A stretch of 64,000 bases of DNA, taken from sequence record PZ445451.1; one strand, written 5' to 3'. The translations under genes and the position numbers were made by a program. Each line of letters begins with the position of its first letter. Positions within the stretch are counted from its first letter, which is position 1. Shown here piece by piece: positions 1 to 64,000 of this stretch. Below the pieces are notes generated by a model. The model did not search any database and was not told the DNA's origin. It saw nothing but the letters and a program-made list of their open reading frames with translations. Source of the DNA: a phage.

Positions 1-1
1 T

Positions 2-193
2 GGAATCTCCCAGGTAGTAGCAGTTATCACCGAGAAGAAAGGGGATGATCTTCACTCCTCATTGAATAGCTGGGCGGTCGCTAACTTTGGGCAATGGTCG
101 AGCGTTGAGTACATCGAATCCTACCAGGTGCCAACGATTAGCCTGACCGATCTCAACGTTGATCGTCTGTTATGCCTGGATCAATTAAACTAA
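2..193 (+). CDS. 3' end of an upstream gene (partial, unknown product)
   Basis: Frame open from window edge to TAA at 191-193; visibly GC-richer than the AT-rich region that follows. Confidence 0.3.
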   Translation, partial: GISQVVAVITEKKGDDLHSSLNSWAVANFGQWSSVEYIESYQVPTISLTDLNVDRLLCLDQLN

Positions 194-201
194 AAATAAT
201 A

Positions 202-229
202 TTGACAAGACAACTAAAATTAGTAAAAT
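202..229 (+). promoter_or_regulatory. sigma70-like early promoter (TTGACA-16-TAAAAT)
   Basis: Exact -35 TTGACA at 202-207, 16 bp spacer, -10 TAAAAT at 224-229, directly upstream of gene at 281. Confidence 0.5.
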
Positions 230-239
230 GTAATTCATA

Positions 240-259
240 GGGCGGCAATAGTGCCGCCC
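240..259 (+). repeat. GC-rich stem-loop (GGGCGGCA-ATAG-TGCCGCCC) in 5' leader; member of a recurring hairpin family
   Basis: 8 bp perfect stem between promoter and RBS; near-identical copy at 3478-3497. Confidence 0.55.
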
Positions 260-280
260 CTAGTAAGAGAGATTATCAAA

Positions 281-496
281 ATGGCTAATATCCGCACCTT
301 GTTAAAAAATGCAAAGCAAGTTTTATTTTCAGATGACGAGTATTTCAACAAAGACATTACAGGCGTGAAAAATTTAAAAGACGTGAAGGATGTTATCGGT
401 ATCCGTGGATCTTTACGTAAAGGTGACATATACGGTAACAAGGTGCAATATAAACTGTCAAAAGATTATGATTTTACTTTGACAATTATTTCATAA
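281..496 (+). CDS. hypothetical early protein (72 aa)
   Basis: Track ORF 251-496 trimmed to in-frame ATG 281 preceded by AGAGAG RBS. Confidence 0.55.
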   Translation: MANIRTLLKNAKQVLFSDDEYFNKDITGVKNLKDVKDVIGIRGSLRKGDIYGNKVQYKLSKDYDFTLTIIS

Positions 497-541
497 AACT
501 ACTTGTAAACCTGGTAAAATAAAGTAAACTATATTCATCAA

Positions 542-563
542 GGCGGTGGAATAGCCCACCGCC
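542..563 (+). repeat. GC-rich stem-loop (GGCGGTGG-AATAGC-CCACCGCC) immediately upstream of RBS
   Basis: 8 bp stem, no U-tract, followed by AAGAGAAGAGGA RBS. Confidence 0.5.
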
Positions 564-587
564 TAACAAAGAGAAGAGGAAAACATC

Positions 588-758
588 ATGATCACTTTCA
601 CTACCCGTGAAGCCGCTCGCAACGTTGCACGTAAAGTTAACGCCGCCAACCTGGGCGCTACGCTTAAAGCCCCGGTGAAAGATGAATCAGGAAAATGGAT
701 CTTTCCTGGTCTGCGTCACGCTGATAAGCTGGGAACATTAACGTTAAAAAATAAATAA
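588..758 (+). CDS. small hypothetical protein (56 aa), below the 60-aa track cutoff
   Basis: ATG 588 with strong RBS; hand-translated MITFTTREAARNVARKVNAANLGATLKAPVKDESGKWIFPGLRHADKLGTLTLKNK; stop 756-758. Confidence 0.4.
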   Translation: MITFTTREAARNVARKVNAANLGATLKAPVKDESGKWIFPGLRHADKLGTLTLKNK

Positions 759-765
759 TATCCGC

Positions 766-794
766 TTGACAGTAGCATCGTTTATAAGTAAAGT
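766..794 (+). promoter_or_regulatory. sigma70-like early promoter (TTGACA-17-TAAAGT)
   Basis: Exact TTGACA 766-771, 17 bp spacer, TAAAGT 789-794. Confidence 0.5.
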
Positions 795-803
795 AACAAC
801 AAC

Positions 804-824
804 GGCGGGAAATGGTTTCCCGCC
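804..824 (+). repeat. stem-loop GGCGGGAAA-TGG-TTTCCCGCC in 5' leader (hairpin family)
   Basis: 9 bp perfect stem; same core recurs at 3112, 4847 and 5706. Confidence 0.55.
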
Positions 825-844
825 ATCAATAAAGAGATAAGATT

Positions 845-1204
845 ATGAAATCAGTAAAAGCAATTAAAACTTACATTGTGTCGGCTATTTCTTTTGATGG
901 TACTACAACCGAAAAAGAAAAAATCACCGAACTGATGCGCCGTTTTAACTCTGAATACTGGTATCAATCTAATCGTGATCGTTATAATAACAATATGGTA
1001 CAAGCTGTTAAAAGCTGGTTACAAGGTTTACCGTCAGATATCAATATCGCTTTTAATTATAACGAGATCGATCAATTATTAATTGAATGGAAGTACATAA
1101 AAGAAACAAGCAAAGAAACAACCGTTACCCGTGAGCGGGAAAATTATTGGTTATATATTGCAAGCATGATCGTAACTTTGGCAAAATATCATAACGTAGC
1201 GTAA
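845..1204 (+). CDS. hypothetical early protein (119 aa)
   Basis: Track ORF; AAAGAG RBS; promoter plus leader hairpin upstream. Confidence 0.6.
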   Translation: MKSVKAIKTYIVSAISFDGTTTEKEKITELMRRFNSEYWYQSNRDRYNNNMVQAVKSWLQGLPSDINIAFNYNEIDQLLIEWKYIKETSKETTVTRERENYWLYIASMIVTLAKYHNVA

Positions 1205-1218
1205 TCGAGAGGAAAAAC

Positions 1219-1356
1219 ATGAACGCATCACAGCAGATCGAAAAATTCAACCGCAACAAAGCGAGTAAAGATTGGAACGAAGAGATCACCAAGAAAGGCG
1301 ACAAGCGGAACAAAACAAAAAGAGATCGCAGCAGCAAAAGATACTGGAACGAATAA
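1219..1356 (+). CDS. small basic protein (45 aa), not in track
   Basis: ATG 1219 after GAGAGGAAAAAC RBS; Lys/Arg-rich; followed by terminator. Confidence 0.4.
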   Translation: MNASQQIEKFNRNKASKDWNEEITKKGDKRNKTKRDRSSKRYWNE

Positions 1357-1363
1357 CAAAAAA

Positions 1364-1384
1364 GGGCGCAATAAGCGCCCTTTT
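1364..1384 (+). terminator. rho-independent terminator
   Basis: GGGCGC-AATAA-GCGCCC stem followed by TTTT. Confidence 0.6.
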
Positions 1385-1474
1385 AGCTTATATAGAGGCT
1401 TGTTGCTTATAGGCAAGGGTAACGCCAGGATAAGCCTATAAACCACGTTAGACGGCTTTACAGGAGCTTTAAAA

Positions 1475-1657
1475 ATGAAATTAGAGGAAATAAGCAAGGC
1501 ACTAGCCCAGGGGCAAAGGTTATGCGCCCGATATCGTGATCAATATGGCTTCATAACTAGCGGCGTGATCCTGGGGATGGAAGGCAATAAGATTTTTATT
1601 GACACGTTGAAAAACGTTGTATATAGTGACAATATAATCTCAATAAAACATATATGA
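1475..1657 (+). CDS. hypothetical protein (60 aa)
   Basis: Track ORF; CAGGAG RBS. Confidence 0.5.
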   Translation: MKLEEISKALAQGQRLCARYRDQYGFITSGVILGMEGNKIFIDTLKNVVYSDNIISIKHI

Positions 1658-1665
1658 GGCAAGAA

Positions 1666-2067
1666 ATGAAAAAATTATTGATCGCTGGTTTACTCTCTTT
1701 TGGCATGGTTGGAACATCTAGCGCGGCGATATCCTCCACAGTAGCAGAATTAAGCGCCGTTGATGCAATGGAAAACGTCATGATCATTAATAATGCGATC
1801 CCCGATGAAATCATGGAGGATTCACACATGATCGCTTATGGTGCTGTTACACAACTAACGGCAAAAATAGATAAATCTATTGTTAATGGCTTAAATGAAG
1901 ATGTACCATGTGAAATTATTACCAGTGTGCTCACTACTCAAAATTTTACGCCGTGGCTAAAAAGTATTCAAAAAGTACACAGTACAGCCGCAGATCGTAG
2001 CAATGAAAAACTAGTGTCAGCACTTGCAACGTATACCCTAGCAAAATGCACCGAAATAAAAGATTGA
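1666..2067 (+). CDS. secreted/periplasmic protein with N-terminal signal peptide
   Basis: Track ORF 1654-2067; ATG 1666 has a GAGG RBS; MKKLLIAGLLSFGMVGTSSAA looks like a Sec signal. Confidence 0.5.
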   Translation: MKKLLIAGLLSFGMVGTSSAAISSTVAELSAVDAMENVMIINNAIPDEIMEDSHMIAYGAVTQLTAKIDKSIVNGLNEDVPCEIITSVLTTQNFTPWLKSIQKVHSTAADRSNEKLVSALATYTLAKCTEIKD

Positions 2068-2114
2068 CAACATAGAAAGCACGTTATAAGATACACACAA
2101 CAAAGGAGAACTAC

Positions 2115-2417
2115 ATGAACGGCATAGCTAAAACGTTTTTTCTTTTTTCTGGTGTAAATGATCCATCAATAAAAGTCGATAGCGTAAAAGAAAACAATAC
2201 TATCACCGCTAAATTGTTTCAAGATGAAACAAATAACGTGCTAATCATTAATCTTAAAGAAATAACAAAAGGTTATTATACTATTGCTTACCATGCGATC
2301 TATAATGCTGGTACTAGTGAGGAAGTGCAAACAAGCAACAACGAAAGCGCGGCGCTACCTGGTGATCTGGTGCTGGGCGTTATCAGTTTAATTGTCAATG
2401 ATTTTTTTAAGGAGTAA
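2115..2417 (+). CDS. hypothetical protein (100 aa)
   Basis: Track ORF; AAAGGAGAA RBS. Confidence 0.55.
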   Translation: MNGIAKTFFLFSGVNDPSIKVDSVKENNTITAKLFQDETNNVLIINLKEITKGYYTIAYHAIYNAGTSEEVQTSNNESAALPGDLVLGVISLIVNDFFKE

Positions 2418-2421
2418 AACC

Positions 2422-2517
2422 ATGCCCTATTTACATTTATTTTTCGGTATCTTATTGACAGGATCTTTTTTCTTCTGTATGCTTGTTTCTATTGTAAACC
2501 ACGTTTTAAAACATTAA
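2422..2517 (+). CDS. small hydrophobic peptide (31 aa), not in track
   Basis: ATG 2422 after AAGGAG RBS; single predicted TM helix. Confidence 0.3.
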   Translation: MPYLHLFFGILLTGSFFFCMLVSIVNHVLKH

Positions 2518-2526
2518 GGAAACAGC

Positions 2527-2646
2527 ATGAAAATTATTCCCGTACAGTATAGCGTAATAAATCCAGCATATGAGGAAGGAAGGAAAACAAGCATGGCTTT
2601 ATGTTGTATTGCTACTATAGCCATGTTATTATACACTGTGTTTTAA
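2527..2646 (+). CDS. small membrane protein (39 aa), not in track
   Basis: ATG 2527 after AAGGAAACAGC; hydrophobic C-terminus. Confidence 0.3.
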   Translation: MKIIPVQYSVINPAYEEGRKTSMALCCIATIAMLLYTVF

Positions 2647-2675
2647 TAGGTTTTATAGTTGTACGCTTTAAAGGC

Positions 2676-2703
2676 TTGACAATTTTTTGTTATGCTTTAA
2701 AAT
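2676..2703 (+). promoter_or_regulatory. sigma70-like early promoter (TTGACA-16-TAAAAT)
   Basis: Exact consensus hexamers at 2676-2681 and 2698-2703. Confidence 0.5.
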
Positions 2704-2746
2704 ATATCTTGAAAACGGCAAAGGCCGCAAACAAAAGGGTAAAATT

Positions 2747-3070
2747 ATGAAATCTGTGATCGGTGTTTATTTGGATAATTCTGATTTTTTCTATCATCGC
2801 GCTCGTTTCCTTGATGCTATTGATATGATAGAATCAGGCTTTAAAGAATACCGCCTTGCACATGATGACCTGGAAGCATTACAGGGCAATAGTGTTTTTA
2901 CATTGCAAGCGAAAGCACTATGTAAAAGCCGGATCGACATTGCGAGCAAAAAGATAGAACGCGGCATGTCCTGGTTGCGCACCGCAGAAATCAACATGGG
3001 GCAATGGTACGGCAAAAACTTAGAAAATAAACATACCTTTGTCAATGTAGAAAATATTGAAGATTATTGA
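2747..3070 (+). CDS. hypothetical early protein (107 aa)
   Basis: Track ORF 2687-3070 trimmed to ATG 2747 downstream of the promoter. Confidence 0.55.
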   Translation: MKSVIGVYLDNSDFFYHRARFLDAIDMIESGFKEYRLAHDDLEALQGNSVFTLQAKALCKSRIDIASKKIERGMSWLRTAEINMGQWYGKNLENKHTFVNVENIEDY

Positions 3071-3099
3071 TTGACAGCACATCTAACGAGTAGTATATT
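3071..3099 (+). promoter_or_regulatory. sigma70-like early promoter (TTGACA-17-TATATT)
   Basis: Exact TTGACA 3071-3076; -10 at 3094-3099. Confidence 0.5.
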
Positions 3100-3111
3100 G
3101 TATCTCATAGA

Positions 3112-3132
3112 GCGGGGAAATGGTTTCCCCGC
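3112..3132 (+). repeat. stem-loop GCGGGGAAA-TGG-TTTCCCCGC in 5' leader (hairpin family)
   Basis: 9 bp stem immediately before RBS AAGAGATAAG. Confidence 0.55.
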
Positions 3133-3152
3133 CTTAAAAGAAGAGATAAGCT

Positions 3153-3437
3153 ATGAAGATCACAAAAGCACTTTCCAACTATGCAGCACGTCGCGGATTA
3201 TGCTTATCCGTTGAAAACTTAGGGAAAGAAGATTTTTTGTGTTTTTGGGAGCTTGAAAATGAAAGTGAATGGTTGTTCTCTTATTCTATCTGCGAAGATC
3301 AAAACGGTTGTTTGTTAACCTGGCGCGGTAATATCTATCTACCGGAAGAAATCAAAGAAGAATTGCCAGGCACGATCATGACTGAGAAACAGCTTAAGGA
3401 AGTGATTAATTTTGTAGGGCAAAACATTAAAAAATAA
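3153..3437 (+). CDS. hypothetical early protein (94 aa)
   Basis: Track ORF; promoter, leader hairpin and RBS upstream. Confidence 0.6.
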   Translation: MKITKALSNYAARRGLCLSVENLGKEDFLCFWELENESEWLFSYSICEDQNGCLLTWRGNIYLPEEIKEELPGTIMTEKQLKEVINFVGQNIKK

Positions 3438-3438
3438 T

Positions 3439-3467
3439 TTGACACTAGGCAAACAACGTAGTAAAGT
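3439..3467 (+). promoter_or_regulatory. sigma70-like early promoter (TTGACA-17-TAAAGT)
   Basis: Exact TTGACA 3439-3444. Confidence 0.5.
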
Positions 3468-3477
3468 TTATCACATA

Positions 3478-3497
3478 GGGCGGCAATAGTGCCGCTC
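3478..3497 (+). repeat. stem-loop GGGCGGCA-ATAG-TGCCGCTC (hairpin family, copy of 240-259)
   Basis: Near-identical to the hairpin at 240-259. Confidence 0.55.
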
Positions 3498-3518
3498 ATA
3501 ACAGAAGAGAAACAAATC

Positions 3519-3689
3519 ATGATCCCGACTATGTTTTATGTATCGCGCAAAGGTCACAATATTTTTTGGTCTGAAGATTTAAATGAAGCCATGACGTTTG
3601 CCCGTGATCGTGTTGCTATCGGTGGCGTTAACATTACTGTAACCGATGAAAACGGCATTGAATACTATAACGGCGACGATGAAGAGTAA
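3519..3689 (+). CDS. hypothetical protein (56 aa)
   Basis: Track ORF 3489-3689 trimmed to ATG 3519 after GAAGAGAAACAAATC RBS. Confidence 0.5.
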   Translation: MIPTMFYVSRKGHNIFWSEDLNEAMTFARDRVAIGGVNITVTDENGIEYYNGDDEE

Positions 3690-3696
3690 TTAATAA

Positions 3697-3717
3697 GGCG
3701 GGGGAGTATTCCCCGCC
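3697..3717 (+). repeat. intercistronic GC-rich stem-loop (GGCGGGGGA-GTA-TTCCCCGCC)
   Basis: 9 bp stem between stop of previous gene and RBS of next; no promoter in between. Confidence 0.5.
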
Positions 3718-3736
3718 GTCAATAAAGAGGTAAATC

Positions 3737-4006
3737 ATGAAAATATCTTTGGACGTTGCAATCAAGGCCATCGAATCCGGTTACACCCTGGTAAAAGATG
3801 ATAAGGCTAAAATAGTGCATCATGTTAACAAGGAAACAGGCGAAAGCATGATCACATATAAAGCCGCCTACTTTCTCCAATCAGTAGCAGATCCGCGCGT
3901 ACAACGCCAGGTTACAGCGGCTATTGCTAAAAAATTATGTGCTTTACAGGGCACAAGTTTTAACGAGATCGCCCCGTGTTTTGACTGGTCGAGCTTGAAA
4001 AAATAG
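3737..4006 (+). CDS. hypothetical protein (89 aa)
   Basis: Track ORF; AAAGAGG RBS. Confidence 0.6.
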   Translation: MKISLDVAIKAIESGYTLVKDDKAKIVHHVNKETGESMITYKAAYFLQSVADPRVQRQVTAAIAKKLCALQGTSFNEIAPCFDWSSLKK

Positions 4007-4007
4007 T

Positions 4008-4035
4008 TTGACAATATGCTGTTATCTGGTAAAGT
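4008..4035 (+). promoter_or_regulatory. sigma70-like early promoter (TTGACA-16-TAAAGT)
   Basis: Exact TTGACA 4008-4013. Confidence 0.5.
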
Positions 4036-4088
4036 GTACGACATAGGGCGAGGCAATAAGGCAACGCCCATTAATGAGGGGTAGAATC

Positions 4089-4193
4089 ATGTTAGAGAAA
4101 ATTTTCACGGTTGTAATAGTGGGCCTGGCGTTATCGGTTGGATTGGTTGCAACTATGGCTAACATGATCCTATCTTCCCACGGTATTGGATAA
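4089..4193 (+). CDS. small hydrophobic membrane peptide (34 aa), not in track
   Basis: ATG 4089 after GAGGGGTAGAATC; MLEKIFTVVIVGLALSVGLVATMANMILSSHGIG. Confidence 0.35.
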   Translation: MLEKIFTVVIVGLALSVGLVATMANMILSSHGIG

Positions 4194-4203
4194 GGTGAAT
4201 CAA

Positions 4204-4419
4204 ATGATCACGAATAAGACAGGTAAAACAGAATTTTTACGCAGCTTGCAAATAGGTAAACCTGAGATCTGGCATTGCACTAAATCCGCGCATAATGAAA
4301 TGAAAGATTTTACCGCTACTTTACAACGTGTTAAAATATCTATCACACAGAAAAAAGCCTTGTTAGTAGTAGAAAACGAGATCCCGCAAACCATTATTAT
4401 TGTCGAGCGTACAGCATGA
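4204..4419 (+). CDS. hypothetical protein (71 aa)
   Basis: Track ORF 4186-4419 trimmed to ATG 4204 (AAGGTG RBS). Confidence 0.5.
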   Translation: MITNKTGKTEFLRSLQIGKPEIWHCTKSAHNEMKDFTATLQRVKISITQKKALLVVENEIPQTIIIVERTA

Positions 4420-4802
4420 AAACTGAAATCATTAACGAAATGATCAACGGCTATAAAGAAGCCTTTATTTTTGCCGAACCAGCGACGGATCACAATGGGG
4501 AATATATTGAGAATCTAGACGATTATGATTTTTCTCCTAGCGCCCTGAAACGTATTACCAGCGATGTGACCGCCTTTTGTAGTGCCAATGTTGCCGCTAT
4601 CTCTGAGGCAATGAGCGACGGCGCTACAGCAAACCAGATCGGGAATGATTTACATTTTACCCGTAACGGTCACGGCGTAGGTTTTTGGGATCGCCCTGAA
4701 ATATACACTACTAACACCGCCAACCGTTTAACTGATGCAGCTAAATTAATGCCATTGGTGCATGCTTACATTGGTGAAGATAATTTGATTTATATTGACT
4801 AA
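4416..4802 (+). CDS. hypothetical protein (128 aa)
   Basis: Track ORF; start overlaps upstream stop (ATGA). Confidence 0.6.
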   Translation: MKTEIINEMINGYKEAFIFAEPATDHNGEYIENLDDYDFSPSALKRITSDVTAFCSANVAAISEAMSDGATANQIGNDLHFTRNGHGVGFWDRPEIYTTNTANRLTDAAKLMPLVHAYIGEDNLIYID

Positions 4803-4807
4803 AAGTG

Positions 4808-4836
4808 TTGACACCGATCCCCAATATGTTATTATT
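4808..4836 (+). promoter_or_regulatory. sigma70-like early promoter (TTGACA-17-ATTATT)
   Basis: Exact TTGACA 4808-4813. Confidence 0.45.
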
Positions 4837-4846
4837 TACCACGTAA

Positions 4847-4865
4847 GCGGGAAATGGTTTCCCGC
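4847..4865 (+). repeat. stem-loop GCGGGAAA-TGG-TTTCCCGC in 5' leader (hairpin family)
   Basis: Same core as 804-824 and 5706-5724. Confidence 0.55.
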
Positions 4866-4889
4866 CAGGTAATCAAAAAGGTAAATACT

Positions 4890-5279
4890 ATGCGCAACCT
4901 GGTTTCTGTTTCTAACGTTGAAAAATTTCAATCTTTACAGGGTATCGTTAACAACGTAGCGCCTTTTTTAGTCAACGGCTTGATTGCAAAGATGAAAAAT
5001 AAACATCATGCGGCATGGTCTGCTTACTGCTTTGATAATGATGAAAAAGCGGCTGAAATGATGCTAAATATGCTGTTAGACAGTGTAGAATCATCTTTAC
5101 CGGAAAACATCGCAGAAGAGATCACCTATCGTTATAATATGGCGATCACTTACCAGGAGGTTGCGCAATTTAATATGATGGACGATGACGAACAACAGGA
5201 TCAGGAAATGTTTTGGGAGTATGCTGATCGTCAATCGGCTTTTGATGAAAAATTAGCGATGTATTATAACGAATATTAA
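4890..5279 (+). CDS. hypothetical acidic protein (129 aa)
   Basis: Track ORF 4854-5279 trimmed to ATG 4890 (AAAAAGG RBS). Confidence 0.6.
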   Translation: MRNLVSVSNVEKFQSLQGIVNNVAPFLVNGLIAKMKNKHHAAWSAYCFDNDEKAAEMMLNMLLDSVESSLPENIAEEITYRYNMAITYQEVAQFNMMDDDEQQDQEMFWEYADRQSAFDEKLAMYYNEY

Positions 5280-5296
5280 TACACGGTAAAAGAAAG

Positions 5297-5319
5297 GGGC
5301 GCACTAAGCGCCCTTTTTT
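5297..5319 (+). terminator. rho-independent terminator
   Basis: GGGCGC-ACTAA-GCGCCC stem followed by TTTTTT. Confidence 0.65.
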
Positions 5320-5664
5320 GTATTCTTTTTTCACGATGGAAACAACACGTAAAGAATAGGCGTAAAGGTGGCGTAAAACCATCTAAAACCGACTGTAACC
5401 GCTTAAACAAGGTAGGAATGATTAATCACCTTACCAGGGTGAAAAAGCTGTTATAAAGCTACCTAGAGCGTTTAAAGCACATAGGGAATAATTTGCTTTT
5501 TATCTTGCCTTTTATCCTGCTTTTGATTATTATTATGGAACGGGCGGCACCTGGGGACAGGGGAAGATAATCACCGGAAGATCCCGCTATATATTGATAG
5601 CTAATACCTATTAAACAACAAAACATCAAAGGAATAAACTATCAAATCTTTACAATCCTACCTA

Positions 5665-5693
5665 TTGACACAGGATCACCCTTATACTAATAT
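5665..5693 (+). promoter_or_regulatory. sigma70-like early promoter (TTGACA-17-TAATAT)
   Basis: Exact TTGACA 5665-5670. Confidence 0.5.
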
Positions 5694-5705
5694 GTATCCC
5701 GTAGG

Positions 5706-5724
5706 GCGGGAAATGGTTTCCCGC
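5706..5724 (+). repeat. stem-loop GCGGGAAA-TGG-TTTCCCGC in 5' leader (hairpin family)
   Basis: Identical core to 4847-4865. Confidence 0.55.
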
Positions 5725-5743
5725 TTGATATAGGAATCATACC

Positions 5744-5977
5744 ATGATCGAACAAATTAAAAGCACTACACCAAATGTTAACGGCAATGTTTCACACTTT
5801 ATCGGTGATAATGAAAGGGGCACACCATACGCCGCCGTAACCGTGCAACCTAATGGCGATTATTGGTTTACCGTGTACGGATCATACTCTTTCGGACGCC
5901 CGGCACATGATAAGATCTTGCAAGCGGTTAAACCTGCGGGGAAGAATATCACAGCAGAAAAATTTTATAAAAAATAG
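5744..5977 (+). CDS. hypothetical protein (77 aa)
   Basis: Track ORF; promoter, leader hairpin and RBS upstream. Confidence 0.6.
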   Translation: MIEQIKSTTPNVNGNVSHFIGDNERGTPYAAVTVQPNGDYWFTVYGSYSFGRPAHDKILQAVKPAGKNITAEKFYKK

Positions 5978-6052
5978 CTTGCTTTATTTCTTCTGTTAAC
6001 TTATAGTTATCGCGTAGGGCAAACAATTTTAAACGGTAAACGAGGAATCACC

Positions 6053-6436
6053 ATGAGCAATATCATCAACCTGGCAGCGACTGTAAACGGTAAAGATTTT
6101 AACGGCGCTGTAGACCGTGATCCTATGTGGTGCTTATCAGTGTTTAAAGGCGACCTGGTTGAAGTTAGAACAACCGAAGGCTATAGCGATGATTATAAAT
6201 GCGAGATCCATTTACATAACTGGTACACGGGGAAAACTTATGCGCTGAATCACGCATTTATCGGGAAAATTGAATATCGCGAAATGATCGACGAAGAAAC
6301 GGGGCAAGATTTTAGCGATTATGTTTATATCCGTTCAGAAACATTAGCCGAACGCTTGATCGAGAAAATGAAAGCAAAAAATAAAATTAATTTAGCTCAT
6401 TGGCTTGATATAACAAATGATCCGGCTTACAAGTAA
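6053..6436 (+). CDS. hypothetical protein (127 aa)
   Basis: Track ORF; CGAGGAATCACC RBS. Confidence 0.6.
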   Translation: MSNIINLAATVNGKDFNGAVDRDPMWCLSVFKGDLVEVRTTEGYSDDYKCEIHLHNWYTGKTYALNHAFIGKIEYREMIDEETGQDFSDYVYIRSETLAERLIEKMKAKNKINLAHWLDITNDPAYK

Positions 6437-6451
6437 ATAACATTTCACACC

Positions 6452-6478
6452 AGGGCGCACAAAGCGCCCTTTCTTTTT
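6452..6478 (+). terminator. rho-independent terminator
   Basis: AGGGCGC-ACAAA-GCGCCCT stem followed by TTCTTTTT. Confidence 0.65.
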
Positions 6479-6566
6479 ACCTAAATAAAGATGATAGCTT
6501 TTACCTATCAAAAACGTTCACCGAAAAAAGTGAATAGATCGCGGTATCGAGCTAATCAAGGAGCAG

Positions 6567-6707
6567 ATGAACAACCATACCATGAAGATCATAAGGCGCT
6601 TACAACGTGTTTTAGACCGCTTATTTTTAATTTCTCAATGTAACTATCGGGCAAAAACAGCCTTTTTCTTGTCTTTCCTCTTAAATGATAATCATTCTTA
6701 TTTATAG
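6567..6707 (+). CDS. possible small protein (46 aa), not in track
   Basis: ATG 6567 after CAAGGAGCAG RBS; 3' end overlaps a Fur-box-like repeat. Confidence 0.25.
   Translation: MNNHTMKIIRRLQRVLDRLFLISQCNYRAKTAFFLSFLLNDNHSYL
6684..6700. promoter_or_regulatory. Fur-box-like motif AATGATAATCATTCTTA (direct-repeat copy 1)
   Basis: Matches the core of the enterobacterial Fur consensus GATAATGATAATCATTATC; repeated at 6742-6758. Confidence 0.35.
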
Positions 6708-6739
6708 CTGATTATTTATGCAATAAACTGCATAATGCA

Positions 6740-6757
6740 ATAATGATAATCATTCTT
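6740..6757. promoter_or_regulatory. Fur-box-like motif ATAATGATAATCATT (15/15 to consensus positions 2-16)
   Basis: Exact 15-mer match to the Fur consensus core. Confidence 0.4.
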
Positions 6758-7512
6758 AACTTATGACCATCTAACCTATAAAATAATAAGTTATCTAACT
6801 AAATTAAAACTAATTATCCCACCTTTATTTATAACTTACTTTTACTATCTCATTGATAACCTTATATTAAACAACAATAACCAATATAAATCATTACTAA
6901 GCTAACTATAATCTATCTAACCCTTAAAACTATAACTATAATCTATCGAATTGTTGCACAAAGTAACTATTAAATTGTTAGTAACTTTACTAAATAATTA
7001 ATATCCTATCTATTTATGATCTAATCTTTACCTTACTATCTATTACCTAAATAACCATTTCATACAGAAATTATTTCATACAATAACTATAACAAGAAAT
7101 ATAATTCGCAAGCGTATCATTAGCAGCCTATGCCGGACACATAGGCGGCTAATAATAACGCAACTACACACCCCACATAATAACCATCACCGATAGTTAT
7201 TATTTGTGCTTATGTAGCTTGCAACAATTGCAAGCGCAACAATATACATGGTATATTGTATCCCTTACATTGTTGCGGTGCGTTATTATTAGCTAATGTT
7301 TGGAACATTGGCTATAATATAAGCTACATATAATAAGCTATACAATAATAAACATAATGAATAATGACACTGATGATCATAATGCGCCACCTTCCAGGGG
7401 GCGCTATGTGAACACAAAGAAATCTTTCTTGTCAAGAAAAATATCACCATTATTGCGCAAAATTATTTATATCTGAACAGATGATTTTTCATACTATTGC
7501 CCCCTATAGTAT

Positions 7513-7546
7513 CCCTATTTGTTGTAATGTATTCCCCTATTTGTTG
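7513..7546. repeat. direct repeat CCCTATTTGTTG x2
   Basis: 12-mer at 7513-7524 and again at 7535-7546. Confidence 0.5.
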
Positions 7547-7619
7547 AGCCTACTCTCTTAAAAGCGCAATAAATTAGAATTATCTTGATTTTTAGGTAGT
7601 TTTATAGTATAGAAAATAT

Positions 7620-7638
7620 GCAAATGATAATCATTATC
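7620..7638. promoter_or_regulatory. Fur-box-like motif GCAAATGATAATCATTATC (17/19 to consensus)
   Basis: TGATAATCATTATC is an exact 14-mer match to the 3' part of the Fur consensus. Confidence 0.4.
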
Positions 7639-7805
7639 AGCTATCTTCCACAGGTGGCACTATTTCACGCCAGATCATTTCATTTGGCAAGGTGTATATA
7701 GATGTTTAGAAATGCCAAGCCATTGATTTACTTAGAATTTATCTGTTTTGTTGTGAGTAGTGCCTTTCTTGCTCAGAAAATAATCAAAAGTCTTATAAGT
7801 CATTG

Positions 7806-7833
7806 AATGATAATGCAAATGATAATTATTCTC
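7806..7833. promoter_or_regulatory. overlapping GATAAT-hexamer array (Fur-box-like)
   Basis: AATGATAATGCAAATGATAATTATTCTC; two overlapping partial Fur-like sites. Confidence 0.3.
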
Positions 7834-7955
7834 ATTGATATTTGAGGGGGACGGTCGGCAGAAATCGGGGGCGCTAAAAATCGCGTTAAGCACCTCTCGC
7901 AAGCGAGCAGTATTTTGCGGCAAGTTATTGATATTATTGGCTTTACGCTTATGGA

Positions 7956-8063
7956 AAGGGGGTGTGTCGAAATAAATCGGGTATACCGGAAAATTTTTGT
8001 GGCATAGATATTTATTTGTCTATATTATGTACAAAGGGGTGTGTTAAAAATAATAGGTATATA
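7956..8063. repeat. pair of ~30 bp direct repeats (iteron-like) AAAGGGG(G)TGTGT..AAATAA..GGTATA
   Basis: Copy 1 at 7956-7987, copy 2 at 8033-8063, inside a 1.8 kb AT-rich non-coding region. Confidence 0.45.
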
Positions 8064-8292
8064 TAGAATAATTGATAGGGAAATCCTATACTAATCCCTC
8101 CATTAATGATGTTCCTAGGTTGCTGTTCTTGTAACAGATGAAAAGACGCTGTATGATGTGTGGCATGAGACGTAAATTTATAAGATGCAAATAATGCTTG
8201 CATTGAATAGAAATGTCTGTATAGTGGTTTGCATACCGCGCACGACGCGTTTCCATTTTCAATAAAATGTTAGCATTATGGGGAGGTAGAAA

Positions 8293-8754
8293 ATGAGACA
8301 ACTATCTATACTGGAAGCACATGTGCAATGTGTTGCAGATTATGTCAAAGAACACTCAAGTTTGTTGGATGTAACCTGTGCAGTGCAAAATGATGTAGGT
8401 ATTGTCTGTGTGCGACATATCTTATCTGAAACTCGTTATGAAGTATTTCGTGCCAAGTTGTTTGGATGTGATCAAGTGCATGTAAACTTCTTGGATTCCA
8501 ATTTTCGTTATGCTTTAGAAAATATTGATGATTATCTTCCTTGCTCTCCGACCGGATATGTGATGATAGCAGCAAATGAAGTAACACCAAACAACAGTGA
8601 GCGGGAAACTTTGTTACGGAAGAAAATACGCCAACTGCAAGTGTTGAATGAACTGAAAGAAGAGATTGAAAAAGAACTGAAAGAAGATTTTGGTATGCTT
8701 CCAAAAGACGCTTTGAAATGGTTTGATGAACTAGGAGAGGAAAGTTATGAATAA
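8293..8754 (+). CDS. hypothetical early protein (153 aa); paralog of the 14507-14758 product
   Basis: Track ORF; GGGGAGG RBS; HSSLLDVTCAVQNDVGIVCVRHILSETRYEVF resembles HTSLLKVMVVVKDGIGQVNVQHVLSDTVYNVF. Confidence 0.65.
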   Translation: MRQLSILEAHVQCVADYVKEHSSLLDVTCAVQNDVGIVCVRHILSETRYEVFRAKLFGCDQVHVNFLDSNFRYALENIDDYLPCSPTGYVMIAANEVTPNNSERETLLRKKIRQLQVLNELKEEIEKELKEDFGMLPKDALKWFDELGEESYE

Positions 8755-8923
8755 AGAAACTACTGTGTACTTAGTAACAAAGAATACCCCAGGCTGGAGC
8801 CAATGCAGCACTGTCCCTTACAAGATCTGTGCAACATTAGAACTAGCACAACGTGCAGAAGCAGAAGTGAATGCCATGCAATACAGCTATGGTGAAATCA
8901 TTCCTTTTACTCTTGAACAATAA
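8747..8923 (+). CDS. small hypothetical protein (58 aa), not in track
   Basis: ATG 8747 overlapping upstream stop; GAGAGGAAAG RBS. Confidence 0.4.
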   Translation: MNKETTVYLVTKNTPGWSQCSTVPYKICATLELAQRAEAEVNAMQYSYGEIIPFTLEQ

Positions 8924-8934
8924 GGAGTTGTGTA

Positions 8935-9387
8935 ATGTTTGAAATTGGTAAAGTGTATCGTTTTAAAAACCCATCTTATATCCGTAAGTTTGCTAACGTG
9001 TCTGAGTGCAATAGCAGGATTGCTTCTTTTTTAGGTGATTCATATTTTCGTGTATTAGATGTGGATGATTGGTATGGTGTCACTGCTTTGCAATCCTTAG
9101 CAGGAGAACAAGAAATTATCGCTCAAAATGAAGGAGACTTTCTTCAGTGTTACACGTTGCTTGCAAAAAGTGAGTTTGAGTATTTTGTAGAAGTCTTAGA
9201 GGAAGCACCAAAAAGTAAACACGAAGAGAAATACCTGCTTGTAGTGGATGGAGTTCCGATCATGGAAACCATCTCCCGTGAGGAAGTTGAAAAAGAGGCG
9301 AAACGTTACAAGCTGGATCGTACACAGAGTGTAGTTGAAGTCTATTCTCTTGTTGGTGTTGCAGATATTAGTGTGAACATCGTATAA
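8935..9387 (+). CDS. hypothetical protein (150 aa)
   Basis: Track ORF; AAGGAG RBS. Confidence 0.65.
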   Translation: MFEIGKVYRFKNPSYIRKFANVSECNSRIASFLGDSYFRVLDVDDWYGVTALQSLAGEQEIIAQNEGDFLQCYTLLAKSEFEYFVEVLEEAPKSKHEEKYLLVVDGVPIMETISREEVEKEAKRYKLDRTQSVVEVYSLVGVADISVNIV

Positions 9388-9390
9388 TAT

Positions 9391-9603
9391 ATGTGTAATG
9401 ACAGATACATTCTTCGTGTATCTGATAAGTCTCCTATGTTTGACTGGCGGGGTTGGTGGCTACTAGCTCCGATGCAAGGTCTGACAGACGTGGAAAAGGA
9501 GGCTTATGTGTATACAAAAGAAGAGATAGAAGATAGCCTTTATTTGACAGATAACATTAAGAATGGTATCTTTGAGTGTAAATTGAAAGGAGAGGAAGAA
9601 TGA
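9391..9603 (+). CDS. hypothetical protein (70 aa)
   Basis: Track ORF; tightly packed in operon. Confidence 0.5.
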   Translation: MCNDRYILRVSDKSPMFDWRGWWLLAPMQGLTDVEKEAYVYTKEEIEDSLYLTDNIKNGIFECKLKGEEE

Positions 9604-9899
9604 CTATTACAGAAAAACTGCGCTGTATTGCAAAGCAAAGTGGAGAAGGTTTATGGTTTCCTATTGAGGAAATTATTCAGGACTGTTATGATCAGGCTAA
9701 GACTGGCAAATACTCCAAAGCATTTAAACCATCTGTTTTCGGTTTGGATGACTATCCAAAAAATGAACAAGCAAAGAAACGACAAGTTGATTTGATTGAT
9801 CTTGCTATGGAAGCACTACGAGAGCATGGGCTTAGTAAGGTGTATGCTTTAAACACCAAAGAGGGCTTTGTAGATTCAGTGATCGTAGACTGGTATTAA
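9600..9899 (+). CDS. hypothetical protein (99 aa)
   Basis: Track ORF; ATGA start/stop overlap. Confidence 0.6.
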   Translation: MTITEKLRCIAKQSGEGLWFPIEEIIQDCYDQAKTGKYSKAFKPSVFGLDDYPKNEQAKKRQVDLIDLAMEALREHGLSKVYALNTKEGFVDSVIVDWY

Positions 9900-9908
9900 G
9901 GAGAAGTC

Positions 9909-10277
9909 ATGCAAGAAAATAATAAAGTGTGTAGCATGAAAAGCAGCCCATATTTGCTACAATTTTATGAGTGGTGGTTAGAACAAGAAGATACAAACTT
10001 TAGCAAAAAGCATTATGGTCTTTGCACGTGTCTTGTAGACTTCTTATACAATATTGCTTGGATAAAAGATGTTGAGAATGTATCAAAGCTCCAATCCTCT
10101 GTACGAGAGGAAATGAAGGAACAATTTAAGAAAGCGGGTTTGAACCATTTACATCCGTTTAATACGGATTTCTCGCACTACTTTACGGAAACAGAGCTAG
10201 GCATTGCACACCTTAATAAAGAACGTGTACAATGGGTGATTGATCGTATTCGTGATATGGAGGAATACAATGGTTAA
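9909..10277 (+). CDS. hypothetical protein (122 aa); paralog of the 10901-11485 N-terminal region
   Basis: Shared LLQFY..FSK..LHPFN..HLN.KR..WV motifs. Confidence 0.6.
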   Translation: MQENNKVCSMKSSPYLLQFYEWWLEQEDTNFSKKHYGLCTCLVDFLYNIAWIKDVENVSKLQSSVREEMKEQFKKAGLNHLHPFNTDFSHYFTETELGIAHLNKERVQWVIDRIRDMEEYNG

Positions 10278-10488
10278 GTTTAAAACTTTCTGTGCAATCA
10301 CTGTTTGTCTTATTCTTGCATACGTGTTATTCTCTGGTATCGTTCGTTTAGGTGAGTATATGGCAAGAGAAGCTCGTGAAAGTGCAGCTAAAAAAGAACA
10401 GTGTATTGTGTTCAAGCATCAAAGAGATGCTGAAAAGTTTCTCGCACTTGATTGCAATCGTTATGTATCATATCAAATGTATGAGTAA
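10270..10488 (+). CDS. small membrane-anchored protein (72 aa); paralog of the 14982-15206 product
   Basis: Track ORF 10240-10488 trimmed to ATG 10270; N-terminal TM helix; KEQCIVFKHQRDAEKFL resembles KEKCIILKHKRQAEDFL. Confidence 0.55.
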   Translation: MVKFKTFCAITVCLILAYVLFSGIVRLGEYMAREARESAAKKEQCIVFKHQRDAEKFLALDCNRYVSYQMYE

Positions 10489-10497
10489 GGAGAATTT

Positions 10498-10722
10498 ATG
10501 GTAAAACGTTTGGAATGGGATGCGTGTACTGCTCACGCTTGTCACTGCGATATTGTTGAAGATCCTAATGGAGAAATGGTGTATTATGAAGATTACGAAG
10601 CATTGCACAATGCTGTGATTGCTTTACTGGATGATATTAGCTCACGCTATCCAGGACAACAATTCACGTGTCCACATATCCAACTATTAGCCGAACTTAC
10701 GGAGTATCCAAGTGTTCCATAA
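10498..10722 (+). CDS. hypothetical protein (74 aa); paralog of the 15867-16130 product
   Basis: CDIVEDPNGEMVYYEDYEALHNAVIAL resembles CDIVPDPEGDYVLLADYNKLEERLLAV. Confidence 0.55.
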   Translation: MVKRLEWDACTAHACHCDIVEDPNGEMVYYEDYEALHNAVIALLDDISSRYPGQQFTCPHIQLLAELTEYPSVP

Positions 10723-10723
10723 T

Positions 10724-10891
10724 ATGGGTGTCCCTGAACAACTGCTCTTTATTGTAGGATTAGTAGGCTTATTGGCGGCTGGCGCTAAAGCCGCTTCTCA
10801 CACGCATCACATAATGTTAAGATTTCTATTCCTGCTCCCTTCTATCCTCGTACTACTAGTCATACTGATCGATAACATTTTGCATAATTAA
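10724..10891 (+). CDS. small hydrophobic membrane protein (55 aa), not in track
   Basis: ATG 10724 one base after upstream stop; two hydrophobic segments. Confidence 0.35.
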   Translation: MGVPEQLLFIVGLVGLLAAGAKAASHTHHIMLRFLFLLPSILVLLVILIDNILHN

Positions 10892-10900
10892 GGAGAGGTT

Positions 10901-11485
10901 ATGAGTAAAATTATACCAAGCAGTTATGAATTATTACAGTTTTATGTGTATTATATAGACTGGGTTAGTAGATTGAATGTTAAAGACAATGCGATGTTTA
11001 GTAAAAACATCTGTTTAACAGAAAGTATCTTCCGTTACTGGCACACAGGTAGAAAGTGTACACACAGTGAAGCTATGCGCATTGTAGGAGAATATCTGGA
11101 GCAATTGCAAAAAGCAGAACTTCCTGTCCTTCACCCATTCAATGAATCTAAAGAAGAATTAGAACAAGAATGTAGGGAAGGTAAGTGCCATTTGAATGAA
11201 AAACGTATCGAATGGGTGAGGCAACGTTTAGCCGATGCAGGGAATCCTCCTAGTGACTCTGACTATACGTGGTATGATGTAGAGGGTTTAGTTCAAGGTT
11301 TTGAGGCTTGTGCTATAGGTAATACCAACTTTGCCAAAGTTTTATGCGAGGTTTATGATCTGGCAGATAAAATCCGAAATCACGGATGGAAACAAGAGCA
11401 TAAAGAATCATATGAACGCCTTGACAAGATTTTCAAACAGATCTATTCTAACCACAAAGAGATGTTCCAAATGGAGGATGTGTAA
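10901..11485 (+). CDS. hypothetical protein (194 aa)
   Basis: Track ORF; AAGGAGAGG RBS. Confidence 0.65.
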   Translation: MSKIIPSSYELLQFYVYYIDWVSRLNVKDNAMFSKNICLTESIFRYWHTGRKCTHSEAMRIVGEYLEQLQKAELPVLHPFNESKEELEQECREGKCHLNEKRIEWVRQRLADAGNPPSDSDYTWYDVEGLVQGFEACAIGNTNFAKVLCEVYDLADKIRNHGWKQEHKESYERLDKIFKQIYSNHKEMFQMEDV

Positions 11486-12171
11486 TGAAAGAGATTATGT
11501 TTGAAGGGCATCGTTACGAAGTTCCAGACAATGCAAATTTCATGGCTCGTGATATCACTGGAGATGTGTTCTGGTTTGAAGATGAACCTGTGTTTTCTTC
11601 GAACAAACACTGGTTTTCACAACAATCTTCTTCGGAAAATATGACTTTTGGTTATGTAGAACCTAAAGTACGTTGCAAAGCAGCTTCTTCTTTGGTAAAA
11701 ATTTCCCAAGATGACCAAGAAAATACTCAAGATGTTGTTAGTGCACTACTGAAGTACATTGCAGAACTTGAAAATAAAATTAAAGAAGCAGAAACTAAGG
11801 TGAAAGCACGATCAGCAATCATTGAAGCTATGTCTGAACGTATTTTAGAACTAGAAGATTTGTGTGGAGAGGCTTATCAAGTGGTTGGGGCACTGGCTTG
11901 TGAAGCACAAATGTTTGAAACTTCAGAACAAGTTTCACATATGTTAGATAATTTGAGTGAATGTAAAATGATTCATGATGATGTATTGCCATTTTGTTGC
12001 AATGTTAACAAAACAGAGCAAACAGAAGATTCAGAAACAGTTTATGTTCCGCTAATGTGTGTTCCAGATCATCTGAAAGGTGTATTCTCTTGTAAATGGT
12101 CACTGTTGAGCGTTAATAATTGTGGTGAAAACTATTCTGCTAACATTGAATTGCTAAAACACGTTAAATAA
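11485..12171 (+). CDS. hypothetical protein with central coiled-coil (228 aa)
   Basis: Track ORF; start overlaps upstream stop. Confidence 0.65.
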   Translation: MKEIMFEGHRYEVPDNANFMARDITGDVFWFEDEPVFSSNKHWFSQQSSSENMTFGYVEPKVRCKAASSLVKISQDDQENTQDVVSALLKYIAELENKIKEAETKVKARSAIIEAMSERILELEDLCGEAYQVVGALACEAQMFETSEQVSHMLDNLSECKMIHDDVLPFCCNVNKTEQTEDSETVYVPLMCVPDHLKGVFSCKWSLLSVNNCGENYSANIELLKHVK

Positions 12172-12181
12172 GGAGAGTGAT

Positions 12182-12586
12182 ATGTGGTCTGTTAAAATCA
12201 AATATAATGCGCAGTATTATGGTGGAAAACCTTACGAAGTTGTTATTTGTGATTGTATCTCTGAAGAAGTTGCACAGCTTTGTGGCGCTGGTGTTAGTGA
12301 AGCTATGAACAAAATGCATAACTCGACTGTGCGTTACCTGGATCAAGATATTCCAGAAGATGTAAATGACTATGCTTACGAAGTTATTTATAGTGAAGGT
12401 AAGAAGCTCTCTATTGAAGATGCACTTAAAGCACTACCTGCTATGTGCAACCCGACACCAGAAGCAGTTAAAGAGATTTTACCAGAATCCAACCCCGATG
12501 AATATGCTGCTATGGTTGCTTCAGACATGTGGAATCTCTGTCGAGAAACTATGATTAAAAATCTGGTGGAAATGGCACATGAGTAA
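12182..12586 (+). CDS. hypothetical protein (134 aa)
   Basis: Track ORF; AAGGAGAG RBS. Confidence 0.65.
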   Translation: MWSVKIKYNAQYYGGKPYEVVICDCISEEVAQLCGAGVSEAMNKMHNSTVRYLDQDIPEDVNDYAYEVIYSEGKKLSIEDALKALPAMCNPTPEAVKEILPESNPDEYAAMVASDMWNLCRETMIKNLVEMAHE

Positions 12587-12797
12587 AACGCACTTTATAC
12601 ATCCGTTTGATCCAAGGAACAAGGCGGTTATACACCGCCGTTGGACTGAAACGCGCATTACAAAATGTCCTGTGCCAGCAGCACAGGAATATAACAAAAC
12701 ATATAAAGCAGAATTTGTGGAGTACACCTTTGTAAATAACAAAGGGAAGGAGGTTTATGTTCCAGAATACTGCCTTTGGATAAAATGGGAGGAATAA
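12579..12797 (+). CDS. hypothetical protein (72 aa)
   Basis: Track ORF overlapping its neighbours. Confidence 0.5.
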   Translation: MSKTHFIHPFDPRNKAVIHRRWTETRITKCPVPAAQEYNKTYKAEFVEYTFVNNKGKEVYVPEYCLWIKWEE

Positions 12798-12964
12798 TGC
12801 AAACATTTTTTATCGACAAGTTCAATAAAAATATGAACACGTGGATGGCAACATTCACTATGCAATTTGCATCGTTTAAAGAAGCTCAAGAATGGTGCGA
12901 TCAACACAAGGATTTTGACTTTTACTATCAAATCAATCCGAATCTCTCTCCAGAGGAGAAATAA
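12797..12964 (+). CDS. hypothetical protein (55 aa)
   Basis: Track ORF 12776-12964 trimmed to ATG 12797 (GGAGGAATA RBS). Confidence 0.45.
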   Translation: MQTFFIDKFNKNMNTWMATFTMQFASFKEAQEWCDQHKDFDFYYQINPNLSPEEK

Positions 12965-12965
12965 T

Positions 12966-13310
12966 ATGTTGGCTGATATTGAAATCCTTATGTACCGACA
13001 AGGTATGATCAAAATGTGGCTAGATTCTTTTAGCAACATATACTGCACAGTACGATCAGCAGACGAGCGTAAAACGCTTATTTTATCTGCTATTGTTGAT
13101 AAACAACGTTTCTTCAAAGAAATTTTGCAAACAGGCTTCTCCGATGCAGGAGTAGAGATTGCAACGCTTAGTCTTGGAGTGCTGTCTTACTTGGAATCCG
13201 TTGTTTTATATGTCTTCTCTTTAGAAGAACACTTGCAATTTGAAGCATTAAAACTTATCTTAGATGCTGCAATTGACATAGAACAAAATCGAATTGATTC
13301 TTTTGAATAA
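12966..13310 (+). CDS. hypothetical protein (114 aa)
   Basis: Track ORF 12867-13310 trimmed to ATG 12966. Confidence 0.55.
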   Translation: MLADIEILMYRQGMIKMWLDSFSNIYCTVRSADERKTLILSAIVDKQRFFKEILQTGFSDAGVEIATLSLGVLSYLESVVLYVFSLEEHLQFEALKLILDAAIDIEQNRIDSFE

Positions 13311-13326
13311 AAATAAGGAGGAAACT

Positions 13327-13785
13327 ATGCAAGAGGTTAAACATTATCCACATGGTCGTAGTTTTGTAGCTGTATGGCATGTTCCTGCTCGTAATGAACT
13401 ATTTTGTGCATCTTTTCATTACAAAGATGGACAATATTTCACCTATGACGAGACGATGGATGATTTTATCCCAGAGTGCGATCATGGGTATACACCAATG
13501 TTCTTTAAACGTATGAAAGCTCGTTTCTTCGTTACAGATGTTGATGGTGAACCTACTTGGCACATCGAAGAAGATTGGCAAGATTCTGTGGATATTAAAG
13601 AAGCCCCAGAATGGGCTACATTACTGGTACACGTCAAAACCCCTACTCTTGACGTTATGGCGTGGGTTAATCATGATGATACCCATTACCAATACATAAA
13701 TGGTAGCACAGAGATTTCTGGTGAGATTATTGGTCGTTGGAAGCCTACGAATCAGGTTGCTATTGTCGGGTATAAGACAGTATAA
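13327..13785 (+). CDS. hypothetical protein (152 aa)
   Basis: Track ORF 13294-13785 trimmed to ATG 13327 (AAGGAGGAAACT RBS). Confidence 0.65.
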   Translation: MQEVKHYPHGRSFVAVWHVPARNELFCASFHYKDGQYFTYDETMDDFIPECDHGYTPMFFKRMKARFFVTDVDGEPTWHIEEDWQDSVDIKEAPEWATLLVHVKTPTLDVMAWVNHDDTHYQYINGSTEISGEIIGRWKPTNQVAIVGYKTV

Positions 13786-13786
13786 T

Positions 13787-13981
13787 ATGAAAAAGAGTGT
13801 AGATTGGGATGATTTATCCGATTTTGAAAAATGGTTCTTAGGTAGTGGTTGTTATGCAGATGGGGATCTCGAAAGAGATCCTTCTGGAAACTACACTATG
13901 CCATTAACCCAAGGTTTTTATGAGTGCTGGTGCGCAGCACAAAACAACGTACTGAATAAGGAGACAACACAATGCAATTAA
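13787..13981 (+). CDS. hypothetical protein (64 aa)
   Basis: Track ORF 13700-13981 trimmed to ATG 13787. Confidence 0.5.
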   Translation: MKKSVDWDDLSDFEKWFLGSGCYADGDLERDPSGNYTMPLTQGFYECWCAAQNNVLNKETTQCN

Positions 13982-14211
13982 ACATCGGACAACCAATTTT
14001 TGATGCAGATACTGGTCAATATGCAGTGATTGTTGCTCGTATGAGCGGTGATGACCTTATTGTTTCAGAACTACTCGGATCCGATCCGCAACTGCGCGTA
14101 GTATGTGACCTATATCTTCGAGACGAAAGTGATCGCATTGCACTGAAAGAAGATGGTATGCTCTACTACACCTGGACTAGAGATCCTGGGGTAACGGAGG
14201 TAGAGGTATAA
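13972..14211 (+). CDS. hypothetical protein (79 aa)
   Basis: Track ORF; AAGGAGACAAC RBS. Confidence 0.55.
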   Translation: MQLNIGQPIFDADTGQYAVIVARMSGDDLIVSELLGSDPQLRVVCDLYLRDESDRIALKEDGMLYYTWTRDPGVTEVEV

Positions 14212-14510
14212 TGGTAAGGAATAGGGGTTTACATAAAAGAAGACACCTTACTTACTGGCATCGTAAAGTACATGAACCTGTATCAAAGAAAGAATGGCAA
14301 TATCTGCCTTATGGGAAGGAGCGAAGAAAGTATTTGTTAGCTCATTTAAGGGTACATGGTTCTCTTCCTGTTAACAGTAAGTGGCAATTGCAAACAGCTT
14401 ATGACGAAGATATGAAATATCTGTTAAAGAGAGGCATTATTTGCCTTGTTAAGATTGGACGATGGAAATCTCGTCAATCTTATATCGTACTTAAACAGGA
14501 GAAACGATGA
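14211..14510 (+). CDS. basic protein (99 aa), possibly nucleic-acid binding
   Basis: Track ORF; Lys/Arg-rich. Confidence 0.55.
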   Translation: MVRNRGLHKRRHLTYWHRKVHEPVSKKEWQYLPYGKERRKYLLAHLRVHGSLPVNSKWQLQTAYDEDMKYLLKRGIICLVKIGRWKSRQSYIVLKQEKR

Positions 14511-14758
14511 ATATCAAAGATGTTGTAGCATACGTAGAAGATGAAGTTAAAAACCATACAAGTTTACTGAAAGTAATGGTTGTGGTTAAAGATGGTATTG
14601 GACAAGTAAACGTACAACATGTCTTATCTGACACTGTATATAATGTGTTTGAATGTAAAGAAACACCTCATGGAGTACGTGTGGTTTATATTGATAACAA
14701 TTTCAAAGAATGTGTGAGACATACCTTAGAAAATGAACTAAGGATCACAATCTTATGA
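14507..14758 (+). CDS. hypothetical protein (83 aa); paralog of the 8293-8754 product
   Basis: Track ORF; see paralogy note at 8293. Confidence 0.6.
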   Translation: MNIKDVVAYVEDEVKNHTSLLKVMVVVKDGIGQVNVQHVLSDTVYNVFECKETPHGVRVVYIDNNFKECVRHTLENELRITIL

Positions 14759-14928
14759 GTTATTATGTTGTACCTTATGCCAATAAGTGGAGAGTAAGAG
14801 AAACTTGTTTTCTATTCTCCTGGTGGGCTACGTTCGGAGATGGTTGTGGGAATGATACAGGAAAGCCTGTAGAGTACGACACAAAAGAAGAATGTGAACA
14901 GTGGATAAAATTAACACAAAGATGTTGA
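14755..14928 (+). CDS. small Cys/Trp-rich protein (57 aa), not in track
   Basis: ATG 14755 overlaps upstream stop (ATGA); frame runs to TGA 14926-14928. Confidence 0.4.
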   Translation: MSYYVVPYANKWRVRETCFLFSWWATFGDGCGNDTGKPVEYDTKEECEQWIKLTQRC

Positions 14929-14953
14929 CACGATCTTAACTTCTTGTTAGTAT
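14925..14953 (+). promoter_or_regulatory. sigma70-like promoter (TTGACA-17-TAGTAT)
   Basis: Exact TTGACA 14925-14930. Confidence 0.45.
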
Positions 14954-14981
14954 CAATGTGTACTAACGATAAGGAGGGTTT

Positions 14982-15206
14982 ATGAAGTCTGTAAACAAGT
15001 TGCAACAATTTTTGTTATCAACAGCAATCTTTTTGCTTTTGTTGATTGGTATTCTGTATGGTGCATCTAATTTGTACAATCTACATAATGATGTAGAACA
15101 GAACAAAGAGAAGTGCATCATTCTGAAACACAAGAGACAAGCAGAAGATTTCTTAAAGAATAAGTGTTACAACTACATTGATTATGAGGAGACAAACAAT
15201 GATTAA
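14982..15206 (+). CDS. small membrane-anchored protein (74 aa); paralog of the 10270-10488 product
   Basis: Track ORF; AAGGAGGG RBS; N-terminal TM helix. Confidence 0.6.
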   Translation: MKSVNKLQQFLLSTAIFLLLLIGILYGASNLYNLHNDVEQNKEKCIILKHKRQAEDFLKNKCYNYIDYEETNND

Positions 15207-15441
15207 AGAATTAGGTATGCGAGTATACAGTGAGTGGACTCCAAGCAATGGCCCAGGAGTTGTTGCAGCTAAATGTATCAATGGTCGTATTGAGTACCTG
15301 GAAGGGTATGAAGATAATGAAGAGTTAGTAGATTATGCTAAATCTTTTATTGAAGATGATACAGACTTTATTGTGTTATATGATACAGGAGAGTTAGAGT
15401 ATGGATATGATGGAGATGGGGATATCTTTGAACTTCAATAA
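15199..15441 (+). CDS. acidic hypothetical protein (80 aa)
   Basis: Track ORF 15178-15441 trimmed to ATG 15199. Confidence 0.5.
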   Translation: MIKELGMRVYSEWTPSNGPGVVAAKCINGRIEYLEGYEDNEELVDYAKSFIEDDTDFIVLYDTGELEYGYDGDGDIFELQ

Positions 15442-15648
15442 GAGTAGTAAGTAAGGTATAAAGAGTATATAGTTAGTTATAGAGTTAGTAACATTACATA
15501 TACTCTTTCCATGTATAACATGGAATATTCTCTACCTCGCTATCGCTCGGTATATAAGATTAGGGTAGCATGTTTTTTACGAAAAGTAAAACTGTTTATA
15601 CCGATTGATAGCAGGTTTTTAATAGATTCTATCTATGAGGAGTAGAAA

Positions 15649-15867
15649 GTGTACAAATTATATAAAGGAAAAGATAAGTTTACGGGTAATACATCTGGTT
15701 TCTATGTAACACCACGTGGTGTTGCTGTGTTCGATTGGATCTCTGGTACGCCAGATCGTGAAATGATCTCTCTTGTAAAACTGTCAGAACAAGATTATAC
15801 TTACGGTGACATTACAACATTCTATTCTCGTGCAGAAAATCCAAAACTGATTGCGGAGTGGGAATAA
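15649..15867 (+). CDS. hypothetical protein (72 aa)
   Basis: Track ORF; GAGGAG RBS. Confidence 0.55.
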   Translation: MYKLYKGKDKFTGNTSGFYVTPRGVAVFDWISGTPDREMISLVKLSEQDYTYGDITTFYSRAENPKLIAEWE

Positions 15868-16130
15868 TGGTTACACGATATGATTTAGAGGTGTACAGCC
15901 AAGGTGCTGCTGGTCAATGTGATATTGTACCAGATCCAGAAGGAGACTATGTTCTTCTTGCTGATTACAACAAGCTAGAAGAAAGACTTCTGGCTGTGTA
16001 TGCTAAAGAGAACAAAACAATCTGCCCTTATTGCAATGGAATGGGTTGGGTGGTTGCAGATGTTGGACAAATGTATGAATGTGTACCGTGTAAAACCACA
16101 GGATTTATTGAAAAGGATACTGACAAATGA
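15867..16130 (+). CDS. hypothetical protein (87 aa); paralog of the 10498-10722 product
   Basis: Track ORF 15858-16130 trimmed to ATG 15867. Confidence 0.55.
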   Translation: MVTRYDLEVYSQGAAGQCDIVPDPEGDYVLLADYNKLEERLLAVYAKENKTICPYCNGMGWVVADVGQMYECVPCKTTGFIEKDTDK

Positions 16131-16375
16131 CTGTAGCAGATAAAATGAGAGAACTGGCAGAAAACGCAGAACTTAACAAAGCAAAAGAGAGTTTACAAAG
16201 CATCTACGCGTATATTGAAAGAGCAGCTAAAGATGGAGACAGAGAAGCTGCTATATACACGCTTTATCCAACTTTCGTAAAAGTTAGCTTGGATGCTGAA
16301 GGTTTTTCAACTTTTATTGATACAGAAACATCTCATTACGATGAAAACTTTACTCGAATAGTTATTCGATGGTAA
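16127..16375 (+). CDS. hypothetical protein (82 aa)
   Basis: Track ORF; ATGA overlap. Confidence 0.55.
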   Translation: MTVADKMRELAENAELNKAKESLQSIYAYIERAAKDGDREAAIYTLYPTFVKVSLDAEGFSTFIDTETSHYDENFTRIVIRW

Positions 16376-16390
16376 ATTTCTGATATTTAT

Positions 16391-16449
16391 GCGCCCTGGC
16401 TACCTGGGCGTAATAAATTCAGCTTATATTTGATCCGCGCCTTCGGCGC
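16391..16449 (+). repeat. two GC-rich hairpins in an intergenic spacer (no U-tract)
   Basis: CGCCC...GGGCG (16392-16410) and GCGCC-TTC-GGCGC (16437-16449). Confidence 0.4.
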
Positions 16450-16480
16450 TTAGGCAAAGCCACGCCACACAGGAGAGTTT

Positions 16481-16891
16481 ATGTTCAAATGGTTAAAAGA
16501 GTTTCTAACATCTTTGGCAGAACCTAAGCAAGATGTTATTAAAAGCTCTATCACAGGAAAACCGCTTGTTATAGTTACAGGCGGCTTTGGTCATGGGTTT
16601 TCTCTTAAACAAACAGATATAGGTTTACAGGGATCTTTGATTAGTTTTAGAATCACCCAACTAGGAGATAATAGACAAACAATCTTAGACCTTTTCAATG
16701 GGGAATTTGATGACTATTTATCTAAGAGTGGTAAAGAACGTCTGATCGAGCATATAAAACACCGCTATGAGCATGGTGGTTACTACTTAGATACAAAACG
16801 TAATGCACAAGGTGATCTTGACATAGTTCGTATAGCGTGGGATAATGAATTTAAAACTAAACTTGGTAAACTTCTGGAGGAGTTATGGTAA
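16481..16891 (+). CDS. hypothetical protein (136 aa)
   Basis: Track ORF; CAGGAGAG RBS. Confidence 0.65.
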   Translation: MFKWLKEFLTSLAEPKQDVIKSSITGKPLVIVTGGFGHGFSLKQTDIGLQGSLISFRITQLGDNRQTILDLFNGEFDDYLSKSGKERLIEHIKHRYEHGGYYLDTKRNAQGDLDIVRIAWDNEFKTKLGKLLEELW

Positions 16892-17067
16892 ATATTAAAA
16901 CAGGTGATATTGTACGTCTTGCCAGTGAAGAAATGTTAATGACTGTAATGGTATCTACTTACGATACTTGCGAAGTGGTGTGGTTTGATGTTAATGAGCA
17001 ACTACAGAAAGCTACATTTGATAAACGTATGCTTCGTAAAGTTGAAGAAGTGAAGGAGGAAGAATAA
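16885..17067 (+). CDS. hypothetical protein (60 aa)
   Basis: Track ORF; GGAGGAG RBS. Confidence 0.5.
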   Translation: MVNIKTGDIVRLASEEMLMTVMVSTYDTCEVVWFDVNEQLQKATFDKRMLRKVEEVKEEE

Positions 17068-17068
17068 T

Positions 17069-17281
17069 ATGGGAATGTTGCTTCGTGTTTTTGTGTTTCT
17101 TATGTTCTGGATTATCGTTGGTAACGGTATTGTATTTTTGATTTTTCCTGAAGTGATGACAGGTAATGAAAATAAGGCAGTGCCTTACATTATGCTTATC
17201 GGTTACGGTATTGGTACACTTGGACTACTGTTTGCTGATTGGTTAATCAATACTTTGTTCTCTAAGTACAGGAACAACTAA
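17069..17281 (+). CDS. integral membrane protein (70 aa, two TM helices)
   Basis: Track ORF; hydrophobic throughout. Confidence 0.55.
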   Translation: MGMLLRVFVFLMFWIIVGNGIVFLIFPEVMTGNENKAVPYIMLIGYGIGTLGLLFADWLINTLFSKYRNN

Positions 17282-17282
17282 T

Positions 17283-17555
17283 ATGTCGGAAAACTTACCT
17301 AATGTTTTCTTTTGTTTTGTAGATTGTGTTACACAAGAAATTATAGTTGACGAAGAAGGTATGTTTACTTATTTTGCATCTGAAGAAGAGGCAAAACTAT
17401 CAGTTATGAAATGTATAAGCCAACTATCAGTACCTGCTGTCAACAGGTTCGGTATTGCACAGGTGTATAAAACAGTAACAGAGTTTACACCAGATCGAAA
17501 ACTAACTTTTCTTAACGTTCACTTTGTTTGTAAGTTTAGTGAACTACGACATTAA
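17283..17555 (+). CDS. hypothetical protein (90 aa)
   Basis: Track ORF. Confidence 0.55.
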   Translation: MSENLPNVFFCFVDCVTQEIIVDEEGMFTYFASEEEAKLSVMKCISQLSVPAVNRFGIAQVYKTVTEFTPDRKLTFLNVHFVCKFSELRH

Positions 17556-17568
17556 ATCAGGAGTAAAA

Positions 17569-18168
17569 ATGAAAGAATATTGGAGTGGTGAGAAGGGCTT
17601 ACTAAAGCCAGGAATGCTTTTACGAGTAAAGAACATGTTGATCACACAAGATTACATAATGCCTAATCCTGGAGCATTAGTAGAATTCCTTACTGCGCGA
17701 GATCAACCTGGGATTGGTGAAATGTGGATTGTAACGTGGATATCTCTCGATGGTAAATTGCGCGTTGCTCCTATTGACCCAAAACACTTAGAATCTCCTT
17801 ACGCCAGTATTGATCCTCGGATCATAGATTTGGCTAGAGTTTATAAAGCTCGGACTGGTGTAGAATTAAATGTGGAAATTTTAAATCAATGTATTGACTT
17901 CTTACCGGAAAAAGTGCATAATGCTCAACAAGAAGGTAACGGTTTAGAAGTTGTTCTTCTTAATGATGGGATGTTCTCTGGTTTGGCATCCGTAGATTTT
18001 CCAATAACATTAAGATTGTTACCTGGAGAATATGTACTGGATGAAGATACTATTGCTATATCCTCTAAAATTTTAGAACTCATTCCAGGTGCAAGGTGTG
18101 TTGGTGATACATCTTCCTTGCTGTTTACTCTGAATGAAGAAGCCATTATAGTTAAAAAGGAGAAGTAA
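17569..18168 (+). CDS. hypothetical protein (199 aa)
   Basis: Track ORF 17524-18168 trimmed to ATG 17569 (CAGGAG RBS). Confidence 0.65.
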   Translation: MKEYWSGEKGLLKPGMLLRVKNMLITQDYIMPNPGALVEFLTARDQPGIGEMWIVTWISLDGKLRVAPIDPKHLESPYASIDPRIIDLARVYKARTGVELNVEILNQCIDFLPEKVHNAQQEGNGLEVVLLNDGMFSGLASVDFPITLRLLPGEYVLDEDTIAISSKILELIPGARCVGDTSSLLFTLNEEAIIVKKEK

Positions 18169-18273
18169 ATGATGACGTTTATTGTTGGTGTTGTTGTTGG
18201 TTATTTTGGTCACAAGTACCAAGATGTTATCATCGATAAAGTTGACGAAGTAATCGAAAAATTTAAACACTAA
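18169..18273 (+). CDS. small hydrophobic peptide (34 aa), not in track
   Basis: ATG 18169 right after upstream stop; AAGGAGAAG RBS. Confidence 0.3.
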   Translation: MMTFIVGVVVGYFGHKYQDVIIDKVDEVIEKFKH

Positions 18274-18323
18274 TTTTTAAAAGGCTGTACTGCTGTGCAG
18301 CCTATCTTTCAAAGGAGAGTAAA

Positions 18324-18497
18324 ATGTTCAAAGATACCCATTATAAATGTGTACATTGTGGTAAATCTTTTGGTGATCACAAAGCTAAAACATTCAATTG
18401 TCCACGAAAAGGGCGAGGTAGCTTTAAAGGTTTTAATCCATCCCACGTTTATTCTCCCAACTACGAGAAACCAGAAGAAGAAAAATTTGTAATCTGA
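18324..18497 (+). CDS. small zinc-ribbon protein (57 aa; C-x2-C ... C-x-R-K-G)
   Basis: ATG 18324 after AAAGGAGAG RBS; preferred over the overlapping track ORF 18295-18492, which starts at a GTG inside a hairpin and has no RBS. Confidence 0.45.
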   Translation: MFKDTHYKCVHCGKSFGDHKAKTFNCPRKGRGSFKGFNPSHVYSPNYEKPEEEKFVI

Positions 18498-18506
18498 GGA
18501 GGCAAT

Positions 18507-18794
18507 ATGGAACTAGTGCAAGAAGTTTATGAAAAACTGAAAGAAGAGAATCTTGATTGGCCTGAACATGCTCTTATTGTCGTCAAAGATACTAATGGTG
18601 AAATAAAATTCTCAAGTGTAAGTGAAGATGATGTTGTTTTAAGTCCTACAGGATATTATATGAGAGGTGTTACGTGTCTATTCAACACCAAAGTGTATCC
18701 TGAAATTAAACTTAGTTACGGTGAACCTGATCATCCAGAAATCGTTACACGTAATGAATATGAAAATTATTATTTTGCTCGTGAAAGCAAATAA
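18507..18794 (+). CDS. hypothetical protein (95 aa)
   Basis: Track ORF; GAGGAGG RBS. Confidence 0.6.
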   Translation: MELVQEVYEKLKEENLDWPEHALIVVKDTNGEIKFSSVSEDDVVLSPTGYYMRGVTCLFNTKVYPEIKLSYGEPDHPEIVTRNEYENYYFARESK

Positions 18795-18802
18795 GGAAAA
18801 CT

Positions 18803-19126
18803 ATGCAAAAAATAAACACTGGTTCTCGTCCTAAACAGAAGCAAACAAAAGCAAGGGTATCTTATGTTGACAACTCTTGTTATAATTTCAAAAATGTTAA
18901 AGAAGTTATCATTGATGAAAAAGAAGGTTTGATTCACATTTCATCTGAACGTTTGAAAGGTAGTGTTACTCTTCGTGAGAATGTATCTATACCTATGAAA
19001 TTTGTGGCTACACTCTGTGTTGATAAACCAGATGTTGTTAACTACTATGTGTTCCGTGATAGTTGTATTTCATTACATAATAAGATTTTTAAATCTTCGC
19101 ACGTTAAAACAAAACACATTGTATAA
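18803..19126 (+). CDS. hypothetical protein (107 aa)
   Basis: Track ORF; AAGGAAAAC RBS. Confidence 0.6.
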   Translation: MQKINTGSRPKQKQTKARVSYVDNSCYNFKNVKEVIIDEKEGLIHISSERLKGSVTLRENVSIPMKFVATLCVDKPDVVNYYVFRDSCISLHNKIFKSSHVKTKHIV

Positions 19127-19132
19127 CACATA

Positions 19133-19156
19133 AACCCGCTTCGGCGGGTTTTCTTG
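19133..19156 (+). terminator. rho-independent terminator
   Basis: AACCCGC-TTCG-GCGGGTT stem followed by TTCTTG. Confidence 0.65.
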
Positions 19157-19200
19157 TATATGTGTTTTTATTTGTCTTAGCCTAAATAATAGGAGGTATT

Positions 19201-19422
19201 ATGTCTGTAGTTGTAGAAGGTAGTATTGGTTTCTTAGTAGATAACCCTCACCCTTTCGTGGTTAAGGTTCATATTCAAGAAAAGGTAAGCAACAATACGT
19301 GGTTGTGCTTGTTAGATAGTAAGATACACTCTTATACAGAGGTTTATCTTCATACTTGGCAAATTGGTACGATAACAGCAGAGGATGAATTGATAATTGA
19401 ATTATATGAACGAGATCTATAG
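19201..19422 (+). CDS. hypothetical protein (73 aa)
   Basis: Track ORF; AGGAGG RBS. Confidence 0.6.
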   Translation: MSVVVEGSIGFLVDNPHPFVVKVHIQEKVSNNTWLCLLDSKIHSYTEVYLHTWQIGTITAEDELIIELYERDL

Positions 19423-19502
19423 ATGACTTTACTAGAGAGTATCGTAGTGTTAATCATCTTTATCATTGTTGTCATAGGATATTTTACAGAAGACTAAAAT
19501 AA

Positions 19503-19536
19503 AGCCCCTAGAATCGCTTCTAGGGGCTTTTGTTTG
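19503..19536 (+). terminator. strong rho-independent terminator closing the plus-strand early block
   Basis: 11 bp stem AGCCCCTAGAA / TTCTAGGGGCT, TCGC loop, T-rich tail. Confidence 0.7.
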
Positions 19537-19597
19537 CATTAGATAGGGAAACGTATTACTAAAATAAAAAGTGCGTTAGAATTCGTTACAGGAGGTT

Positions 19598-19855
19598 TTA
19601 GGAATGCATAAAATCTTCTTCAGGGCAGGTTGAGAGATAAGAGATGCACGTTGGGACAACAACAACATTGTCTTTAAGGTTTTCAACCAAGCCTTTTGTA
19701 ATCCCAGCCACTGCCCCGTTAATATCTGCTTGACGGATACCAAAGCCTTGTTGTGCGGATAGATAACAAAATCCCTCACCTTTCTGTTGATTGTTATTGA
19801 AGTAATAAACGTAGTGCATCATAAAATGGTCTTTAACGATTTGTTCTGTGGTCAT
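19598..19855 (-). CDS. hypothetical protein (85 aa)
   Basis: Track ORF; AGGAGA RBS; last gene of the minus-strand block. Confidence 0.55.
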   Translation of the reverse strand: MTTEQIVKDHFMMHYVYYFNNNQQKGEGFCYLSAQQGFGIRQADINGAVAGITKGLVENLKDNVVVVPTCISYLSTCPEEDFMHS

Positions 19856-19870
19856 AATATTCTCCTATAA

Positions 19871-19890
19871 GAAAAGGGGCTTTCGCCCCC
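19871..19890 (-). terminator. GGGGC-TTTC-GCCCC hairpin terminator (minus orientation)
   Basis: Hairpin followed by a U-run on the minus strand, downstream of the Sir2-like gene; same hairpin type recurs at 31162 and 44251. Confidence 0.5.
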
Positions 19891-19899
19891 TTGGTTAAG

Positions 19900-20712
19900 T
19901 TATTTAGTCAAATGATCTTCTATCATTTTTATGAAAGCAGGATTGCTAAAAGCATCTGCGGCCTTTTCTCGATAAACAAAAACTCCTCTATCTTCGTAAA
20001 GAAGAGTTTCTTCGTAATTAATTCCTGGGTTAACAACAATCATTTTTGTACCCATACTAAGTGCAGGGAATAATTCCCAATTAAAATTGATAACTTGGTT
20101 TGAACATCCTACTACAACAACCAAATCTTGCATGGTCAAAGTATCAAACAAGTGAGCCATATCTGCATACAAAGGTGCAGCCTCACCAAAAAATACAACA
20201 TTAGGCTTCACCCAGTTGTAATCATCTATGTTTATACTGTTGTAACCAATATCTACCAGTGTTTTGTAGTCCCCAGGATGCATACGGTAAACTACTTCAG
20301 GAAGATATCCGTGCACGTGGATAACAGAATCCCTGTCTACACCTGCTCGCTCTAGTAGATCATCAACGTTTGTTGTCAAGTTTACTACTTGGTTAGGATA
20401 TTCCTTAAACCACTTTGCTATTTGAATATGTGCAGCATTAGGTTGTACATCTTTAAGCTCAACACGTCTTTTGTTATAAAATTCGTGTGTTTTGGCATAC
20501 AAATCCATACCGTTTTCGTCTACACCACCAACCACTGGAAGATCTGGTGATGTTCTCACACGATAACCTGCTTGGAAAGCTCCAATATCGCAGATCTCTT
20601 CTAAATCCCATTCTTCCCATAGGGCACGACCACTATCTGTGTCTGTTCGGAATGTTCGAATCCCACTGTCTGCACTTAAACCAGCTCCACTAACAAAAAT
20701 TACTCTTCGCAT
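19900..20712 (-). CDS. Sir2-family protein (sirtuin-like NAD+-dependent deacylase / ADP-ribosyltransferase / NADase), no zinc ribbon
   Basis: GAGLSADSGIRTFR matches the sirtuin GAGIS..SGIP.FR NAD-binding motif; TNVDDLLERAG and VIHVHG match the catalytic region; no C-x2-C pairs. Confidence 0.75.
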   Translation of the reverse strand: MRRVIFVSGAGLSADSGIRTFRTDTDSGRALWEEWDLEEICDIGAFQAGYRVRTSPDLPVVGGVDENGMDLYAKTHEFYNKRRVELKDVQPNAAHIQIAKWFKEYPNQVVNLTTNVDDLLERAGVDRDSVIHVHGYLPEVVYRMHPGDYKTLVDIGYNSINIDDYNWVKPNVVFFGEAAPLYADMAHLFDTLTMQDLVVVVGCSNQVINFNWELFPALSMGTKMIVVNPGINYEETLLYEDRGVFVYREKAADAFSNPAFIKMIEDHLTK

Positions 20713-21269
20713 TCAATATCCTCTTCGTAATCATCATCCCAAGAAGATGCGTCGTAACGCTCTTCCTCTTCGAAATCCCAGTTAATTTCTACCCCAAAAT
20801 CTAAAAACAATTTAACAATGTTTTCTGTAGAGTAGTATTTATCATAAGCATTAGCTAGTTCCCAATACTTATCACTCAATTTTTTATAAGTAGGATCATT
20901 ATAGTCATAATCTACTTTATAACTATAGTCATACATCTCTTGTTCAGCTTTAAGCATAGCTTCTGGTGTAAGAAGATTAGGGGACGGACGATTTCTTTCT
21001 TTTAACTTAGAAGCGATCCAGTTTGCAACATTCGCCACTTCACCATCTCGATTATCACCTAAACAACTTGCATAATCTCCATCTTCGTAAGTGCCTAAAT
21101 CCCCATTTACTTCATGTACAATAGATGAATACGATCCACACGTTTCACAATCTGAAAAAGTGTCTACTGTTGTAATATCAATAGATAAAACTGGTAAAGC
21201 CATAGCTTCTTTCACACAAGCCTCCTCATATAATAACATATCATCAAAACCCATATATCCTCCACACAA
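20700..21269 (-). CDS. highly acidic hypothetical protein (189 aa)
   Basis: Track ORF; Asp/Glu/Tyr-rich. Confidence 0.55.
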   Translation of the reverse strand: MCGGYMGFDDMLLYEEACVKEAMALPVLSIDITTVDTFSDCETCGSYSSIVHEVNGDLGTYEDGDYASCLGDNRDGEVANVANWIASKLKERNRPSPNLLTPEAMLKAEQEMYDYSYKVDYDYNDPTYKKLSDKYWELANAYDKYYSTENIVKLFLDFGVEINWDFEEEERYDASSWDDDYEEDIECEE

Positions 21270-21290
21270 ATAAAGCCCCTGATTGGGGCT
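21266..21290 (-). terminator. hairpin terminator (AGCCCC-TGATT-GGGGCT) in minus orientation
   Basis: Downstream of the 21309 gene; U-rich on the minus strand. Confidence 0.45.
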
Positions 21291-21308
21291 TTGGTTAAGT
21301 TTTACGGA

Positions 21309-21917
21309 TTATACCAGACTTTTAAGGTACTTGTCAAGGGCTTCTTGATCACCTTGACAAACATAGCAACGGAAGTCTTGAGCAGAAGGTTCTTTGTCCT
21401 CGTCCCAATCCCAATAAACCGTACCTTTATAACGTGAACCTGGGAACTCGAAATATGCTGTATGAGTAATATGATGTGGGCCACCCCAAAACTGTGTAAA
21501 AGTAAATTGAGGATACGCTGCTTTAACTGTATTTTCAAACCAAGTTTTACGATCTAATGCTTCGTTTATAAAATAAGCATGGCGTTCCATTTCATCCCAG
21601 TTTTTCCAAACGCATTTTTCATCCAGAGAAAAAACAAAATCTTCACTGTTGAATTCATCTGTATCTTCCAAAGTATCATAATCATGTGCACTAGGTATCC
21701 ACCATCCAGCTTCTAATAGTGCTTTCACGGGTACAAAACCTTTTTCAGCATATTGATCAAATTCTTTTACTCTACGTACAGTGCAGTATTCATCTTCACC
21801 ACCAATGTCCAGTAGACAAGCGCCTCTGCGTCTTGCTGCAAGACCATGTGTATCAAAAACTACAACGCTACCTTCACCATCTTCACGATCTACTTGATAT
21901 GCAACTTTTTGAGTCAT
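21309..21917 (-). CDS. hypothetical protein (202 aa)
   Basis: Track ORF; no motif recognised. Confidence 0.6.
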   Translation of the reverse strand: MTQKVAYQVDREDGEGSVVVFDTHGLAARRRGACLLDIGGEDEYCTVRRVKEFDQYAEKGFVPVKALLEAGWWIPSAHDYDTLEDTDEFNSEDFVFSLDEKCVWKNWDEMERHAYFINEALDRKTWFENTVKAAYPQFTFTQFWGGPHHITHTAYFEFPGSRYKGTVYWDWDEDKEPSAQDFRCYVCQGDQEALDKYLKSLV

Positions 21918-22040
21918 ATTACCCCCAATGTATATGGGAAATTACCCAAAAGATAAATTCCCAAAAACACCAACCAAGAAAAGTTAATGGAATTATAAAA
22001 GCTATCAGAGCAGTCTTCCAGCCTTTCCACAATGTTTCCA

Positions 22041-23030
22041 TTATTCCCCCATAGATTTAAGAATATGTGCAATGACAGGTATAGTCCAACCGTTGCCTAA
22101 CATCTTATATGCTTGTGTGTTACTACTCACTTTAAAGTAATCATCTGGAACACCTTGTAAGCGGCAACACTCTTTAACCGTTAACTTTCTATAATGTACG
22201 CCTTCACTCAATTTTTCAAAGGCATCTAGATATTTTCCAGGTGGAATGTAAGCTAGTAGTACGTCTTTAGGCACAGTCGTGAGGCAACGAGTTTTTTCAC
22301 TGTCCTGAACTTCCAAACAATGTACCAAACGATCAGTTTTAGATGTACTACGTTTGCCATTTTCATTAATTCTACGCCCATATATTGCTGCCGGATAAAA
22401 AACCAGTTGTCTGCGACTCTTTTCAAAATACTGTTCTATATTACCACCTTTGGCATAATTTGCATCTATGCAATAAGCCTTATCTCTGTCTACAATACTA
22501 TCATCTTCAATGATATCTTGCAACACTTCATTGGTAATATTCCAAGGTTTTATTTCCCAATTGCACCAGTATAAACGTTGCCTATTCTGTGCAGTGAAAT
22601 CTGCGGAGTTAATGAATACGGGATCAACACCTAAGTAACTTGTGATCACGTTTTCCCACTCCACCTTCATCTTAACGTTCTCAAGCATGAACTTAACATT
22701 AGGGTTAAACTTTTTAATATGTTCAAGAATTTCAACATACTCAAAGAACAGTTTAGATCGCGGATCTTGAAAGTTCAAACCCTTACCAGAAGAAGAGAAG
22801 CCTTGGCACGGGCTACCACCTAACAAAAGATCAATTTCTCCCCACGGGATATTCCATTCTCTCCATTTTGTAACATCACCTAATTGAACAATATCTGGAA
22901 AATTGGCTTGGCTTTCAGCTATGGCAAATTTGTCTAATTCTGAAGCATAATACTTATCTACTTCAATACCTGCGCTTTTTAGTGCAAGCATTCCTCCTGA
23001 CATACCATCAAAAAGACTTAAAACTTTCAT
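22041..23030 (-). CDS. DNA (cytosine-5)-methyltransferase
   Basis: Motif I FDGMSGG, catalytic PC motif GGSPCQGFS, ENV motif (MLENVK). Confidence 0.85.
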   Translation of the reverse strand: MKVLSLFDGMSGGMLALKSAGIEVDKYYASELDKFAIAESQANFPDIVQLGDVTKWREWNIPWGEIDLLLGGSPCQGFSSSGKGLNFQDPRSKLFFEYVEILEHIKKFNPNVKFMLENVKMKVEWENVITSYLGVDPVFINSADFTAQNRQRLYWCNWEIKPWNITNEVLQDIIEDDSIVDRDKAYCIDANYAKGGNIEQYFEKSRRQLVFYPAAIYGRRINENGKRSTSKTDRLVHCLEVQDSEKTRCLTTVPKDVLLAYIPPGKYLDAFEKLSEGVHYRKLTVKECCRLQGVPDDYFKVSSNTQAYKMLGNGWTIPVIAHILKSMGE

Positions 23031-23443
23031 TATTGCTTCTTCTCCTTAACACTAGCTGGTAACTCTACCTTGAGGCAGAAGTTTAAACGGTAAGCCTCAT
23101 TCTCATTTAAAAGTACAGATTCACACGATAACCAGAACAAGAGATCCTCAATACCAGGGCTGTTAAGCCAACAGTGCAGAAGAGAATGTTGTTCTATATC
23201 AATGTAATTTAGTAACAAGGCTTGTAAGGCATAACTAGTTCCTGTCGTTTTTGCTTTTTCAAGGATGATATTGTGTTTACTAACAACTTTCTTCCTAAGA
23301 CCAAACCATTTATTAACAACAACAGTCTCCTCTTGTAGTTGTTTTCTTATTTTCTCACATTCTTTAACTACAATCTGCATCTTATCCACTGCTGATTGAA
23401 GTTGTTCTTTTGTTGGGTTTACAAAATAGTCACTATAGTACAT
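23030..23443 (-). CDS. hypothetical protein (137 aa)
   Basis: Track ORF; start overlaps the methyltransferase gene. Confidence 0.55.
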   Translation of the reverse strand: MYYSDYFVNPTKEQLQSAVDKMQIVVKECEKIRKQLQEETVVVNKWFGLRKKVVSKHNIILEKAKTTGTSYALQALLLNYIDIEQHSLLHCWLNSPGIEDLLFWLSCESVLLNENEAYRLNFCLKVELPASVKEKKQ

Positions 23444-23528
23444 GCTAATCTTCTCCTCTTCTGTTTTTCTGTAGTTTATTTGAAAAAACTGGTCTTGTCA
23501 ACAAAAAACCCGCCGAAGCGGGTTTATA

Positions 23529-23786
23529 TTATTCTACAGGAACTTCTTCACCAAGAGAAACTTCTAAACGGAATGCTTTACTTTCAATACACTCACTACC
23601 TTTTAGAAAATCAAATTGCACTATAGACTGACTTAATAGAATAGATAGAATCACATCGCAATCTTCACTAGGAGCTAGATGTTTGTATTCTTCCTTCAAG
23701 GTAACATCATAAAAACATAAATCCCCTACTCCTAGTTCATCCCATCCTTCCCACGCATCTACAAAGTTAAACTCTAAACCTTTCAT
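23529..23786 (-). CDS. hypothetical protein (85 aa)
   Basis: Track ORF. Confidence 0.5.
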   Translation of the reverse strand: MKGLEFNFVDAWEGWDELGVGDLCFYDVTLKEEYKHLAPSEDCDVILSILLSQSIVQFDFLKGSECIESKAFRLEVSLGEEVPVE

Positions 23787-24307
23787 ACAACCTCCTCGTA
23801 ATTGTTATTGTGTTTTACTGTCTCAACATACAATAAAGATTCCATCTGTAATACATTACCAGAAATAATAAACCCATAAGCCATTTCAGATGTGTCTATA
23901 TCATATGCCCCGTCTTCCGGTTTAGCAAAGTGTAAAACTATTTCATCTGGGTTTTCTTCATCCCATATTTTAGAAATTTTTCGAACCAGAATATTAGCTA
24001 AAATAGTTGACATTCGGGATAAAGCTGTATCCTCGTATCTTTTAAAACCTAACCAATAGAGGTTAAGAATTTCTACTTCTTCTTGTGTTAAGTTTTTGTC
24101 TAAAGTAATCAGATCTGTAGGATACATCGTTTTTGTTGAACCTACTATTACAAAACCTGGAGTGTTATGAAAAACAATCTTAACTTTATCACGTATGAAG
24201 TTTAAACCTTGTGCCTCAACTATATATTGTATTGTAGGTACAATATCGTTTGTTACATCAATAAAGCTATCTTTAATGACGCTTATATTATTTCTGGACA
24301 AGACCAT
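23783..24307 (-). CDS. hypothetical protein (174 aa)
   Basis: Track ORF. Confidence 0.6.
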   Translation of the reverse strand: MVLSRNNISVIKDSFIDVTNDIVPTIQYIVEAQGLNFIRDKVKIVFHNTPGFVIVGSTKTMYPTDLITLDKNLTQEEVEILNLYWLGFKRYEDTALSRMSTILANILVRKISKIWDEENPDEIVLHFAKPEDGAYDIDTSEMAYGFIISGNVLQMESLLYVETVKHNNNYEEVV

Positions 24308-24866
24308 TCTCCTCTAAAATAGGTTTAATAAATTCGAAGATTTGTTTTTTACTTTTACCTCGAATATTAAAACAAGGAACATTAAACTTTTTAGCCAACA
24401 TCCAAGCTGTTCTTGTACCACCTAAAGGATCTCCATTTTTATCTGTATTTGCACAAGCTAAAAGAAAACAAGATGGTTTTGGATTCTCAAGATCTCTGCC
24501 AAGAACTTGGTGGATATTTCTTTGATGTAATTTTTTAGCACCTTGAGATAATCTGTCCCAAGCTGGATGCAATTCTTTTGCATATTGCAAGGTTAGAGCA
24601 TAGTTTACACTATCTGGTCTGTCAAGAACAATAACCTCTCCTTCTATCTCATTACCTTTAAACGAAGGCCAAGGAATGTATATTTCTTTCTTTGTATTGT
24701 TTCCACTATCATATACCCCGCATTCAAATGCGGAATCTGCACCTTCTGCTTTACCAGATCGCAAAATGAACCATGTAGATAACCATTTTGCAACAGCTAC
24801 CATAGTGTCCCATTCTTCGTCTGTAATATCTCTGCTACCAACACCTGTGTAGAATAAATCGCTCAT
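24288..24866 (-). CDS. SLOG/DprA(Smf)-like Rossmann-fold protein (possible nucleotide-binding)
   Basis: Track ORF 24288-24983 trimmed to Met40 (GGAGAA RBS); GVGSRD ... RSGKAEGADSAFECG resembles the DprA/SLOG glycine-rich motif. Confidence 0.45.
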   Translation of the reverse strand: MSDLFYTGVGSRDITDEEWDTMVAVAKWLSTWFILRSGKAEGADSAFECGVYDSGNNTKKEIYIPWPSFKGNEIEGEVIVLDRPDSVNYALTLQYAKELHPAWDRLSQGAKKLHQRNIHQVLGRDLENPKPSCFLLACANTDKNGDPLGGTRTAWMLAKKFNVPCFNIRGKSKKQIFEFIKPILEENGLVQK

Positions 24867-24876
24867 GGTTTTCTCC

Positions 24877-25197
24877 TTAACAAGTAATATTGGGAATAAT
24901 ACTGGGAGTAACAATTGGAGTAATAGGGTACGTAAACCAAGGGCTTCCAATTTCCCAAGGACTATAAGGTGTACGAGGATCAAATGGAGGCGTTACTTGA
25001 GGCTTTTTCCAAATCTCCGCTAGTTGTTTCTTCCATTTATCCCTTGCTGTATCGTTATCTTCATCCAACTGTTCGTCATTATCTTTTATTTCTGATTTTG
25101 GAAATAAAAGCTCTTTGACTAACTCAACGTCTTCCGTTTCAATAGTAGTTTCTTTCGTAATATTCCCTACCGTCTCTTTAATTGTGACTTTATACAT
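24877..25197 (-). CDS. hypothetical protein with Pro-rich C-terminus (106 aa)
   Basis: Track ORF. Confidence 0.5.
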   Translation of the reverse strand: MYKVTIKETVGNITKETTIETEDVELVKELLFPKSEIKDNDEQLDEDNDTARDKWKKQLAEIWKKPQVTPPFDPRTPYSPWEIGSPWFTYPITPIVTPSIIPNITC

Positions 25198-25943
25198 TAG
25201 TCCTCCTCTAAAGTAGAATAAAATTGTAACGTATTTGAATCATCAAAATATGCAAAGGTTAAATTACCATTGAAGCAAGATCCTGTATCCATATATACCC
25301 TATTACTGCTAATTACAGGTTTAGGAACATAAGAATGCCCGTGAAATACATAATCTACTCCTGAAACTCTAGGAAGAAGAATCCCTTCAAGGGCGCAATC
25401 TATCATATCACGATCCCACATTAAAGATTCTGTGAATCGAGATACTTGCTCTTTATTCATATTCAAACAAAATGGCAAAACTTCTGTCACTGGTAAATGT
25501 TCCAAAACTGAAGGATACCCACCGTGAATAAAGCCTAGTTTCATATCACGATAATTGACAACAAGTACAACAGGTAAATCTTCTAGCATCAAAGCAAGAG
25601 CAGTTGCACCCTCTTCTCCACACTCGTCTAGAACTGTATGGCCTCCGTTCTGAAACCAACATTCGTAATATCGTCTATCACCTTCTAGCAACCCTTTAAT
25701 CATCATATCTTCATGATTTCCACGAATACCATAACGATTTAGCTTTCTGGTGAATTCAACAACACAACGAAAATTCTGCTTGCCGCGATCTGTAAGATCT
25801 CCTAAAGATACAACAACATCTTGATCTCGGATACCTAAAGTATTAACACCTTTCTGGTACAAATCAAAGCAACCATGTAAATCACCAATAATAAACAGGT
25901 CTTGATCATCTTTTACACTAATTTCTTGATATACTAGCATCAA
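25197..25943 (-). CDS. Ser/Thr protein phosphatase (calcineurin-like metallophosphoesterase, lambda-PPase type)
   Basis: GDLHGC, GDLTDRG and GNHED metallophosphatase motifs. Confidence 0.8.
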   Translation of the reverse strand: MMLVYQEISVKDDQDLFIIGDLHGCFDLYQKGVNTLGIRDQDVVVSLGDLTDRGKQNFRCVVEFTRKLNRYGIRGNHEDMMIKGLLEGDRRYYECWFQNGGHTVLDECGEEGATALALMLEDLPVVLVVNYRDMKLGFIHGGYPSVLEHLPVTEVLPFCLNMNKEQVSRFTESLMWDRDMIDCALEGILLPRVSGVDYVFHGHSYVPKPVISSNRVYMDTGSCFNGNLTFAYFDDSNTLQFYSTLEED

Positions 25944-26266
25944 CTCTCCTCAAAATCCATAAGTATAAAGATATTAACTTTACCTTCTATATTATGTTCT
26001 ACAACAAGATCTGCAAATTCTTTGTAGGCTTTTTCTTCTATTTGTTCAATGTGAGACGCTACATCTTTGTATATAGCGTCACCATCTACTTTAACAAGGA
26101 GGAATAGAGATCTTACTTCAATCTCTTTATTTTTACGGGGTAGAAAATCGACGGCTTCTTGTATACGCCAGCCGAGATACCCTGGAGTCCTTTGAATATC
26201 CTCCAAATGACTTTCTAAGATTTCCCTTCCTTTGTCTATTAAAGCCTGTTCTGTCGTTATTTTCAT
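25940..26266 (-). CDS. hypothetical protein (108 aa)
   Basis: Track ORF; ATGA overlap. Confidence 0.55.
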   Translation of the reverse strand: MKITTEQALIDKGREILESHLEDIQRTPGYLGWRIQEAVDFLPRKNKEIEVRSLFLLVKVDGDAIYKDVASHIEQIEEKAYKEFADLVVEHNIEGKVNIFILMDFEES

Positions 26267-26276
26267 CCCCTTCTCC

Positions 26277-26849
26277 TTAATGTGTTAATGAAACTGCATA
26301 ACTAAACACAGGTTCAGATATTACATCGGCTACAGTAATAAAAACGTCCTCGTCTTGCGTTGTTTCTACACGACATACAGTTACACCATTTACCACGAAT
26401 TCAACGCAATGTGGAATATCTTCACAAACGAAGGTAGTGTAAGTAACACCCAAAGCATCATACAAAGATTTAACAGTGTTTGCAAGTGCCGCAGTTTCTT
26501 CTTTTTCTGAGACAATGAATGCTGTAACAATAAGATTGTTTGCATAGTTTAGACTGTCCTCTATAGCCAATGATTTACAAGGTAGTAATGCAAAATATTT
26601 ACCTGGTTTAATCAGACCTGCTTCCCATTGATTCAAAATTGCCTGGGATGGTTTAGTAATATAAAATAGATTTTCACTTGGGTTATCAATATTACTTCTG
26701 GCGATACAACGTGAAGGATTATTAATATCAAATACATGATCAAAATCTACACAAACAGGTAAACTGAAAGGTGTAAATTTTTTACCTAATAATCCTATGG
26801 CTGATAATATGTTTGCTGTGCTTATCTTCCCGTTAAAAGCTAAACGCAT
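26277..26849 (-). CDS. hypothetical protein (190 aa)
   Basis: Track ORF. Confidence 0.6.
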   Translation of the reverse strand: MRLAFNGKISTANILSAIGLLGKKFTPFSLPVCVDFDHVFDINNPSRCIARSNIDNPSENLFYITKPSQAILNQWEAGLIKPGKYFALLPCKSLAIEDSLNYANNLIVTAFIVSEKEETAALANTVKSLYDALGVTYTTFVCEDIPHCVEFVVNGVTVCRVETTQDEDVFITVADVISEPVFSYAVSLTH

Positions 26850-26860
26850 ATTTAACTCCT

Positions 26861-27064
26861 TTAACTAGCGACCGTAACTTCCGAACTTTCTTCTTTCGTA
26901 CTGTCTACGATATGCCTGGTGGCAATATACGAGACTTGCCAGTTACCATCTGGTGTAGTCTCAATAAGTACCCTATCTACTTCGAGAAAATGCAAAAATT
27001 CCACCATCGCTCGCTTCGATAGGAATTGTTTTTTAACAGTCTCCTCAAAAGATTGAACTGCCAT
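26861..27064 (-). CDS. hypothetical protein (67 aa)
   Basis: Track ORF. Confidence 0.5.
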   Translation of the reverse strand: MAVQSFEETVKKQFLSKRAMVEFLHFLEVDRVLIETTPDGNWQVSYIATRHIVDSTKEESSEVTVAS

Positions 27065-27073
27065 GTTTCCTCC

Positions 27074-27736
27074 TTATTTAATATTCAATTTTGCACAAAG
27101 ACGTTGTACCGCTTTGGCATCGAACAAACTCCCACGAATAGTTCTCTTTCCTGATTCATTCAGATGCTTTGCAATCGTCATATATGGCGTTTTACAAGCT
27201 CTGTATGCAACTAAAGAATCTTTTAAAGAAAGCGCAAACTCTCTTGAGCGTTTTGCTTCTTCCGTTTTCGTATAGTCTGTTCTTTTGTATTTAGGGTTTG
27301 CTGCACCAAGAAGCGTTCCCTTCGCTTTTGCTACCTTAAGGCTCTTCTTAACACGATCAGATATTGCACGAGCCTCTTCTTCTGCCAGAACTGCTAAAAT
27401 ATTTATTATCATATTTTCAGCGGAGGGCATAGTTGCTATTCGTACATTAATCATCTCTAACAAGGTTGCAACAGAAGCTGTGTTACGTCCAAGACGGTCA
27501 ACCTTAGCAACAACAAGTGTAGCACCTGTTTCTTTGCAAAGATTAACAGCTTTTACAAGCTCTCTACGTTGCTTCCAATCGCCTTTACCCGAATAAAACT
27601 CTGCAAAGCTACCTACAATAGTATAATTTTCTTGTGAATCCAGGAAGCGTTGAATATCTGCTTCCTGTGATTCTATACCATACTGGTTGCCTTGTTGTTT
27701 CTTCTTAGAAAGTCGATGATATAGTACAAACTTCAT
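27074..27736 (-). CDS. serine recombinase (resolvase/invertase family)
   Basis: N-terminal YHRLS..Q catalytic-Ser region, VAKVDRLGRN resolvase motif, C-terminal HTH-like tail. Confidence 0.7.
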   Translation of the reverse strand: MKFVLYHRLSKKKQQGNQYGIESQEADIQRFLDSQENYTIVGSFAEFYSGKGDWKQRRELVKAVNLCKETGATLVVAKVDRLGRNTASVATLLEMINVRIATMPSAENMIINILAVLAEEEARAISDRVKKSLKVAKAKGTLLGAANPKYKRTDYTKTEEAKRSREFALSLKDSLVAYRACKTPYMTIAKHLNESGKRTIRGSLFDAKAVQRLCAKLNIK

Positions 27737-27793
27737 AATACCCTCCTGTTCTGTTACAGGAAGTATGCACTACCTTAATGTTAAAGTCAACAG

Positions 27794-28009
27794 TTAAGTA
27801 GTGGTAATATCATCCTCTTGAATACCAGGGTCAACTTCTGCAAAGATAGCCTCTACAGGAATTTCTTCACCTGCTATTCTAGAAAGAAGCACTGAACCAA
27901 TAGCTTTTGCGTGTTCTTCGGATTCCGCATAAACATTAGTTCCTGTGTCTTTTTTCTTAGTTTCGTTAAAATATACCAGATAGTAATTGTATGCCATTAT
28001 TCTTCCCAA
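27794..28009 (-). CDS. hypothetical protein (71 aa)
   Basis: Track ORF. Confidence 0.5.
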   Translation of the reverse strand: MGRIMAYNYYLVYFNETKKKDTGTNVYAESEEHAKAIGSVLLSRIAGEEIPVEAIFAEVDPGIQEDDITTT

Positions 28010-28248
28010 TCGTTGTTACGAGCACTTTCAAGAACCTTGACAACTTCTGCATACTCTACAGCTAAACCAGCACACACTTCAGCTTGTTTTGCAATTGCTT
28101 GTTTAAAGAACATAGCGATTGCAACACTCTGTGTTGTGTGAATGTTATCTGCTTTAGTTGATACATGAAGATCAAAATCTTCTTCATCAAAGGTGAGTTC
28201 CATAGTAACAATAAATTTCTCGGTCATAAAAATGCTCCTCTTAAACAA
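27997..28248 (-). CDS. hypothetical protein (83 aa)
   Basis: Track ORF. Confidence 0.5.
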   Translation of the reverse strand: MFKRSIFMTEKFIVTMELTFDEEDFDLHVSTKADNIHTTQSVAIAMFFKQAIAKQAEVCAGLAVEYAEVVKVLESARNNDWEE

Positions 28249-28750
28249 AATAGAAAGGTTGAGTTAAACCCAGCCTGTTTTTTGGGTCGTAGACGTACCA
28301 AGCATATGCTGTCTTATCAGTACCACCTGCAACAAAAGATGGTCGTTCAGCAAGAACAATCAAATTTGTTGGTGGATTCTGTTTATGGAATTCCCTTCGT
28401 TTAATAGACTCTAGGAACCCAAGACGCAACAAGTATATGCAAACGTCTGCTTCTTTTAAGCTCTTTTGCAAGAACTCAAGTGCAAGTCTGAATGGTGGAT
28501 TTGTGATTATAATATCCGGCTTAGTATGCCATTCGTGGTTAAAATAATCCTTCCCTTCTTCTAACTCACAATATTCTGATCCTTCTGGAAAATGTTGATA
28601 AATTGCAGCAGCAGCGCCTTTACACGGTTCTGCAAAAATAAAACCTTCTTCTTTAAGGTTATTAAAATCTATTACACTAAATAATGCATTTATACATTTT
28701 TGTGGAGTAGGATAGTAATCAGTTGGTGGACGATCATACTTATTTGCCAC
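28241..28750 (-). CDS. small DNA N6-adenine methyltransferase (phage Dam-like, NPPF motif)
   Basis: DYYPTP near N-terminus and IIITNPPF catalytic motif. Confidence 0.6.
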   Translation of the reverse strand: MANKYDRPPTDYYPTPQKCINALFSVIDFNNLKEEGFIFAEPCKGAAAAIYQHFPEGSEYCELEEGKDYFNHEWHTKPDIIITNPPFRLALEFLQKSLKEADVCIYLLRLGFLESIKRREFHKQNPPTNLIVLAERPSFVAGGTDKTAYAWYVYDPKNRLGLTQPFYFV

Positions 28751-29168
28751 TATTTAAAATCTCCTCTTTTGTGATTTCAGGGTTTTCTTCAAAAACCATA
28801 ATATCTCTTAAGAACGTTAATTCTTCCATAGATACTGGTATTGTATCTTCTTCTGTTTTTCGTTTACATAAATCGTCAAGAAAGTTTTTAACGCTTTCTG
28901 ACACATCGTAAAATTTCAACAGTTGATAATCACAGGAGAAGATCCTATCTAGTTCTAACATTCTTTCTAAGATATTTTCTGTGTTGCCGTACAACACACG
29001 AACCTCTCCGAAAGGGTTGACTAAATATTGTGAATTTCTGAACCATCCCTTTTTAGATACAGTGTAACGCTGTTCTGCTAAACTTTCAATAAAATTTTTA
29101 GCCCTTTTACAGTTTTGTTCTAAAGAGTAGTAGGCTTTTTCTACAAAGATTACAGGTACTGGTAACAT
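28740..29168 (-). CDS. hypothetical protein (142 aa)
   Basis: Track ORF. Confidence 0.55.
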   Translation of the reverse strand: MLPVPVIFVEKAYYSLEQNCKRAKNFIESLAEQRYTVSKKGWFRNSQYLVNPFGEVRVLYGNTENILERMLELDRIFSCDYQLLKFYDVSESVKNFLDDLCKRKTEEDTIPVSMEELTFLRDIMVFEENPEITKEEILNSGK

Positions 29169-29208
29169 ATCTCCTCCTAATAACCCCCGTGAGGGGGTTT
29201 ATGTTAGA

Positions 29209-29862
29209 TTAATTATCAGAGGATACTTTATCAAGTTTTTCAGAGACTGTCAATACTTTTTCTTGTGATTCTTTCATTTCTGCTAAAATACTTTCAGCTT
29301 CATCACTATCAGGATCACCAGTCAACAGCATACTAATTAGTTGCTCCTTGCTGAAGTTCAGAATATCTTCCGCTGTTAGCTCCAGTTGTTCTTCAATCTC
29401 TTCGACAAAAGTTTCACCGCCTGAAAAAGCATCTCGTAGTTTTGCAACTTCCATCGCTTCTTCTGGGGTTGCCCCAGCGTCTAAAGCTGCTAAAGCAAAA
29501 TCTGCCCCACTACCAACAGCATAGTAATCTTCAGTTAAAGGATATGCTCGCGTTGGATTATTACCCTCGTGCATATAAATTTTACCGTCTGGGTGAACAA
29601 CCAATGCCACAAACTCTTCATCTTCTTTATCAGGATCTGACTGGATCACCAAACCTGGGATTGTCTCTTGTGCTGCCTGGCACTGTAAGTTTTGTTCGAA
29701 CCAAGAAAAGAAAGTCAGGATAGAAGACAGACGTCCTGCACCACCAACAAGGTAATCCCCAATTTTACGCACTTTCTTAAAATTTAAAGTGTCTACTCGA
29801 TTACCTACTGTTACTTTACCGTCAGATAGAATTTTGTTATGTGTTGCAATAATTGTTGTCAT
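29209..29862 (-). CDS. HslV/proteasome beta-subunit-like Ntn-hydrolase peptidase with acidic C-terminal extension
   Basis: MTTIIA start (Thr nucleophile after Met removal), KKVRKIGD, GGAG and YAVGSGADFALAAL resemble E. coli HslV. Confidence 0.6.
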   Translation of the reverse strand: MTTIIATHNKILSDGKVTVGNRVDTLNFKKVRKIGDYLVGGAGRLSSILTFFSWFEQNLQCQAAQETIPGLVIQSDPDKEDEEFVALVVHPDGKIYMHEGNNPTRAYPLTEDYYAVGSGADFALAALDAGATPEEAMEVAKLRDAFSGGETFVEEIEEQLELTAEDILNFSKEQLISMLLTGDPDSDEAESILAEMKESQEKVLTVSEKLDKVSSDN

Positions 29863-30353
29863 TGTACTTCCTCCTGTAGTGTTTTAAGGACTGCTTTACC
29901 ACCGCTTACATACTTACGGAGGTAATCAATAGCTCTTAGTGTTTCTTTATCCACAAGAATTTTATTAGTTCTTGTCAATGGATGATTCAGTAAGTCACTG
30001 CAATTTCTTACTAACATAGATTTCTTGTGAAAGATACTGCTAAGAAAAAGAAGTTTAGAATCTTCTTCATCAATCAGGAGTAATTCTGAATTAGACCCAG
30101 CTACATTTATTATACACTCAAACAAGCCTTCTTGACTATCAGATAATTCCTGGTAATATTTAGTTAGCCAATCCTCTCCTTTTAACCAACTAAAAAACAT
30201 CTGAACTTTTTGCAAAGTTGTCATGTTCTCTAAACGAAGAGATATTTCTTTTTCAATCTTGTCAATATAAATCTGTCTAAACTCATTCGGCTTAACTAAG
30301 CCAGCTTGATAGCATTCATCAATACCATTGCGATCAATCTCAATTAGCGTCAT
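29859..30353 (-). CDS. hypothetical protein (164 aa)
   Basis: Track ORF; ATGA overlap with the HslV-like gene. Confidence 0.55.
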   Translation of the reverse strand: MTLIEIDRNGIDECYQAGLVKPNEFRQIYIDKIEKEISLRLENMTTLQKVQMFFSWLKGEDWLTKYYQELSDSQEGLFECIINVAGSNSELLLIDEEDSKLLFLSSIFHKKSMLVRNCSDLLNHPLTRTNKILVDKETLRAIDYLRKYVSGGKAVLKTLQEEVQ

Positions 30354-30389
30354 TTAACCTCCATAATAGGCATCCTTGCCTTGTAATTA

Positions 30390-31142
30390 TTAATATACTT
30401 CCGTGATGAACTGAGACAAACGGGAACGTTGGTTATCAGCAGTTGTCATTTCAACATAACCAATAAAATCTACAATAGCTTCCCTTTCTCCTTCTTCGTT
30501 AATAGGAACAACACGATCTAACAAATCACCTAACCCGTTAGCTCTTCGTTTAATTGCATATGTTTGATTAACATCGCCCATAATGACAATACGTGTATTA
30601 AGACCTGCTCGCTCAAGGAGAAGTTTTACTGTGTTTGGTGACATAAGTTGAACTTCATCAATAAGAATAATGCTGTTATCCCACGTAGCACCTAGTGCAT
30701 AGTTCGGAATATTAAGTTCAATTTTGCCACTTGCAATATCGTTTTCCAATTTATTTGCAGTCATAAACTGTTGGAAAATTCTTTTAGTTGACTCGTAGTG
30801 TGCTGCTAGTTTATCAGTCTTATCTCCAGATAAGAAACCGATTTGGTCATCACCTACTTCTGTCGGGTTTTTAAGGAAAATCAACTTTCTGAAGTCACCA
30901 GCTTTAAGCATTTGCAATGCTTTCCATAGTGCTGTTGTCGTTTTTCCTGTTCCTGCTGGGGCATTAACAATGGTTAAATCATTCCAAACCATGCTTCTTA
31001 CAATAGCTTCTTGATTCCCAACAGGGGTAAATTCATCAAGACGGTAATCATCATTTCCTACTGCTTTAGCCGCATAACGACTGGCACGTTTGTCATCATT
31101 GGCTGCTGATTGACGACGAGCCTTTGCGGTTTTATTTCCCAT
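30390..31142 (-). CDS. phoH: PhoH-like ATPase
   Basis: Walker A GTGKTT and PhoH-type length and motifs. Confidence 0.8.
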   Translation of the reverse strand: MGNKTAKARRQSAANDDKRASRYAAKAVGNDDYRLDEFTPVGNQEAIVRSMVWNDLTIVNAPAGTGKTTTALWKALQMLKAGDFRKLIFLKNPTEVGDDQIGFLSGDKTDKLAAHYESTKRIFQQFMTANKLENDIASGKIELNIPNYALGATWDNSIILIDEVQLMSPNTVKLLLERAGLNTRIVIMGDVNQTYAIKRRANGLGDLLDRVVPINEEGEREAIVDFIGYVEMTTADNQRSRLSQFITEVY

Positions 31143-31154
31143 GTTTGCACTCCT

Positions 31155-31175
31155 TATAAAAGGGGCTTTCGCCCC
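31155..31175 (-). terminator. GGGGC-TTTC-GCCCC hairpin terminator (works in both orientations)
   Basis: Palindromic hairpin flanked by A-run and T-run. Confidence 0.5.
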
Positions 31176-31180
31176 TTTGT

Positions 31181-31681
31181 TTAGTTATAAGCGTCTAATG
31201 TTCCAGTTTTAAGCACCTGAATTACACGCTCTGCGCGATTAGGCGTTTGGCGATACCATTTACTTTTACGTAAATTTATAGAGGCTTGAGTATAATATGA
31301 ATTACTCACTAAAGTCAAGCTATTTTTGAAAGATTCTGCACCTTTCAATCCCATTTGAAATACCATATTAATAATAGCCATTTTACGATTAGAACTTACT
31401 TTATCGTAAATAGGAGATAATATGGTGCTTGAATGGATTTGTTGTATCGCTTTCTTTACGTCACTCTCAAAGATTCTTCTAGCTTCCGCTTCAGTAATAA
31501 CTCCATTGGTTTTTCTACCTACTAAGTTATCAAGAATGCGTATAGCTTCTGCTTTATCTTTGAGTTTTGTCAGAAGGTGTCCAATACCAACTGTCCAATA
31601 CCCTTCGGTATCAGGATATACAGTTAGCTTTAGTCCTTCATCAAAACGTAACATATCAAACACATCAACTACTTTAGCCAT
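31181..31681 (-). CDS. T4-type lysozyme (endolysin)
   Basis: MLRFDEGLKLTVYPDTEGYWTVGIGHLLTK closely matches T4 lysozyme (catalytic Glu, Asp and Thr context). Confidence 0.9.
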   Translation of the reverse strand: MAKVVDVFDMLRFDEGLKLTVYPDTEGYWTVGIGHLLTKLKDKAEAIRILDNLVGRKTNGVITEAEARRIFESDVKKAIQQIHSSTILSPIYDKVSSNRKMAIINMVFQMGLKGAESFKNSLTLVSNSYYTQASINLRKSKWYRQTPNRAERVIQVLKTGTLDAYN

Positions 31682-31693
31682 GTTTTCCTTATA

Positions 31694-31837
31694 TTAGTCG
31701 CCATCCCCATGATCTAGCTCTTGAAACAGTAGGTGTTCAGGAGACATTTCACGTTTAGGCTTCGTCTTTTTAGTTTGGGACTTAAGCTCTGTTGCCAAAG
31801 CACGAGAAAAGATCTTACGTTTCTGTTTACCTTTCAT
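31694..31837 (-). CDS. small basic protein (47 aa), not in track
   Basis: ATG at 31837 (minus) after GGAG RBS; Lys/Arg-rich. Confidence 0.35.
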   Translation of the reverse strand: MKGKQKRKIFSRALATELKSQTKKTKPKREMSPEHLLFQELDHGDGD

Positions 31838-31841
31838 ATTG

Positions 31842-32108
31842 TTACTCCGCAATCTGAGCCATGAATTCACGTAGTTCAGAAAAACCTCCTACGTGGGTTA
31901 GCTGTTCACCATCTTCCACAAAAATCTGAGGAAATGTGCGTGGTAGAACACCTGTTTTCTCTAAAACCAGATTCTGAATCTGATCTAAAGAATAGTCTTC
32001 ATCTAAGGTAAGGTATTTAAAATCCTGTTCACGCTGTTCCAGTAGAATCTTAGCGTTAGTGCAGAAAGGACAATTTGGTTTACCGTAGATAATAAAATTC
32101 ATTTTCAC
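31842..32108 (-). CDS. glutaredoxin-like protein (redoxin for ribonucleotide reductase)
   Basis: CPFC active site near N-terminus; 88 aa; sits in the RNR neighbourhood. Confidence 0.8.
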   Translation of the reverse strand: MKMNFIIYGKPNCPFCTNAKILLEQREQDFKYLTLDEDYSLDQIQNLVLEKTGVLPRTFPQIFVEDGEQLTHVGGFSELREFMAQIAE

Positions 32109-32935
32109 TCCTTGTTTAAAAGTATAGTTAAAGTTCTTACAATACCGCTATCAACACTTCGCGGATTTAAAGTAGGATCTGTTTTTAAATAAGATGTTGC
32201 TGGTCTGACTGCTTTGGAATTATAGGTTGAAGCAGATACAGGATTAACTGTAACAGACAAATCTATAACAAGAAATATCTTTCGTGCAAAATCATACCAA
32301 GAAATATAATCTGCACCTGCATAGTGTACAATTTTACTATTTACACCATCTTTTACAAGTTTAAAAATTGTTTCTGCAAGATCAGGTGCATAAGTAGGAC
32401 ATGATAAATGATCACATACTACATTAAATTCTTTTTGACCACCGTTGTAGCGTTCCAACATAGTTTTCAAAAAGTTATGTCCAAATTCACTATAAACAGA
32501 AGCTGTTCTGATAATAAGTGCTGTAGGACAAACTGCTTGTACTAAAGTTTCACCTAATTGTTTACTGTAACCGTAGGTGTTCAAGGGGTTTGTTTTACTC
32601 TCTTCTGTGCCAGCAACATGTCCATCAAAAACATAGTCTGTTGAAATATGTACAAACTGTATCAGTAAATCATTACATGCTTTGGCAATGTTTGTTGCAC
32701 CGTATGCATTAACATTTATACAGGTGTTAACATCTTCTTCAGCTTTATCTACTGCCGTGTAAGCCGCACAATTCACAACAACATCAGGCACGTGCTGTAC
32801 AAGACTATTCATAACATCTTTAAAGTTGGTAATGTCTATATCACTTGCTTCAATCAAAATAACATCTTCGGGCGCAACTTTTGCCAAAGACTGTCCTAAT
32901 TGACCTTTTGAACCAAAGACTAAAAATTTTGTCAA
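32105..32935 (-). CDS. rmlD: dTDP-4-dehydrorhamnose reductase
   Basis: N-terminal GSKGQLG Rossmann motif; last gene of an rmlBACD-order cluster. Confidence 0.8.
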   Translation of the reverse strand: MTKFLVFGSKGQLGQSLAKVAPEDVILIEASDIDITNFKDVMNSLVQHVPDVVVNCAAYTAVDKAEEDVNTCINVNAYGATNIAKACNDLLIQFVHISTDYVFDGHVAGTEESKTNPLNTYGYSKQLGETLVQAVCPTALIIRTASVYSEFGHNFLKTMLERYNGGQKEFNVVCDHLSCPTYAPDLAETIFKLVKDGVNSKIVHYAGADYISWYDFARKIFLVIDLSVTVNPVSASTYNSKAVRPATSYLKTDPTLNPRSVDSGIVRTLTILLNKE

Positions 32936-33486
32936 AATATGATCTCCTTTAGTGTTTTGGCTTCCTGATCTTTTTGTGACAAGATAGGTTTAAAATTAAT
33001 ATCATTAAAGATTAAATCAAAACCCCAATCTATATTGATATCTGGATCATTCCACGCAAGACTACACTCTGAAGTCGGATCGTAATATTCCGTACATTTG
33101 TATTCAAAATCAGCAATATCACTAATCACAACAAAACCATGAGCGAAACCAGGAGGAATCCAAAATTGTGTTTTATTCTTTTCAGATAAGAGAACACCTA
33201 CCCATTCTCCAAATGTTGGACTACCAACTCTAATATCTACAGCAACATCATAAACTTCACCACGAACACAACGTACTAACTTCCCTTGTGGGTTTTTCTT
33301 TTGAAAATGAAGCCCACGTAGAACTCCTCGGATAGAACGTGAATGGTTATCTTGGACAAAGTTTTGTTTACCTATGTATTGATCATATAAAGCCTGATTA
33401 AAACTTTCTAAGAAAAAGCCACGTTCATCTCCGTAAACGTCAGGTTGAATGATCAACAAATCTTCGATTTTTGTTGCTTGAATCAT
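32932..33486 (-). CDS. rmlC: dTDP-4-dehydrorhamnose 3,5-epimerase
   Basis: RGLHFQ cupin motif; ~184 aa. Confidence 0.85.
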   Translation of the reverse strand: MIQATKIEDLLIIQPDVYGDERGFFLESFNQALYDQYIGKQNFVQDNHSRSIRGVLRGLHFQKKNPQGKLVRCVRGEVYDVAVDIRVGSPTFGEWVGVLLSEKNKTQFWIPPGFAHGFVVISDIADFEYKCTEYYDPTSECSLAWNDPDINIDWGFDLIFNDINFKPILSQKDQEAKTLKEIIF

Positions 33487-33498
33487 TTAATTCCCCCT

Positions 33499-34368
33499 TT
33501 ATTTTAATTTAAGTAAATACTTACCGTAGTCTGTTTTACTTAAAACCTCTCCAGAACTTTTTACAGAGTCTAAAGTAATCCATTCATTTTTAAAAGCAAT
33601 CTCTTCCAGGCATGCAACCTTCATACCTTGTTGCTTCTCTATTGCATGAACAAATTGAGATGCTTCCATAAGACTTTCATGTGTTCCTGTATCCAGCCAA
33701 GTGAAACCTCTTCCTAGTTTACAGACACGTAAAGTCTTTTCTTTCCAGTACATCTCATTTATATCCGTAATCTCTAACTCCCCTCTAGCAGAAGGTTTAA
33801 CGCTCTTAGCTTTCTGTATAACAGAATTATCGTAAAAGTACAAGCCTGTGATTGCGTAGTTGCTTTTTGGTGTTTTTGGTTTTTCTTCAATACTCACCAC
33901 TGTACCTTCAGAATCAAACTCAACAACACCAAATCTTTCAGGATCATTTACGTGATACCCAAAAATATTAGCTCCACCATTCTTTTCAATATGTTCTTTA
34001 GCAGAATCTAAAATGCTACCAAAACTCTGACCAAAGAACAAATTATCACCTAGAACAAGTGCTACAGAATCTTCACCAATAAAGTTCTCACCAATAATAA
34101 ATGCTTCTGCTAAACCTTTTGGGCTGTTCTGTACTGCATACTGTAGGGAAATACCAAAAGAAGAACCATCACCTAAAAGATTTACAAAATTAATTTGATC
34201 TTCTGGTGTTGTAATTATTAGTATTTCCCTAATTCCAGAAAGCATTAGGACAGAGAGTGGATAATAAATCATAGGCTTATCGTAAATTGGTAATAGTTGT
34301 TTACTAACCCCTTTAGTAACTGGGTAAAGTCTTGTTCCGCTACCACCTGCTAAGATAATACCTTTCAT
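33499..34368 (-). CDS. rmlA: glucose-1-phosphate thymidylyltransferase
   Basis: [18 protein letters not shown] nucleotidyltransferase signature. Confidence 0.9.
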
Positions 34369-34376
34369 ACTCCTCC

Positions 34377-35366
34377 TTAAACTTTATTTTCCCACCACTC
34401 TTTGTTATCTACATACCAATCAATGGTTGAATAAAGTTTTTCTTCAAATGTGCCTTTAGCTTTCCACCCTAATTCCTTTTCAATCTTATAAGGATTCACT
34501 TCATATCTTAGATCATGTCCAGGTCTATCTGTAACCATCTCAATTAGGCTACAAGCATCTGTTTCAGATGGATACACCGCATCCATATAATCACAAATCA
34601 TATAGATTACATCAATATTAGTTCTAGGGTTTCTGCTCCCAATATTATATGTTTCTCCAGATTTGCCTTTAGTTACTACTAGGTGTAATGCTTCTGCGTG
34701 ATCGTCAACGTATAACCAGTCTCTTACTTGAAGACCATTGCCATAAACAGGGATTGGTTTATTCATCAAGATATTTGTTATCGTTTTAGGTATCAGTTTT
34801 TCTGGATGATGATATGCTCCAAAATTATTTGAACAATTTGTTATAACTGTCGGAATACCATAAGTACGATGCCACGCTCTTACCAAATGATCGCTTGCTG
34901 CCTTAGATGCAGCATATGGACTACTTGGCTTATAAGGATTCTGTTCTGTAAACGGATAATCCCCTTCTTCCATATCACCATACACTTCATCTGTTGAAAT
35001 ATGATGAAACATTTTAAGATTTGATTTATCTCCCATTAAACGAACAGCTTCTAGAAGATTAAATGTTCCAACAATATTTGAATTTATAAAAACACTCGGT
35101 GATGCTATTGAATTATCTACGTGACTTTCTGCTGCAAGATGCATTATATAATCTGGGTTAACATCTGCCACAATCTTAGCAGTTAACTGAGCATTTGTCA
35201 AGTCAACACGACAAAACTTTACATTAGGTGTTTCTGATAAATTTCTAGGGTCTGAAGCGTAACCCCATTTATCTATAACGTAAATATCATTCTTAGTATT
35301 TTTAGCCAGGAAACGAACTACTGCACTTCCAATAAAGCCTAAACCACCTGTTACTAAGTATTTCAT
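34377..35366 (-). CDS. rmlB: dTDP-glucose 4,6-dehydratase
   Basis: GGLGFIGS Rossmann motif, YAASKAA catalytic YxxxK, SDR-extended length. Confidence 0.9.
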
Positions 35367-35560
35367 TTAGTCTCCTTCCAATTATTCCCTTCAGTAAAAA
35401 TAATACCTTCATAAAACAACCATCTGGAACCTTTTTCAACAGGAACAGGAATCTCTTCTTCAGTAAAGTTATAAACCTCTCTAGCATCTTCTAAAAGTGA
35501 TGCAAATGTTTTTGGACTTACTGTTACGCGAGGAGCATTGATCAGTTGATCTAGCATCAT
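35363..35560 (-). CDS. hypothetical protein (65 aa)
   Basis: Track ORF 35363-35653 trimmed to Met32 to remove overlap. Confidence 0.4.
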   Translation of the reverse strand: MMLDQLINAPRVTVSPKTFASLLEDAREVYNFTEEEIPVPVEKGSRWLFYEGIIFTEGNNWKETK

Positions 35561-35573
35561 TCTACTATCCTCC

Positions 35574-35900
35574 TTACCAAACGTGTTGAGAAATAATAGT
35601 TTCCGTTTCAATGTTATATTTTTCAAGAAGTTGTGCGTAGGCTTCTTTTGCATTCTTATTTAGTTGCTCAAGATCTACAGCTATACTTCCTTCGCCACCT
35701 TCTAAATAAATGCCATATATGCAATAAGATTCATCAGCATCATAGAAAGGAGAGATACGGCTTAAATCAAGACCTTCTTGTAAGAACCAATTAAAATCTC
35801 CATCAAATTCTTCTTCAATTCTAGGATCTTCTCCTACAGCCTCTTCCCATTTATTAAAAGGTGCACCCTGTAACATACGCCATTCAGTGGCAACTCCCAT
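35574..35900 (-). CDS. hypothetical acidic protein (108 aa)
   Basis: Track ORF. Confidence 0.55.
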   Translation of the reverse strand: MGVATEWRMLQGAPFNKWEEAVGEDPRIEEEFDGDFNWFLQEGLDLSRISPFYDADESYCIYGIYLEGGEGSIAVDLEQLNKNAKEAYAQLLEKYNIETETIISQHVW

Positions 35901-36036
35901 TATCTTCCTCCTCTTCTTTTTCTTCCGTGTGAACGAAGCCTAAACCGTTACAATTCCAACACGGAATAAATTGTTCCATACTAACAATAAAATTCCCAGT
36001 ACCACCGCAGATAGGACAAATACTTACATCATCCAT
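35884..36036 (-). CDS. DnaJ-type zinc-finger micro-protein (50 aa; CPICGGTG ... CWNCNGLG), not in track
   Basis: Two C-x2-C-x-G-x-G repeats; ATG at 36036 (minus); stop overlaps the next start. Confidence 0.4.
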   Translation of the reverse strand: MDDVSICPICGGTGNFIVSMEQFIPCWNCNGLGFVHTEEKEEEEDNGSCH

Positions 36037-36038
36037 TA

Positions 36039-36245
36039 TTAAAGCTCCTCAATCTTTTCTAACATCTGTTTTAACTCATTCTCTGTTAACAGAATTTCTG
36101 TGATACCATCATAAGTTTCTACCATCAGAGTAAAACATTTTTCTCCATCTGAACACACAAAAGCACCACCTTCATCTTCTGTTAAGTCAGAATTAATATC
36201 CACATCAACAAAATCAATCATCTTTTTCTCCTTTGATAATTTCAA
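36039..36245 (-). CDS. hypothetical acidic protein (68 aa)
   Basis: Track ORF. Confidence 0.5.
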   Translation of the reverse strand: MKLSKEKKMIDFVDVDINSDLTEDEGGAFVCSDGEKCFTLMVETYDGITEILLTENELKQMLEKIEEL

Positions 36246-36432
36246 ACTTGGCTACACCATTAACTATAATGTGACCGCAAGACATAACTCCTAGCCAATG
36301 ATCACCATTCTTTTTTAAACGTTTACCGTAAACATCACAGAAACCATTCTGTAATTCGGAAGCCTCATAAGAGGCTCCCTTTTCGAAAACGTCTTTGAAG
36401 TCAGAAATTAATCCAACACAAAGTAGTTTCAT
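36214..36432 (-). CDS. hypothetical protein (72 aa)
   Basis: Track ORF. Confidence 0.5.
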   Translation of the reverse strand: MKLLCVGLISDFKDVFEKGASYEASELQNGFCDVYGKRLKKNGDHWLGVMSCGHIIVNGVAKFEIIKGEKDD

Positions 36433-37517
36433 TAGAAGTCTAACTCCTCGTCATCACTTACATCTTTATTTGCTGAATTCAGTTTGTAAGCTGTAATTTG
36501 GATCTCCTGTGCTGCTGCTTGAATTTGATCTGGATTTAACCAAACATCCATCCAAGGCAGTGGACTTTTCTTCGGTGCACGGAATTTGTGTTTCATTTTC
36601 AGTCTGCGATAGATAGGCGCGGCATTGAAGTAAACCCAAAGTTTGAACAACTCTGCGTTACCACCAACGATAACCCTTCCTTCACTAAACAGATAGTCAC
36701 ACCAATCTTCCTCTTGTCCAACTACCGTATCAAGAATTTCTGTCAGAACGTCGATATTATCTTCGTATACTTTTCTCCAGACAGGATCTTTCAGCAGTGC
36801 ATCAATAATAGCATAATCCATTTTAACGTGCAATAGTTCATCCAACATAATTTTTTGAATAAGTTTAGCTGCACCTACAAACAGTTGCTGCTCTGCTAAG
36901 GCAAATGTTGCAGCAAAAGATGATATGAATTGAATGCCTTCCAGACCGATAAGTGCAATCATTCCTTTCAGAATCAGTAGACGAAGGTTATCATCCTTCT
37001 CAATCAGACCTAGAGCATATTTATGTCCTGCCTCTGCCAGATCACTCATTATCTCTTCAACTATACCCATCCTCTGGAAGATTCTTTCGTTCTCCATAAT
37101 CTGATCGATAACTTCATTTGGATTAGGGATACACTGACGAATAATTTCAGAATATGTCAAAGCGTGTAAAACTTCCATTTCTGATTGCTTCATCATCATT
37201 GCACATGCTTCGTTGTTGCTTAAAAATGGTGCAAACAAAGTGATGATTGATTTAGCAAGTGAATCATTTTCCCACTGGAAAGATAGGTTTTTGATCATAA
37301 CATCATAGTTGCTTTTAGAACAAGCTACGAAATCTTTTCGTGTCTGATCTAAGTTTACTTCGTTTTCATCCCAATCTTGCTGTTTTTGTAGTTTGTACAG
37401 GCGATGCATTTCTGGGTATGTTACGTTAATAGAATCAAAAATACCTAACTGTTCGCCCAAAAATACAGGGTAGAAACCTTCTTTGTAAGTGTCGTTGTAT
37501 AAATTAATTGCTGCCAT
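36432..37517 (-). CDS. nrdB: ribonucleotide reductase class Ia small (beta) subunit
   Basis: Ferritin-like di-iron protein with E..H motifs; immediately downstream of nrdA. Confidence 0.85.
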   Translation of the reverse strand: MAAINLYNDTYKEGFYPVFLGEQLGIFDSINVTYPEMHRLYKLQKQQDWDENEVNLDQTRKDFVACSKSNYDVMIKNLSFQWENDSLAKSIITLFAPFLSNNEACAMMMKQSEMEVLHALTYSEIIRQCIPNPNEVIDQIMENERIFQRMGIVEEIMSDLAEAGHKYALGLIEKDDNLRLLILKGMIALIGLEGIQFISSFAATFALAEQQLFVGAAKLIQKIMLDELLHVKMDYAIIDALLKDPVWRKVYEDNIDVLTEILDTVVGQEEDWCDYLFSEGRVIVGGNAELFKLWVYFNAAPIYRRLKMKHKFRAPKKSPLPWMDVWLNPDQIQAAAQEIQITAYKLNSANKDVSDDEELDF

Positions 37518-37839
37518 TTAAATCCTCCACAATATCACACATTGCTTTTATTGTATCAATGTGTTCTCTCTCCATACCATTCTCTATGTAAGCCTTCTCT
37601 AATGCGTTCCATACACTCTTTGTGAGTAGTACAGTAACCTCTCCCTCATATCTTGCCCTGGTTAAAGCATACCAGGTAGCTTCGGGATCATTGGAAGCCC
37701 ATATTTCAACACTGGAAAATTGAAAACCTGCAATATGATGACAACACCAATCGAATGTAAAATCTTTACTATCTACCAGTGTATAATTGCCCCAACGCCT
37801 TTGTGGTGTTGCCCCAGGTAATACAACTAATGTAGGCAT
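37504..37839 (-). CDS. hypothetical protein (111 aa)
   Basis: Track ORF 37504-37881 trimmed to Met15 (AAGGAGG RBS). Confidence 0.5.
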   Translation of the reverse strand: MPTLVVLPGATPQRRWGNYTLVDSKDFTFDWCCHHIAGFQFSSVEIWASNDPEATWYALTRARYEGEVTVLLTKSVWNALEKAYIENGMEREHIDTIKAMCDIVEDLNGSN

Positions 37840-37880
37840 ATTCCTCCTTAAGAAATGGGGGACAAAGCCCCCTAGCTTCA

Positions 37881-40142
37881 TTACATCTTACAAGACTCAC
37901 AACCGGATTCTTCATCCTCTTGAGCGAGTGAGGTTGCTGATTTTGTTCGACTATTTAGATAGTACAAAGATTTACCACCAAGTTTTGCAAACTGAAGGAT
38001 ATATTGCATTTCTGATTTAATGGATAAACGACCACCTTCCATCTTAGAATAGTCAATCCACTTGTCACATGATGCACCTTGATCTAAGAATTTAGTCAAC
38101 AGTCCATATGCTTCAGCCATATCTTTATCTGGCGTATCCCAAGCCGATTGGTAAATATCTTTTAGTTTATCGTAATCTGGCACAATAAACAAGACATTAC
38201 CTTTTTGGCTTTGTTTATAAACTATAGTATCACGTACAGGATACACAGAGTTAGTCGTATTACTTACAAGACTACTGGACTCATTCGGAGCAATAGCTGC
38301 TAATACACTATTTCGGATACCACCTTGTGCAATTATATCTTGTCGTAAACCTTCCCAATCCATTTTAAGTTTAAAATTGCCAATATCGTCTACAGCTTTA
38401 GCGTAGGTATCAATAGGCAACCATCCTTCAGGCCATTTGGTTTTATGCATCCATTCTGCATTACCTTTCTCTTTTGCCAAACGAAGAGAAGCTCTTGCTA
38501 ACCAGTAATAATGTATTTCTGCTAATTCGTGAATTAGTTTTTTGCCGTAAGGATCTGAATAAGTAACAAAATTACTTGCCAGATAATGTGCAAGGTTTGT
38601 AATACCTACACCGATAGACCTACGTGCTTTAGCAGTGATTTCGTTATGTTTAAACGGATACTGCATTGTTTCAATCACATTATCAATAGTTAGAACGGTA
38701 TAATATGCAACATCTTCATATTCTTCTGGTGTAACACGACCAGCTACAATAGAAGACAGGAAGCATAATGCCAATTCTTGGTCTTCTGTATTCTCACCTG
38801 TGAAAAGATCAGTCATATTGTGAAATGCTTTCGTAGGTAAGAAAATTTCTTGGCACAAGTTTGACTGGTAAATAACATCCTTAAACGGAGTATGCTTATT
38901 AACATTATCCGCAAAGAACATATAAATACGTCCTGTTTCTGCTCTTTGTGTAATAATTTCTGCCAGAAGATCTCGTGCTTTTACAAACTTCTTCTTAATT
39001 CGTTTGCGACTAACTTTTTCATATACTTCTTCAAACTCTTCCTCGCTTTTATAAAGCGCCTCATAGAGTTCTGGTGCTTCGTCATAACTGACTAGCATCC
39101 AATCTTTACCTTTTGCTGCACGGCGCAGGAAAGCATTGTTTACTACAATAGAGTAATCAAGTTTATCTACTCGTTTTTCACTAACAGTAGTTGGATTTTT
39201 CAAACGTACCAGATCTTCAAAATCAGGTTCCAATATTGTAAACGTTACTGTTGCACTTCCACCACGGCTTGCTTGTTTTGATGCTCCAACACTTGTTTCC
39301 ATCCATTTCAGATATGGTAAAAGACCACCGTGAACTATACGGTTGTTCTTAACACCTTGTCCTGTAGCACGGGTTTGGAGGTTAACACCAATACCTGCAT
39401 TATTCAATGTATATTCATGAGCAAGATAGTTAGCAATTGCTAAAGATTCTGCTGTATCATCTGCTCTAAACAGACAACAAGAAGCACTACCTTTAATCTT
39501 AGTACGCAAAGTTGTTAAATAAGGTGATGGTAAATTAATCTTAAGATCACTTACGTAGGTATATAGACGTTTAATGTCTTCTACTCTGCGATCTTTTGGT
39601 TGAATTTCCATTACCTTCATTGCTACACCAATGAATAAAAACTGTGGTGATTCAAAAACCACATCATTGATCGCATCTTTCACAAGATACTTATCAACCA
39701 TCTGGCGCAGTACGGAATAACCATAAGTTAGGTTTTTATCATGATTGATAATTTTACCAATCTCAATAATTTCTTCTTCTGTATAATCCATTTTCCCCCA
39801 ATAGCCTTTACTTACAGACATATTGTAGAAATCCAGGAGGGAGGGGATATTGTGATATCCCCCATGAGCCTGTTTATAGATCATACCAAGAAGTAACCGA
39901 CCTGCCATATCACTATATGCCTGATCTTTCTTATCAATACATGCTGCTATCATAGCTTTATGTAAATCACGAGTAGGCACACCGTCGTAACAACGTTTAA
40001 CAGCTTCGAGTTCAATTTCAGACCAATTTAATTTACCAGCAGCAAACTCTGACCATTTACGAAGTTTTTCTGGATTAAATTCTTCTTTCTTGCCGTTTGT
40101 TTTTGTTACATAACGGATAGATTTGCTTAGATACTGAGTCAC
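37881..40142 (-). CDS. nrdA: ribonucleotide reductase class Ia large (alpha) subunit with N-terminal ATP-cone
   Basis: 753 aa; ATP-cone-like N-terminus; catalytic Cys/Asn/Glu region; C-terminal CxxC tail. Confidence 0.9.
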   Translation of the reverse strand: MTQYLSKSIRYVTKTNGKKEEFNPEKLRKWSEFAAGKLNWSEIELEAVKRCYDGVPTRDLHKAMIAACIDKKDQAYSDMAGRLLLGMIYKQAHGGYHNIPSLLDFYNMSVSKGYWGKMDYTEEEIIEIGKIINHDKNLTYGYSVLRQMVDKYLVKDAINDVVFESPQFLFIGVAMKVMEIQPKDRRVEDIKRLYTYVSDLKINLPSPYLTTLRTKIKGSASCCLFRADDTAESLAIANYLAHEYTLNNAGIGVNLQTRATGQGVKNNRIVHGGLLPYLKWMETSVGASKQASRGGSATVTFTILEPDFEDLVRLKNPTTVSEKRVDKLDYSIVVNNAFLRRAAKGKDWMLVSYDEAPELYEALYKSEEEFEEVYEKVSRKRIKKKFVKARDLLAEIITQRAETGRIYMFFADNVNKHTPFKDVIYQSNLCQEIFLPTKAFHNMTDLFTGENTEDQELALCFLSSIVAGRVTPEEYEDVAYYTVLTIDNVIETMQYPFKHNEITAKARRSIGVGITNLAHYLASNFVTYSDPYGKKLIHELAEIHYYWLARASLRLAKEKGNAEWMHKTKWPEGWLPIDTYAKAVDDIGNFKLKMDWEGLRQDIIAQGGIRNSVLAAIAPNESSSLVSNTTNSVYPVRDTIVYKQSQKGNVLFIVPDYDKLKDIYQSAWDTPDKDMAEAYGLLTKFLDQGASCDKWIDYSKMEGGRLSIKSEMQYILQFAKLGGKSLYYLNSRTKSATSLAQEDEESGCESCKM

Positions 40143-40153
40143 TTCCTCTCCTA

Positions 40154-40414
40154 TTAATTGTGCATGTTTAGAACATCTACATCATAACCGCCACGCATCT
40201 CATTATATAAGCCATTTGCGTATAGAAAACCTTCAAAATGATCTATACCTTCAAAACCTTTTGCCTTTGCTTTGCGGTCTGCTTCTTGTCTTTTTGGGGA
40301 TAATCTTTTAGATGTATCAAGGATAACTGTTACATTGCAACCTAATGTTTCATCAAAATAGACTTCAATTTCACAGCCTTCATATTTATTACTTTCTGTC
40401 ATTTGGCCTCTCAA
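40154..40414 (-). CDS. hypothetical protein (86 aa)
   Basis: Track ORF. Confidence 0.5.
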   Translation of the reverse strand: MRGQMTESNKYEGCEIEVYFDETLGCNVTVILDTSKRLSPKRQEADRKAKAKGFEGIDHFEGFLYANGLYNEMRGGYDVDVLNMHN

Positions 40415-40825
40415 TTAGAATTCAGAATCATCATCTCGTGATGGATCATGTTCATTTCCGAAGTCTTCCATTTTGATATGAGAGCTACCCCAACCTGTAA
40501 AATCTTCTTCTCCAAAGTGCAAAATATCTACACCTTGATAGATTCGCTTATATTTATAGTCTTGTCGAACTGGGAAAGTATACAATGTAGTATTTGCAAA
40601 CACCACACGTCGATTGTTGTTACTACGAATATTAACACCACGTTCTACTGTATAATGTCCATCGGTAGACATACCAAGCATTACTAATGCTGCTCGCAAT
40701 GTAGTGTTATGATACTCGTGAGGAATTTTTCCTCCGTGTTTTTTAGCCATTTCTTTCCAGATCGGTGTAGCCTTAATGGTAGACATACTTACGGTCGCCC
40801 AAACGGTTGTATTAATTAGTGACAT
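40415..40825 (-). CDS. hypothetical protein (136 aa)
   Basis: Track ORF. Confidence 0.55.
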   Translation of the reverse strand: MSLINTTVWATVSMSTIKATPIWKEMAKKHGGKIPHEYHNTTLRAALVMLGMSTDGHYTVERGVNIRSNNNRRVVFANTTLYTFPVRQDYKYKRIYQGVDILHFGEEDFTGWGSSHIKMEDFGNEHDPSRDDDSEF

Positions 40826-40923
40826 AAATTCTCCTTCTCTCTTTTTAAGGAGAGCTACGCTCTCCTAACGTTAGCCTATACTACACGAATCTCAATTAAA
40901 AGTCAACTATAATTTTAAGTTGA

Positions 40924-41895
40924 TCACCATTTTGTATGGTTAGTCAAAAGTTGACGATGTTGAATCCAACCACAGAAGTTTCCACTCCACAAACGATGTT
41001 TACGATCCATATGTGTAATACCTTCTTCCCAAGAGGTAGGGAACGGAGGAATATTAATACCACCTTTCTGTTGTTTTAATCCTGACAAATCCATTTCTTT
41101 CATTGGCGTTGCCTGGTGTTCAAACGGAGATGCATGTACCTTTTGTCCAGACAGCAAACGAGAATAGATATCCAATGCTTTATCTTTGGTATCATTCAAT
41201 TTACGATAACTTACCTGAGCGCAACAAGAAGCTGAAATAGCTTTTGCTTCCTCTTCTGTCAACATTTTCTCGTTGGAGAAGGTTTCACCCAAGAAATAAC
41301 GGATCATACCAGTTTCTGGATCTCGATCACGATTAACGTAAGGTGTATGCCATTCCCCTGGGAAAAGAAGATATGGTTCAGAAGATTCATACAGTTTTTT
41401 AATTTCTTTAGCAAGAGCCTCAATAGTAGGATCTGCATCAGCATCTACGCGCAACCACAAGAAGTTTTCTAGCTCTGTAGTGGTTACTACAGTCTTCATA
41501 CGCTGGAATGGTTCTAGTAGGCGGTTTGCAACCTGTTTATGATAACCAGCAAGGGCAAACTCTTCTGCAAAACGTGCAGCACTTAGCGCAGCCAAGTCCC
41601 ACCATTCTTTTGCAGTGTAACCTGCATCAATCAGGGCATCGTGATCTGTGCCTTTATCTTGCATACCTGGTTGGTTAGCACCAAAACGATAAGGACGTGC
41701 TGGAGATTGCCGTACCATTTCAATTAGAGTTTTAACAGGGATAGCTCGACTTGATGCGGCATTACGAGAAAACAAACGATGCGTCATCAATTCAGAGTGA
41801 ATGATTCGAGGATATTCAAGTTCAAAGGTAACAATATCCTTACCTTCAGATGTTTGAGAGTGTGCAATAATTTTTGCTGAAATAGAGTTTGTCAT
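40924..41895 (-). CDS. thyX: flavin-dependent thymidylate synthase
   Basis: ThyX signature RHR..S.....S.R (HRLFSRNAASSRAIP). Confidence 0.85.
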   Translation of the reverse strand: MTNSISAKIIAHSQTSEGKDIVTFELEYPRIIHSELMTHRLFSRNAASSRAIPVKTLIEMVRQSPARPYRFGANQPGMQDKGTDHDALIDAGYTAKEWWDLAALSAARFAEEFALAGYHKQVANRLLEPFQRMKTVVTTTELENFLWLRVDADADPTIEALAKEIKKLYESSEPYLLFPGEWHTPYVNRDRDPETGMIRYFLGETFSNEKMLTEEEAKAISASCCAQVSYRKLNDTKDKALDIYSRLLSGQKVHASPFEHQATPMKEMDLSGLKQQKGGINIPPFPTSWEEGITHMDRKHRLWSGNFCGWIQHRQLLTNHTKW

Positions 41896-41904
41896 TATTT
41901 CTCC

Positions 41905-42495
41905 TTAAGGTAGTAAAATACTTTCAATTTCTTCCCACTGATTATCTAAACCAGTGATAATTACATTAGGAAGTTTCTTTAACTTTTCCAAGTATGGATC
42001 TTCGTAAATAGTGTTGAAATATATTTTCAACGTTTCATCTGGAAATAGGACAAGATTTTCAGCCCTATCGTCAATAGTTACGTCGCAAGGTAATAAGTAT
42101 TTTTCTTTTGTTGCGAAAAAGCCATTACCAGATGTTCTACTAAAGTCCACTTTATCTAAAGATCGTGTTACGTGTCTATATTTAGAACTAAGGTGTCCAC
42201 CCTTAGTGTGGCTTGCTATAGATATATTAGCTCCATTTGCAATTATACGATGAACAACATCTGTACTATTAGGTACTACTCCCATAGTATCATATAGATG
42301 TTGGTTATCCCAAAAAGAGTAAGGATCTACACCAAATTGCTTTTTAAAATCAGGAAAATATTTCGTAATATCATAATGCACAGTCTTATGTGCCTTATCA
42401 AATTTGATATTAGATCTACTTACCGCATTTAACCAACTCAACCATTCTACATCGGCAGGAGCTATTACTAAATCCCAATCACATACTAGACGCAT
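41905..42495 (-). CDS. hypothetical protein in the nucleotide-metabolism cluster (197 aa)
   Basis: Track ORF 41905-42609 trimmed to Met39 (GGAG RBS) to limit overlap with tdk. Confidence 0.5.
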   Translation of the reverse strand: MRLVCDWDLVIAPADVEWLSWLNAVSRSNIKFDKAHKTVHYDITKYFPDFKKQFGVDPYSFWDNQHLYDTMGVVPNSTDVVHRIIANGANISIASHTKGGHLSSKYRHVTRSLDKVDFSRTSGNGFFATKEKYLLPCDVTIDDRAENLVLFPDETLKIYFNTIYEDPYLEKLKKLPNVIITGLDNQWEEIESILLP

Positions 42496-43042
42496 TATTT
42501 CTCCTGTTATAACATTTTCTACACATTGTTTCGTAAATGTCTTCTCCTCCAATAACAATCTGTTCTTTAGAGTCGATAAGTCTAGCATTGAAAATAGCTT
42601 TTCTTCCACATTTACAAATGCTTTTCAATTCTGTAATTGAATCTGCTATGGCTAATAACCGTTCAGAACCTTCAAACAATTCTGTAGCAAAATCTGTTTT
42701 AAGCCCATAACAGAATACAGGAATATCGTAATTATCTACCACATCTCCAAGAATGTCAACCATATCTTTAGTTAGGAATTGTGATTCGTCCACAAATACT
42801 GCATCTACTGGATTTTCTTTAAGTTGTGTATAAATTTCCAGCATATCTTCTTTTGTTTTAACTGGTTTTGCTTCCTCTTTAATACCTATCCTAGAAGCAA
42901 TAGCACAACCAGACCTGGTATCTAAAGCTGAAGTTAAAAGAAGAACTTTCATATTTCTTTCTTTATAGTTCCAAGCTGTTTGTAGCAGATGTGTGCTTTT
43001 ACCACTGTTCATCGGACTATATCGGAAATAAAGTTTAGCCAT
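42479..43042 (-). CDS. tdk: thymidine kinase
   Basis: P-loop MNSGKST and C-terminal zinc-ribbon Cys pairs typical of type II thymidine kinases. Confidence 0.85.
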   Translation of the reverse strand: MAKLYFRYSPMNSGKSTHLLQTAWNYKERNMKVLLLTSALDTRSGCAIASRIGIKEEAKPVKTKEDMLEIYTQLKENPVDAVFVDESQFLTKDMVDILGDVVDNYDIPVFCYGLKTDFATELFEGSERLLAIADSITELKSICKCGRKAIFNARLIDSKEQIVIGGEDIYETMCRKCYNRRNNASSM

Positions 43043-43087
43043 ATTTTCTCCTCTAACGCTCCCATTTGTGGGAGCGATAATACTTTA

Positions 43088-43663
43088 TTATTTCTCTTCG
43101 TCAAGAAGAATTTTTACTATTTGTTTTCTTCGCTTACTTACTGTACTTTCTGGTGAAATTCCGCGCTTCGTTAGCCAATTTTTATCCTTTTTAGACTGGC
43201 ATAAAGCTATCGCTTCCTTCTCCGCTTTTGCTTCCCTGAATGTCATATCGTGCTTGTCAGCATAAGCCAGGATAGCGTTACACTGCTTACAAACTACACG
43301 CAGGTCGTCTTCTGTTACGTACAATAAGCGTAAAACAAAACTTGGAATATCTTCATAACAGGTTAATGTACCTGCTGCATTAATATGGTCTACTTGAAAG
43401 TCTTTCATACCTCCTGTATGTCCACACAATTCACATTTACAATTCCAAACCTGTTTCGGTTTGCCTGTTTTCTTATCTAAGACTATATTTCCATCTTTAT
43501 CCAACCTATCAGCTTTAAACCGTACAGATTGGATCTTTTTTATCTTATTCGGGTGTCGCACCCATGCTTTCCTTAAGCAACCCCTTAAATATGTATAAAA
43601 GGCTGCTTGAGTTTTCCAAGGTGTTCCATCTCCCCAAATAACTTTAGGTTCTTTATTTTCCAA
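43088..43663 (-). CDS. HNH-family endonuclease (probable homing endonuclease)
   Basis: CELCGH ... DHI ... CKQCN HNH-like zinc/His motif; free-standing inside the nucleotide-metabolism block. Confidence 0.55.
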   Translation of the reverse strand: MENKEPKVIWGDGTPWKTQAAFYTYLRGCLRKAWVRHPNKIKKIQSVRFKADRLDKDGNIVLDKKTGKPKQVWNCKCELCGHTGGMKDFQVDHINAAGTLTCYEDIPSFVLRLLYVTEDDLRVVCKQCNAILAYADKHDMTFREAKAEKEAIALCQSKKDKNWLTKRGISPESTVSKRRKQIVKILLDEEK

Positions 43664-43847
43664 TAGTGCTCACCTTTTTAGCTACATAATCTCCAGGTGG
43701 AATGTTATATTTAAAGAAAAGCATACGGTCTAAACCAGCCTTACACATGTTCTCTGGGATTGTGATTGTATATAAGAGTTTATCTCCACGTTTATTGTAT
43801 ATTTTATATACTTCACCCTCTCCGTATTGTTTACCGTGAGAAGCCAT
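43653..43847 (-). CDS. hypothetical protein (64 aa)
   Basis: Track ORF. Confidence 0.5.
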   Translation of the reverse strand: MASHGKQYGEGEVYKIYNKRGDKLLYTITIPENMCKAGLDRMLFFKYNIPPGDYVAKKVSTIGK

Positions 43848-44232
43848 CTACACTCTCCTTCAATGTTTCAATAGCATCTGCTGCTTCAATATACTTACCT
43901 TTGTACATTGCTTTTAAAGCCTTACGAACAAGATCATCGTCTGTGTATAAATCAATTAGCTGATTAGCTAACTCAATTTTTACAGGATTTTTTAAGTTAG
44001 GGTAGGCTTCATACAACATATTGTAATACTTATCACTTAATTCTTTTTCAATATGAATAACGTGAATCGCTTTGTTTAGGTTGATCACACGATCACCTTT
44101 GTTTCGACAAGCATACTTAGCTAACTTAGTGAAACAAGGAGTTGCACCAATTAGATATGCAAGTTCCAAAGGTTGCATACGCATACGTTTGTAGTGATCA
44201 CCATCAATTTGAATATCCAGTGCTGTAGTCAT
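43831..44232 (-). CDS. hypothetical protein (133 aa), possibly DUF3310-like
   Basis: Track ORF; weak resemblance recalled from memory. Confidence 0.5.
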   Translation of the reverse strand: MTTALDIQIDGDHYKRMRMQPLELAYLIGATPCFTKLAKYACRNKGDRVINLNKAIHVIHIEKELSDKYYNMLYEAYPNLKNPVKIELANQLIDLYTDDDLVRKALKAMYKGKYIEAADAIETLKESVDGFSR

Positions 44233-44241
44233 AAATCCTCC

Positions 44242-44270
44242 AAAAATAAAGGGGCTTTCGCCCCTTTTTA
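44242..44270. terminator. GGGGC-TTTC-GCCCC hairpin (bidirectional terminator type)
   Basis: Hairpin 44251-44264 flanked by A-run and T-run. Confidence 0.5.
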
Positions 44271-45233
44271 TTAAATTCCAATAACAGTGTTTACACGCTT
44301 CTCTTTGCTACGCAAATTAACACGTCCACGAGACAGGCTATTACATGATGTGCATCTTAGCACTTGGAATGTACTAACCGCTGTTGTGTAAACCTTACCA
44401 GGAACAACTTCAAGGTGCTCTTTACCGCAACGAGGACAACGAAGTTTTTCATCGTCATAGAATGCAGATACGTTAGGATGTTGTGGAATCCATGCACGAA
44501 GTTTGATGTAAAGATCTCTAAGAGAAACAACATCACCATCGTTGTATGTTTGCATACGGAAGAAGGCATGTCTATCCCCTTCACAACATGCTTTCCACAA
44601 AGGAAAACCTTCATTATCAAGTTTAAAGTTTTCTGTATCAAAATACAAACACATTTCTTTAAGCGCATTAGAAGGTAGTGCAAACTGCTTCTTAGCTGCC
44701 TTGAGTGTATCAATTACAACATAGTGTGATGGTGGCTCCATACCGTGAAAAGCAAAACGTTGGTTAATATAAGCCTTATCAAACTTAATACCATTGTGTG
44801 CGATCACAATATCTGCATCGTCAAGCAAGTGCCAGAGATCTTGACATAATTCCCAATCATCTGTATGATCTATGTCAAACAAAGGGTAATTGCTAAGGTT
44901 CTTACCTTCTACTTCCCCTGTTTCTAAATCAGCAGATGAATAGGAAAGCAAGTAACCTCGACGAATAACTTGTTCAGGTGCAATAAAGGCTTTGAAACGT
45001 GAGAAGCTATACACAATCTCCGGTGCTGTCTCTACGTCAATAATTTTAATTACTGGCCCACCTTTATCTTGCGGAGCACCTCGATGTGGTGAATTTACAC
45101 GAGCTAAGTAATCATTTACTGTGCTCTTCTTAGTAGAACTTCCCAACACCTCTTGTGCAATCTTACGCGAAGAATAACCTTGTGCTTTCATAGATACAAT
45201 CAAGGCTTTCTGTTCGTCTGTTAATTTACTCAA
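44271..45233 (-). CDS. DEDD-family 3'-5' exonuclease with N-terminal HTH and C-terminal zinc ribbon
   Basis: VIAHNGIKFDKAYINQRF exonuclease motif; C-terminal RCPRCG ... CTSCNS. Confidence 0.55.
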   Translation of the reverse strand: MSKLTDEQKALIVSMKAQGYSSRKIAQEVLGSSTKKSTVNDYLARVNSPHRGAPQDKGGPVIKIIDVETAPEIVYSFSRFKAFIAPEQVIRRGYLLSYSSADLETGEVEGKNLSNYPLFDIDHTDDWELCQDLWHLLDDADIVIAHNGIKFDKAYINQRFAFHGMEPPSHYVVIDTLKAAKKQFALPSNALKEMCLYFDTENFKLDNEGFPLWKACCEGDRHAFFRMQTYNDGDVVSLRDLYIKLRAWIPQHPNVSAFYDDEKLRCPRCGKEHLEVVPGKVYTTAVSTFQVLRCTSCNSLSRGRVNLRSKEKRVNTVIGI

Positions 45234-46264
45234 TGTTCCTCCTGCTCTGAAATATATGCTTGTAGCATACTTTCAAAAGTTGTTTCATCATTCGCCCAAC
45301 GTTTCATATATACCAACTGAAAAATTGTCTCTATCCATTCATCAGTTGTCATTTCTACTTCTTCACCATCCCAAGAAGTAAATTTAACGCCATCTGGGAA
45401 CCATTCATAATACTGATCTTTAACTGTCTGAAAAAGTTCAGCCTGTGTTTTACATTTGGAAATAAGATTAAAGCAAGTAATATCTCCAAACTTAACATCG
45501 AAATCTTGGTAAGGTCGAATACTATCTGTCTTATCGCCCATTAGCATTTGATAAGCTAACCAGTAACTACCCCAACCCTTAACTTCTTTTTTCTTACCTT
45601 TTTCTACGATCCAGATATCACCAATAGATTCATCAATCAGAATAACACAAGGATTTTTATAAACACCATCCTCTTTATAAAAGTTAAAGAGTAAACTTGG
45701 TGTGTGTAAGCTATCTTTGTCGATAGATGCTACAATATGAGAAAACTTACCAGTTTCCTTGTAGGCTTTATACCCTGCATATCCATAGATTTCTAAAGCA
45801 TCATCTGCCTCAATACCAGTAACAACGTCACCGTTATGTTTTTCAACTAGATAATCTTTAGTATCTGATAATTGGATTGGTCTTAAATCTGATCGTTCTG
45901 ATTTATATTCTTTTGGCATTTTGAAAGAATGCCGGAATGTTTTTCCTACCCCGATGACACCGCAATACTTTTGAAGTTTTAGGTGATCCACCATCTGGGT
46001 TATTTTTGTCTTTGCAGCTTGAAACGTAAAAGAAATATTCTCTGGGACTATTTGAACATCTTTTATTTCAAAATCTTCCTTGGAGAACAACTTCTTACCA
46101 GCAGCTTCGCGTTGCGCGTTAAGTGCTCCTAACCATCCTCCAATATTTTTTGAAGATTTACCCCAAAAATCTGTTCTTGTTTCAAACTCTTTTACATTAC
46201 CGGAAGCCTTGTGTACAGCGTGGATTTTTCTTTGTTCTAAAGCTGAAGACGCTTGGAACGCCAC
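45230..46264 (-). CDS. 5'-3' exonuclease / flap endonuclease (T4 RNase H / T5 D15-like)
   Basis: GIEADDALEIYGYAGY matches the G-x-EADD motif of FEN/5'-nuclease domains. Confidence 0.6.
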   Translation of the reverse strand: MAFQASSALEQRKIHAVHKASGNVKEFETRTDFWGKSSKNIGGWLGALNAQREAAGKKLFSKEDFEIKDVQIVPENISFTFQAAKTKITQMVDHLKLQKYCGVIGVGKTFRHSFKMPKEYKSERSDLRPIQLSDTKDYLVEKHNGDVVTGIEADDALEIYGYAGYKAYKETGKFSHIVASIDKDSLHTPSLLFNFYKEDGVYKNPCVILIDESIGDIWIVEKGKKKEVKGWGSYWLAYQMLMGDKTDSIRPYQDFDVKFGDITCFNLISKCKTQAELFQTVKDQYYEWFPDGVKFTSWDGEEVEMTTDEWIETIFQLVYMKRWANDETTFESMLQAYISEQEEH

Positions 46265-46356
46265 TTGATCGTAGTCTATTGCAAGAATTGTGTTCTCGTC
46301 AACATATTTGTGCAGGTCTTCCGGTTGGATTAAAATGTAACCGCTAATATTACCTC

Positions 46357-46569
46357 CTATTCATCATCTGAACTCTCTGTTGAGAATGTTCGTGTGTAGG
46401 GACACTGACGACTTGCAGAAACCTCTATAACCTTGTCGTACATACCGTTAGAGTAAAAACAGTATTTTGTACTTCCAGAAACTTGTTCTCCAGAATTAAT
46501 TAAAGTTATTTGACCAGCATAAGAATAAGAACTGATTACTAAAAGTAAACCGACAAGAAGTTTTTTCAT
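46357..46569 (-). CDS. small secreted protein with signal peptide (70 aa)
   Basis: MKKLLVGLLLVISSYSYA signal peptide. Confidence 0.55.
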   Translation of the reverse strand: MKKLLVGLLLVISSYSYAGQITLINSGEQVSGSTKYCFYSNGMYDKVIEVSASRQCPYTRTFSTESSDDE

Positions 46570-46644
46570 TGGTGTGTCTCCTTAAAAGCCCACCTAACTA
46601 AGTAGGTAGGCATATTAACACATATTAAATTAGTAAGTCAAGTA

Positions 46645-47529
46645 TTATTTTTGAATAGTTGACTTAATAAGGTCTTGCATAATACCACGGATTTCATTAA
46701 AGCACAGAAGGACAGATGCTTCAAAAGATCCTTCTTCGTCGTTAAAGTATTTAGGGAATTTAATGCCACTTAACTTAAATTCTTTATCAACAATAAAGTT
46801 AACGAAACCGTCATATTCCAGACCAATGGCAACAACGTGCTTACCATCTTCCATAAGTTCTACTGCACGAGATTCGTAAAGGGATTCTTTACTCCATACA
46901 ACCACACCTTCAGAATCTTCAAGTTTAATATAATTACCCAGGGTCAGTCGTTCAGCCTCATGTTCTTCTAAGATGGTATCAAAACCTTTAATAATGGCTT
47001 CTTCGTGTACACTAAACGGCAGAACTGGGAAAGTACCCAACACCTCACGAAGAAATACAGCAATATCTTCACTAATTTTCTTAGAACCATTAAGAACATA
47101 GGTAATACTGTTTTCCGTGTCTACAACAACATAGTTATAGAAGTCATCTGCCTCTGTTTCTGGAAGCAGAGAAAACACGATATCAGCCTCAATTGCTTTT
47201 TTACTTTCTTTGTCCAAGAAAAACTCTTTAGTAGGATTTGCAGCAATAAACTCTTGTTCCATCTCCTGGAGTTTTTCATTAAGAATGCGTTTAACTTTCT
47301 TCTTGTTAACTTTCTTAACAGACTGCCCTACTTTAATAACCTCTAAACCAGAGAACACTTTTACATAGGAACCATCATCTTCAAAACGAACAAGACCAAT
47401 GGTATGTGCTTGTTGCCCCTGTGCCACAACAAAATCCAGCGGTTTGTCTGTTACTGTGTTCAGTGCTGAAATAGACAGACCATCACCAGAAATCAGGGTT
47501 ACGCAAGATTTGAAATTTTTAGCAAACAT
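46645..47529 (-). CDS. RdgC-like recombination-associated protein
   Basis: Track ORF 46645-47550 trimmed to Met8 (GAGGAG RBS); SLLP ... DT.N ... PV.P.S pattern aligns with E. coli RdgC as recalled. Confidence 0.5.
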   Translation of the reverse strand: MFAKNFKSCVTLISGDGLSISALNTVTDKPLDFVVAQGQQAHTIGLVRFEDDGSYVKVFSGLEVIKVGQSVKKVNKKKVKRILNEKLQEMEQEFIAANPTKEFFLDKESKKAIEADIVFSLLPETEADDFYNYVVVDTENSITYVLNGSKKISEDIAVFLREVLGTFPVLPFSVHEEAIIKGFDTILEEHEAERLTLGNYIKLEDSEGVVVWSKESLYESRAVELMEDGKHVVAIGLEYDGFVNFIVDKEFKLSGIKFPKYFNDEEGSFEASVLLCFNEIRGIMQDLIKSTIQK

Positions 47530-47539
47530 AGTTTTCTCC

Positions 47540-47818
47540 TCAAATAACAACTACAAAATATTTTACACCATCATATTCGACAATATGATCAGGATATTTA
47601 AATCCTTTATAAGATTTACCAAACAGACTAACAGCCTCATTAGCTTTGTTTTGCGGATTACTCAACCACTGTTCTTCTGTGTAAAACTTAAATTCTGTTC
47701 TCTTACCTTCTTTTTCTAAACCAACAATTTCCTGTGTGATATCTTCAATACCTGCATTCTTCAAGGATTTGATTACCTGACGCAAACCGTGTTTAAAGAT
47801 ATCTTCTGCTGTTAACAT
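47540..47818 (-). CDS. hypothetical protein (92 aa)
   Basis: Track ORF. Confidence 0.55.
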   Translation of the reverse strand: MLTAEDIFKHGLRQVIKSLKNAGIEDITQEIVGLEKEGKRTEFKFYTEEQWLSNPQNKANEAVSLFGKSYKGFKYPDHIVEYDGVKYFVVVI

Positions 47819-47854
47819 AATACCTCCAATAAGCCCCCGAAGGGGCTTTATTTC

Positions 47855-48577
47855 TTAAGCAATGATTGCTGCGATATTAGGTTTAACAAAGGTAGATGGC
47901 TTCATAATTTTACCTTTGTCATCAAAGAATACATATACCTTTTGAACTTCGTTATATACAGCATGTACCCCAGTATAAGAACCTTCTGCACGATCTTTGC
48001 TTCGCATCTCGATAGCATCACACTCTTTTTCAAGAGCTTCAACAATATCTTTAGTTTCCCAAATAGCCAGGAGTTGCTTCTTGGTAGGATACTTGGACTC
48101 ATTGCTATTCAACACTTCACGCATAACCTTCTTCTCGTTATAAACAGAACGTACCAAAGTATCTCGTGCCATGCGTGTAAGTGTAAGAGACATTAGGGCA
48201 AATTGCAAGTCATTTTCTACCATTTTATCAAATTCAATGATAACATCGTAAATGTTTTCTGCCAGAACATCTCCTGTCGGCATTTCCAGAGCTTTATCAA
48301 CACCTTCTTTACCAAAGAACATAAATGCCAGGTAGGATGCTACCACAAAAATATCTGCTGCTGCATCAAGTAATTCAACGTGATCATTTTCCTGTGCTGC
48401 TGCTTGGAACTCTTTAAGTTCTTCTCGTACAAAAGAAAGTTGAGCTTCAAACATCTCTTGAGTAAATTCTGGAGTTACTCCACCACGTGCCTTAGCATTC
48501 CAAGCAACAATTTGATCGGCAGCTTTGATAAAGAAGCTATTGTCCACTTTTACTTGTTTGAAAAAATTCTCGATCAT
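47855..48577 (-). CDS. putative all-alpha NTP pyrophosphohydrolase (MazG-like)
   Basis: EELKEFQAA ... ELLDAAADIF acidic helices reminiscent of MazG; weak. Confidence 0.35.
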   Translation of the reverse strand: MIENFFKQVKVDNSFFIKAADQIVAWNAKARGGVTPEFTQEMFEAQLSFVREELKEFQAAAQENDHVELLDAAADIFVVASYLAFMFFGKEGVDKALEMPTGDVLAENIYDVIIEFDKMVENDLQFALMSLTLTRMARDTLVRSVYNEKKVMREVLNSNESKYPTKKQLLAIWETKDIVEALEKECDAIEMRSKDRAEGSYTGVHAVYNEVQKVYVFFDDKGKIMKPSTFVKPNIAAIIA

Positions 48578-48586
48578 TGTTTCTCC

Positions 48587-48778
48587 TTATTTAAAATATT
48601 GTTTTGTAAATTCCACCAGATATACAACAACTGCACCCATTTGTACACCTGTTGCACCGTAGACAATCATCAGACTAGCCTTCTGCCACCATGTTGGGTG
48701 AGGGAAAGTTGATGCGACAATTATACCACAAGCAACGATAGAAAGCAACACAAGAATCAAAATAACTTCAATGCTCAC
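48587..48778 (-). CDS. small integral membrane protein (63 aa)
   Basis: Two hydrophobic helices. Confidence 0.5.
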   Translation of the reverse strand: MSIEVILILVLLSIVACGIIVASTFPHPTWWQKASLMIVYGATGVQMGAVVVYLVEFTKQYFK

Positions 48779-48789
48779 TGCAACCTCCT

Positions 48790-49419
48790 TTATGTTTTAA
48801 TCTTGCCAAAATACAATACTTCAGCTTCCTGTCTTGCTGATATAGCATCTTCAATATCAATAAATGCTCCAAGACGGATATCTTTTCCTTGATAGGATAT
48901 ACGAGCAATCCATCTTTTTTCTTTCTCGCTCCACACAACACCTGTTTTACCAGAAGTGTTATTTTTCTGTTTTCGTGTATTGTATGACTGGACAGACCTT
49001 GTAGCCCAGCGACAATTTTCTTTACTGTAATCTTTTTCCGAGTCTATTCTGTCAAGAGATAAACCTTTAGGTCTATCTCCCATATCCTCAAAGAATGCAG
49101 AGAATGAATTTCTCCAAGCATCACAAACCTTAATACCACGACCACCGTAGTATTCAAAGTGAGTATTGTTTTTGTTATAGCATCTCCCTAACATAGCTTC
49201 CCACGATTTGTATGCTCCTGTTTGTGTTGTTTTCGGTCTACACTTGGAACAATAAGAACTTCTATTCTTCCTAAGTGTTTCCATAGTTACCGTGCAAATA
49301 TTACCACAATCACAAGAACAAGTAAAACGTCTTTTGCCATGTTTGTCCCTTTCAATCTCTTCTAAGACAGTATAACAACCGCATTTCTTACCTACAAGGT
49401 CTACTCTCTTGGCTCCCAT
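48790..49419 (-). CDS. HNH homing endonuclease with C-terminal AP2 DNA-binding domain
   Basis: LDRIDSEKDYSKENCRWATRSVQ (HNH_3-type) plus AP2-like GVVWSEKEKRWIARISYQGKDIRLGAF. Confidence 0.75.
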   Translation of the reverse strand: MGAKRVDLVGKKCGCYTVLEEIERDKHGKRRFTCSCDCGNICTVTMETLRKNRSSYCSKCRPKTTQTGAYKSWEAMLGRCYNKNNTHFEYYGGRGIKVCDAWRNSFSAFFEDMGDRPKGLSLDRIDSEKDYSKENCRWATRSVQSYNTRKQKNNTSGKTGVVWSEKEKRWIARISYQGKDIRLGAFIDIEDAISARQEAEVLYFGKIKT

Positions 49420-50516
49420 GTTCCCTCCACCATTTCCCGTAAACGGACACCTGTTGGTTTCGTAGGTATTCCACCATCGGAAAACTCTTCATACTCAATC
49501 TCAACAAATTTACCAATTAACATTTCGGCATTTTCTGCTTTACGATAGTTAATGGTTTCATCTGAATCCTTACGCATCAGGAATTCGACTACTTTACCAT
49601 TTTCCATCTCGCCTGTCAATACCCCGTCACCATTTTTATCACGCTTTGCACTTACCACTTTAACTTCAAGAGTCTGCCGTGGTTTACGTTTAATAACATC
49701 ATAAGAACGTTTATCAAACTCGTAAACACCTTGTGCGTTACGATACACCACACCTTCCGCTTTTTCACGTAGAGCTTTTGCATAGAATTCATCAAACTGC
49801 TCTTGGTTTTCAATGTATTCTGTATGTACTACACAAATAAGTTCATCTAAACCTTTATCTTCAACAACTTCTTTTAGAGCAGCTAAAACTTGAACCCTCT
49901 TCTCAAATGGTACAGATGGCACAGGAACATCATATACATAGTATTTAAGAAGCGGAGTGTTAGCATTATGCTTTTTCCACGCACTATTAATTTGTTGAAG
50001 GCTAAGGACACCCAAGCCAGCAAAAACTTCACCGTCAAGAGGATGACCAACTACTTCTTTAATGAAGGTTGGAATTTCTTTCCAGTGAGGTGGAAGTTTA
50101 TATACCTCCCCAGCTTTAGATAAACATTCACCTTGCATGTTAATCATTGAACGTAAACCATTCAATTTATATTGTGCATAACCTGGGAACAAAACACGAT
50201 CAGCATAATCTTTATAATCCTGACATTTCATGGGTGTGGAAGGAACATGGTTTTCAGCTTCCTCTTTTGTTTTATAATACCCATTCTTAAGTTGCTTTGT
50301 CCATTTGGCAAGAGCTTCTATTTCAGCTTGTTCTTCTGCTGTTGTTTCATTTGAGCGACCAACATTTTTAGGTTCTGCTGTATAAGATTTGCTAGTAATC
50401 TTTCCACCTAATTGACCATGAGCAACAGTTACAACACTACCTTCGGTATAGACTGACCACTGTTTAATTTTACCTGTAGAAGTTTTACCATATAATGTAG
50501 GATTAGTTTGTTTCAT
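49401..50516 (-). CDS. putative polynucleotide ligase (covalent nucleotidyltransferase, K-x-N-G-x-R motif)
   Basis: Track ORF 49401-50564 trimmed to Met17 (GGAGG RBS); YKLNGLR resembles ligase motif I KxDGxR. Confidence 0.45.
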   Translation of the reverse strand: MKQTNPTLYGKTSTGKIKQWSVYTEGSVVTVAHGQLGGKITSKSYTAEPKNVGRSNETTAEEQAEIEALAKWTKQLKNGYYKTKEEAENHVPSTPMKCQDYKDYADRVLFPGYAQYKLNGLRSMINMQGECLSKAGEVYKLPPHWKEIPTFIKEVVGHPLDGEVFAGLGVLSLQQINSAWKKHNANTPLLKYYVYDVPVPSVPFEKRVQVLAALKEVVEDKGLDELICVVHTEYIENQEQFDEFYAKALREKAEGVVYRNAQGVYEFDKRSYDVIKRKPRQTLEVKVVSAKRDKNGDGVLTGEMENGKVVEFLMRKDSDETINYRKAENAEMLIGKFVEIEYEEFSDGGIPTKPTGVRLREMVEGTWEPRE

Positions 50517-50706
50517 CTTTAACCTCCAGTTGCGAAAGAACCCATTTAGCCATTTCAATTTCACCGTGTAGTCTGCCTAGTTCATAGGCATCATCAATAT
50601 TACCACCAGTGTAATCATCCACCATAAAGTAAGGATCTTCGCTACTATTAGGTGCGTTTGCAATTCTCGTTAGTTCTTCAATAAATGTCATAGTTACCCT
50701 TACCAA
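50503..50706 (-). CDS. hypothetical protein (67 aa)
   Basis: Track ORF. Confidence 0.5.
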   Translation of the reverse strand: MVRVTMTFIEELTRIANAPNSSEDPYFMVDDYTGGNIDDAYELGRLHGEIEMAKWVLSQLEVKDETN

Positions 50707-50924
50707 TTATACACAAGAGTTTGAATCTCTTCCATCAAATCTTCAAGATCTGTATCAACGTATTCAGAAGATGTTGCCATAAAGTATGTAATCATTGTGA
50801 ACCCTTCCGAAGAAAGAGCATCAAGAATATCATTAAACATATCTTCCATTTCAGTATTCTCACCAAATGAGAATAACATTTGTTGATCTTCGCTTACACC
50901 TTTAACATAGATAGCTGTACTCAT
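50700..50924 (-). CDS. hypothetical acidic protein (74 aa)
   Basis: Track ORF. Confidence 0.5.
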   Translation of the reverse strand: MSTAIYVKGVSEDQQMLFSFGENTEMEDMFNDILDALSSEGFTMITYFMATSSEYVDTDLEDLMEEIQTLVYNW

Positions 50925-50927
50925 ATA

Positions 50928-51248
50928 TTAATCCTTAAGACGTTCATTTAAATCTGCAATAACATCACCTAAATCTTCACATTCCAGTGTTAACTCTGAA
51001 ACTTGTCCACTCAAATAACAAACTTCTTCATTTAGATCTGAAATAATGTTTTCTAATGAATCTACTTGATCCTCATATGAACGTTTTGTTTCTTCAAGTT
51101 CTTCCGTAAGATCATTAATCAAACGGAGCAAAGATAAGATATAGCCGTCTCCTGTCTCGTTCCTCCACTCACTTCCGTAGCGATAAATAATAATTTCACC
51201 ATTATCGACTACTGTAAAATACTTGCCTTCACCAGAATAAATTTCCAT
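50928..51248 (-). CDS. hypothetical coiled-coil protein (106 aa)
   Basis: Track ORF. Confidence 0.55.
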   Translation of the reverse strand: MEIYSGEGKYFTVVDNGEIIIYRYGSEWRNETGDGYILSLLRLINDLTEELEETKRSYEDQVDSLENIISDLNEEVCYLSGQVSELTLECEDLGDVIADLNERLKD

Positions 51249-51257
51249 ACACTCTCC

Positions 51258-51662
51258 TTATTGTAGCTTAAGTGAACTGCGAAGACGTTTCTCTTGCTGA
51301 TCACGAATATGTTGTGGAACCTCATGAATTGAGTCGTTACCGTGCCTATTTTCAACAACTAAAGAGATAACTTGATAACCAAACTCTTCAGCAAGAGTTA
51401 AATAAGGTTTAAGTTCTTTCTCTGTGGTTGAAGTGTTAGAGACAATAATCTTTTTAGTATTAGATGCCATAGCATCACGAACAATACTCTGACACCATGC
51501 GTGTGCTTTACCTACATTCTCTGGCTTCCAATCGTAAACACCACTTTCTGTGTAATGATATTGATCTGCCTCACAGATAGGCCAATAACCTTCAGAAATA
51601 ATTTCTGCTACTGTAGATTTACCTGCACCTGAAACACCACGTAAAATGATAAGTTGTTTCAT
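51258..51662 (-). CDS. polynucleotide 5'-kinase (T4 Pnk kinase-domain-like P-loop protein)
   Basis: MKQLIILRGVSGAGKSTVAEII resembles the T4 Pnkp N-terminus ([23 protein letters not shown]); IIVSNT matches the downstream motif. Confidence 0.65.
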   Translation of the reverse strand: MKQLIILRGVSGAGKSTVAEIISEGYWPICEADQYHYTESGVYDWKPENVGKAHAWCQSIVRDAMASNTKKIIVSNTSTTEKELKPYLTLAEEFGYQVISLVVENRHGNDSIHEVPQHIRDQQEKRLRSSLKLQ

Positions 51663-52595
51663 TTAGCCTCCAAAGAAGTTTTCTATTTCTTTACGTCGCT
51701 CTTGTGGATCTAGAGCAGCCCATTGAACCTTCGTAAAGTTATTTCGAAGCCATTCTAGCAAAGTATAATATTCTTCGTCAACAATTTGTTTAGCATTGTT
51801 TGGGTTGTCCCAAATCATATCCCACTTCTTATTGCCACCACGCATAAGGAACTTCTTAGCAAGATAGTATGGTGACTTAATCTTTAAGAGTAAGTTAAAC
51901 GGATAGTTTGTTTCACGAACAACAAAGCCTTCGTGTCTACAATGTTTAGACATTTCAACAACATCTGAAAATTTAATCATCGGATAAACTTCAGGACGTT
52001 TAAATTTTGTAATAGATGCAATCCCATCAAGAACACCTTCAGGTAACATGAAACTTGTCCCATCAAGATTTTGAATTCTTGCTCCAATTAAGTATGCACC
52101 TGGTTCTTCTTCGACAATATGTGGATCAGAAGGATCACAGATTTCAAAAAGAAAAGTTGCTTTTGCACTTTCTGTCCACTTAATGAAATACTCTATGTCG
52201 TCACACTCGGAAACAATACGGTTCTTTGCCATAATTGCAAAATCTGATTCTAGGCTCCCTGTTGTTGATACAACAAGTTGCCCTTTGTACACACCTACAG
52301 ATGCCATAAAACCGTTTACTTTACGGACAGCATCTACAAGTTCGTCTGCTGGAAGATCTGTACCATTCTCAAAACGATTAAAGATTTTAGTAAAAGGCCA
52401 AATAACAACATTGTCTTCTGAGTCAACAACCAACCCACGGCAATCTAGAAGTCGTTTGTCAACGTTCCACAAATTATCCCAGAATACATTGTTTTTGTAT
52501 TTAAGTACAGCAAGACCAGCATACTCTCCAGATTTAACTTCTTTTTTATGCACTAAACCTTTTGCAATCAGGTCATCACAATTGAACTTAGCCAC
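51663..52595 (-). CDS. RNA ligase (T4 Rnl1-like nucleotidyltransferase)
   Basis: LLDCRGLVV ... PFTKIFNRFEN parallels T4 Rnl1 LECRGIMF ... PMEKFFNLNEN; lysine motif KVNG; stop/start contiguous with the kinase gene. Confidence 0.6.
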   Translation of the reverse strand: MAKFNCDDLIAKGLVHKKEVKSGEYAGLAVLKYKNNVFWDNLWNVDKRLLDCRGLVVDSEDNVVIWPFTKIFNRFENGTDLPADELVDAVRKVNGFMASVGVYKGQLVVSTTGSLESDFAIMAKNRIVSECDDIEYFIKWTESAKATFLFEICDPSDPHIVEEEPGAYLIGARIQNLDGTSFMLPEGVLDGIASITKFKRPEVYPMIKFSDVVEMSKHCRHEGFVVRETNYPFNLLLKIKSPYYLAKKFLMRGGNKKWDMIWDNPNNAKQIVDEEYYTLLEWLRNNFTKVQWAALDPQERRKEIENFFGG

Positions 52596-52596
52596 C

Positions 52597-53148
52597 TTAA
52601 TCTCCTTTGATTATCTTATGATGGTCTACAACAACAATATCACGCTTATCCATAATAGAGATGATTTCGTCAAAATGCAAGATTTTTCCGTGTGCATCCC
52701 AACCAACATCCAACATCTTCCCATACAAATGATCAGGGAATGATCCGTGAGAGTGTCCGTGTAGCATGATTGATCCATGCCCTTGTTTATTCCAGGCAGC
52801 CATAGGGTAATGGCTTAAGACGAAAAACAGCTTCTGATATTTCACTTCGTCATAATAAACCACTTCTCCATACTCTGCAAGCACTTTTCTGTGTTTACTG
52901 TAATCATGGTTCCCAACACAGTAAGTAATATTCCCTTGGAGACGGGAAGCAATCTTACGGGTATCTTCTTCAGTCCCGAAACAGAAGTCCCCAAGATGGT
53001 ACATCTTTACTCCTGGTGTTGTGGCACATTTATTCCATGCTTCGATCAGTGCTTCTGTCATATGCTCCATATTTTCCCACGGGCGATATTCAGGAGCAAA
53101 TTCTCGGATACGTTTGTGCATAAAATGCAAATCACTTGTAATAAACAT
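52597..53148 (-). CDS. calcineurin-like metallophosphoesterase (candidate RNA 3'-phosphatase / 2',3'-cyclic phosphodiesterase)
   Basis: DLHF, GDFCFG and GNHDY metallophosphatase motifs; stop/start contiguous with the RNA ligase gene. Confidence 0.7.
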   Translation of the reverse strand: MFITSDLHFMHKRIREFAPEYRPWENMEHMTEALIEAWNKCATTPGVKMYHLGDFCFGTEEDTRKIASRLQGNITYCVGNHDYSKHRKVLAEYGEVVYYDEVKYQKLFFVLSHYPMAAWNKQGHGSIMLHGHSHGSFPDHLYGKMLDVGWDAHGKILHFDEIISIMDKRDIVVVDHHKIIKGD

Positions 53149-53507
53149 TAGTATAATCCCTCGCTGAATAGTTCACTATCGTGACCATTTCTTTCATAAT
53201 TAATTTGTTTGGCGTTATCTGCAATGATATAAGCATCTTTGCGACTCCACCAGTTATAATACTGATCAATAAACCCTTGATTATCAGGTAAGCAAAACAG
53301 TTTATCAATCAATCCTGCATCTTTTAAAACATTAAGTTGTGCAGATAGTACAGGATTTGCATGCCTAACACAAGGAATAATTAACTCTTCGCCATTGTTG
53401 AGCATATACTTATTCGCAGCGCAGACTATAACACGTTGAGCATAGTGATCCTCACCAATCCAAGTAAGAGGTTGGTAACAAATATCATGTTGATTAGTAG
53501 CGCACAT
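53148..53507 (-). CDS. hypothetical protein (119 aa)
   Basis: Track ORF 53148-53510 (TTG) trimmed to the adjacent ATG. Confidence 0.55.
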   Translation of the reverse strand: MCATNQHDICYQPLTWIGEDHYAQRVIVCAANKYMLNNGEELIIPCVRHANPVLSAQLNVLKDAGLIDKLFCLPDNQGFIDQYYNWWSRKDAYIIADNAKQINYERNGHDSELFSEGLY

Positions 53508-53653
53508 CAATTTTCTTCATACTCTTCGTCTGTATGTATATCGTAAAAGCAATCTTCAAAAGTTGCAAGTGCTTTTTCTACATCGGGCCAATGGTTAGTG
53601 TGTTTGTATATATAAAACCCATCCCCTTCATCTACCCAAATAACATAAAGCAT
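53507..53653 (-). CDS. small acidic protein (48 aa), not in track
   Basis: ATG at 53653 (minus) after GGAGGTG RBS; stop overlaps the next start (TGATG). Confidence 0.4.
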   Translation of the reverse strand: MLYVIWVDEGDGFYIYKHTNHWPDVEKALATFEDCFYDIHTDEEYEEN

Positions 53654-53662
53654 AACACCTCC

Positions 53663-54037
53663 TTAATAGTTAACACGTTTAATTTCAACACCATAGGATG
53701 AAATAAAATTTTCCTTAGCTAACATATATTTACCAGCAGCAGAAGGGTTTGATGTATGGACATAGATAGTTTTAAGAGCATCCCATTCACCCGCATACAA
53801 CATACATTCTACGTCTAAGAATGCATGATATCCTTCCTGATCTTCTCCAAGATCATTATCGAAGTGTATCTCTGAGATATTATTGAAATTATCTTCATCT
53901 GAAACAAAAGATAACCAATCCTCAAAAGATTTTAACCAAATGGCATCCTCATAACCATAATCTTTAGGATCTCTTAAATCGTCTAACCAAAGAATTTTAG
54001 CCACTATCAACCCCCTTCCTGTTTCTCTTCTTTCCAA
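53663..54037 (-). CDS. hypothetical protein (124 aa)
   Basis: Track ORF. Confidence 0.55.
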   Translation of the reverse strand: MERRETGRGLIVAKILWLDDLRDPKDYGYEDAIWLKSFEDWLSFVSDEDNFNNISEIHFDNDLGEDQEGYHAFLDVECMLYAGEWDALKTIYVHTSNPSAAGKYMLAKENFISSYGVEIKRVNY

Positions 54038-54198
54038 GTTTTACCATTATCTACCAACTTCTTAGAAACAGCAAATCTTTCTCCATTGATATAAAACAAA
54101 TAAAGAATAAAGGATTTTCCTATAGTTACAATATCTACTACTTCTACACGCTTCACACCTTGCATGTATTTGGCTTTACCTGAATAAATAAGGAACAT
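54007..54198 (-). CDS. hypothetical protein (63 aa)
   Basis: Track ORF. Confidence 0.45.
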   Translation of the reverse strand: MFLIYSGKAKYMQGVKRVEVVDIVTIGKSFILYLFYINGERFAVSKKLVDNGKTWKEEKQEGG

Positions 54199-54476
54199 TA
54201 TTTATTCCTTTTGTTGTTGATCACATCTAAAGCTGTGTAAGGTTTGTTTGTACCGCTGTATTCAAGAATAATTGGTGCATGTTCATAGACAAACTCAAAA
54301 GTACCATATACAGAATCTGCAACTGAAATAAGCATTTCAGTGCCTTCATCGTTCTTAATTAATGAAAACCTTGCCCCTGGTTTATTGAGCACTTCATATT
54401 TCTTACCTGCTGTCAGCAAACCTGAATACCATTCATTTTGCACAACAGACAAACACTTCAGATAGGTTTTTCTCAT
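54198..54476 (-). CDS. hypothetical protein (92 aa)
   Basis: Track ORF. Confidence 0.55.
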   Translation of the reverse strand: MRKTYLKCLSVVQNEWYSGLLTAGKKYEVLNKPGARFSLIKNDEGTEMLISVADSVYGTFEFVYEHAPIILEYSGTNKPYTALDVINNKRNK

Positions 54477-54814
54477 TTCTTTTTGCTCCTTCTTTTAGGC
54501 TTCTCGTATAAACCTAACACAGCAGACTCTTTTGCACAGATAGGAACTGACTTCATTCCTCGTTTTTTGGCTTCTGGTAGATTCAAAACCCACCAGCCAA
54601 ACCAATACAATTCATCTTCTGTGAAAGGATCTGCCATAGGATCTGCATCACGTTCTTCAAATCTAGCAAGAGCTTCTTCTATCTTCTCTATTGGAGTATC
54701 AAAGACAAAAGCCTCTGTATCAAATTTTTGTTTCTTAGGAGCGGCTTTTGCCGCCCCATCTTTAGATGCGTGCTTTGTTACGGATCGCTTCTTCGGTGTT
54801 TTCGCCATCAACAA
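54473..54814 (-). CDS. hypothetical protein with basic Lys-rich N- and C-termini (113 aa)
   Basis: Track ORF. Confidence 0.5.
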   Translation of the reverse strand: MLMAKTPKKRSVTKHASKDGAAKAAPKKQKFDTEAFVFDTPIEKIEEALARFEERDADPMADPFTEDELYWFGWWVLNLPEAKKRGMKSVPICAKESAVLGLYEKPKRRSKKK

Positions 54815-55001
54815 CCTCCATGCGGTGTAAGAAATCTTGCTGGAATCGCCAATACTGTTGACCAGTCCTTACATCTTCGTAGATCACAACAGGATCAAAT
54901 ACTTTAGATACACCTGCTGGTTTAGGGAAGCCAACTACACGATATAAACCACCTTTGCTAATACAAGAATATGTTACATCAGTTAAAATTTCTTTTTTCA
55001 T
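54762..55001 (-). CDS. hypothetical protein (79 aa)
   Basis: Track ORF. Confidence 0.5.
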   Translation of the reverse strand: MKKEILTDVTYSCISKGGLYRVVGFPKPAGVSKVFDPVVIYEDVRTGQQYWRFQQDFLHRMEVVDGENTEEAIRNKARI

Positions 55002-55195
55002 TTCTTAATAAACTCCAATACAGGTACGTGATCAGCAGTCAAAGTTACACAATTGTAACTTACCTTTTCAACTTCAGAGAATGCTTCAACCCAAAGTAAG
55101 AAATTCTCTTTAGCTTCTTCATAATTCAATGTTGACTTAACAACATGGAACTCACCAAGAATTACTCTATAGATTGTTTGCATAGTTTGATTCAT
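54998..55195 (-). CDS. hypothetical protein (65 aa)
   Basis: Track ORF. Confidence 0.5.
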   Translation of the reverse strand: MNQTMQTIYRVILGEFHVVKSTLNYEEAKENFLLWVEAFSEVEKVSYNCVTLTADHVPVLEFIKK

Positions 55196-55261
55196 TTATT
55201 TTTCCTTTGTTTAAAATGTGTTAAACAATCGCAAATGCTTGTGACGCACTTTGTGACCCCA

Positions 55262-55630
55262 CTAATTAACGTCAGCACTATGATTGTTGAGAGTATAGGA
55301 TACTCCATCGCCCAAGTCAACATGAATCTCAACTCCTAACTGTCTTTCTAATGGTAAACGTTTTGAGAATTGATAATTACAAAGTTTACAATCTAAGTCA
55401 AGCAACTCATGTTTGCTTAAGCCTGGAATGATAACTTTGCTTCCCACTGTCCACTCAATACCTTCAAAGTTATCTCTTCTTTTCAAAATGTCAAGTAAGA
55501 AGATGATTTGTTGCCATTCCGTAGACAAGTCTTCTTCATAGAACGCAGAACAAAAAGTTTTATCATCGTAGAAAGCATACATTATGCCTCCATCTATTGT
55601 TTCACTTCTAACGTACCGTGTGACCCTCAT
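55262..55630 (-). CDS. hypothetical protein (122 aa); first gene of the minus-strand block
   Basis: Track ORF; GGAGGGAATAATG RBS. Confidence 0.6.
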   Translation of the reverse strand: MRVTRYVRSETIDGGIMYAFYDDKTFCSAFYEEDLSTEWQQIIFLLDILKRRDNFEGIEWTVGSKVIIPGLSKHELLDLDCKLCNYQFSKRLPLERQLGVEIHVDLGDGVSYTLNNHSADVN

Positions 55631-56040
55631 TATTCCCTCCTATACGGCTCTGTAACGAGCTAATGGCCTTTAAGATATGCAATCACCTTACCTCACAGTA
55701 AAACTCGTTACAATCGTTTTTAGGAGGTTCAGGTTGTACTTAAAAATAATCCAAAAAGGTGTTGACAAACGCAAAAAAGTATGCTACCCTAACCCCCGAA
55801 AAACGCCGAGCGCAGCGAGTGGGGTGTTATCTAATCTTGTGATACATGATCTAACAGACAACTGAGTAGTCTACATATAGCACTATGTTATGTCTCTAAT
55901 ACTAACACACATACTCTATACTAACAATAGATTCTTTATTAATTTTATTATTAATTAAATAATAAATATCTATTGACTTTAGATCTATCTGTAGGTAGAG
56001 TAGAGAACATAAAGTCCTAACTCAACTAAGGAGATAAAGA

Positions 56041-56934
56041 ATGAAAGTTAGTATTCTACATGGTGTTGATTGCTATGTTACTGATGTAGACGTTAAAGTG
56101 TTTACATTCTCTGGTGGAGAACAACATGTTCAATTAGATACGAATCTATCAGGTTTCAATCATGCTACAGACAGAATCTTACTCTCTTTAGAAGTAAGAT
56201 CTGCTAAAGACTTGATGACTTTGGTTATGACTAAGAATGCATTGGACAATATGCTATATCATAAACCATATTGTGTTGATTTGCTCATGTTGTATGTGCC
56301 ATATGCACGACAAGACAGAGTGTGTGAACCTGGGGAAGCATTCGGAGTTAAAGCATTTGCTTCTATAATTAATTCATTAAATTTCTCACGTGTTATAGTT
56401 GCTGATCCACATAGTGATGTTACTCCAGCAGTGTTTGACAGACTCTGTGTAATACCTCAAGAAGAGATTGCTTACGAAACTTTAAAGTGGAAGTTACGTA
56501 TGGAGAATTTTGCTCTTGTTAGTCCTGATGGTGGTGCTCTTAAGAAAATATTTAAATTATCTAAGAAAATGTCTTTAGATGTGTTCTGTGCAGAGAAGGT
56601 TAGAGATACTGCAACAGGTGCTATTGTTCGTACAGACATTTCTGTACAGGATTTCAATAAGCGTAACCTAATGATCGTAGATGATATCTGTGACGGCGGT
56701 AGAACTTTTATTGAATTGGCTAAAGTGCTACGTGCTCGTAACGCAGGTAAGATTGAGTTATATGTTACACACGGTATCTTTTCTAAAGGTCTTAAAGAGT
56801 TAAGTGAGCACTTTGACTGCATTCATTCTCTTAATGTGTGGGAAGATAACATCCAAGAAGATTCCGGTGTTCTTGTTAAGAATCAGTCGGATTTGCAACA
56901 ACAAATTGTATCTCCATACGTGTGGAATTTTTAA
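56041..56934 (+). CDS. ribose-phosphate pyrophosphokinase family protein (PRPP synthetase or Adps-type ADP-ribose pyrophosphate synthetase)
   Basis: YVPYARQDR, VSPDGG and MIVDDICDGGRT match the Prs ribose-5-P loop and PRPP-binding motif. Confidence 0.85.
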   Translation: MKVSILHGVDCYVTDVDVKVFTFSGGEQHVQLDTNLSGFNHATDRILLSLEVRSAKDLMTLVMTKNALDNMLYHKPYCVDLLMLYVPYARQDRVCEPGEAFGVKAFASIINSLNFSRVIVADPHSDVTPAVFDRLCVIPQEEIAYETLKWKLRMENFALVSPDGGALKKIFKLSKKMSLDVFCAEKVRDTATGAIVRTDISVQDFNKRNLMIVDDICDGGRTFIELAKVLRARNAGKIELYVTHGIFSKGLKELSEHFDCIHSLNVWEDNIQEDSGVLVKNQSDLQQQIVSPYVWNF

Positions 56935-57005
56935 ATAATACGTGTTGACAATAGGGAGTATGCTTAGTAAGATACTCCCACACTAACAAACAAGGAGACA
57001 TAACT

Positions 57006-58739
57006 ATGAATATTTTTGCACCTTTTGCTACTGATTGGTATAAACCTGGTCACAAGCAGATGTACAACCAAAATACAAAACTCATTTTCTCTAACTTAAC
57101 TCCTCGTAATGATAAAAACTTTGCAAACTACGCAGAACGTGAAGCACGTGGTGTAATTGTTTTAGGTATTCGTCGAGCAGTTACTGATGCTCTTGTAACT
57201 ATGTGGGATAGCTTCTTTAAAATGTCTCGTAGTGCAGCAGTAAATAAGTTTTATCGTATGTCTAAAAATGCATTAGGTGCTTCTGCTCCTTCTGCTGAAT
57301 GTTGGGGAGAATTGCACGATTTAGGTTATCTTCCGCTGGAAGTTCGATCTCTGCCAGAAGGTGTTTTGTGTCCTATTGGTGTTCCTGTGTTTACTGTGCA
57401 TAATACTTTAGAAAAATTCTTTTGGTTAACTAACTATGTGGAAACACTATTGTCAGATGAAACTTGGAAGACAATGACTAATGCTACAGCAGCTTTTCAG
57501 TATAAGCGTATTGCTATGGCATATGCGATGGCAACGTGTGATAATATTGATCACGTTAACTTCCAGTGTCATGATTTTAGCCTACGTGGTTTAAGTAATA
57601 TCGAAGATGGTTATAAGAGTGGTATCGCTCATTTGGCATCTTTCACAGGAACAGATAACATTCTGGCTATTGAGACTGTGCATGATTATTATGGTATTGA
57701 TTATGATCAGTTTGTTGCAGGTTCTATTCCGGCAACAGAACATTCAGTAGCAACGACTAACATTGGAGCTATTGTTGAAGATCTGAAGAAACATTTCCCA
57801 CATCTTAAAGATGATGTTGATGGGCTTCGTTATGTAGCAGAGAAAGAGTTTCTTCGCCGCTATATTGAAGAAATTGTTCCAGAAGGTTTTTGTTCATATG
57901 TAGCAGATTCTTATGATTACTGGGCTGTCTTGACTCGCATTCTGGTAGAATTGAAAGAATCCATTATGTCACGAAATGGTCGTCTTGTTATTCGTCCAGA
58001 TTCAGGAGATCCGGTTAAAGTTGTTGCAGGATACAATGTTGAATCTTTTGCTAACTATGAAGACCTTTTAAATAATGGTATTGCTACAGCCACTGAAGTA
58101 GTTCATTTGGTTGATGTTAATAAATATTACAATGTTCTTCAGGATTGCAGTGTTGCTGATTGTATTGATGAAACTTATGAGATTCCTTATTGTGAAGCAG
58201 TAGGTTCTATTCAAATCCTTTGGGAAGTGTTTGGTGGTACTATCAACCGAAAAGGCTACAAGGTTCTTGATCAGCACATCGGTATGATTTATGGTGATTC
58301 TATTACTGTTGAACGAGAACACGAGATCTTACGCCGACTGAAGAAGAAAGGTTTTGCAGCTTCCAATATTGTATTTGGTGTTGGTAGTTATACTTATCAG
58401 TTCAATACACGAGATACTTTTGGTTTTGCTGTTAAAGCAACAGGTAGTATCATCGGTGAACACGAAATTTTGGTAAGTAAGGAGCCTAAAACTGATCCTG
58501 GTAAACGATCTGCAAAAGGTTTTATTAAGGTTGTTAAGGATACAAATGGTAAACTTTCTCTTGTGGATAATCTTTCTTTTAAAGATATCCAAGATGAAGA
58601 CAATGAGTTAAAAGTTATCTTCAGGGATGGTACGGTTATTACACCACAAGTAGAAGGACGTGATGAAACATTTACTGATATCCGTAACCGTGTTGATGTA
58701 GAGGTTCTTCGTACTATGGGAACCATCCAGGTTGACTAA
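57006..58739 (+). CDS. nicotinamide phosphoribosyltransferase family protein (NadV/NAMPT or Namat-type)
   Basis: TDWYKPGH, PEGVLCPIGVPVFTVHNT, FWLTNYVETLL, HDFSLRGLSN and FTGTDNILA align with conserved NAMPT blocks. Confidence 0.85.
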   Translation: MNIFAPFATDWYKPGHKQMYNQNTKLIFSNLTPRNDKNFANYAEREARGVIVLGIRRAVTDALVTMWDSFFKMSRSAAVNKFYRMSKNALGASAPSAECWGELHDLGYLPLEVRSLPEGVLCPIGVPVFTVHNTLEKFFWLTNYVETLLSDETWKTMTNATAAFQYKRIAMAYAMATCDNIDHVNFQCHDFSLRGLSNIEDGYKSGIAHLASFTGTDNILAIETVHDYYGIDYDQFVAGSIPATEHSVATTNIGAIVEDLKKHFPHLKDDVDGLRYVAEKEFLRRYIEEIVPEGFCSYVADSYDYWAVLTRILVELKESIMSRNGRLVIRPDSGDPVKVVAGYNVESFANYEDLLNNGIATATEVVHLVDVNKYYNVLQDCSVADCIDETYEIPYCEAVGSIQILWEVFGGTINRKGYKVLDQHIGMIYGDSITVEREHEILRRLKKKGFAASNIVFGVGSYTYQFNTRDTFGFAVKATGSIIGEHEILVSKEPKTDPGKRSAKGFIKVVKDTNGKLSLVDNLSFKDIQDEDNELKVIFRDGTVITPQVEGRDETFTDIRNRVDVEVLRTMGTIQVD

Positions 58740-58810
58740 ATAAAAACTTCGTGATAAGATTAAGGTAAGGAGAGCCTGCAACTGCCCTGGATGGGCTTCA
58801 CGAAGGATTT

Positions 58811-59032
58811 ATGAAACAACATAATTTTTATTTTCGTTGCCGAGCCTGTAACAGACACTTGACTAATCACTCCCGTAGAGACAGGAATGGTAATATTCAA
58901 GAGTCGGATCTATGCTCAATTTGTACAAGTTTGGCATTCGACGACAGTCCCGAAAGGGTTTATCAACATCAAAGTGTAACTGATCTTCTTCTAAATTACA
59001 CAGCACCAGAGGAGGAATTAGATTTCACATAA
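58811..59032 (+). CDS. small zinc-ribbon protein (73 aa)
   Basis: Track ORF; CRAC ... CSIC Cys pairs. Confidence 0.5.
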   Translation: MKQHNFYFRCRACNRHLTNHSRRDRNGNIQESDLCSICTSLAFDDSPERVYQHQSVTDLLLNYTAPEEELDFT

Positions 59033-59045
59033 TTAAGGAAACAGT

Positions 59046-59156
59046 ATGTCTACAGAAATTATTTTTGGCTTATCTGTTTTTATTGCTATTGTATCTTTTG
59101 TATGCGGTTATACACTAGGTTACAGATCAAGAAAAAATATTGTAAAAACTAGTTGA
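59046..59156 (+). CDS. small hydrophobic peptide (36 aa), not in track
   Basis: ATG 59046 after AAGGAAACAGT; single TM helix. Confidence 0.3.
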   Translation: MSTEIIFGLSVFIAIVSFVCGYTLGYRSRKNIVKTS

Positions 59157-59211
59157 CAACATAGCTAGTTATTTGCTAAGATAAGCACAAGTTAAACAAA
59201 AGGAGAAAACT

Positions 59212-59478
59212 ATGACAGAAAAGACTTATGGTAAAGAATTGATTGAGAAGCACGTATTGATTGATAATAAAGGTGGAGCAATCTTTATTTTTGAACCTGA
59301 ATCAGTTCTTACTGAAAACGAAAATGGTAGCGTTAGCCTTAAAACAGAAAGTTTGGTAATTGACTTCCTTGCTCTTCTGGATGAAATGGGGCTTCCTCAC
59401 GAAGAAGAAGCAGCTATTGCTTTGATTGCAGTTCTTCTGGAGAAACGCGAAGCTGGTGAAATGACCCAGTATGCTTAA
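59212..59478 (+). CDS. hypothetical acidic protein (88 aa)
   Basis: Track ORF; AAAGGAGAAAAC RBS; promoter-like TTGACA at 59153. Confidence 0.6.
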   Translation: MTEKTYGKELIEKHVLIDNKGGAIFIFEPESVLTENENGSVSLKTESLVIDFLALLDEMGLPHEEEAAIALIAVLLEKREAGEMTQYA

Positions 59479-59485
59479 TATTCAA

Positions 59486-59561
59486 GGTTCCATAGCTCAC
59501 TGACGAGAGCGAACACCTCATAAGTGTCGAGGGCAGGGATTGTAACCCTGGGGAACCACCA
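59486..59561 (+). tRNA. tRNA-Met/Ile2 (anticodon CAT), atypical T-loop
   Basis: Hand-folded cloverleaf: 6/7 acceptor pairs, D-stem GCTC/GAGC, anticodon loop CTCATAA, T-stem CAGGG/CCCTG, loop ATTGTAA (non-canonical), CCA encoded. Confidence 0.5.
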
Positions 59562-59592
59562 TTTAAAAGGAGGTGTTATGCATCTCCTATAT

Positions 59593-59678
59593 GCAAGTGT
59601 GGTGGAATTGGTGATACACATTGTGCTTAAAACGCAACGCTTAAATGATTGAGGGTTCGAATCCCTCCACTTGCACCA
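59593..59678 (+). tRNA. tRNA-Leu (anticodon TAA), type II
   Basis: Acceptor GCAAGTG/CACTTGC, anticodon loop CTTAAAA, 13-nt variable arm, T-arm GAGGG-TTCGAAT-CCCTC, A73, CCA encoded. Confidence 0.75.
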
Positions 59679-59680
59679 AC

Positions 59681-59786
59681 GCCTAGTAGGGTATTTGGTA
59701 ATTCCGAGGCCATCAAAGCCTGAAAAATATGTTAGACCGCTTTGTCTAACTAAATACGAAATATGGTTCGATTCCATAACTAGGCT
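59681..59786 (+). ncRNA. aberrant tRNA-like element (~105 nt; perfect acceptor plus canonical T-arm but no standard D/anticodon arms)
   Basis: GCCTAGT (59681-87) pairs perfectly with ACTAGGC (59779-85); T-arm TATGG-TTCGATT-CCATA; internal hairpin GTTAGAC-CGCTTT-GTCTAAC. Confidence 0.3.
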
Positions 59787-59860
59787 TCAATTTAAATAGT
59801 AATTTTAGTAAAAAATATCTTGACATTTACTTAGTTTTTTTGTTATAGTCGTTATGAAAA

Positions 59861-59942
59861 CGGGGTGTATCTCACCTGACTTCTAATCAGGCGTTAACCG
59901 AGTAATTGGAGTATGCAGGTTCGAATCCTGTCACCCCGGCCA
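59861..59942 (+). tRNA. tRNA-Arg(TCT)-like RNA lacking a D-arm
   Basis: 7 bp acceptor, canonical anticodon arm CCTGA-CTTCTAA-TCAGG, canonical T-arm GCAGG-TTCGAAT-CCTGT, CCA encoded; only 7 nt between acceptor and anticodon stem and a 23-nt insert before the T-arm; TTGACA promoter at 59820. Confidence 0.45.
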
Positions 59943-60005
59943 AAAAGTTTTAAAAACTGCTTGACAAGCAAGATAGTTTTATGTTAGATTTAAAGTATGA
60001 TAACT

Positions 60006-60095
60006 GGAAGGTAGGGCGCAGCGGTGCGCAACCAGGTTTGAACCCTGGCCCATTGTAGCGATACGGTGATGGTTCGACTCCATTATCTTCCTCCA
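60006..60095 (+). tRNA. tRNA-Ser (anticodon TGA), type II
   Basis: Acceptor GGAAGGT, 3 bp D-stem, anticodon arm CCAGG-TTTGAAC-CCTGG, 19-nt variable arm, T-arm GATGG-TTCGACT-CCATT, CCA encoded. Confidence 0.7.
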
Positions 60096-60101
60096 AATTC
60101 A

Positions 60102-60266
60102 ATGAGTGATTTTATGAATTATAAAACTATTGGACAGGTTGTTACCGGAGTTAAGATTGTAAATAATAAAGTTGTTTATGAGTATTCTAATCTTCAACAA
60201 TCTGAAGATGGTAAGAATATTCGTATGGTAAAAGCAGAACAAAAAGATTCCGGTTGTTTTGAATAA
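60102..60266 (+). CDS. small protein embedded in the tRNA cluster (54 aa)
   Basis: Track ORF 60066-60266 trimmed to the first ATG beyond tRNA-Ser; weak RBS. Confidence 0.35.
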   Translation: MSDFMNYKTIGQVVTGVKIVNNKVVYEYSNLQQSEDGKNIRMVKAEQKDSGCFE

Positions 60267-60274
60267 TTAAGAAC

Positions 60275-60360
60275 GGTAGATTGGTGAAATGGTAGCCACA
60301 ACAGTTTGCTAAACTGTCGTCGGAAACGGCGTGTAGGTTCAAGTCCTACATCTACCGCCA
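60275..60360 (+). tRNA. tRNA-Ser (anticodon GCT), type II
   Basis: Acceptor GGTAGAT/ATCTACC, anticodon arm ACAGT-TTGCTAA-ACTGT, 15-nt variable arm, T-arm GTAGG-TTCAAGT-CCTAC, G73, CCA. Confidence 0.75.
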
Positions 60361-60495
60361 AGTTATCTTTAATGTAGCTTGTAATCTTACTTTAGCAGAG
60401 TAAATCTTCGGCAAGTGGCGGTAACCACTTTACCGATACCCCAATACTTCATAGCTAAGTGCCGCAAACACTGGCTATTTTAAAGATAATTTTAT

Positions 60496-60570
60496 ACATC
60501 GTTAGCCAAGCGGTAAGGCACTTGACTTTTAATCAAGGGAGCGAAGGTTCGAATCCTTCACGATGTACCA
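60496..60570 (+). tRNA. tRNA-Lys (anticodon TTT)
   Basis: Acceptor ACATCGT/ACGATGT, anticodon arm CTTGA-CTTTTAA-TCAAG, T-arm GAAGG-TTCGAAT-CCTTC, CCA. Confidence 0.7.
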
Positions 60571-60575
60571 AACAC

Positions 60576-60662
60576 GTAGGTATCGCATAGCGGCAATTGC
60601 TGGAGACTGTAAATCTCCTGCCCTTCGGGGCTTCGTTGGTTCGAGTCCAACTACCTGCACCA
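60576..60662 (+). tRNA. tRNA-Tyr (anticodon GTA), type II
   Basis: Acceptor GTAGGTA/TACCTGC, anticodon arm GGAGA-CTGTAAA-TCTCC, 16-nt variable arm, T-arm GTTGG-TTCGAGT-CCAAC, A73, CCA. Confidence 0.75.
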
Positions 60663-60669
60663 AATTAAA

Positions 60670-60754
60670 GATGGATTGGCCTAGTGGTTGGGCGACGGAC
60701 TGTTAATCCGTGAACGAAAGTTCTAGCAAGGTTCAAATCCTTGATCCATCGCCA
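60670..60754 (+). tRNA. type II (Ser-like scaffold, G73) tRNA carrying an Asn anticodon GTT
   Basis: Acceptor GATGGAT/ATCCATC, 3 bp D-stem, anticodon arm ACGGA-CTGTTAA-TCCGT, 15-nt variable arm GAACGAAAGTTCTAG, T-arm CAAGG-TTCAAAT-CCTTG, G73, CCA. Confidence 0.6.
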
Positions 60755-60833
60755 AATAGTGCTTGTAGAGTTAATAGAAACCTCTAGAATTTTCTAGAAT
60801 TGTAGGTATCAAATCCTACCAAGCAAATATTTT

Positions 60834-60908
60834 GCTCCTATCGTATAACGGCTATTACGGTTGCCTTGTAAGCAACTTATCAGGGTTCGAGTCCTTGTGG
60901 GAGCACCA
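60834..60908 (+). tRNA. tRNA-Thr (anticodon TGT)
   Basis: Acceptor GCTCCTA/TGGGAGC, anticodon arm GTTGC-CTTGTAA-GCAAC, T-arm CAGGG-TTCGAGT-CCTTG, CCA. Confidence 0.7.
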
Positions 60909-60925
60909 ATTTTAACTCTAAAGGA

Positions 60926-61255
60926 GTGTATGTGACAGAAAAAGAGTTAGAGAAATATTTTAATATCAATGTTTTCGATGGTTTTGATGATATCGAAGAT
61001 GTTGAAAGATATTATGAAGTAGAGTTAGATAAGGATAACATTGTAATTCTTTCTGCCACTTATGATTGTGCATATTATGAAGGCGAATCTCACGTTTATT
61101 TTTATGATATGAAAACATCTTTGTTTTATGAAGTACACGCATATCATTGTTCTTGTTATGGTTTAGAAGGTCAGTGGGAACCTGAAGAAATAGGTGATTT
61201 GGATTTTACTATTGCATATCTAAACAGACGTGGTGCATCTACTATTTTAAAATAA
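60926..61255 (+). CDS. hypothetical acidic protein (109 aa) inside the tRNA cluster
   Basis: Track ORF (GTG start) with AAGGAG RBS. Confidence 0.6.
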   Translation: MYVTEKELEKYFNINVFDGFDDIEDVERYYEVELDKDNIVILSATYDCAYYEGESHVYFYDMKTSLFYEVHAYHCSCYGLEGQWEPEEIGDLDFTIAYLNRRGASTILK

Positions 61256-61310
61256 ATATCAAAAGCCTCTTGACAAAGGGGCTAATAATATGTTAGAGTA
61301 ATATTGTTAA

Positions 61311-61385
61311 GCGGGTATAGTGTTAATGGTAGCATATGAGGTTTCCACCCTCCAGGTGCAGGTTCAAGTCCTGTTACTCGCTCCA
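61311..61385 (+). tRNA. tRNA-Gly (anticodon TCC)
   Basis: Acceptor GCGGGTA/TACTCGC, anticodon loop TTTCCAC, T-arm GCAGG-TTCAAGT-CCTGT, CCA; TTGACA promoter at 61270. Confidence 0.65.
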
Positions 61386-61484
61386 AGATTATTTAAATGG
61401 AATCGCTAGAGAAAATTTCTCTTTTCGCTCATGGTTTTCTCCTTCAAACTCTAGCGGTTCTTTTTAAATGATTTTTTAGTTTAT

Positions 61485-61559
61485 TGGAGATTAGCCTAGT
61501 GGGAAGGCAACGGCCTTTGAAGTCGTGATGACTAGGTTCGATTCCTAGATCTCCAGCCA
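61485..61559 (+). tRNA. tRNA-Gln (anticodon TTG)
   Basis: Acceptor TGGAGAT/ATCTCCA, anticodon arm ACGGC-CTTTGAA-GTCGT, T-arm CTAGG-TTCGATT-CCTAG, G73, CCA. Confidence 0.7.
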
Positions 61560-61566
61560 ATATTTA

Positions 61567-61642
61567 CAGTGCGTAGCGCAGTTGGTAGCGTGGGAGCTTT
61601 GGATGCTTCGGGTCGCAGGTTCGAGTCCTGCCGCACTGACCA
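61567..61642 (+). tRNA. tRNA-Pro (anticodon TGG)
   Basis: C1-G72 acceptor (typical of bacterial tRNA-Pro), anticodon arm GGAGC-TTTGGAT-GCTTC, T-arm GCAGG-TTCGAGT-CCTGC, A73, CCA. Confidence 0.75.
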
Positions 61643-61647
61643 AATTT

Positions 61648-61722
61648 GCAGAGATAGCTGAGACGGATTAGTGCTACCCTGAAAAGGTAGAAAGGATGGA
61701 TCGTTACCATCTCTCTGCACCA
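61648..61722 (+). tRNA. tRNA-Phe (anticodon GAA), atypical T-loop and weak D-stem
   Basis: Perfect 7 bp acceptor GCAGAGA/TCTCTGC, anticodon arm CTACC-CTGAAAA-GGTAG, T-stem GATGG/CCATC with loop ATCGTTA, CCA. Confidence 0.55.
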
Positions 61723-61799
61723 AATAACACCATCCAAGGAGTAGACTTGGTTAACTGTCAATATCACATTGAGGCTTCTTACAGTGGTGTACTTATTAT

Positions 61800-61884
61800 G
61801 GCTAAGTGGTGGAATGGTATACACGATACGCTTAGAACGTATTGCCCCAAGGGATTGTGAGTTCGAGTCTCACCTTAGCTACCA
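61800..61884 (+). tRNA. tRNA-Leu (anticodon TAG), type II
   Basis: Anticodon arm ATACG-CTTAGAA-CGTAT, 14-nt variable arm with CCC/GGG stem, T-arm GTGAG-TTCGAGT-CTCAC, A73, CCA. Confidence 0.7.
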
Positions 61885-61899
61885 AATTATTACAGATTG

Positions 61900-61978
61900 T
61901 GCGGGATAGAGGAGTCTGGTCGTCCTCGCCAGTTTCATATGCTGGAGATCATCGGTTCAAATCCGATTCCCGCCTCCA
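61900..61978 (+). tRNA. tRNA-Met or Ile2 (anticodon CAT) with 1:72 mismatch and 11-nt D-loop
   Basis: Acceptor TGCGGGA/TCCCGCC (U1xC72), D-stem GAGG/CCTC, anticodon arm CCAGT-TTCATAT-GCTGG, T-arm ATCGG-TTCAAAT-CCGAT, CCA. Confidence 0.6.
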
Positions 61979-62045
61979 ATAAATACCTCCCTTCTGGTGT
62001 AATGATTAAGTTACATTGACACTTCAAGGAACTCATAGCCGGGTA

Positions 62046-62119
62046 GATTTAAAAGAGTATGGTACTCAATATGGCTCCAAACCATAGATCAAGGGGTTCG
62101 ATTCCTCACCTTGCTGCCA
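62046..62119 (+). pseudogene. tRNA-Trp(CCA)-like element with unpaired acceptor stem (probable pseudo-tRNA)
   Basis: Good anticodon arm TATGG-CTCCAAA-CCATA and T-arm-like GGGG-TTCGATT-CCTC ending in CCA, but 5'/3' acceptor strands do not pair. Confidence 0.3.
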
Positions 62120-62124
62120 ATTAT

Positions 62125-62200
62125 TGTGGTATCGTACAGATGGTTAGTACACTCGACCGATAATCGAGAAACAACGGTTCGACTCCGTTTACCACGACCA
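62125..62200 (+). tRNA. tRNA-Ile (anticodon GAT)
   Basis: Acceptor TGTGGTA/TACCACG, D-stem GTAC/GTAC, anticodon arm CTCGA-CCGATAA-TCGAG, T-arm AACGG-TTCGACT-CCGTT, A73, CCA. Confidence 0.7.
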
Positions 62201-62311
62201 AACTCCGTGCCAGCGGTGTCTTCGAAGAACAAGCCTAGTTCCTTCTGAGATGGAGGGGTGCGACTCCTTAACGCACATACTACTACTACTAAATACTTAT
62301 CAGGAGATATT

Positions 62312-62581
62312 ATGTATACTTTAAAAGTAATTCGCAAGTTTCCTCAAGAAGAGGAAGTAAGAATTTATAACACTGTACCATTCGTAGTAAATGAAGAAGA
62401 ATTCTTTTATTGCTTAGAAGATGAAGTAATTATTCAATATCATTGGGAAGGTTACGACAGACAAGATGGTGTTGTAGCTTCTGTGCTTGCTGGTGATAGA
62501 GTGTTATTCATTCACAAAACTGAATCAGCATATTTAATGAATGATAAAGGACAAACTGTTAAAGTAATTAACAGACCATAA
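62312..62581 (+). CDS. hypothetical protein (89 aa)
   Basis: Track ORF 62258-62581 trimmed to ATG 62312 (CAGGAGAT RBS), which clears the tRNA region. Confidence 0.55.
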   Translation: MYTLKVIRKFPQEEEVRIYNTVPFVVNEEEFFYCLEDEVIIQYHWEGYDRQDGVVASVLAGDRVLFIHKTESAYLMNDKGQTVKVINRP

Positions 62582-62596
62582 AGAATTTTATAAAAG

Positions 62597-62617
62597 CCTC
62601 CTTTTTGGAGGTTTTTT
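62597..62617 (+). terminator. rho-independent terminator
   Basis: CCTCC-TTTTT-GGAGG stem followed by TTTTTT. Confidence 0.6.
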
Positions 62618-62687
62618 ATTATCTATAAAATAAAGATCTTTACAAAACGTATAAAATATGTTATCCTTAAGTAAGGAGGTGCATATT

Positions 62688-62978
62688 ATGCCTAAATTGA
62701 AAAGAGGTCGAGGTAGACCTACAGCCGAAATGCAACAGATTTATGCTATGGATGCTGCACAGGCGCAAGTAAAAGAAATTTTTGCTGGTCGTTATTTAGA
62801 TGCTATGCGTTACATTGCAGATCTTGTTGTAGATGAAAAGGCTTCTGCTAATATTAAGTTGACTGCTTCTAAGATCATCAAAGAACAAGTAGAAGAATGG
62901 CTGGAAGAACATTATGAATCTATGGAAGAAGAAGATATTCTTCCAGAAAATTCTCCCCCTCAAAAAATCGTTATCTAA
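62688..62978 (+). CDS. AT-hook-like DNA-binding protein (KRGRGRP motif), acidic C-terminus
   Basis: Track ORF 62658-62978 trimmed to ATG 62688 (AAGGAGG RBS). Confidence 0.5.
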   Translation: MPKLKRGRGRPTAEMQQIYAMDAAQAQVKEIFAGRYLDAMRYIADLVVDEKASANIKLTASKIIKEQVEEWLEEHYESMEEEDILPENSPPQKIVI

Positions 62979-63024
62979 TTCTCCTCTCTTGGGAACTTTG
63001 TTCCCCCTCTCCTTGTTAATTAAC

Positions 63025-63056
63025 ACCCCTTTCCGAAAGGTTAGGGGGTTTTTTAT
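63025..63056 (+). terminator. rho-independent terminator
   Basis: CCCCT ... AGGGGG stem followed by TTTTTTATTTT. Confidence 0.55.
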
Positions 63057-63116
63057 TTTATACCTATTGCTTTTATATATGTTTTTATGATATGATTAAT
63101 ACAGGAGGACTATAAA

Positions 63117-63290
63117 ATGAGAAACTATGTAGCTAAACACGATTTTAATAGGGCTTCTTATCACAGAAATAAGAAGAACAGTTATTCGCGTAAATGGGAT
63201 CTGGAGGAAGAGTTAGACTATGATTACAGAAGAACAATGGAAGGAGATTTTGGAGAATGCACAACCGATGGTAGTGAAGAAGATAGTTAA
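63117..63290 (+). CDS. small hypothetical protein (57 aa), not in track
   Basis: ATG 63117 after ACAGGAGGAC RBS; a competing ORF (63220-63366, GGAGGAAGAG RBS) overlaps in another frame. Confidence 0.35.
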   Translation: MRNYVAKHDFNRASYHRNKKNSYSRKWDLEEELDYDYRRTMEGDFGECTTDGSEEDS

Positions 63291-63325
63291 TAATTCACCA
63301 AATCTGCCTAAAGTAAAATTTAAAG

Positions 63326-63757
63326 ATGATGATACTGACTATGTTAATAAACCTACTGAAGAATAAATGGGTTAGGTATTTTGTTCTTATTATAGCACTG
63401 TTTGGTGGTTTGTATGTTGGTTTAAACAAATTACACGATGACGTGTATGCACAAGGCTACAACGCAGGTATTGCTAAACAAGAACAAATATTACAACAAA
63501 ACCAAATTAAAGCAAAACAGCAATTCGATATCTTACAAGCAAAAGCAGATTCAGAAAGATCTAAATTGAATGAAAAAATTCATTCATTAACGAAACAAAG
63601 AAATGATCTTCTTACACAACTGGATAAGAAGAGTAATAACATAACACAAGAGAGAATAGATTATGCGAAAACATCTTCTGGCGCTATGTCTTGTTTTAGC
63701 CCTAATGATGACGGGTTGCGCATCATCAACAACAGCTTCCCAGCCTCTATTGATTGA
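63326..63757 (+). CDS. i-spanin-like protein (Rz-like: N-terminal TM helix plus coiled-coil periplasmic domain)
   Basis: Hydrophobic WVRYFVLIIALFGGLYVGL followed by Gln/Lys-rich coiled coil; start codon uncertain. Confidence 0.45.
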   Translation: MMILTMLINLLKNKWVRYFVLIIALFGGLYVGLNKLHDDVYAQGYNAGIAKQEQILQQNQIKAKQQFDILQAKADSERSKLNEKIHSLTKQRNDLLTQLDKKSNNITQERIDYAKTSSGAMSCFSPNDDGLRIINNSFPASID

Positions 63758-63992
63758 GCAGTGTAAAGCTGTAGCAACACAACAAATAAAAGCCCCTGAT
63801 TCTGTCAGTATGGAAAAACCATCTACCCCTGTTTTATATACTCCCAATCAAATAAAGAAAGGGGTTACAAGATCAGAGGTAGTGGATAATCAAACTTTAA
63901 ACAACGCTTTGTGGGAAAAAGATAGGATAAAACTTATCAGTTTACAAAACTATATTAAAACATTACAAAGTGAAGGAATAATTTCTAATTAG
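63663..63992 (+). CDS. o-spanin-like outer-membrane lipoprotein (Rz1-like), start embedded in the i-spanin gene in another frame
   Basis: MRKHLLALCLVLALMMTGC signal peptide with lipobox L-M-M-T-G-C. Confidence 0.5.
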   Translation: MRKHLLALCLVLALMMTGCASSTTASQPLLIEQCKAVATQQIKAPDSVSMEKPSTPVLYTPNQIKKGVTRSEVVDNQTLNNALWEKDRIKLISLQNYIKTLQSEGIISN

Positions 63993-64000
63993 GAGGAGAT

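Follow-up and report, generated by a model that had tools for sequence, protein, structure and literature searches.

A predicted NARP1 module for NAD+ reconstitution in Escherichia phage PaulScherrer (Bas60)

With the NARP1 pathway, phages can overcome an entire group of NAD+-depleting defences (type I Thoeris, DSR1/2, SIR2-HerA and SEFIR, and probably more), and they do so by repairing the damage rather than by blocking the sensor. It was discovered in genes 79-80 of phage Bas63 (JohannRWettstein), and a Namat gene is the neighbour of 97% of Adps-clade genes, so that adjacent Adps and Namat genes are the defining architecture of the system (Osterman et al. 2024). Both NARP1 reactions have been demonstrated with the enzymes of SPbetaL1 and DyoEdafos, and the anti-defence phenotype with Bas63, FADO and the operon of SPbetaL1.

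Here we describe a pair of genes of this type in Escherichia phage PaulScherrer (Bas60, MZ501100.1; genus Justusliebigvirus, host E. coli), located in a stretch of 64,000 nucleotides that we refer to as the window. Comparison of the sequences makes it very probable that the pair is a NARP1 module. [quoted passage not shown] The cofactor would be rebuilt without an NMN intermediate or an NMN adenylyltransferase (NMNAT), and the phage might then replicate despite NAD+-depleting abortive-infection systems.

The find is not new, because the NARP1 discovery paper already lists both exact proteins. In Osterman et al. 2024, bas60_0254 is an Adps homologue (Table S1) and bas60_0255 is marked as an ‘Adps-associated’ Namat (Table S2), and the phi92-type Adps rows of Table S1 read ‘Yes’ for Namat within 10 genes. 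The Bas60 pair is already known as a typical, catalogued member of a published system, and it offers no new principle. Apart from these tables, our search of the literature found no published link of Bas60 to NARP1, no test of Bas60 against an NADase defence, and no biochemical or genetic test of the pair in any phi92-like phage; Bas60 appears there for its NADAR protein and as a phage on which CBASS was tested. The relevance of the pair is a practical one. An intact NARP1 copy in this widely used BASEL model, and across the phi92-like genus, would aid the reading of host-range and defence-screen data, and its carriage would matter when therapeutic phages are chosen.

Gene layout and local signals

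The features of the locus are as follows.

55631-56040, plus strand: divergent intergenic region upstream of the pair (sequence reading and promoter scan)
About 55930-55970: AT-rich stretch upstream of adps (sequence reading)
55973-56001, plus strand: predicted sigma-70-like site TTGACT-17-TAGAGT upstream of adps (promoter scan, 9 of 12 matches)
56028-56033, plus strand: adps Shine-Dalgarno AAGGAG, 7 nt 5' of the ATG
56041-56934, plus strand: predicted adps, Prs superfamily, 297 aa, ATG start (ORF; bas60_0254, QXV83989.1)
56945-56973, plus strand: promoter-like TTGACA-17-TAAGAT within the adps-namat gap (motif scan)
56992-56997, plus strand: namat Shine-Dalgarno AAGGAG, 8 nt 5' of the ATG
57006-58739, plus strand: predicted namat, NAMPT family, 577 aa, ATG start (ORF; bas60_0255, QXV83990.1)
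58732-58760, plus strand: promoter-like TTGACT-17-TAAGAT overlapping the namat stop codon (motif scan)

The two adjacent plus-strand genes that the initial annotation described are both present, separated by 71 bp on the same strand and each preceded by a strong Shine-Dalgarno sequence. At the local base composition, the chance per start that a frame stays open is approximately 1.5e-9 for 297 codons or more and approximately 7e-18 for 577 or more. The pair begins just past a strand switch: 55630 is the end of the last minus-strand ORF, beyond which lie 410 bp of intergenic DNA, and the GC skew (2-kb) changes sign at about 56000, from -0.206 to +0.142, in agreement with the earlier description of the genes as set apart from the minus-strand block. 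In 56 phi92-like genomes the pair is conserved with a nucleotide identity of at least 95%.

Pfam searches of the flanking ORFs at 58811-59032, 59212-59478 and 55262-55630, and of five further ORFs upstream, found no Macro domain, and in all, nine ORFs flanking the pair showed neither a Macro nor a RyR domain in Pfam. The sole strong Pfam match among these nine was a cREC_REC domain (53663-54037), which is part of neighbouring RNA-repair genes. PADLOC returned nothing meaningful for the pair.

The site at 55973-56001 is a prediction only, because promoter-like sites overall in the region are not above chance (18 compared with 13.7 +/- 3.6). Terminator-like sites in the region also occur at the chance level (2 compared with 2.1), and the terminator scan found no plus-strand intrinsic terminator after namat. 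The motif TTGACW-N17/18-TAAGAT occurs five times in the window against 0.10 expected, a count reached in none of 100 shuffles, and three of the five sites fall in the plus-strand block of the pair (56945, 58732 and 59153). The site at 58732-58760 probably belongs to the small gene that follows at 58811-59032, and probably marks the 3' limit of the module.

Relationships of the two proteins

The first translation contains the Prs-like motifs YVPYARQDR, VSPDGG and MIVDDICDGGRT, and the second contains the NAMPT-like motifs TDWYKPGH, PEGVLCPIGVPVFTVHNT and HDFSLRGLSN, all as originally reported; the assignments to Prs-like and NAMPT-like families hold in Pfam, NCBIfam and PHROG. For bas60_0254 the matches are to Pfam Pribosyltran and Pribosyl_synth, TIGR01251 (2.2e-34) and PHROG 619 (5e-91), with scores that exceed the cut-off for PF00156 and PF14572 but not for PF13793. 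These matches of both proteins to classical families, together with the classical names used in the GenBank annotation, favour a reading in which a PRPP synthetase and NadV make NMN, which host NadR or PncC/NadD would convert to NAD+. We consider such classical salvage very unlikely. The first protein does pass the cut-off of the broad TIGR01251 subfamily, just (118.8 bits against 113), but this is the only one that it passes; it misses every Prs equivalog or PRK cut-off widely, with 99.6 against 297 for PRK01259, 98 against 296 for PRK00934, and lower scores for the others. It scores instead like the four validated Adps proteins, which are those of Bas63, SPbetaL1, DyoEdafos and ICP1. On TIGR01251 these reach 82-138 bits and E. 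coli Prs 423, and on PRK01259 they reach 61-101 bits and E. coli Prs 532. Furthermore, SPbetaL1 Adps gave no product from the classical substrate (Osterman et al. 2024).

Direct comparison with the validated enzymes points in the same direction. An HMM built from the four validated Adps, with the Bas60 protein left out, gave the latter 205 bits and E. coli Prs 108. Leave-one-out models gave the Bas60 protein 166-215 bits, above the held-out Adps in every model; such small profiles separate Adps and Prs imperfectly, because one of them scored E. coli Prs (96.5 bits) above the distant DyoEdafos Adps (88.6). In a search of 5.8 billion proteins, the nearest 120 relatives were without exception short Adps-like proteins, with 209-669 bits, and a chromosomal relative from Geminocystis sits directly upstream of a NAMPT-family gene. 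In a neighbour-joining tree with one canonical Prs as its only outgroup, the Bas60 protein nests among the four validated Adps, and it has in common with all four the motifs [DE]PHS and K-x-R-[DN]-x-x-T-G. A complete phylogeny is given by Osterman et al. 2024, in whose table the Bas60 protein appears. Its K186 aligns with SPbetaL1 K162 (equivalent to B. subtilis Prs K197), mutation of which inactivates Adps (Osterman et al. 2024), and R90, D92, R93 and H124 are conserved. Identity to the validated enzymes is moderate, at 29-40% (35% for Bas63 Adps, E 7e-43). We found no structural definition of Adps, and comparison of folds cannot separate Adps from Prs because the PDB entries are Prs relatives only. 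Taken together, the sequence comparisons support placing bas60_0254 in the Adps subfamily, apart from canonical Prs.

The second protein, bas60_0255, matches Pfam NAPRTase (1.7e-37), NCBIfam PRK09198 (4e-138) and PHROG 448 (1e-187), and resembles validated Namat more than Nampt. Against the crystal structures of SPbetaL1 Namat (9W5X/9W5W) it reaches 397 bits, compared with approximately 170 against human and rodent Nampt, and it scores 560 bits on a Namat HMM compared with 204 on a Nampt HMM. Its tblastn matches in phages are bimodal, with 35-52% identity in NARP1 phages and 25-29% in T4-like and jumbo phages. Identity to the validated enzymes is again moderate (38-40%; Bas63 Namat 40%, E 3e-137).

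The SCH motif, the published Namat-specific clamp that binds adenine, reads GSYTYQFNTRD in bas60_0255 (G460-D470). Nampt-type phage proteins have GGGLLQ(Q/E)x(D/T)RD at this position. Among the 120 nearest relatives, 118 carry the SCH motif and none carries GGGLLQ. The catalytic core is conserved in full, as D10, Y12, F191, R194, D217, H246, R330, D332, G430, D431, G460, S461 and R469, by reference to D13, Y15, F189, R192, D215, the catalytic His, R306, D308, G360, D361, G390, S391 and R399 of SPbetaL1 Namat. All contacts to NAM, ribose and phosphate are likewise kept, including R330 (equivalent to R306) and H246. Two lineage-specific insertions lie at approximately residues 253-282 and 343-399.

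The variable SCL loop (approximately residues 35-48) of the Bas60 protein is unlike both characterized types. According to the published rule, Arg, Lys or Tyr occupies the third position of this loop, and stacking on adenine falls to the fourth residue when the third is Lys or Tyr. The residues that follow TPR in Bas60 are N-D-K-N-F, so that K37 fits the rule at the third position; the fourth residue, N38, is not aromatic, compared with Trp in Bas63. The fifth residue, F39, is aromatic in all 120 relatives and in Bas63, and on this pattern it is a candidate for the SCL stacking residue.

The adenine-binding clamp, which Nampt lacks, also argues against classical salvage, as does the observation that Bas63, with homologous genes, overcame SIR2-HerA in a host without pncC and nadR (Osterman et al. 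2024). In favour of that reading, Namat enzymes keep PRPP-dependent synthesis of NMN in vitro, and by analogy some classical activity of this kind may be present in the Bas60 protein. The preference for NARP1 over Prs with NadV in the initial annotation is upheld, as the profiles, the Namat motif, the catalytic residues and the tables of Osterman et al. 2024 all agree, and the check that it had suggested, of profiles against Adps/Namat and bona fide Prs/NadV, favoured NARP1 for both proteins.

A NARP2-type system, in which the second protein would be a Nampt working with a phage NMNAT and the Prs-like protein would supply PRPP, is extremely improbable. The NAMPT-family match is consistent with it, and NAMPT homologues are also found in NARP2 phages. 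However, the 204 bits on the Nampt HMM compare with 864-980 bits for the three Nampt-type source proteins of that model, the GGGLLQ motif is absent, and the table of Osterman et al. 2024 labels the protein Adps-associated. As had been noted for the window, no NMNAT is visible: none is annotated in the 150-kb genome, and E. coli NadD and NadR as tblastn queries gave only noise (best E = 1.2), in a search of modest sensitivity whose positive control was uninformative because the three Nampt-type control loci contained no NMNAT gene.

Both Bas60 proteins match PHROG 12872, over adjacent parts of the profile, which hints that fused Adps-Namat relatives may exist. Separately, an 867-aa protein (P0218), whose length had suggested such a fusion, was rejected since it has no Adps part; it is a Namat split between RPD and SGDP by an intein-like insert of approximately 290 aa.

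NAD+ and ADP-ribose genes elsewhere in the phage

Several other genes of Bas60 relate to NAD+ or ADP-ribose. A Sir2-family protein is encoded in the window at 19900-20712 (PF02146, E 2.8e-22; phrog_2162), with the GAGxS, N, D and H motifs of CobB kept, and the phage also encodes a NADAR protein. Outside the window, approximately 83 kb from the pair, lies the gene for a Macro protein, bas60_0070 (59888-60622 of the record). Residues 93-242 of this protein have 41% identity (E 8e-37) to the validated Adpp of phage Gary, an ADPR-1''-phosphate phosphatase, and 46% identity to a NARP1-linked Macro protein of Pseudomonas phage GEC_MRC. It carries a 92-aa N-terminal extension, is clustered with a ComF-like PRTase and a HAD hydrolase, and also resembles DarG (50 bits). 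It is not among the NARP1-associated Macro proteins listed in the Osterman et al. 2026 preprint.

The presence of Sir2-family, Macro-domain and NADAR proteins is relevant to a further reading, which accepts NARP1 chemistry and assigns it mainly to housekeeping, with the pair recycling the ADP-ribose and nicotinamide that NAD+ consumers of the phage itself (for example Sir2) or host turnover set free. Chromosomal Adps-Namat pairs in bacteria adjoin the NAD regulator NrtR, which suggests a metabolic role there. Against this, in Bas63 the pathway intermediates were seen only with a defence system present, and the operon deletion showed a phenotype on cells with a defence system (Osterman et al. 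2024); in Bas60 the sir2 gene is 36 kb from the pair and on the opposite strand. Housekeeping as the main role is very unlikely in our view, and an anti-defence NARP1 module remains the preferred reading.

That the module is one arm of a dispersed NAD+/ADP-ribose toolkit, rather than a stand-alone pair, is a tentative idea that we think is probably wrong, and yet it holds the only possibly new angle here, namely the combination of an unlinked Adpp-like Macro gene with a phage Sir2. Judged from its similarity to Adpp, bas60_0070 could dephosphorylate ADPR-1''-phosphate and so feed NARP1 in trans. If true, this would give phi92-like phages aRES resistance of the NARP1-AP type, and operon screens limited to two genes around NARP1 would miss the unlinked Adpp. 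It could also convert O-acyl-ADPR from the phage Sir2 into ADPR, closing a phage-encoded NAD+ cycle. These considerations suggest that operon-based counts may underestimate the phages with an extended NARP1 pathway.

Comparison with known systems

Compared with E. coli Prs (class I), bas60_0254 keeps the fold, the RxDR motif, the His of D-x-H, the catalytic Lys and the DD of the PRTase loop. It differs in length (297 aa compared with 315 aa), has 26% identity, and reads DPHS for DLHA, K-V-R-D-x-x-T-G for K-R-R-P-R-A-N, and DDICDGGRT for DDMIDTGGT. The NARP2 system of Vibrio phage KVP40 (the NadV Nampt with NatV, a bifunctional NMNAT/Nudix protein) also rebuilds NAD+ via a NAMPT-family enzyme; the KVP40 type has GGGLLQ, uses PRPP and needs NMNAT, none of which applies to the Bas60 pair.

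Extended forms of NARP1 have the same two core enzymes with additions. In NARP1-AP of Vibrio phage Gary (Osterman et al. 2026 preprint), Adps and Namat are accompanied by the Macro phosphatase Adpp, whereas in Bas60 no Macro gene lies in the pair or within two genes of it. In the combination of NARP1 with RyDEP, the DyoEdafos locus reads Adps-RyR-Namat, and the pair in Bas60 is without RyR.

The Bacillus phage SPbetaL1, from which both Adps and Namat have been purified, shares the catalytic core and the SCH adenine clamp, and its Adps K162 and Namat R306 have equivalents in Bas60. The Adps proteins of the two phages are 30% identical and the Namat proteins 38%. The SPbetaL1 Namat is shorter, at 491 aa, and has neither insertion; its SCL has six residues fewer and stacks by Arg40, where Bas60 has K37, and its Adps loop reads DDLSSFGGT.

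Bas60 and Bas63 belong to different phage families (Bas60 to Justusliebigvirus and Bas63 to Felixounavirus), and the proteins have only 35% (Adps) and 40% (Namat) identity. Position 4 of the SCL is Asn in Bas60 and Trp, which is said to stack on adenine, in Bas63. The second Namat insertion is shorter in Bas60, with a spacing from RPDSG to GxIYGD of 96 residues compared with 127, and Bas60 has a promoter-like element between the two genes. In both phages, which infect E. coli and belong to the BASEL collection, Adps is followed by Namat on one strand after a short gap, and the Namat is of the ‘long’ type, which has two insertions that are absent from SPbetaL1. The SCH motifs match, with GSYTYQFNTRD in Bas60 and GSYTYQYMTRD in Bas63, positions 3 and 5 of the SCL are Lys and Phe in each, and the R5P-loop variant DDICDGGRT is identical.

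The gene pair and its setting

Two adjacent plus-strand genes in Escherichia phage PaulScherrer (Bas60, MZ501100.1) resemble those of NARP1, a pathway in which the enzymes Adps and Namat rebuild NAD+. The open reading frames are present exactly where the initial annotation placed them, all of the peptide motifs that it quoted are found in the two translations, and both proteins have strong family matches. At the composition of the window, open frames of this length would arise by chance with probabilities of ~1e-9 (297 aa) and ~1e-17 (577 aa).

Features of the adps-namat locus
55973-56001, predicted sigma-70-like promoter TTGACT-17-TAGAGT, in the 410-bp intergenic region before adps, which contains an AT-rich tract
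7 nt upstream of the adps ATG, AAGGAG
56041-56934, plus strand, adps (bas60_0254, 297 aa), annotated 'putative phosphoribosylpyrophosphate synthetase'
56945-56973, TTGACA-17-TAAGAT, within the 71-bp gap between adps and namat
56992-56997, second copy of AAGGAG, within the same gap
57006-58739, plus strand, namat (bas60_0255, 577 aa), annotated 'nicotinamide phosphoribosyltransferase'

After ~36 kb of minus-strand genes, the final ORF of which ends at 55630, the pair begins a block of plus-strand genes, and GC skew (2-kb) switches sign at ~56000. In the window there are five copies of TTGACW-N17/18-TAAGAT (2064, 35173 on the minus strand, 56945, 58732, and 59153) compared with 0.10 expected, and at least five copies were seen in 0 of 100 shuffles; the count of generic promoter-like sites was not higher than chance. 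Three of these copies precede consecutive genes of the plus block, namely namat, a 73-aa ORF (58811), and an 88-aa ORF (59212), so the plus-block genes may each be under their own predicted promoter. A search for a plus-strand terminator after namat found none, and three small ORFs of unassigned function and a block of ~16 tRNA genes lie 3' of it.

The ORF directly 3' of namat, bas60_0256 (58811-59032, plus strand, 73 aa), has CxxC...CxxC spacing and a weak match to the RecR zinc finger (E 0.004); it is a member of phrog_37033 and is conserved along with the pair. Just upstream of the adps-namat pair, on the opposite strand, is an RNA-repair cluster (bas60_0242-0247, 51258-54037, minus strand). 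Its products are a P-loop protein resembling polynucleotide kinase, an RNA ligase of the T4 Rnl1 type (PF09511), a calcineurin-like phosphoesterase, and a protein with the 'cyclic-phosphate processing receiver' domain cREC_REC (PF20274, E 3e-14). Polynucleotide kinase or RNA ligase genes also adjoin the NARP1 loci of DyoEdafos and GEC_MRC.

Bas60 is a phi92-like phage (Stephanstirmvirinae, Justusliebigvirus). Window positions are obtained by subtracting 87100 from those of MZ501100.1; record 142900-146000 is 100% identical to window 55800-58900, and one base only, at window 48652, separates the two sequences. The final 675 bases (63326-64000) correspond to record positions 1-675, and thus the window continues past the end of the linear record into its start. 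The pair is kept at an identity of at least 95% in 56 phi92-like genomes. Four Campylobacter-labelled records were also matched in a nucleotide search of the pair. The Adps protein of Campylobacter phage A145 (MG065645.1, labelled as a Campylobacter jejuni phage) is 98.7% identical to that of Bas60, and Campylobacter phage D# (MG065647.1) is another record with a Campylobacter label; these host labels may be wrong.

Distinguishing Adps and Namat from Prs and Nampt

The alternative to NARP1 is a classical Prs with NadV. A PDB search with the first protein gave matches to Prs only (at most 58 bits) and, as there is no solved Adps structure, calibrated profiles were used to tell Adps from Prs. 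The references were the Adps proteins of Bas63, SPbetaL1, DyoEdafos, and ICP1, validated in vivo or in vitro. With the NCBI Prs model TIGR01251, E. coli Prs scores 423 bits, the four references 82-138, and the window protein 119; with PRK01259, also an NCBI Prs model, the values are 532, 61-101, and 100. An Adps HMM made from the four references, with the window protein left out, gave 205 bits for the window protein versus 108 for E. coli Prs, and the four leave-one-out versions gave the window protein 166-215 bits. In a neighbour-joining tree rooted on E. coli Prs it is nested within the bracket of the validated Adps, and its best 120 relatives among 5.8 billion proteins searched are all Adps-like (256-320 aa, 209-669 bits).

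Residues R90, D92, R93, H124, and K186 are all present, the last being equivalent to K162 of SPbetaL1, mutation of which kills Adps (Osterman et al. 2024). Two features set the window protein and the validated Adps apart from E. coli Prs: K-x-R-[DN]-x-x-T-G, and DPHS in place of the DLHA of Prs; the ribose-phosphate loop is DDICDGGRT in the window protein and DDMIDTGGT in Prs. These states, drawn from small alignments here and not a published signature, occur in 103-113 of the best 120 relatives.

One of those relatives is encoded on the chromosome of Geminocystis sp. NIES-3708 (AP014815.1 2482102-2490932), in an operon whose genes encode, in order, an Adps-like protein (276 aa), a NAMPT-family protein (492 aa), and a NUDIX + WHD_NrtR regulator. 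The first two form a NARP1-like pair of bacterial origin, as opposed to a housekeeping Prs. In such bacteria, genes named 'prs-nadV' within NrtR regulons may in fact be Adps-Namat pairs controlled by an ADP-ribose-responsive repressor.

Namat combines a Nampt-like catalytic core with an adenine 'selectivity clamp' (PMC12774641), of which SCH and SCL are two parts. The top PDB matches of the second protein are SPbetaL1 Namat (9W5X and 9W5W, 397 bits), with human and rodent Nampt at ~170, and its identity with the Namat of Bas63 is 40% (E 3e-137). It scores 560 bits with a Namat HMM, for which three Nampt-type phage proteins reach 241-261; with a Nampt HMM it scores 204, within the range of validated Namats (179-278), the 864-980 bits of the three Nampt-type proteins being self-scores because that HMM was built from them. 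The profile comparisons proposed in the initial annotation come down on the side of Adps (205 versus 108) and of Namat (560 versus 204). Matches by tblastn in 50,697 phage records are bimodal, with NARP1-type phages at 35-52% identity and T4-like or jumbo phages at 25-29%.

All catalytic-core residues are kept, including R330 (= R306) and catalytic His246. The SCH is GSYTYQFNTRD, where Nampt-type proteins have GGGLLQ, and among the nearest 120 relatives the Namat-type motif is found in 118 and the Nampt-type in none. The SCL fits in part. After TPR it reads N-D-K-N-F: the third residue, Lys, agrees with the published rule (PMC12774641), the fourth, Asn, is non-aromatic, and the fifth, F39, is aromatic in 120/120 relatives and in Bas63. 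Two insertions, at residues ~253-282 and ~343-399, account for the 86 aa by which the protein exceeds SPbetaL1 Namat, and both are present throughout a 'long Namat' subclade; this includes Bas63 Namat, which is active in vivo, and so the insertions are compatible with function.

A metagenomic Namat homologue, P0218 (867 aa), has an insert of ~290 aa with Cys as its first residue, between RPD and SGDP of the conserved active site; judged by its sequence, it looks like an intein. The annotated inteins in PaulScherrer are in DNA polymerase and a UvrD-like helicase.

No NMNAT is present among the 282 annotated genome features and none was found by tblastn with NadD and NadR, a search of limited sensitivity, in agreement with the earlier observation that none is visible in the window. 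The ORFs flanking the pair contain neither a Macro domain (Adpp of NARP1-AP) nor the RyR domain of RyDEP, and together these absences indicate a plain two-gene NARP1.

Proposed pathway and prior cataloguing

Profile scores, together with catalytic and SCH clamp residues, support the NARP1 reading of the pair. The layout of the genes, the subfamilies to which they belong, the intact state of catalytic and SCH clamp residues, and the conservation of the pair are direct observations here, and the two genes very probably make up a working NARP1. By homology, Adps would convert ADPR and ATP to ADPR-PP, and Namat would form NAD+ by coupling this with nicotinamide. Together they would be expected to counter SIR2-HerA, DSR1/2, type I Thoeris, and SEFIR. 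Namat may also produce some NMN from host PRPP.

NARP1 was first found in Bas63, another BASEL phage (Osterman et al. 2024). The supplementary tables of that study list MZ501100_00239 under Prs/Adps and MZ501100_00240 as an 'Adps-associated' Namat, which places the pair among the 859 NARP1 phages already counted. Thirty rows share the C-terminus of the window Adps, and at least two of them have 'Yes' for Namat within 10 genes. In the literature, we found no paper tying Bas60 or phi92 to NARP1 and no test of either against NAD+-depleting defence.

Accessory genes and comparison with NARP1-AP

Other genes of the phage are linked to NAD+ or ADP-ribose. The Sir2-family protein bas60_0185 (window 19900-20712, minus strand; PF02146, E 2.8e-22; phrog_2162, 346 bits) has the E. 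coli CobB motifs GAGxS, QPNxAH, N-x-D, and catalytic His (68 bits to 1S5P), lacks cysteines at the site of the CobB zinc ribbon, and gave no match in PADLOC. It would be an NAD+-consuming enzyme within a phage that also rebuilds NAD+. Outside the window, bas60_0111 (MZ501100.1 82014-82565) is a NADAR protein (PF08719, E 3.5e-36); named NADAR-Bas60, it has been proposed as anti-DarT, among orphan antitoxin-like anti-DarTG1 factors (PMC11257639).

Also outside the window, three overlapping genes (bas60_0070-0072, MZ501100.1 59888-62103, minus strand) encode a HAD hydrolase, a ComF-like PRTase (PF15610, E 3e-41), and a Macro protein. Residues 93-242 of the latter are 41% identical over the full domain (E 8e-37) to Adpp of Vibrio phage Gary, a validated ADPR-1''P phosphatase (Osterman et al. 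2026 preprint). The domain is 46% identical to the product of the Macro gene 3' of Namat in Pseudomonas phage GEC_MRC, has a weaker likeness to PADLOC DarG (50 bits), and has homologues in 2973 phage records (tblastn). The protein is missing from the NARP1-associated Macro list of the aRES preprint.

The pair itself is a known, already catalogued NARP1, and the modest new angle lies in these dispersed accessory genes. In NARP1-AP the Macro phosphatase Adpp is part of the NARP1 operon, whereas the flanking ORFs in Bas60 are without it; with an Adpp-like Macro gene elsewhere in the genome, NARP1-AP capacity in trans is conceivable and, on this domain likeness, a possibility for phi92-like phages.

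Follow-up and report, generated by a model that had tools for sequence, protein, structure and literature searches.

Is the DNA that follows the tRNA-Leu(UAA) gene of Escherichia phage PaulScherrer (Justusliebigvirus) a tRNA gene, the remains of one, or an RNA gene with another role? The element in question occupies positions 59681-59786 (+ strand) of the window, by which we mean the whole 64,000-nt stretch of phage DNA that was analysed, and stands at the head of the tRNA array. The first-pass annotation had described it as tRNA-like, with a perfectly paired acceptor stem and a T arm but no canonical D or anticodon arms, and had offered a tRNA with an insertion or intron, a tRNA-like structure with a different role, or a degraded gene. 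We show here that the element is a genuine, conserved and selectively maintained gene for a non-canonical tRNA, and we establish its fold, the family to which it belongs and the restriction of that family to phages.

Genomic context and annotation

Two tRNA genes called by ARAGORN, tRNA-Met and tRNA-Leu(UAA), lie upstream (59486-59678, + strand), and the latter (59593-59678 including its CCA, + strand) is separated from the element by a spacer of 2 nt. The same 2-nt distance from the CCA of the preceding tRNA was found in most lineages carrying a homolog, and across lineages the element keeps its syntenic slot inside tRNA arrays. The flanking genes are also on the + strand, and a promoter scan revealed no promoter-like site between the tRNA-Met/tRNA-Leu pair and the element, which is probably co-transcribed with both. 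A sigma-70-like promoter identified by sequence scan at 59820-59849 (+ strand; TTGACA-18-TATAGT, 11/12 matches) is the start of the next transcription unit and the 3′ bound of the unit that contains the element. We infer that the element is expressed and processed. Its 3′ trailer is TCA (59787-59789, + strand), at the place where CCA is encoded in other lineages; close relatives of PaulScherrer have TTC or CCC, so that three trailers occur among near-identical Justusliebigvirus genomes. U73-CCA is encoded in every lineage with a UCA anticodon (UCA type, which includes PaulScherrer) except Justusliebigvirus, and all other tRNAs of the PaulScherrer array encode their CCA.

Standard gene finders miss this gene. 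ARAGORN at default settings called no tRNA over the element, the Rfam tRNA model (RF00005) gave no match over 59681-59789 either at the gathering score (29 bits) or at E<=10, and a clan-wide Rfam search of the element returned nothing even at E<=10. Once the variable region alone is trimmed, ARAGORN calls a tRNA with the anticodon TCA, albeit placing the anticodon at position 33, not 34. In GenBank, family members carry no label or are named hypothetical protein, tRNA-Lys, tRNA-OTHER, tRNA-TERM or tRNA-???, and the records of phages cardinal, Eryne and Mydo place CDS features across the element. The label ‘tRNA-???(atcc)’ is a mis-registered ARAGORN call on the rV5 (UUU) type; we rejected it as a label of the NCC type, because it is on the rV5 type that ARAGORN gives this call. 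Published tRNA counts omit the gene, as in the ‘six tRNAs’ of rV5 (PMC3606486) and the ‘16 tRNAs’ of BME3 (PMC12210895).

A cloverleaf with an oversized variable region

Direct reading confirmed the perfect pairing of the 5′ acceptor strand GCCTAGT (positions 1-7; 59681-59687, + strand) with ACTAGGC (59779-59785), which is followed by the discriminator T (U73), the 3′ strand and discriminator together spanning 59779-59786 (+ strand). The T arm, TATGG-TTCGATT-CCATA, was likewise found as first described (59762-59778, + strand); its stem is AU-rich in the window copy. The two arms said to be missing are present. Following the linker A8-G9 (59688-59689, + strand, placed by alignment), a D arm at 59690-59705 (+ strand) reads directly as the stem GGTA (59690-59693)/TTCC (59702-59705), with one U12.U23 mismatch in this copy, around the loop TTTGGTAA, which includes GG. 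This stem is extendable by U14:A21 and U15:A20 to 6 bp with a TGGT tetraloop, the form predicted by RNAalifold; both additional pairs are invariant, and covariation therefore neither supports nor contradicts the extension. The anticodon-like arm (59706-59722, + strand) consists of AGGC (59707-59710), the loop CATCAAA (59711-59717) and GCCT (59718-59721), that is, a 4-bp stem flanked by a G.G mismatch (G59706/G59722), with the anticodon TCA at 59713-59715 and A, not U, at position 33.

The 7-bp hairpin with a 6-nt loop noted in the first pass, GTTAGAC-CGCTTT-GTCTAAC (59731-59750, + strand, by direct reading), lies inside a variable region of 39 nt (59723-59761, + strand), between an A-rich strand, AAAAATAT (59723-59730, + strand), and a 3′ strand, TAAATACGAAA (59751-59761, + strand). 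RNAalifold independently predicted the same cloverleaf. Its canonical features are a 7-bp acceptor stem, a D arm, a 7-nt anticodon loop, a 5-bp T stem and a GG/T-psi-C elbow, and the acceptor branch is 7/5 (12 bp) in 23/23 sequences. The canonical U8, A14, nucleotide 26, 5-bp anticodon stem and U33 are absent; instead, the RNA has A8, U14, no separate nucleotide 26 and A33. Ordinary tRNAs have U8, whereas A8 is invariant across the family and faces C65 or A65, itself the partner of position 49.

Compensatory change and selection

Covariation was counted over 23 distinct homologous sequences, in which 97.7% of the pair cells are paired, compared with 31-46% after sliding the partners by 1-3 columns, and 13/21 pairs show two-sided changes. 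All seven acceptor pairs are 100% paired, five of them changing on both sides; three of the four D-stem pairs show two-sided change; and the outer pair of the anticodon-like arm co-varies (AU 13, GC 8, GU 2). For the T stem, two-sided change was counted in two pairs, and the U49:A65 of the window (G:C elsewhere) adds a third, which an alignment offset alone caused to be scored as unpaired. The tertiary pair G19 (59698):C56 (59769) co-varies without exception, being GC in 17 sequences and UA in 6. All four stems and one tertiary pair are kept by compensatory changes in the PaulScherrer lineage, which speaks against the degraded gene proposed earlier.

Other parts do not vary at all. Every UCA-type lineage has GGC-[C/U]ATCAAA-GCC, although the other stems diverge, and 13 nt of the anticodon stem-loop are unchanged across at least six such lineages. 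In the variable region, AAA right after the arm-closing G, as well as AATAC, is invariant in the 23 sequences, and the hairpin forms in each lineage from wholly different sequence. A leave-one-lineage-out covariance model, built from the other phage lineages only, gave the span 59681-59789 a score of 83.1 bits (E ~1e-18); with that model, the highest score of an ordinary tRNA in the window was 24.5 bits. By both measures, paired cells and model score, the pattern lies well outside chance. The family model finds one copy per phage at 97-120 bits, and ordinary tRNAs score at most 34 bits.

Family distribution and candidate partners

Homologs occur once per genome in Stephanstirmvirinae, in Vequintavirinae (rV5, PVP-SE1, Hena1, Mydo), in an N4-like Salmonella phage and in uncultured viral contigs, the single copy being retained in at least three phage families. 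As far as found, the family is confined to large virulent enterobacterial phages. A search with the loop and T-loop pattern over 185,579 bacterial and archaeal species genomes gave 24 matches, all of them chance matches to ordinary tRNAs, and none of 5,426 complete E. coli genomes matched a UCA-type representative (the pEa_SNUABM_55 sequence) in BLAST; on these two results, we rejected a host or prophage origin. The variable region measures 30-41 nt across the family.

We found no partner protein that specifically co-occurs with the family when the distributions of two PaulScherrer proteins, bas60_0079 and bas60_0080, were checked. The former has a YqeY-like tRNA-binding domain and is no synthetase; it was rejected as a specific partner on account of its spread over many unrelated large phages. 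The latter (phrog_4806) is labelled ‘histidyl tRNA synthetase’, had no Pfam or PDB sequence match, and was rejected since it also occurs in groups where this RNA was not seen, such as Acinetobacter and Caulobacter phages. Hena1 has about 29 other tRNAs and genes for a CCA-adding enzyme, RNA ligases and a kinase-like protein.

Anticodon-loop types, identity elements and UGA

On a constant scaffold, the anticodon loop varies by lineage, being UCA (PaulScherrer), NCC (UCC, GCC), UUU or UAU; wildcard-loop scans returned no loop types beyond these. The UCA type has a 7-nt loop in which A33-U34-C35-A36-A37-A38 is invariant across at least six diverged lineages, and A36-A37-A38 is a pattern typical of tRNAs reading U-starting codons. 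Two features of this type count against a decoder, namely, A33 in every copy, where U33 is near-universal, and an anticodon arm one layer short. The sister copies with sense anticodons have canonical or near-canonical loops, the rV5 copy combining a fully canonical UUUUUAA loop with A73. In the NCC type, the loops have 6 or 8 nt, position 33 is A, C or U and position 34 is U or G, with C35-C36-A37 fixed; such loop sizes and a variable position 33 fit normal decoding poorly.

U73 is present in all UCA-type and NCC-type copies. UUU goes with A73, in line with the bacterial Lys identity set, and NCC goes with U73, G1:C72 and C2:G71, which is most of the bacterial Gly set (U73, G1-C72, C2-G71, G3-C70, C35, C36; PMC9976931). 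We rejected this tracking of the anticodon by the discriminator as proof of Lys or Gly identity, other synthetases fitting as well: the argument is suggestive only, because U73 also fits SerRS on long-arm tRNAs (PMC5389517) and A73 fits LeuRS. The window copy has four of the six Gly elements (U73, G1:C72, C2:G71 and C35; its 3:70 pair is C:G and position 36 is A) and also four of the six Cys elements, and no identity set is complete. Across the UCA type, C3:G70 is invariant. The incomplete identity sets count against a decoder, as do the missing encoded CCA and the D-stem U.U of the window copy.

TGA terminates 34 of the 218 PaulScherrer ORFs (16%). No PaulScherrer gene is interrupted by an in-frame TGA, split-gene candidates being no more frequent than chance in-frame neighbours, and we therefore rejected genome-wide TGA recoding; that TGA is an ordinary stop in this phage is a further point against a decoder. 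In-frame backup stops lie closer behind TGA than behind TAA in two UCA-type phages, PaulScherrer (3.5 versus 8 codons, p=0.03) and Hena1 (7 versus 18 codons, p=0.002), with no difference in the UUU-type control rV5 (6 versus 8 codons, p=0.44). This signal, which has a single control genome, falls to p=0.12 and p=0.055 after removal of ATGA stop/start overlaps, a weakening that likewise tells against decoding.

Relation to known tRNAs

The element is closest to allo-tRNAs and tRNA-Sec-like tRNAs. Like allo-tRNAs (Mukai et al. 2017, PMC5389517; PMC7609411), the family has a long variable arm, U73 in its UCA and NCC types (allo-tRNAs having U73 or G73), a long D stem with a tetraloop (in the family, a possible and predicted extension) and many anticodons, including UAU and stop-reading ones, on one scaffold, and is poorly annotated, some members lying in tRNA polycistrons. 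The roles proposed for allo-tRNAs are missense or nonsense suppression or that of a regulatory RNA (PMC5389517, PMC7609411). However, allo-tRNAs have an 8/4 or 9/3 branch and a longer anticodon stem, whereas the family has a 7/5 branch, with a co-varying 49:65 pair, and a shorter stem; its variable hairpin is flanked on each side by 6-11 unpaired conserved nucleotides; and position 33 of the UCA type is not U. Allo-tRNAs come from Clostridia, Proteobacteria and Acidobacteria, and the family turned up solely in virulent enterobacterial phages.

Bacterial tRNA-Sec resembles the element in its UCA anticodon within a C-N-UCA-A-A loop, a non-U8 and a long extra arm. The D stem of tRNA-Sec, 6 bp capped by 4 nt, is a form possible in the element according to RNAalifold. 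The E. coli selC loop, for example, is CUUCAAA. The differences are the 8/5 branch (13 bp), G73 and 6-bp anticodon stem of tRNA-Sec, in place of 7/5 (12 bp), U73 and 4 bp plus G.G. The selC* tRNA-Cys combines U73 with GCA or UCA (PMC7609411), as the element combines U73 with UCA, but its acceptor stem has 8 bp rather than 7, and 2:71 in the element is C:G, not G:C.

Nuclease-resistant phage tRNAs share with the element an altered anticodon arm and a place in the arrays of virulent coliphages; examples are T5 tRNA-Lys against PARIS, T5 tRNA-Tyr against retron Eco7 and phage tRNA-Thr against P2 OLD (PMC11464382, PMC11555353, PMC12445682). These are otherwise canonical, carry sense anticodons and replace a depleted host tRNA, in contrast to the window copy with its stop-reading anticodon, A33 and 39-nt variable region. 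We know of no nuclease that targets a UCA tRNA. With class II tRNAs (Ser, Leu, Tyr), the element shares a cloverleaf with an extra arm. The class II variable region is roughly 10-24 nt, whereas that of the family has 30-41 nt with long unpaired flanks; the family further differs in A8/U14, the lack of nucleotide 26, a non-U33 and being missed by the Rfam tRNA model. Gly and Ile(UAU) anticodons also sit on a V-arm body in nematode nev-tRNAs, which are V-arm tRNAs with ‘wrong’ anticodons. The T4 stable RNAs C and D (species 1 and 2) are also small RNAs of a phage tRNA cluster, and rnaC has a T-arm-like hairpin, CCGGG-UUCGAAU-CCCGG, after another hairpin, but they are 139 and 119 nt long and form no cloverleaf with an anticodon arm. 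We rejected kinship with them, as the family model with filters off gave 12.9 bits for rnaC and nothing for rnaD.

Possible functions

The explanation that we favour, at a probability of about 0.4, is a processed, chargeable and nuclease-hardened tRNA that reads UGA weakly; the aminoacylation, decoding and nuclease resistance in this proposal are guesses. The RNA is most likely transcribed together with both upstream tRNAs, freed by RNase P and by processing at its 3′ end, and supplied with CCA by a host enzyme; it would then be aminoacylated, with Gly, Cys or Ser as candidate identities. The loop C-A-UCA-A-A could then read UGA, and possibly UGG, at low efficiency, making the RNA a weak opal suppressor. 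The invariant UCA-type loop, the sense anticodons of the sister copies and the nearer backup stops behind TGA speak for decoding. Because its anticodon stem is short, the RNA may also be cut inefficiently by defence nucleases that act on the anticodon arm. In phage tRNA-Thr variants, resistance to P2 OLD comes from losing the 27:43 pair and the CNG motifs of the stem (PMC12445682); the family has an invariant G.G at the equivalent of 27:43 and an RGGN/NCCY stem without CNG. A bolder version, which we regard as very unlikely, makes the UCA type a natural EF-Tu-compatible relative of selenocysteine tRNA that inserts Ser, or Sec via host SelA, at UGA without a SECIS; termination would then be reprogrammed during infection. 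The features of the UCA type match the logic of engineered SECIS-independent Sec tRNAs, and the branch is 7/5 with 12 bp, so that EF-Tu, not SelB, would be the expected partner. U73 and G73 are listed as SerRS-compatible by Mukai et al. (PMC5389517), SerRS could recognise the long extra arm, and the D stem of 6 bp that the RNA may form is the structural determinant for SelA (PMC7609411).

The main rival to a decoder is a non-decoding mimic, made and processed like a tRNA, whose L shape and acceptor end would bind, occupy or inhibit a tRNA-recognising factor; we consider this possible but on the unlikely side, and it corresponds to the ‘different role’ of the first-pass annotation. Its targets might be host nucleases of the anticodon arm, toxins that act on the ends of (Gly-)tRNA or tRNA enzymes of phage or host, and the RNA could alternatively serve as a non-ribosomal aminoacyl donor. 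A mimic would fit the absence of U33 from all UCA-type copies and the NCC-type pattern of varying positions 33 and 34 beside a fixed C35-C36-A37, which looks like recognition by a synthetase or other protein and not like codon reading. Moreover, the invariant single-stranded AAA and AATAC around the variable hairpin suggest a dedicated binding platform, the TacT toxin recognises U73 together with G71 (PMC9976931), and investment in tRNA maintenance is heavy (the CCA-adding enzyme, ligases and kinase-like protein of Hena1, the YqeY-like protein of PaulScherrer). Against a mimic stand, however, the proper 7-nt UCA-type loop with A36-A37-A38 and the rV5 copy with its fully canonical loop and A73; no family-specific protein partner was found, and as a decoy against a catalytic enzyme a mimic would need tight binding or high abundance. 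Less probable still is a decaying or neutral tRNA relic with a functionless loop, its cloverleaf kept as RNase P/RNase Z punctuation of the polycistronic tRNA transcript. The loss of the encoded CCA and the three trailers in Justusliebigvirus, the D-stem mismatch, the AU-rich T stem and the differences in the anticodon loop between lineages point that way, but a relic would hardly hold 13 anticodon stem-loop nucleotides invariant across at least six UCA-type lineages whose other stems have diverged, preserve the AAA and AATAC of the variable region or persist, one copy per genome, in three or more phage families, and the co-varying 19:56 elbow pair is superfluous for punctuation. A recent pseudogene was rejected in view of the single U.U mismatch, the two-sided stem changes and the invariant loop.

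Two further readings have next to no probability. The earlier suggestion of an insertion or intron holds in its first half, the extra ~25-30 nt being an oversized variable region whose trimming restores the ARAGORN call. With introns allowed, ARAGORN does report a tRNA-Asn(gtt) with an 18-nt intron in the window, but it assigns a different anticodon and intron to each homolog (His, Leu, Gln or Met), and the place of the extra sequence is the variable region rather than the anticodon loop. A group I intron would have to be far longer, and, to our knowledge, bacteria have no tRNA splicing endonuclease. We rejected the intron on the inconsistency of these solutions and the conservation of the region as a hairpin between invariant strands. 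The same very low likelihood applies to a small protein gene (a 34-42-aa ORF at 59671/59695-59799) or a minus-strand intrinsic terminator (hairpin plus T run). Some depositors annotate a CDS here (cardinal, Eryne, Mydo), yet none of the frames stays open throughout the family, 1-4 stops interrupt the annotated one in most lineages, and substitutions track base-pairing, not codons. Although a scan flagged the hairpin, read as its reverse complement and with ATATTTTTC behind it, as terminator-like, many lineages form only a weak hairpin (-2.7 to -4 kcal/mol), the T run has only 4-5 nt and there is no convergent transcription: the flanking genes are on the + strand, so there is nothing to terminate on the minus strand.

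Significance

The rV5-, phi92- and PVP-SE1-like phages are widely studied as models and in therapy, and the family offers annotators a target for a covariance model. If the element is a working tRNA, it would widen the range of tRNA structures known to serve bacterial translation (A33, no nucleotide 26, a 39-nt variable region), and a reader of stop codons would be present in common coliphages; a mimic would represent a novel RNA-based form of counter-defence or regulation. With one scaffold and four anticodon-loop types, the family provides a compact system for asking why phages keep odd tRNAs.

Structure and genomic setting of the element

The tRNA-like element at 59681-59786 (+) is 106 nt long, counted to the discriminator U59786. 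Reading of the sequence bears out three features listed in the first-pass annotation, namely an acceptor stem in which GCCTAGT (59681-59687) is fully complementary to ACTAGGC (59779-59785), a T arm (TATGG-TTCGATT-CCATA, 59762-59778) and a 7-bp hairpin with a 6-nt loop (59731-59750). That annotation held that canonical D and anticodon arms were missing, but both had been overlooked: the D arm lies 3' of A8-G9 (GGTA/TTCC with one U.U mismatch, and a GG dinucleotide within the loop; TTTGGTAA), and an anticodon-like arm, G-AGGC-CATCAAA-GCCT-G, occupies 59706-59722. The hairpin falls within the variable region, which spans 39 nt (59723-59761). With the two further arms, this makes the element a cloverleaf whose variable region is oversized. 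The element was called by neither ARAGORN nor Rfam, even at E<=10, and its single-sequence fold is moderately better than shuffles (z = -2.7).

Of the earlier alternatives of an insertion or an intron, the insertion stands: trimming the variable region alone yields a clean ARAGORN tRNA call, with TCA at position 33. The intron does not, because ARAGORN with introns permitted produced a new, inconsistent intron and anticodon in every lineage. The suggestion of a degraded gene is not supported, and a recent pseudogene is rejected: the stems of the window copy differ from those of other lineages through two-sided changes. We also rejected a protein-coding gene (across the family of phage homologs, no frame stays open), a minus-strand terminator (weak hairpins, short T runs and plus-strand neighbours) and kinship with T4 rnaC/rnaD, to which no relationship was found.

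The window matches Escherichia phage PaulScherrer (Bas60, MZ501100; Stephanstirmvirinae, Justusliebigvirus) at 100% identity. The element stands at the head of an array of 15 ARAGORN-called tRNAs, a 2-nt spacer separating its start from the CCA of the preceding tRNA-Leu(UAA), and a strong sigma-70-like promoter lies 3' of it (59820-59849). Depositors annotated either nothing or a 34-aa 'hypothetical protein' at this site. Small conserved ORFs are scattered through such arrays in all relatives; here, a 107-aa ORF (60932-61255, +) has a match in PHROG 8792, of unknown function, and a weaker one in a PHROG labelled 'integrase' (60 residues, E=6e-15). The final 675 nt of the window (63326-64000) overrun the matching GenBank record (150425 nt long, offset 87100), so the window derives from a genome copy that is permuted differently or is terminally redundant.

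A phage gene family with a conserved fold

By BLAST and pattern scans, the element was found in 31 near-identical Justusliebigvirus genomes, with homologs in the Erwinia Henunavirus phages Hena1 and pEa_SNUABM_55 (~70% identity), the N4-like Salmonella phage UTK0002 (Schitoviridae) and several uncultured viral or metagenome contigs of 55-152 kb. A second search, anchored on the 3' part only and leaving out the anticodon, detected this scaffold, bearing different anticodon loops, in Vequintavirinae (rV5-like, Av-05-like, PVP-SE1-, 4MG-, KB57-, Ro1-, AV124- and Mydo-like phages), where the slot is syntenic, between tRNA-Thr and tRNA-Leu(UAA). The BLAST searches returned overlapping sets of 35, 167 and 184 phage records. 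Scans of bacteria and archaea, one genome per species, gave chance matches only, and complete E. coli genomes gave none. With the family covariance model, every phage yields a single copy, scoring 97-120 bits, whereas ordinary tRNAs of the same arrays score at most 34 bits. One GenBank record, that of Hena1, names the gene tRNA-sup(tca); the tRNA counts in the genome papers on rV5 and BME3 leave it out, and a literature search found no published description of the family.

All members share a 7/5 acceptor/T branch, A8 and U14 (tRNA numbering), as opposed to U8 and A14 of ordinary tRNAs, a variable region of 30-41 nt, and a 4-bp anticodon stem flanked by a G.G mismatch, so that they lack either nucleotide 26 or the 27:43 pair. 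The invariant U14:A21 and U15:A20 could give a longer, 6-bp D stem capped by a UGGY tetraloop; as these pairs never vary, covariation is silent on this extension. Each lineage has one anticodon-loop type. Type A, [C/U]-A-UCA-A-A with U73, occurs in the window, Henunavirus, UTK0002 and the uncultured contigs; type B has one additional stem pair, the loop C-[A/C/U][U/G]-CC-A, giving NCC anticodons, and U73 (PVP-SE1, 4MG, Mydovirus); type C has UUUUUAA and A73 (rV5); and type D has UUUAUAA and U or C as discriminator (Av-05).

The structure of the element is under selection. In our cloverleaf alignment of 23 distinct sequences, 97.7% of pair cells hold standard pairs, compared with 81% in column shuffles (0/500 reach 97.7%), a control that overstates significance because the sequences are related. 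Fairer tests are sliding the partners, which leaves 31-46% of cells paired, and a covariance model built without any Justusliebigvirus sequence, which still finds the window element (83.1 bits, E about 1e-18) with U12.U23 as its sole non-standard pair. Two-sided changes affect 13 of the 21 pairs, and the 11 unpaired cells comprise two real U.U in the window's lineage and nine nameable alignment-register effects. The most telling single result is covariation at the tertiary elbow pair 19:56, which reads G:C in 17 of the sequences and U:A in the other six, with zero exceptions; the D loop UUUG(U)CAA goes with the T loop UU(A)GAUU (switched bases in brackets). RNAalifold, supplied with no structure, recovered the same four arms. 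The variable-region hairpin forms in each lineage from unrelated sequences, between the invariant tracts AAA, directly after the arm-closing G, and AATAC.

Other unusual tRNA genes and tRNA-related proteins

A second odd tRNA (59861-59942, +), with its own promoter at 59820-59849, has an acceptor CGGGGUG/CACCCCG, just 4 nt (UCUC) at the D-arm site, a canonical UCU (Arg) anticodon arm, a variable region of 22 nt that includes a small hairpin, a T arm, and G73 followed by CCA. Overlooked by ARAGORN, it scores 38.6 bits with Rfam tRNA, and its full-length relatives (83-86% identity; FelixO1-like, Klebsiella GZ8, jumbo Turkey3 and Proteus Mydo phages) are mostly unannotated or called tRNA-OTHER. 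A third, unannotated tRNA-like gene (~62036-62118, +), between tRNA-Met and tRNA-Ile, has paired ends AGCCGGG/CCUUGCU, discriminator G, CCA, the arm AUGG-CUCCAAA-CCAU with anticodon CCA (Trp) and, at the D-arm site, a GAGUA-UGG-UACUC hairpin with ~10 extra nt; it is conserved in Justusliebigvirus, and its counterparts in Klebsiella phage KP13-26 and Hafnia phage Zyzzx are 81% and 74% identical. At 60670-60754 (+), the 85-nt tRNA-Asn(GUU) folds with an additional hairpin (GAAC-GAAA-GUUC) in its variable arm, which is atypical of an Asn tRNA; the annotations of PVP-SE1, 4MG, KB57, Ro1 and Hena1 likewise list Asn tRNAs 82-86 nt long.

Outside the window, at MZ501100 67015-68034 (minus strand; 17015-18034 of extracted stretch L116), the gene bas60_0079 carries the label 'aspartyl/glutamyl-tRNA synthetase'; its product is a YqeY/GatB-tail-like tRNA-binding domain protein (PF09424, E=4e-8) common to many large Vibrio, Sinorhizobium and jumbo phages. 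Pfam and PDB sequence searches gave no match for bas60_0080, annotated 'tRNA synthetase' (phrog_4806, 'histidyl tRNA synthetase'). The Hena1 genome carries genes for a CCA-adding enzyme and RNA ligase 2, as well as for an Rnl1-type RNA ligase adjoining a polynucleotide-kinase-like protein and a metallophosphatase (loci at 12590-13855 and 39592-41641 of stretch L117 and 20680-21717 of L119); together with ~29 tRNAs, these enzymes are a tRNA repair and maintenance kit.

Possible function of the family

The closest known kinds are allo-tRNAs, tRNA-Sec and selC* tRNA-Cys (PMC5389517, PMC7609411), which share with the family a long extra arm, U73 and many anticodons per scaffold, including UAU and UCA, and also, if the D stem of the family does extend to 6 bp, a long D stem with tetraloop. 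However, the definition of those kinds calls for a branch of 8/4, 9/3 or 8/5 and for a longer anticodon stem, and its 7/5 branch and shorter stem place the family outside them.

In favour of a decoding tRNA, U34-C35-A36-A37-A38 never varies within the 7 nt of the type A loop, and types C and D have canonical loops. Judged by bacterial identity tables (PMC9976931), type C (UUU, A73) agrees with Lys identity and type B (NCC, U73, G1:C72, C2:G71) with most of Gly identity; the window copy has 4/6 Gly and 4/6 Cys elements, and because a long-arm tRNA with U73 also suits SerRS (PMC5389517), the discriminator does not fix its amino acid. Against decoding, every type A copy has A33, the loop of type B is 6 or 8 nt long and differs at position 33 between copies, and the anticodon arm is short by one layer; a tRNA mimic that does not decode would fit these features and is the next candidate, somewhat unlikely but only a little less probable than the preferred reading.

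Stop-codon usage weakly supports UGA reading. The distance to the next in-frame stop after TGA versus TAA is 3.5 versus 8 codons in PaulScherrer (one-sided p 0.03; 0.12 without ATGA overlaps) and 7 versus 18 in Hena1 (p 0.002; 0.055), both type A, and 6 versus 8 (p 0.44; 0.16) in the single control genome, rV5 (type C). TGA is an ordinary stop in PaulScherrer (34/218 ORFs), where a search for TGA-split genes found none. Outside the window, at MZ501100 77240-77827 (minus strand), the TGA that ends bas60_0104 is followed, after a stop-free spacer of 4 codons, by the next gene, bas60_0103, in the same frame; read-through would fuse the two small proteins, an arrangement compatible with chance. 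As for the stem, phage tRNA-Thr variants without the 27:43 pair and stem CNG motifs evade the P2 OLD nuclease (PMC12445682), and on our reading of the alignment the family has an invariant mismatch at the 27:43 site and a stem without CNG. Taking loop, stop-codon and stem evidence together, we tentatively prefer, with a probability of about 0.4, the reading that the element may be a processed, chargeable and nuclease-hardened tRNA that would read UGA weakly.

Follow-up and report, generated by a model that had tools for sequence, protein, structure and literature searches.

A phage-borne, probably functional tRNA-Arg(UCU) whose D hairpin is replaced by a helix of two distant strands

Is an RNA that shows the acceptor, anticodon and T arms of an arginine tRNA, but no D hairpin, still a tRNA, and if so, what takes the place of the missing arm? 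This question is raised by positions 59861-59942 (+) of the window, i.e., the whole stretch of 64,000 nucleotides of phage DNA (record PZ445451.1) that was analysed. It corresponds to Escherichia phage PaulScherrer (Bas60, a phi92-like Justusliebigvirus), namely to the end that contains the tRNA cluster, with 100% identity over the 3 kb of this cluster. A sequence-only reading of the locus had described a promoter-driven, tRNA-Arg(TCT)-like RNA that lacks a D-arm and had left three options, namely a non-canonical tRNA, a tRNA-derived regulatory RNA or a rearranged pseudogene kept under a promoter. The parts of the element and its promoter are as follows.

59820-59849 (+): sigma-70-type promoter with TTGACA (59820-59825), an 18-nt spacer with TG (extended -10) and TATAGT (59844-59849)
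59861-59867 (+): acceptor stem 5' strand CGGGGUG, which forms 7 Watson-Crick pairs with CACCCCG (59932-59938), all 7 covarying in the family
59868-59870 (+): connector of the invariant U8-A9 and Y10 (T or C at position 10 in the family alignment)
59871-59874 (+): 5' strand CUCA of a D-stem-like helix, directly joined to the anticodon stem and identified by covariation and mutual information
59875-59891 (+): anticodon arm with stem CCUGA (59875-59879)/UCAGG (59887-59891) and loop CUUCUAA (59880-59886)
59892-59914 (+): 23-nt segment CGTTAACCGAGTAATTGGAGTAT in the place of the variable loop; the same segment as RNA is CGUUAACCGAGUAAUUGGAGUAU
59892-59898 (+): bulged linker CGUUAAC from the anticodon stem to the 3' strand of the new helix, of variable length among subfamilies
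59899-59902 (+): 3' strand CGAG of the D-stem-like helix; G59900-G59902 pair with C59873-C59871, and C59899 lies opposite A59874 (A.C)
59903-59914 (+): D-loop-like connector UAAUUGGAGUAU with GG (59908-59909), A59910 and a final U, running straight into the T stem
59915-59931 (+): T arm with GCAGG, loop UUCGAAU and CCUGU, read from the sequence, with a covarying stem
59932-59942 (+): acceptor 3' strand CACCCCG, discriminator G73 (59939) and encoded CCA (59940-59942)

The perfect 7-bp acceptor stem, the anticodon arm with its CTTCTAA loop, the canonical T-arm and the encoded CCA that had been reported for this locus are all in place. Likewise, the distance of only 7 nt between acceptor and anticodon stem (TATCTCA, 59868-59874) and the 23-nt segment in the variable region can be read directly from the sequence. 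With 79 nt plus CCA, the element is longer than a standard tRNA. Its anticodon UCU (59882-59884) would read AGA/AGG. Outside the D region, the features are those of a typical tRNA, with 7 bp in the acceptor stem, 5 bp in the anticodon stem, 7 nt in its loop (U33, purine 37) and 5 bp in a T stem that carries a TTCRANY loop.

The Rfam tRNA model RF00005 scores 38.6 bits at 59861-59939, which is above its gathering score of 29 (E-value 1.4e-4 for the whole window and 6e-7 for a local search). In the respective alignment, the D-arm is wholly deleted (15 model positions are reduced to 4 nt) and 20 nt are inserted in the variable loop. No D-arm hairpin between positions 9 and 26 was found, neither in the Rfam alignment nor by ARAGORN in any mode, and the latter makes no call at 59861-59942 in its standard, metazoan-mitochondrial, intron or low-threshold modes. 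Since RF00005 deletes the D-arm and ARAGORN is silent in all modes, we rejected the idea that an alternative alignment provides a normal cloverleaf; the covariance-model search, which the earlier reading had listed among its checks, yields none.

The second such check, i.e., a comparison with homologous loci, revealed the same design in five named phage groups as well as in jumbo phages. That is, BLAST identifies the element at 82-86% identity in unrelated phages, and its hosts cover Justusliebigvirus, Felixounavirus, Mydovirus (Vequintavirinae), Sugarlandvirus (T5-like), Kuravirus (podovirus) and jumbo phages of ~350 kb. A pattern for the middle region matches 54 IMG/VR viral contigs and 87 metagenome contigs (freshwater, marine, wastewater). 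Among 185,579 species genomes, only 2 MAG contigs match this pattern, and the 5,426 complete E. coli genomes yielded no match; the family is essentially phage-borne and nearly absent from bacterial genomes. Acceptor stems are almost wholly different between family members, such that the family is not one recent mobile sequence. A family covariance model (R1) scores 101 bits at the locus, which is its single copy in PaulScherrer, while ordinary tRNAs reach at most 26 bits.

A conserved neighbouring protein gene (synthetase, processing enzyme) was sought across 101 distinct loci and none was found. The largest cluster of neighbour proteins covers 13/101 loci and is made up of spurious ORFs over tRNA genes or of HNH-type endonucleases. 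With no protein gene found to accompany it, the element must depend on enzymes of the host. Two small PaulScherrer proteins annotated as 'tRNA synthetase' (MZ501100 67015-68034, outside the window) were considered as partners and rejected, since nothing ties them to the element; one is YqeY/GatB-like (Pfam PF09424), and for the other Pfam gives no match. Several phages (L005 and a number of Felixounavirus records) have annotated genes for HNH homing endonucleases beside or over the element. The presence of these genes may be connected with how the element spreads horizontally within tRNA clusters.

Next, we consider the amino acid identity. The anticodons of the family are near-exclusively those of arginine, i.e., UCU (most), CCU and ACG, beside a single ACU. 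Arginyl-tRNA synthetase (ArgRS) of E. coli recognises C35, U36/G36, A20 and A/G73, where A20 is an identity element of ArgRS. C35 is present in all members and comes with the U36 or G36 used by the E. coli enzyme. The discriminator is G in the element and G/A in 83/87 members, as in E. coli tRNA-Arg, so the purine at position 73 is present as well. CCA is encoded in 60/87 and the loop CTTCTAA is found in 71/87 members. When the scaffold was searched with the anticodon left free, only UCU was observed among true tRNA-like matches and the additional matches were due to chance. Other anticodons seen on the same scaffold are CCU (L050) and ACG within a TadA-type loop CUACGAA (L085, L111, L121, L140). 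The single ACU member (L089) would read serine AGY codons if genuine.

We also inspected the tRNA genes around the element. In 161 loci, the element is surrounded by full phage tRNA sets (Met, Thr, Leu, Asn, Lys, Ser, Ile, Tyr, Pro, Gln, Gly and others). Only 2-3 of these 161 loci include a canonical tRNA-Arg(UCU), which otherwise ranks among the most frequent tRNAs of phages; two further ARAGORN calls are mis-parses of the element itself. The PaulScherrer genome has no other tRNA with an Arg anticodon. AGA, a rare codon in E. coli, makes up 22.7% of the Arg codons in the window (9.4 per 1000 codons). A canonical tRNA-Arg(UCU) of a T5-like phage (L242, 108-181) nearly matches the element in its acceptor stem (CGGGGUG/CACCUCG), its T arm and the UAU that precedes the T stem. 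This near-identity indicates that the family derives from an ordinary phage tRNA-Arg.

The same data allow for another interpretation, namely a mimic of tRNA-Arg that does not decode. Such an RNA could serve as decoy or sponge for a factor recognising the anticodon arms of arginine tRNAs (e.g., a colicin D-like toxin or an anticodon nuclease that belongs to a defence system), or it could act as a regulator by binding to ArgRS. A non-canonical core combined with an invariant anticodon loop fits this idea, as does the lack of a dedicated partner gene, and phage tRNAs are cited in PMC12916289 as countering tRNA-targeting defences. However, the element takes the place of the canonical tRNA-Arg(UCU) within the phage tRNA sets instead of accompanying it, and all features that a tRNA needs in order to be charged and bound by EF-Tu are kept (7/5 acceptor-T helix, purine 73, CCA, GGA motif). 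The high AGA usage of a phage without any other Arg tRNA also stands against it, and we regard the mimic as unlikely.

To the structure of the D region we now turn. The first search pattern had fixed columns 32-37, 41-45 and 47-55, including the AG of GAG, while the columns of U8, A9 and Y10 were left free. Part of the invariance was thus imposed by the search. Because the AG of GAG had been fixed, the scan was repeated without this constraint; three independent anchors agree.

For 84 distinct sequences, 94.7% of the cells are paired and 18/21 pairs vary on both sides. None of 500 shuffles of these sequences reaches the observed covariation values, and no slid register comes near. The acceptor, anticodon and T helices all covary across the family. 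The unconstrained scan provided helix variants such as CGCA/CGCG, CACA/UGUG, CAGC/GCUG, CAUC/GAUG and CAGU/GCUG. Pairs 11:42, 12:41 and 13:40 of the new helix are Watson-Crick in 103/103 distinct sequences, which show 17 sequence combinations. Among these, 11:42 is C-G throughout, 12:41 is U-A, A-U or G-C and 13:40 is C-G, G-C or U-A, both latter pairs being formed in all 103 sequences. The fourth pair (14:39) is mostly A.C with the alternates A-U, C-G and U-G. A mutual-information scan, which uses no structure information, gives the highest ranks to all proposed pairs (12:41, 13:40 and 14:39 among them) and did not reveal any other long-range pair. Pairing of UCUC with the second GAG (within GGAG, 59909-59912) was rejected, since changes at position 13 are matched by the first GAG alone.

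Given the covariation results, the secondary structure consists of the standard 7+5 acceptor/T helix and an anticodon helix that is lengthened by 3-4 pairs across a bulged linker. The length of the linker depends on the subfamily and ranges from 3 to 10 nt, i.e., AGY (3), CGUUAAY (7) and GTCGTTAAAY (10). In place of the D hairpin, there is a helix formed by two strands that lie far apart (CUCA and (C)GAG). The earlier statement that the RNA lacks a D-arm is therefore right with regard to the hairpin, which is gone, but misses that 59871-59874 pairs with 59899-59902 in a covarying, D-stem-like helix of 3-4 bp.

Thermodynamic folding suggests a different arrangement of the 23-nt segment. Both the minimum-free-energy and the centroid structure contain a hairpin CCGA-GUAA-UUGG (GNRA-type loop) that leaves the 7 nt between acceptor and anticodon stem single-stranded, i.e., a D-armless tRNA with a long variable arm. 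Across the family, 84% of the respective cells can pair. Nevertheless, no pair of this hairpin varies on both sides, and its pair 41:46 is unpaired in 33/84 sequences (columns 47-49 were fixed by the search pattern). Furthermore, the CAGC/GCUG and CAUC/GAUG variants break the hairpin but keep the CUC:GAG-type helix perfectly, and the mutual-information scan does not recover it. On these grounds of covariation we rejected the variable-arm model, which we consider quite improbable.

A decaying or rearranged tRNA-Arg pseudogene that lies behind a promoter by chance would explain why most annotations omit the element and a few call it tRNA-OTHER with an undetermined anticodon, but it is excluded, with next to no probability left to it. 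In 103 distinct sequences, which come from unrelated phages and environments, compensatory changes maintain the pairings of the four helices throughout, with the replacement segments being near-invariant. For the remaining option of the sequence-only reading, a tRNA-derived regulatory RNA, no specific support was found.

Among the three options, the non-canonical tRNA is the one in line with the family-wide conservation, the covariation in every stem, the arginine-type anticodons (with one exception) and the filling of the missing tRNA-Arg(UCU) slot. We consider it rather likely that the element is a functional, AGA-decoding phage tRNA-Arg(UCU) with a non-cloverleaf core formed by a strand-swapped D-stem. 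Because hundreds of unrelated phages share the design, the element is probably a working tRNA, and one of a non-cloverleaf kind that has not been described for bacteria or their viruses.

How such a core might be folded is suggested by the connector that follows GAG. It reads UAAYUGGAGUAU, or UAANYGGAUCAAU in the short-linker subfamily, and its GGA is kept in every variant, including those from the anchor that leaves GGA unconstrained. Among canonical tRNAs of the same loci, an A follows the GG of the D loop in 20/27 tRNA-Arg (74%) and in about 5-20% of most other isotypes, with Ala and His reaching up to 36%. GG-A is thus typical of nearby tRNA-Arg, which fits the established role of A20 for ArgRS. 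The connector as a whole resembles a tRNA-Arg D-loop and may be read as A14 A15 Y16 U17 G18 G19 A20 .. A21, followed by U48. We accordingly propose GG (59908-59909) as the equivalent of G18/G19, A59910 as that of A20 and the final U as that of U48. These D-loop, A20 and Levitt-pair equivalences lie beyond the reach of covariation, since they are based on invariant nucleotides.

The D-stem of a normal tRNA leads with its 3' strand (22-25) via position 26 into the anticodon stem and with its 5' strand (10-13) into the D loop. In the element, CUCA leads into the anticodon stem and GAG into the D-loop-like strand. As both strands continue as in a normal tRNA, the helix, its orientation and the loop can sit in their usual places, with only the connections altered. 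The CUCA strand would take the role of canonical positions 22-26 and the GAG strand that of 10-13. With the GG docking at the T loop and A20 exposed towards ArgRS, the usual L-shape may be retained. The chain would then connect 9 to 22, 43 to 10 and 21 to 48. Judged from the known tRNA fold, these new junctions should span short distances.

Upstream of the element, the claimed exact TTGACA promoter is indeed present. Together with TATAGT it shows 11/12 consensus matches, which makes it the best site of the cluster, and it ends 11 nt before the 5' end of the tRNA. It is identical in phi92 and restricted to phi92-like phages; in the other phage groups, no conserved sequence is found upstream of the element. 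From this early-type promoter of its own, the element would be transcribed by host RNA polymerase. RNase P and 3' exonucleases could trim the transcript to ~79-82 nt ending in the encoded CCA, and host ArgRS would charge it. The charged RNA is expected to decode AGA (and AGG), i.e., codons which the phage uses often and E. coli rarely.

Within the tRNA cluster, promoters much alike (TTGACA, 18-nt spacer with TG, TAnAnT) are located at 59820-59849, 59961-59990 and 61270-61299 (all +). Given these three similar internal promoters, several tRNA genes of the cluster seem to be promoted individually rather than as a single operon.

The cluster contains further unusual tRNA-like genes. A second one without D-arm is located at 62056-62119 (+) and has the anticodon CCA (Trp), with the layout AGUAUGG UA CUCAA UAUGG CUCCAAA CCAUA GAUCA AGGGG UUCGAUU CCUCA CCUUGCU G CCA. 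Its Rfam tRNA score of 22.9 bits is below the threshold and the D-arm is again deleted in the alignment. In 61 phi92-like records, the gene is conserved and has no annotation. One compensatory change in its anticodon stem is seen in Klebsiella phage FKP3, and the copy of Citrobacter phage Tr1 has lost the 5' strand of the acceptor stem; the gene could represent a mini-tRNA or be in decay.

Another unannotated tRNA-like gene at 59683-59790 (+) has an acceptor stem of 7 bp (GCCUAGU/ACUAGGC), D and T arms, a very long extra arm and a 4-bp stem that carries the loop CAUCAAA (A at position 33). It is missing from phi92 and found in 32 records. Compared to Schitoviridae phage UTK0002, compensatory changes are observed in its acceptor, D and anticodon-like stems. 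No Rfam match was obtained for this gene even at E<=10, and the tRNA-Asn with an 18-nt intron reported by ARAGORN's intron mode looks doubtful. With these two additional odd and unannotated genes in the same cluster, the phenomenon may be broader.

Two more calls are atypical in other respects. At 59486-59561 (+), ARAGORN predicts a tRNA-Met(CAT) with an aberrant T loop (AUUGUAA) that does not match the Rfam tRNA model; it is listed as 'hypothetical tRNA' in the phi92 RefSeq record and is unannotated in MZ501100. The tRNA-Ser(UGA) predicted by ARAGORN at 60006-60095 (+) is matched in Rfam by the tRNA-Sec model only (35.3 bits vs. a threshold of 47) and is flagged as pseudogene in the phi92 RefSeq record.

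As a working tRNA-Arg family, the element and its relatives would reveal a blind spot of annotation, since ARAGORN misses these genes and nearly all GenBank records leave them out. It is unannotated in MZ501100 and phi92. More than 100 Felix O1-like records are mostly blank at its position, a few list 'tRNA-OTHER, Nd_NNN' and one gives a 'tRNA' on the wrong strand. Due to this gap, phage tRNA repertoires would wrongly seem to be without tRNA-Arg(UCU).

A more far-reaching reading, which we put forward tentatively and hold with less than even confidence, is that of a natural non-cloverleaf elongator tRNA that works with the ordinary ribosomes, EF-Tu and ArgRS of bacteria, where the D-stem of swapped strands, stacked on the anticodon stem, rebuilds the L-shaped core and which has spread horizontally among many phage lineages. 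If true, the core of a tRNA can be rebuilt with another chain topology and yet serve the standard bacterial machinery, and structural biologists could study in a natural example what a D-arm has to provide for ArgRS, EF-Tu, RNase P and the ribosome. It also raises the question of whether the altered D region shields the AGA decoder of the phage from tRNA-targeting immunity. Horizontal spread was possibly driven by escape from host nucleases or factors that read a normal D-arm; to name evasion of tRNA-targeting defence as the reason for the rewiring is speculation on our side.

In textbooks as well as in recent papers, bacterial and phage tRNAs are held to be cloverleaves throughout, with departures known only from mitochondria or engineered systems. 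We found no prior description of the element, its sequence motifs included, in the open-access full-text literature. The element can be compared with known tRNAs of several kinds.

With canonical tRNA-Arg(UCU), of which T4 tRNA-Arg and E. coli argU are further examples, the element shares the loop CUUCUAA, the 7-bp acceptor stem, the 5-bp T stem with UUCGAAU, the purine at position 73, CCA and GGA. It differs from them in having no D hairpin, with the partner strand of the D-stem and the D-loop-like sequence placed 3' of the anticodon arm. Rearranged segment order is also known from the circularly permuted tRNA genes of Cyanidioschyzon merolae, where segments are rearranged in the gene and the mature tRNA is a normal cloverleaf after processing. 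In contrast, the element has its ends where they normally are, and the rewiring would concern the mature RNA itself.

The D-armless tRNAs of metazoan mitochondria (tRNA-Ser(AGY/UCU), in mammals and nematodes; PMC7609411) likewise have no D hairpin and a short connector between acceptor and anticodon stem, and are still used as adaptors (PMC7609411). They are shortened, often with reduced T arms, have no elbow of GG and T loop and work with adapted mitochondrial factors (PMC7609411). The element, on the other hand, combines a canonical T arm with a GG-containing loop and would need ordinary bacterial factors. Moreover, instead of the short unpaired connector and reduced size of the mitochondrial type, its connector pairs with a strand of the variable region. 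Because it is longer than a standard tRNA, has a full T arm and shows an extra covarying helix, we do not consider it a minimal tRNA of the mitochondrial type. A 2020 review of non-canonical tRNAs leaves phages unmentioned (PMC7609411).

That a tRNA without D-arm can be accepted by EF-Tu and ribosomes without any adaptation, and can also be used by a synthetase, is known from the engineered 'mini HisT' in E. coli (PMC11551756). In contrast to the element, mini HisT is artificial, specific for histidine, simply misses the arm and is limited by degradation (PMC11551756). The same 2024 paper describes all known bacterial tRNAs as canonical cloverleaves (PMC11551756). Finally, allo-tRNAs and 8/4 or 9/3 tRNAs (PMC5389517) are, like the element, natural non-standard tRNAs from metagenomes and phages. 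They alter the lengths of the acceptor and T stems while keeping four arms, whereas the element keeps the standard 7/5 lengths and alters the topology of the D-arm.
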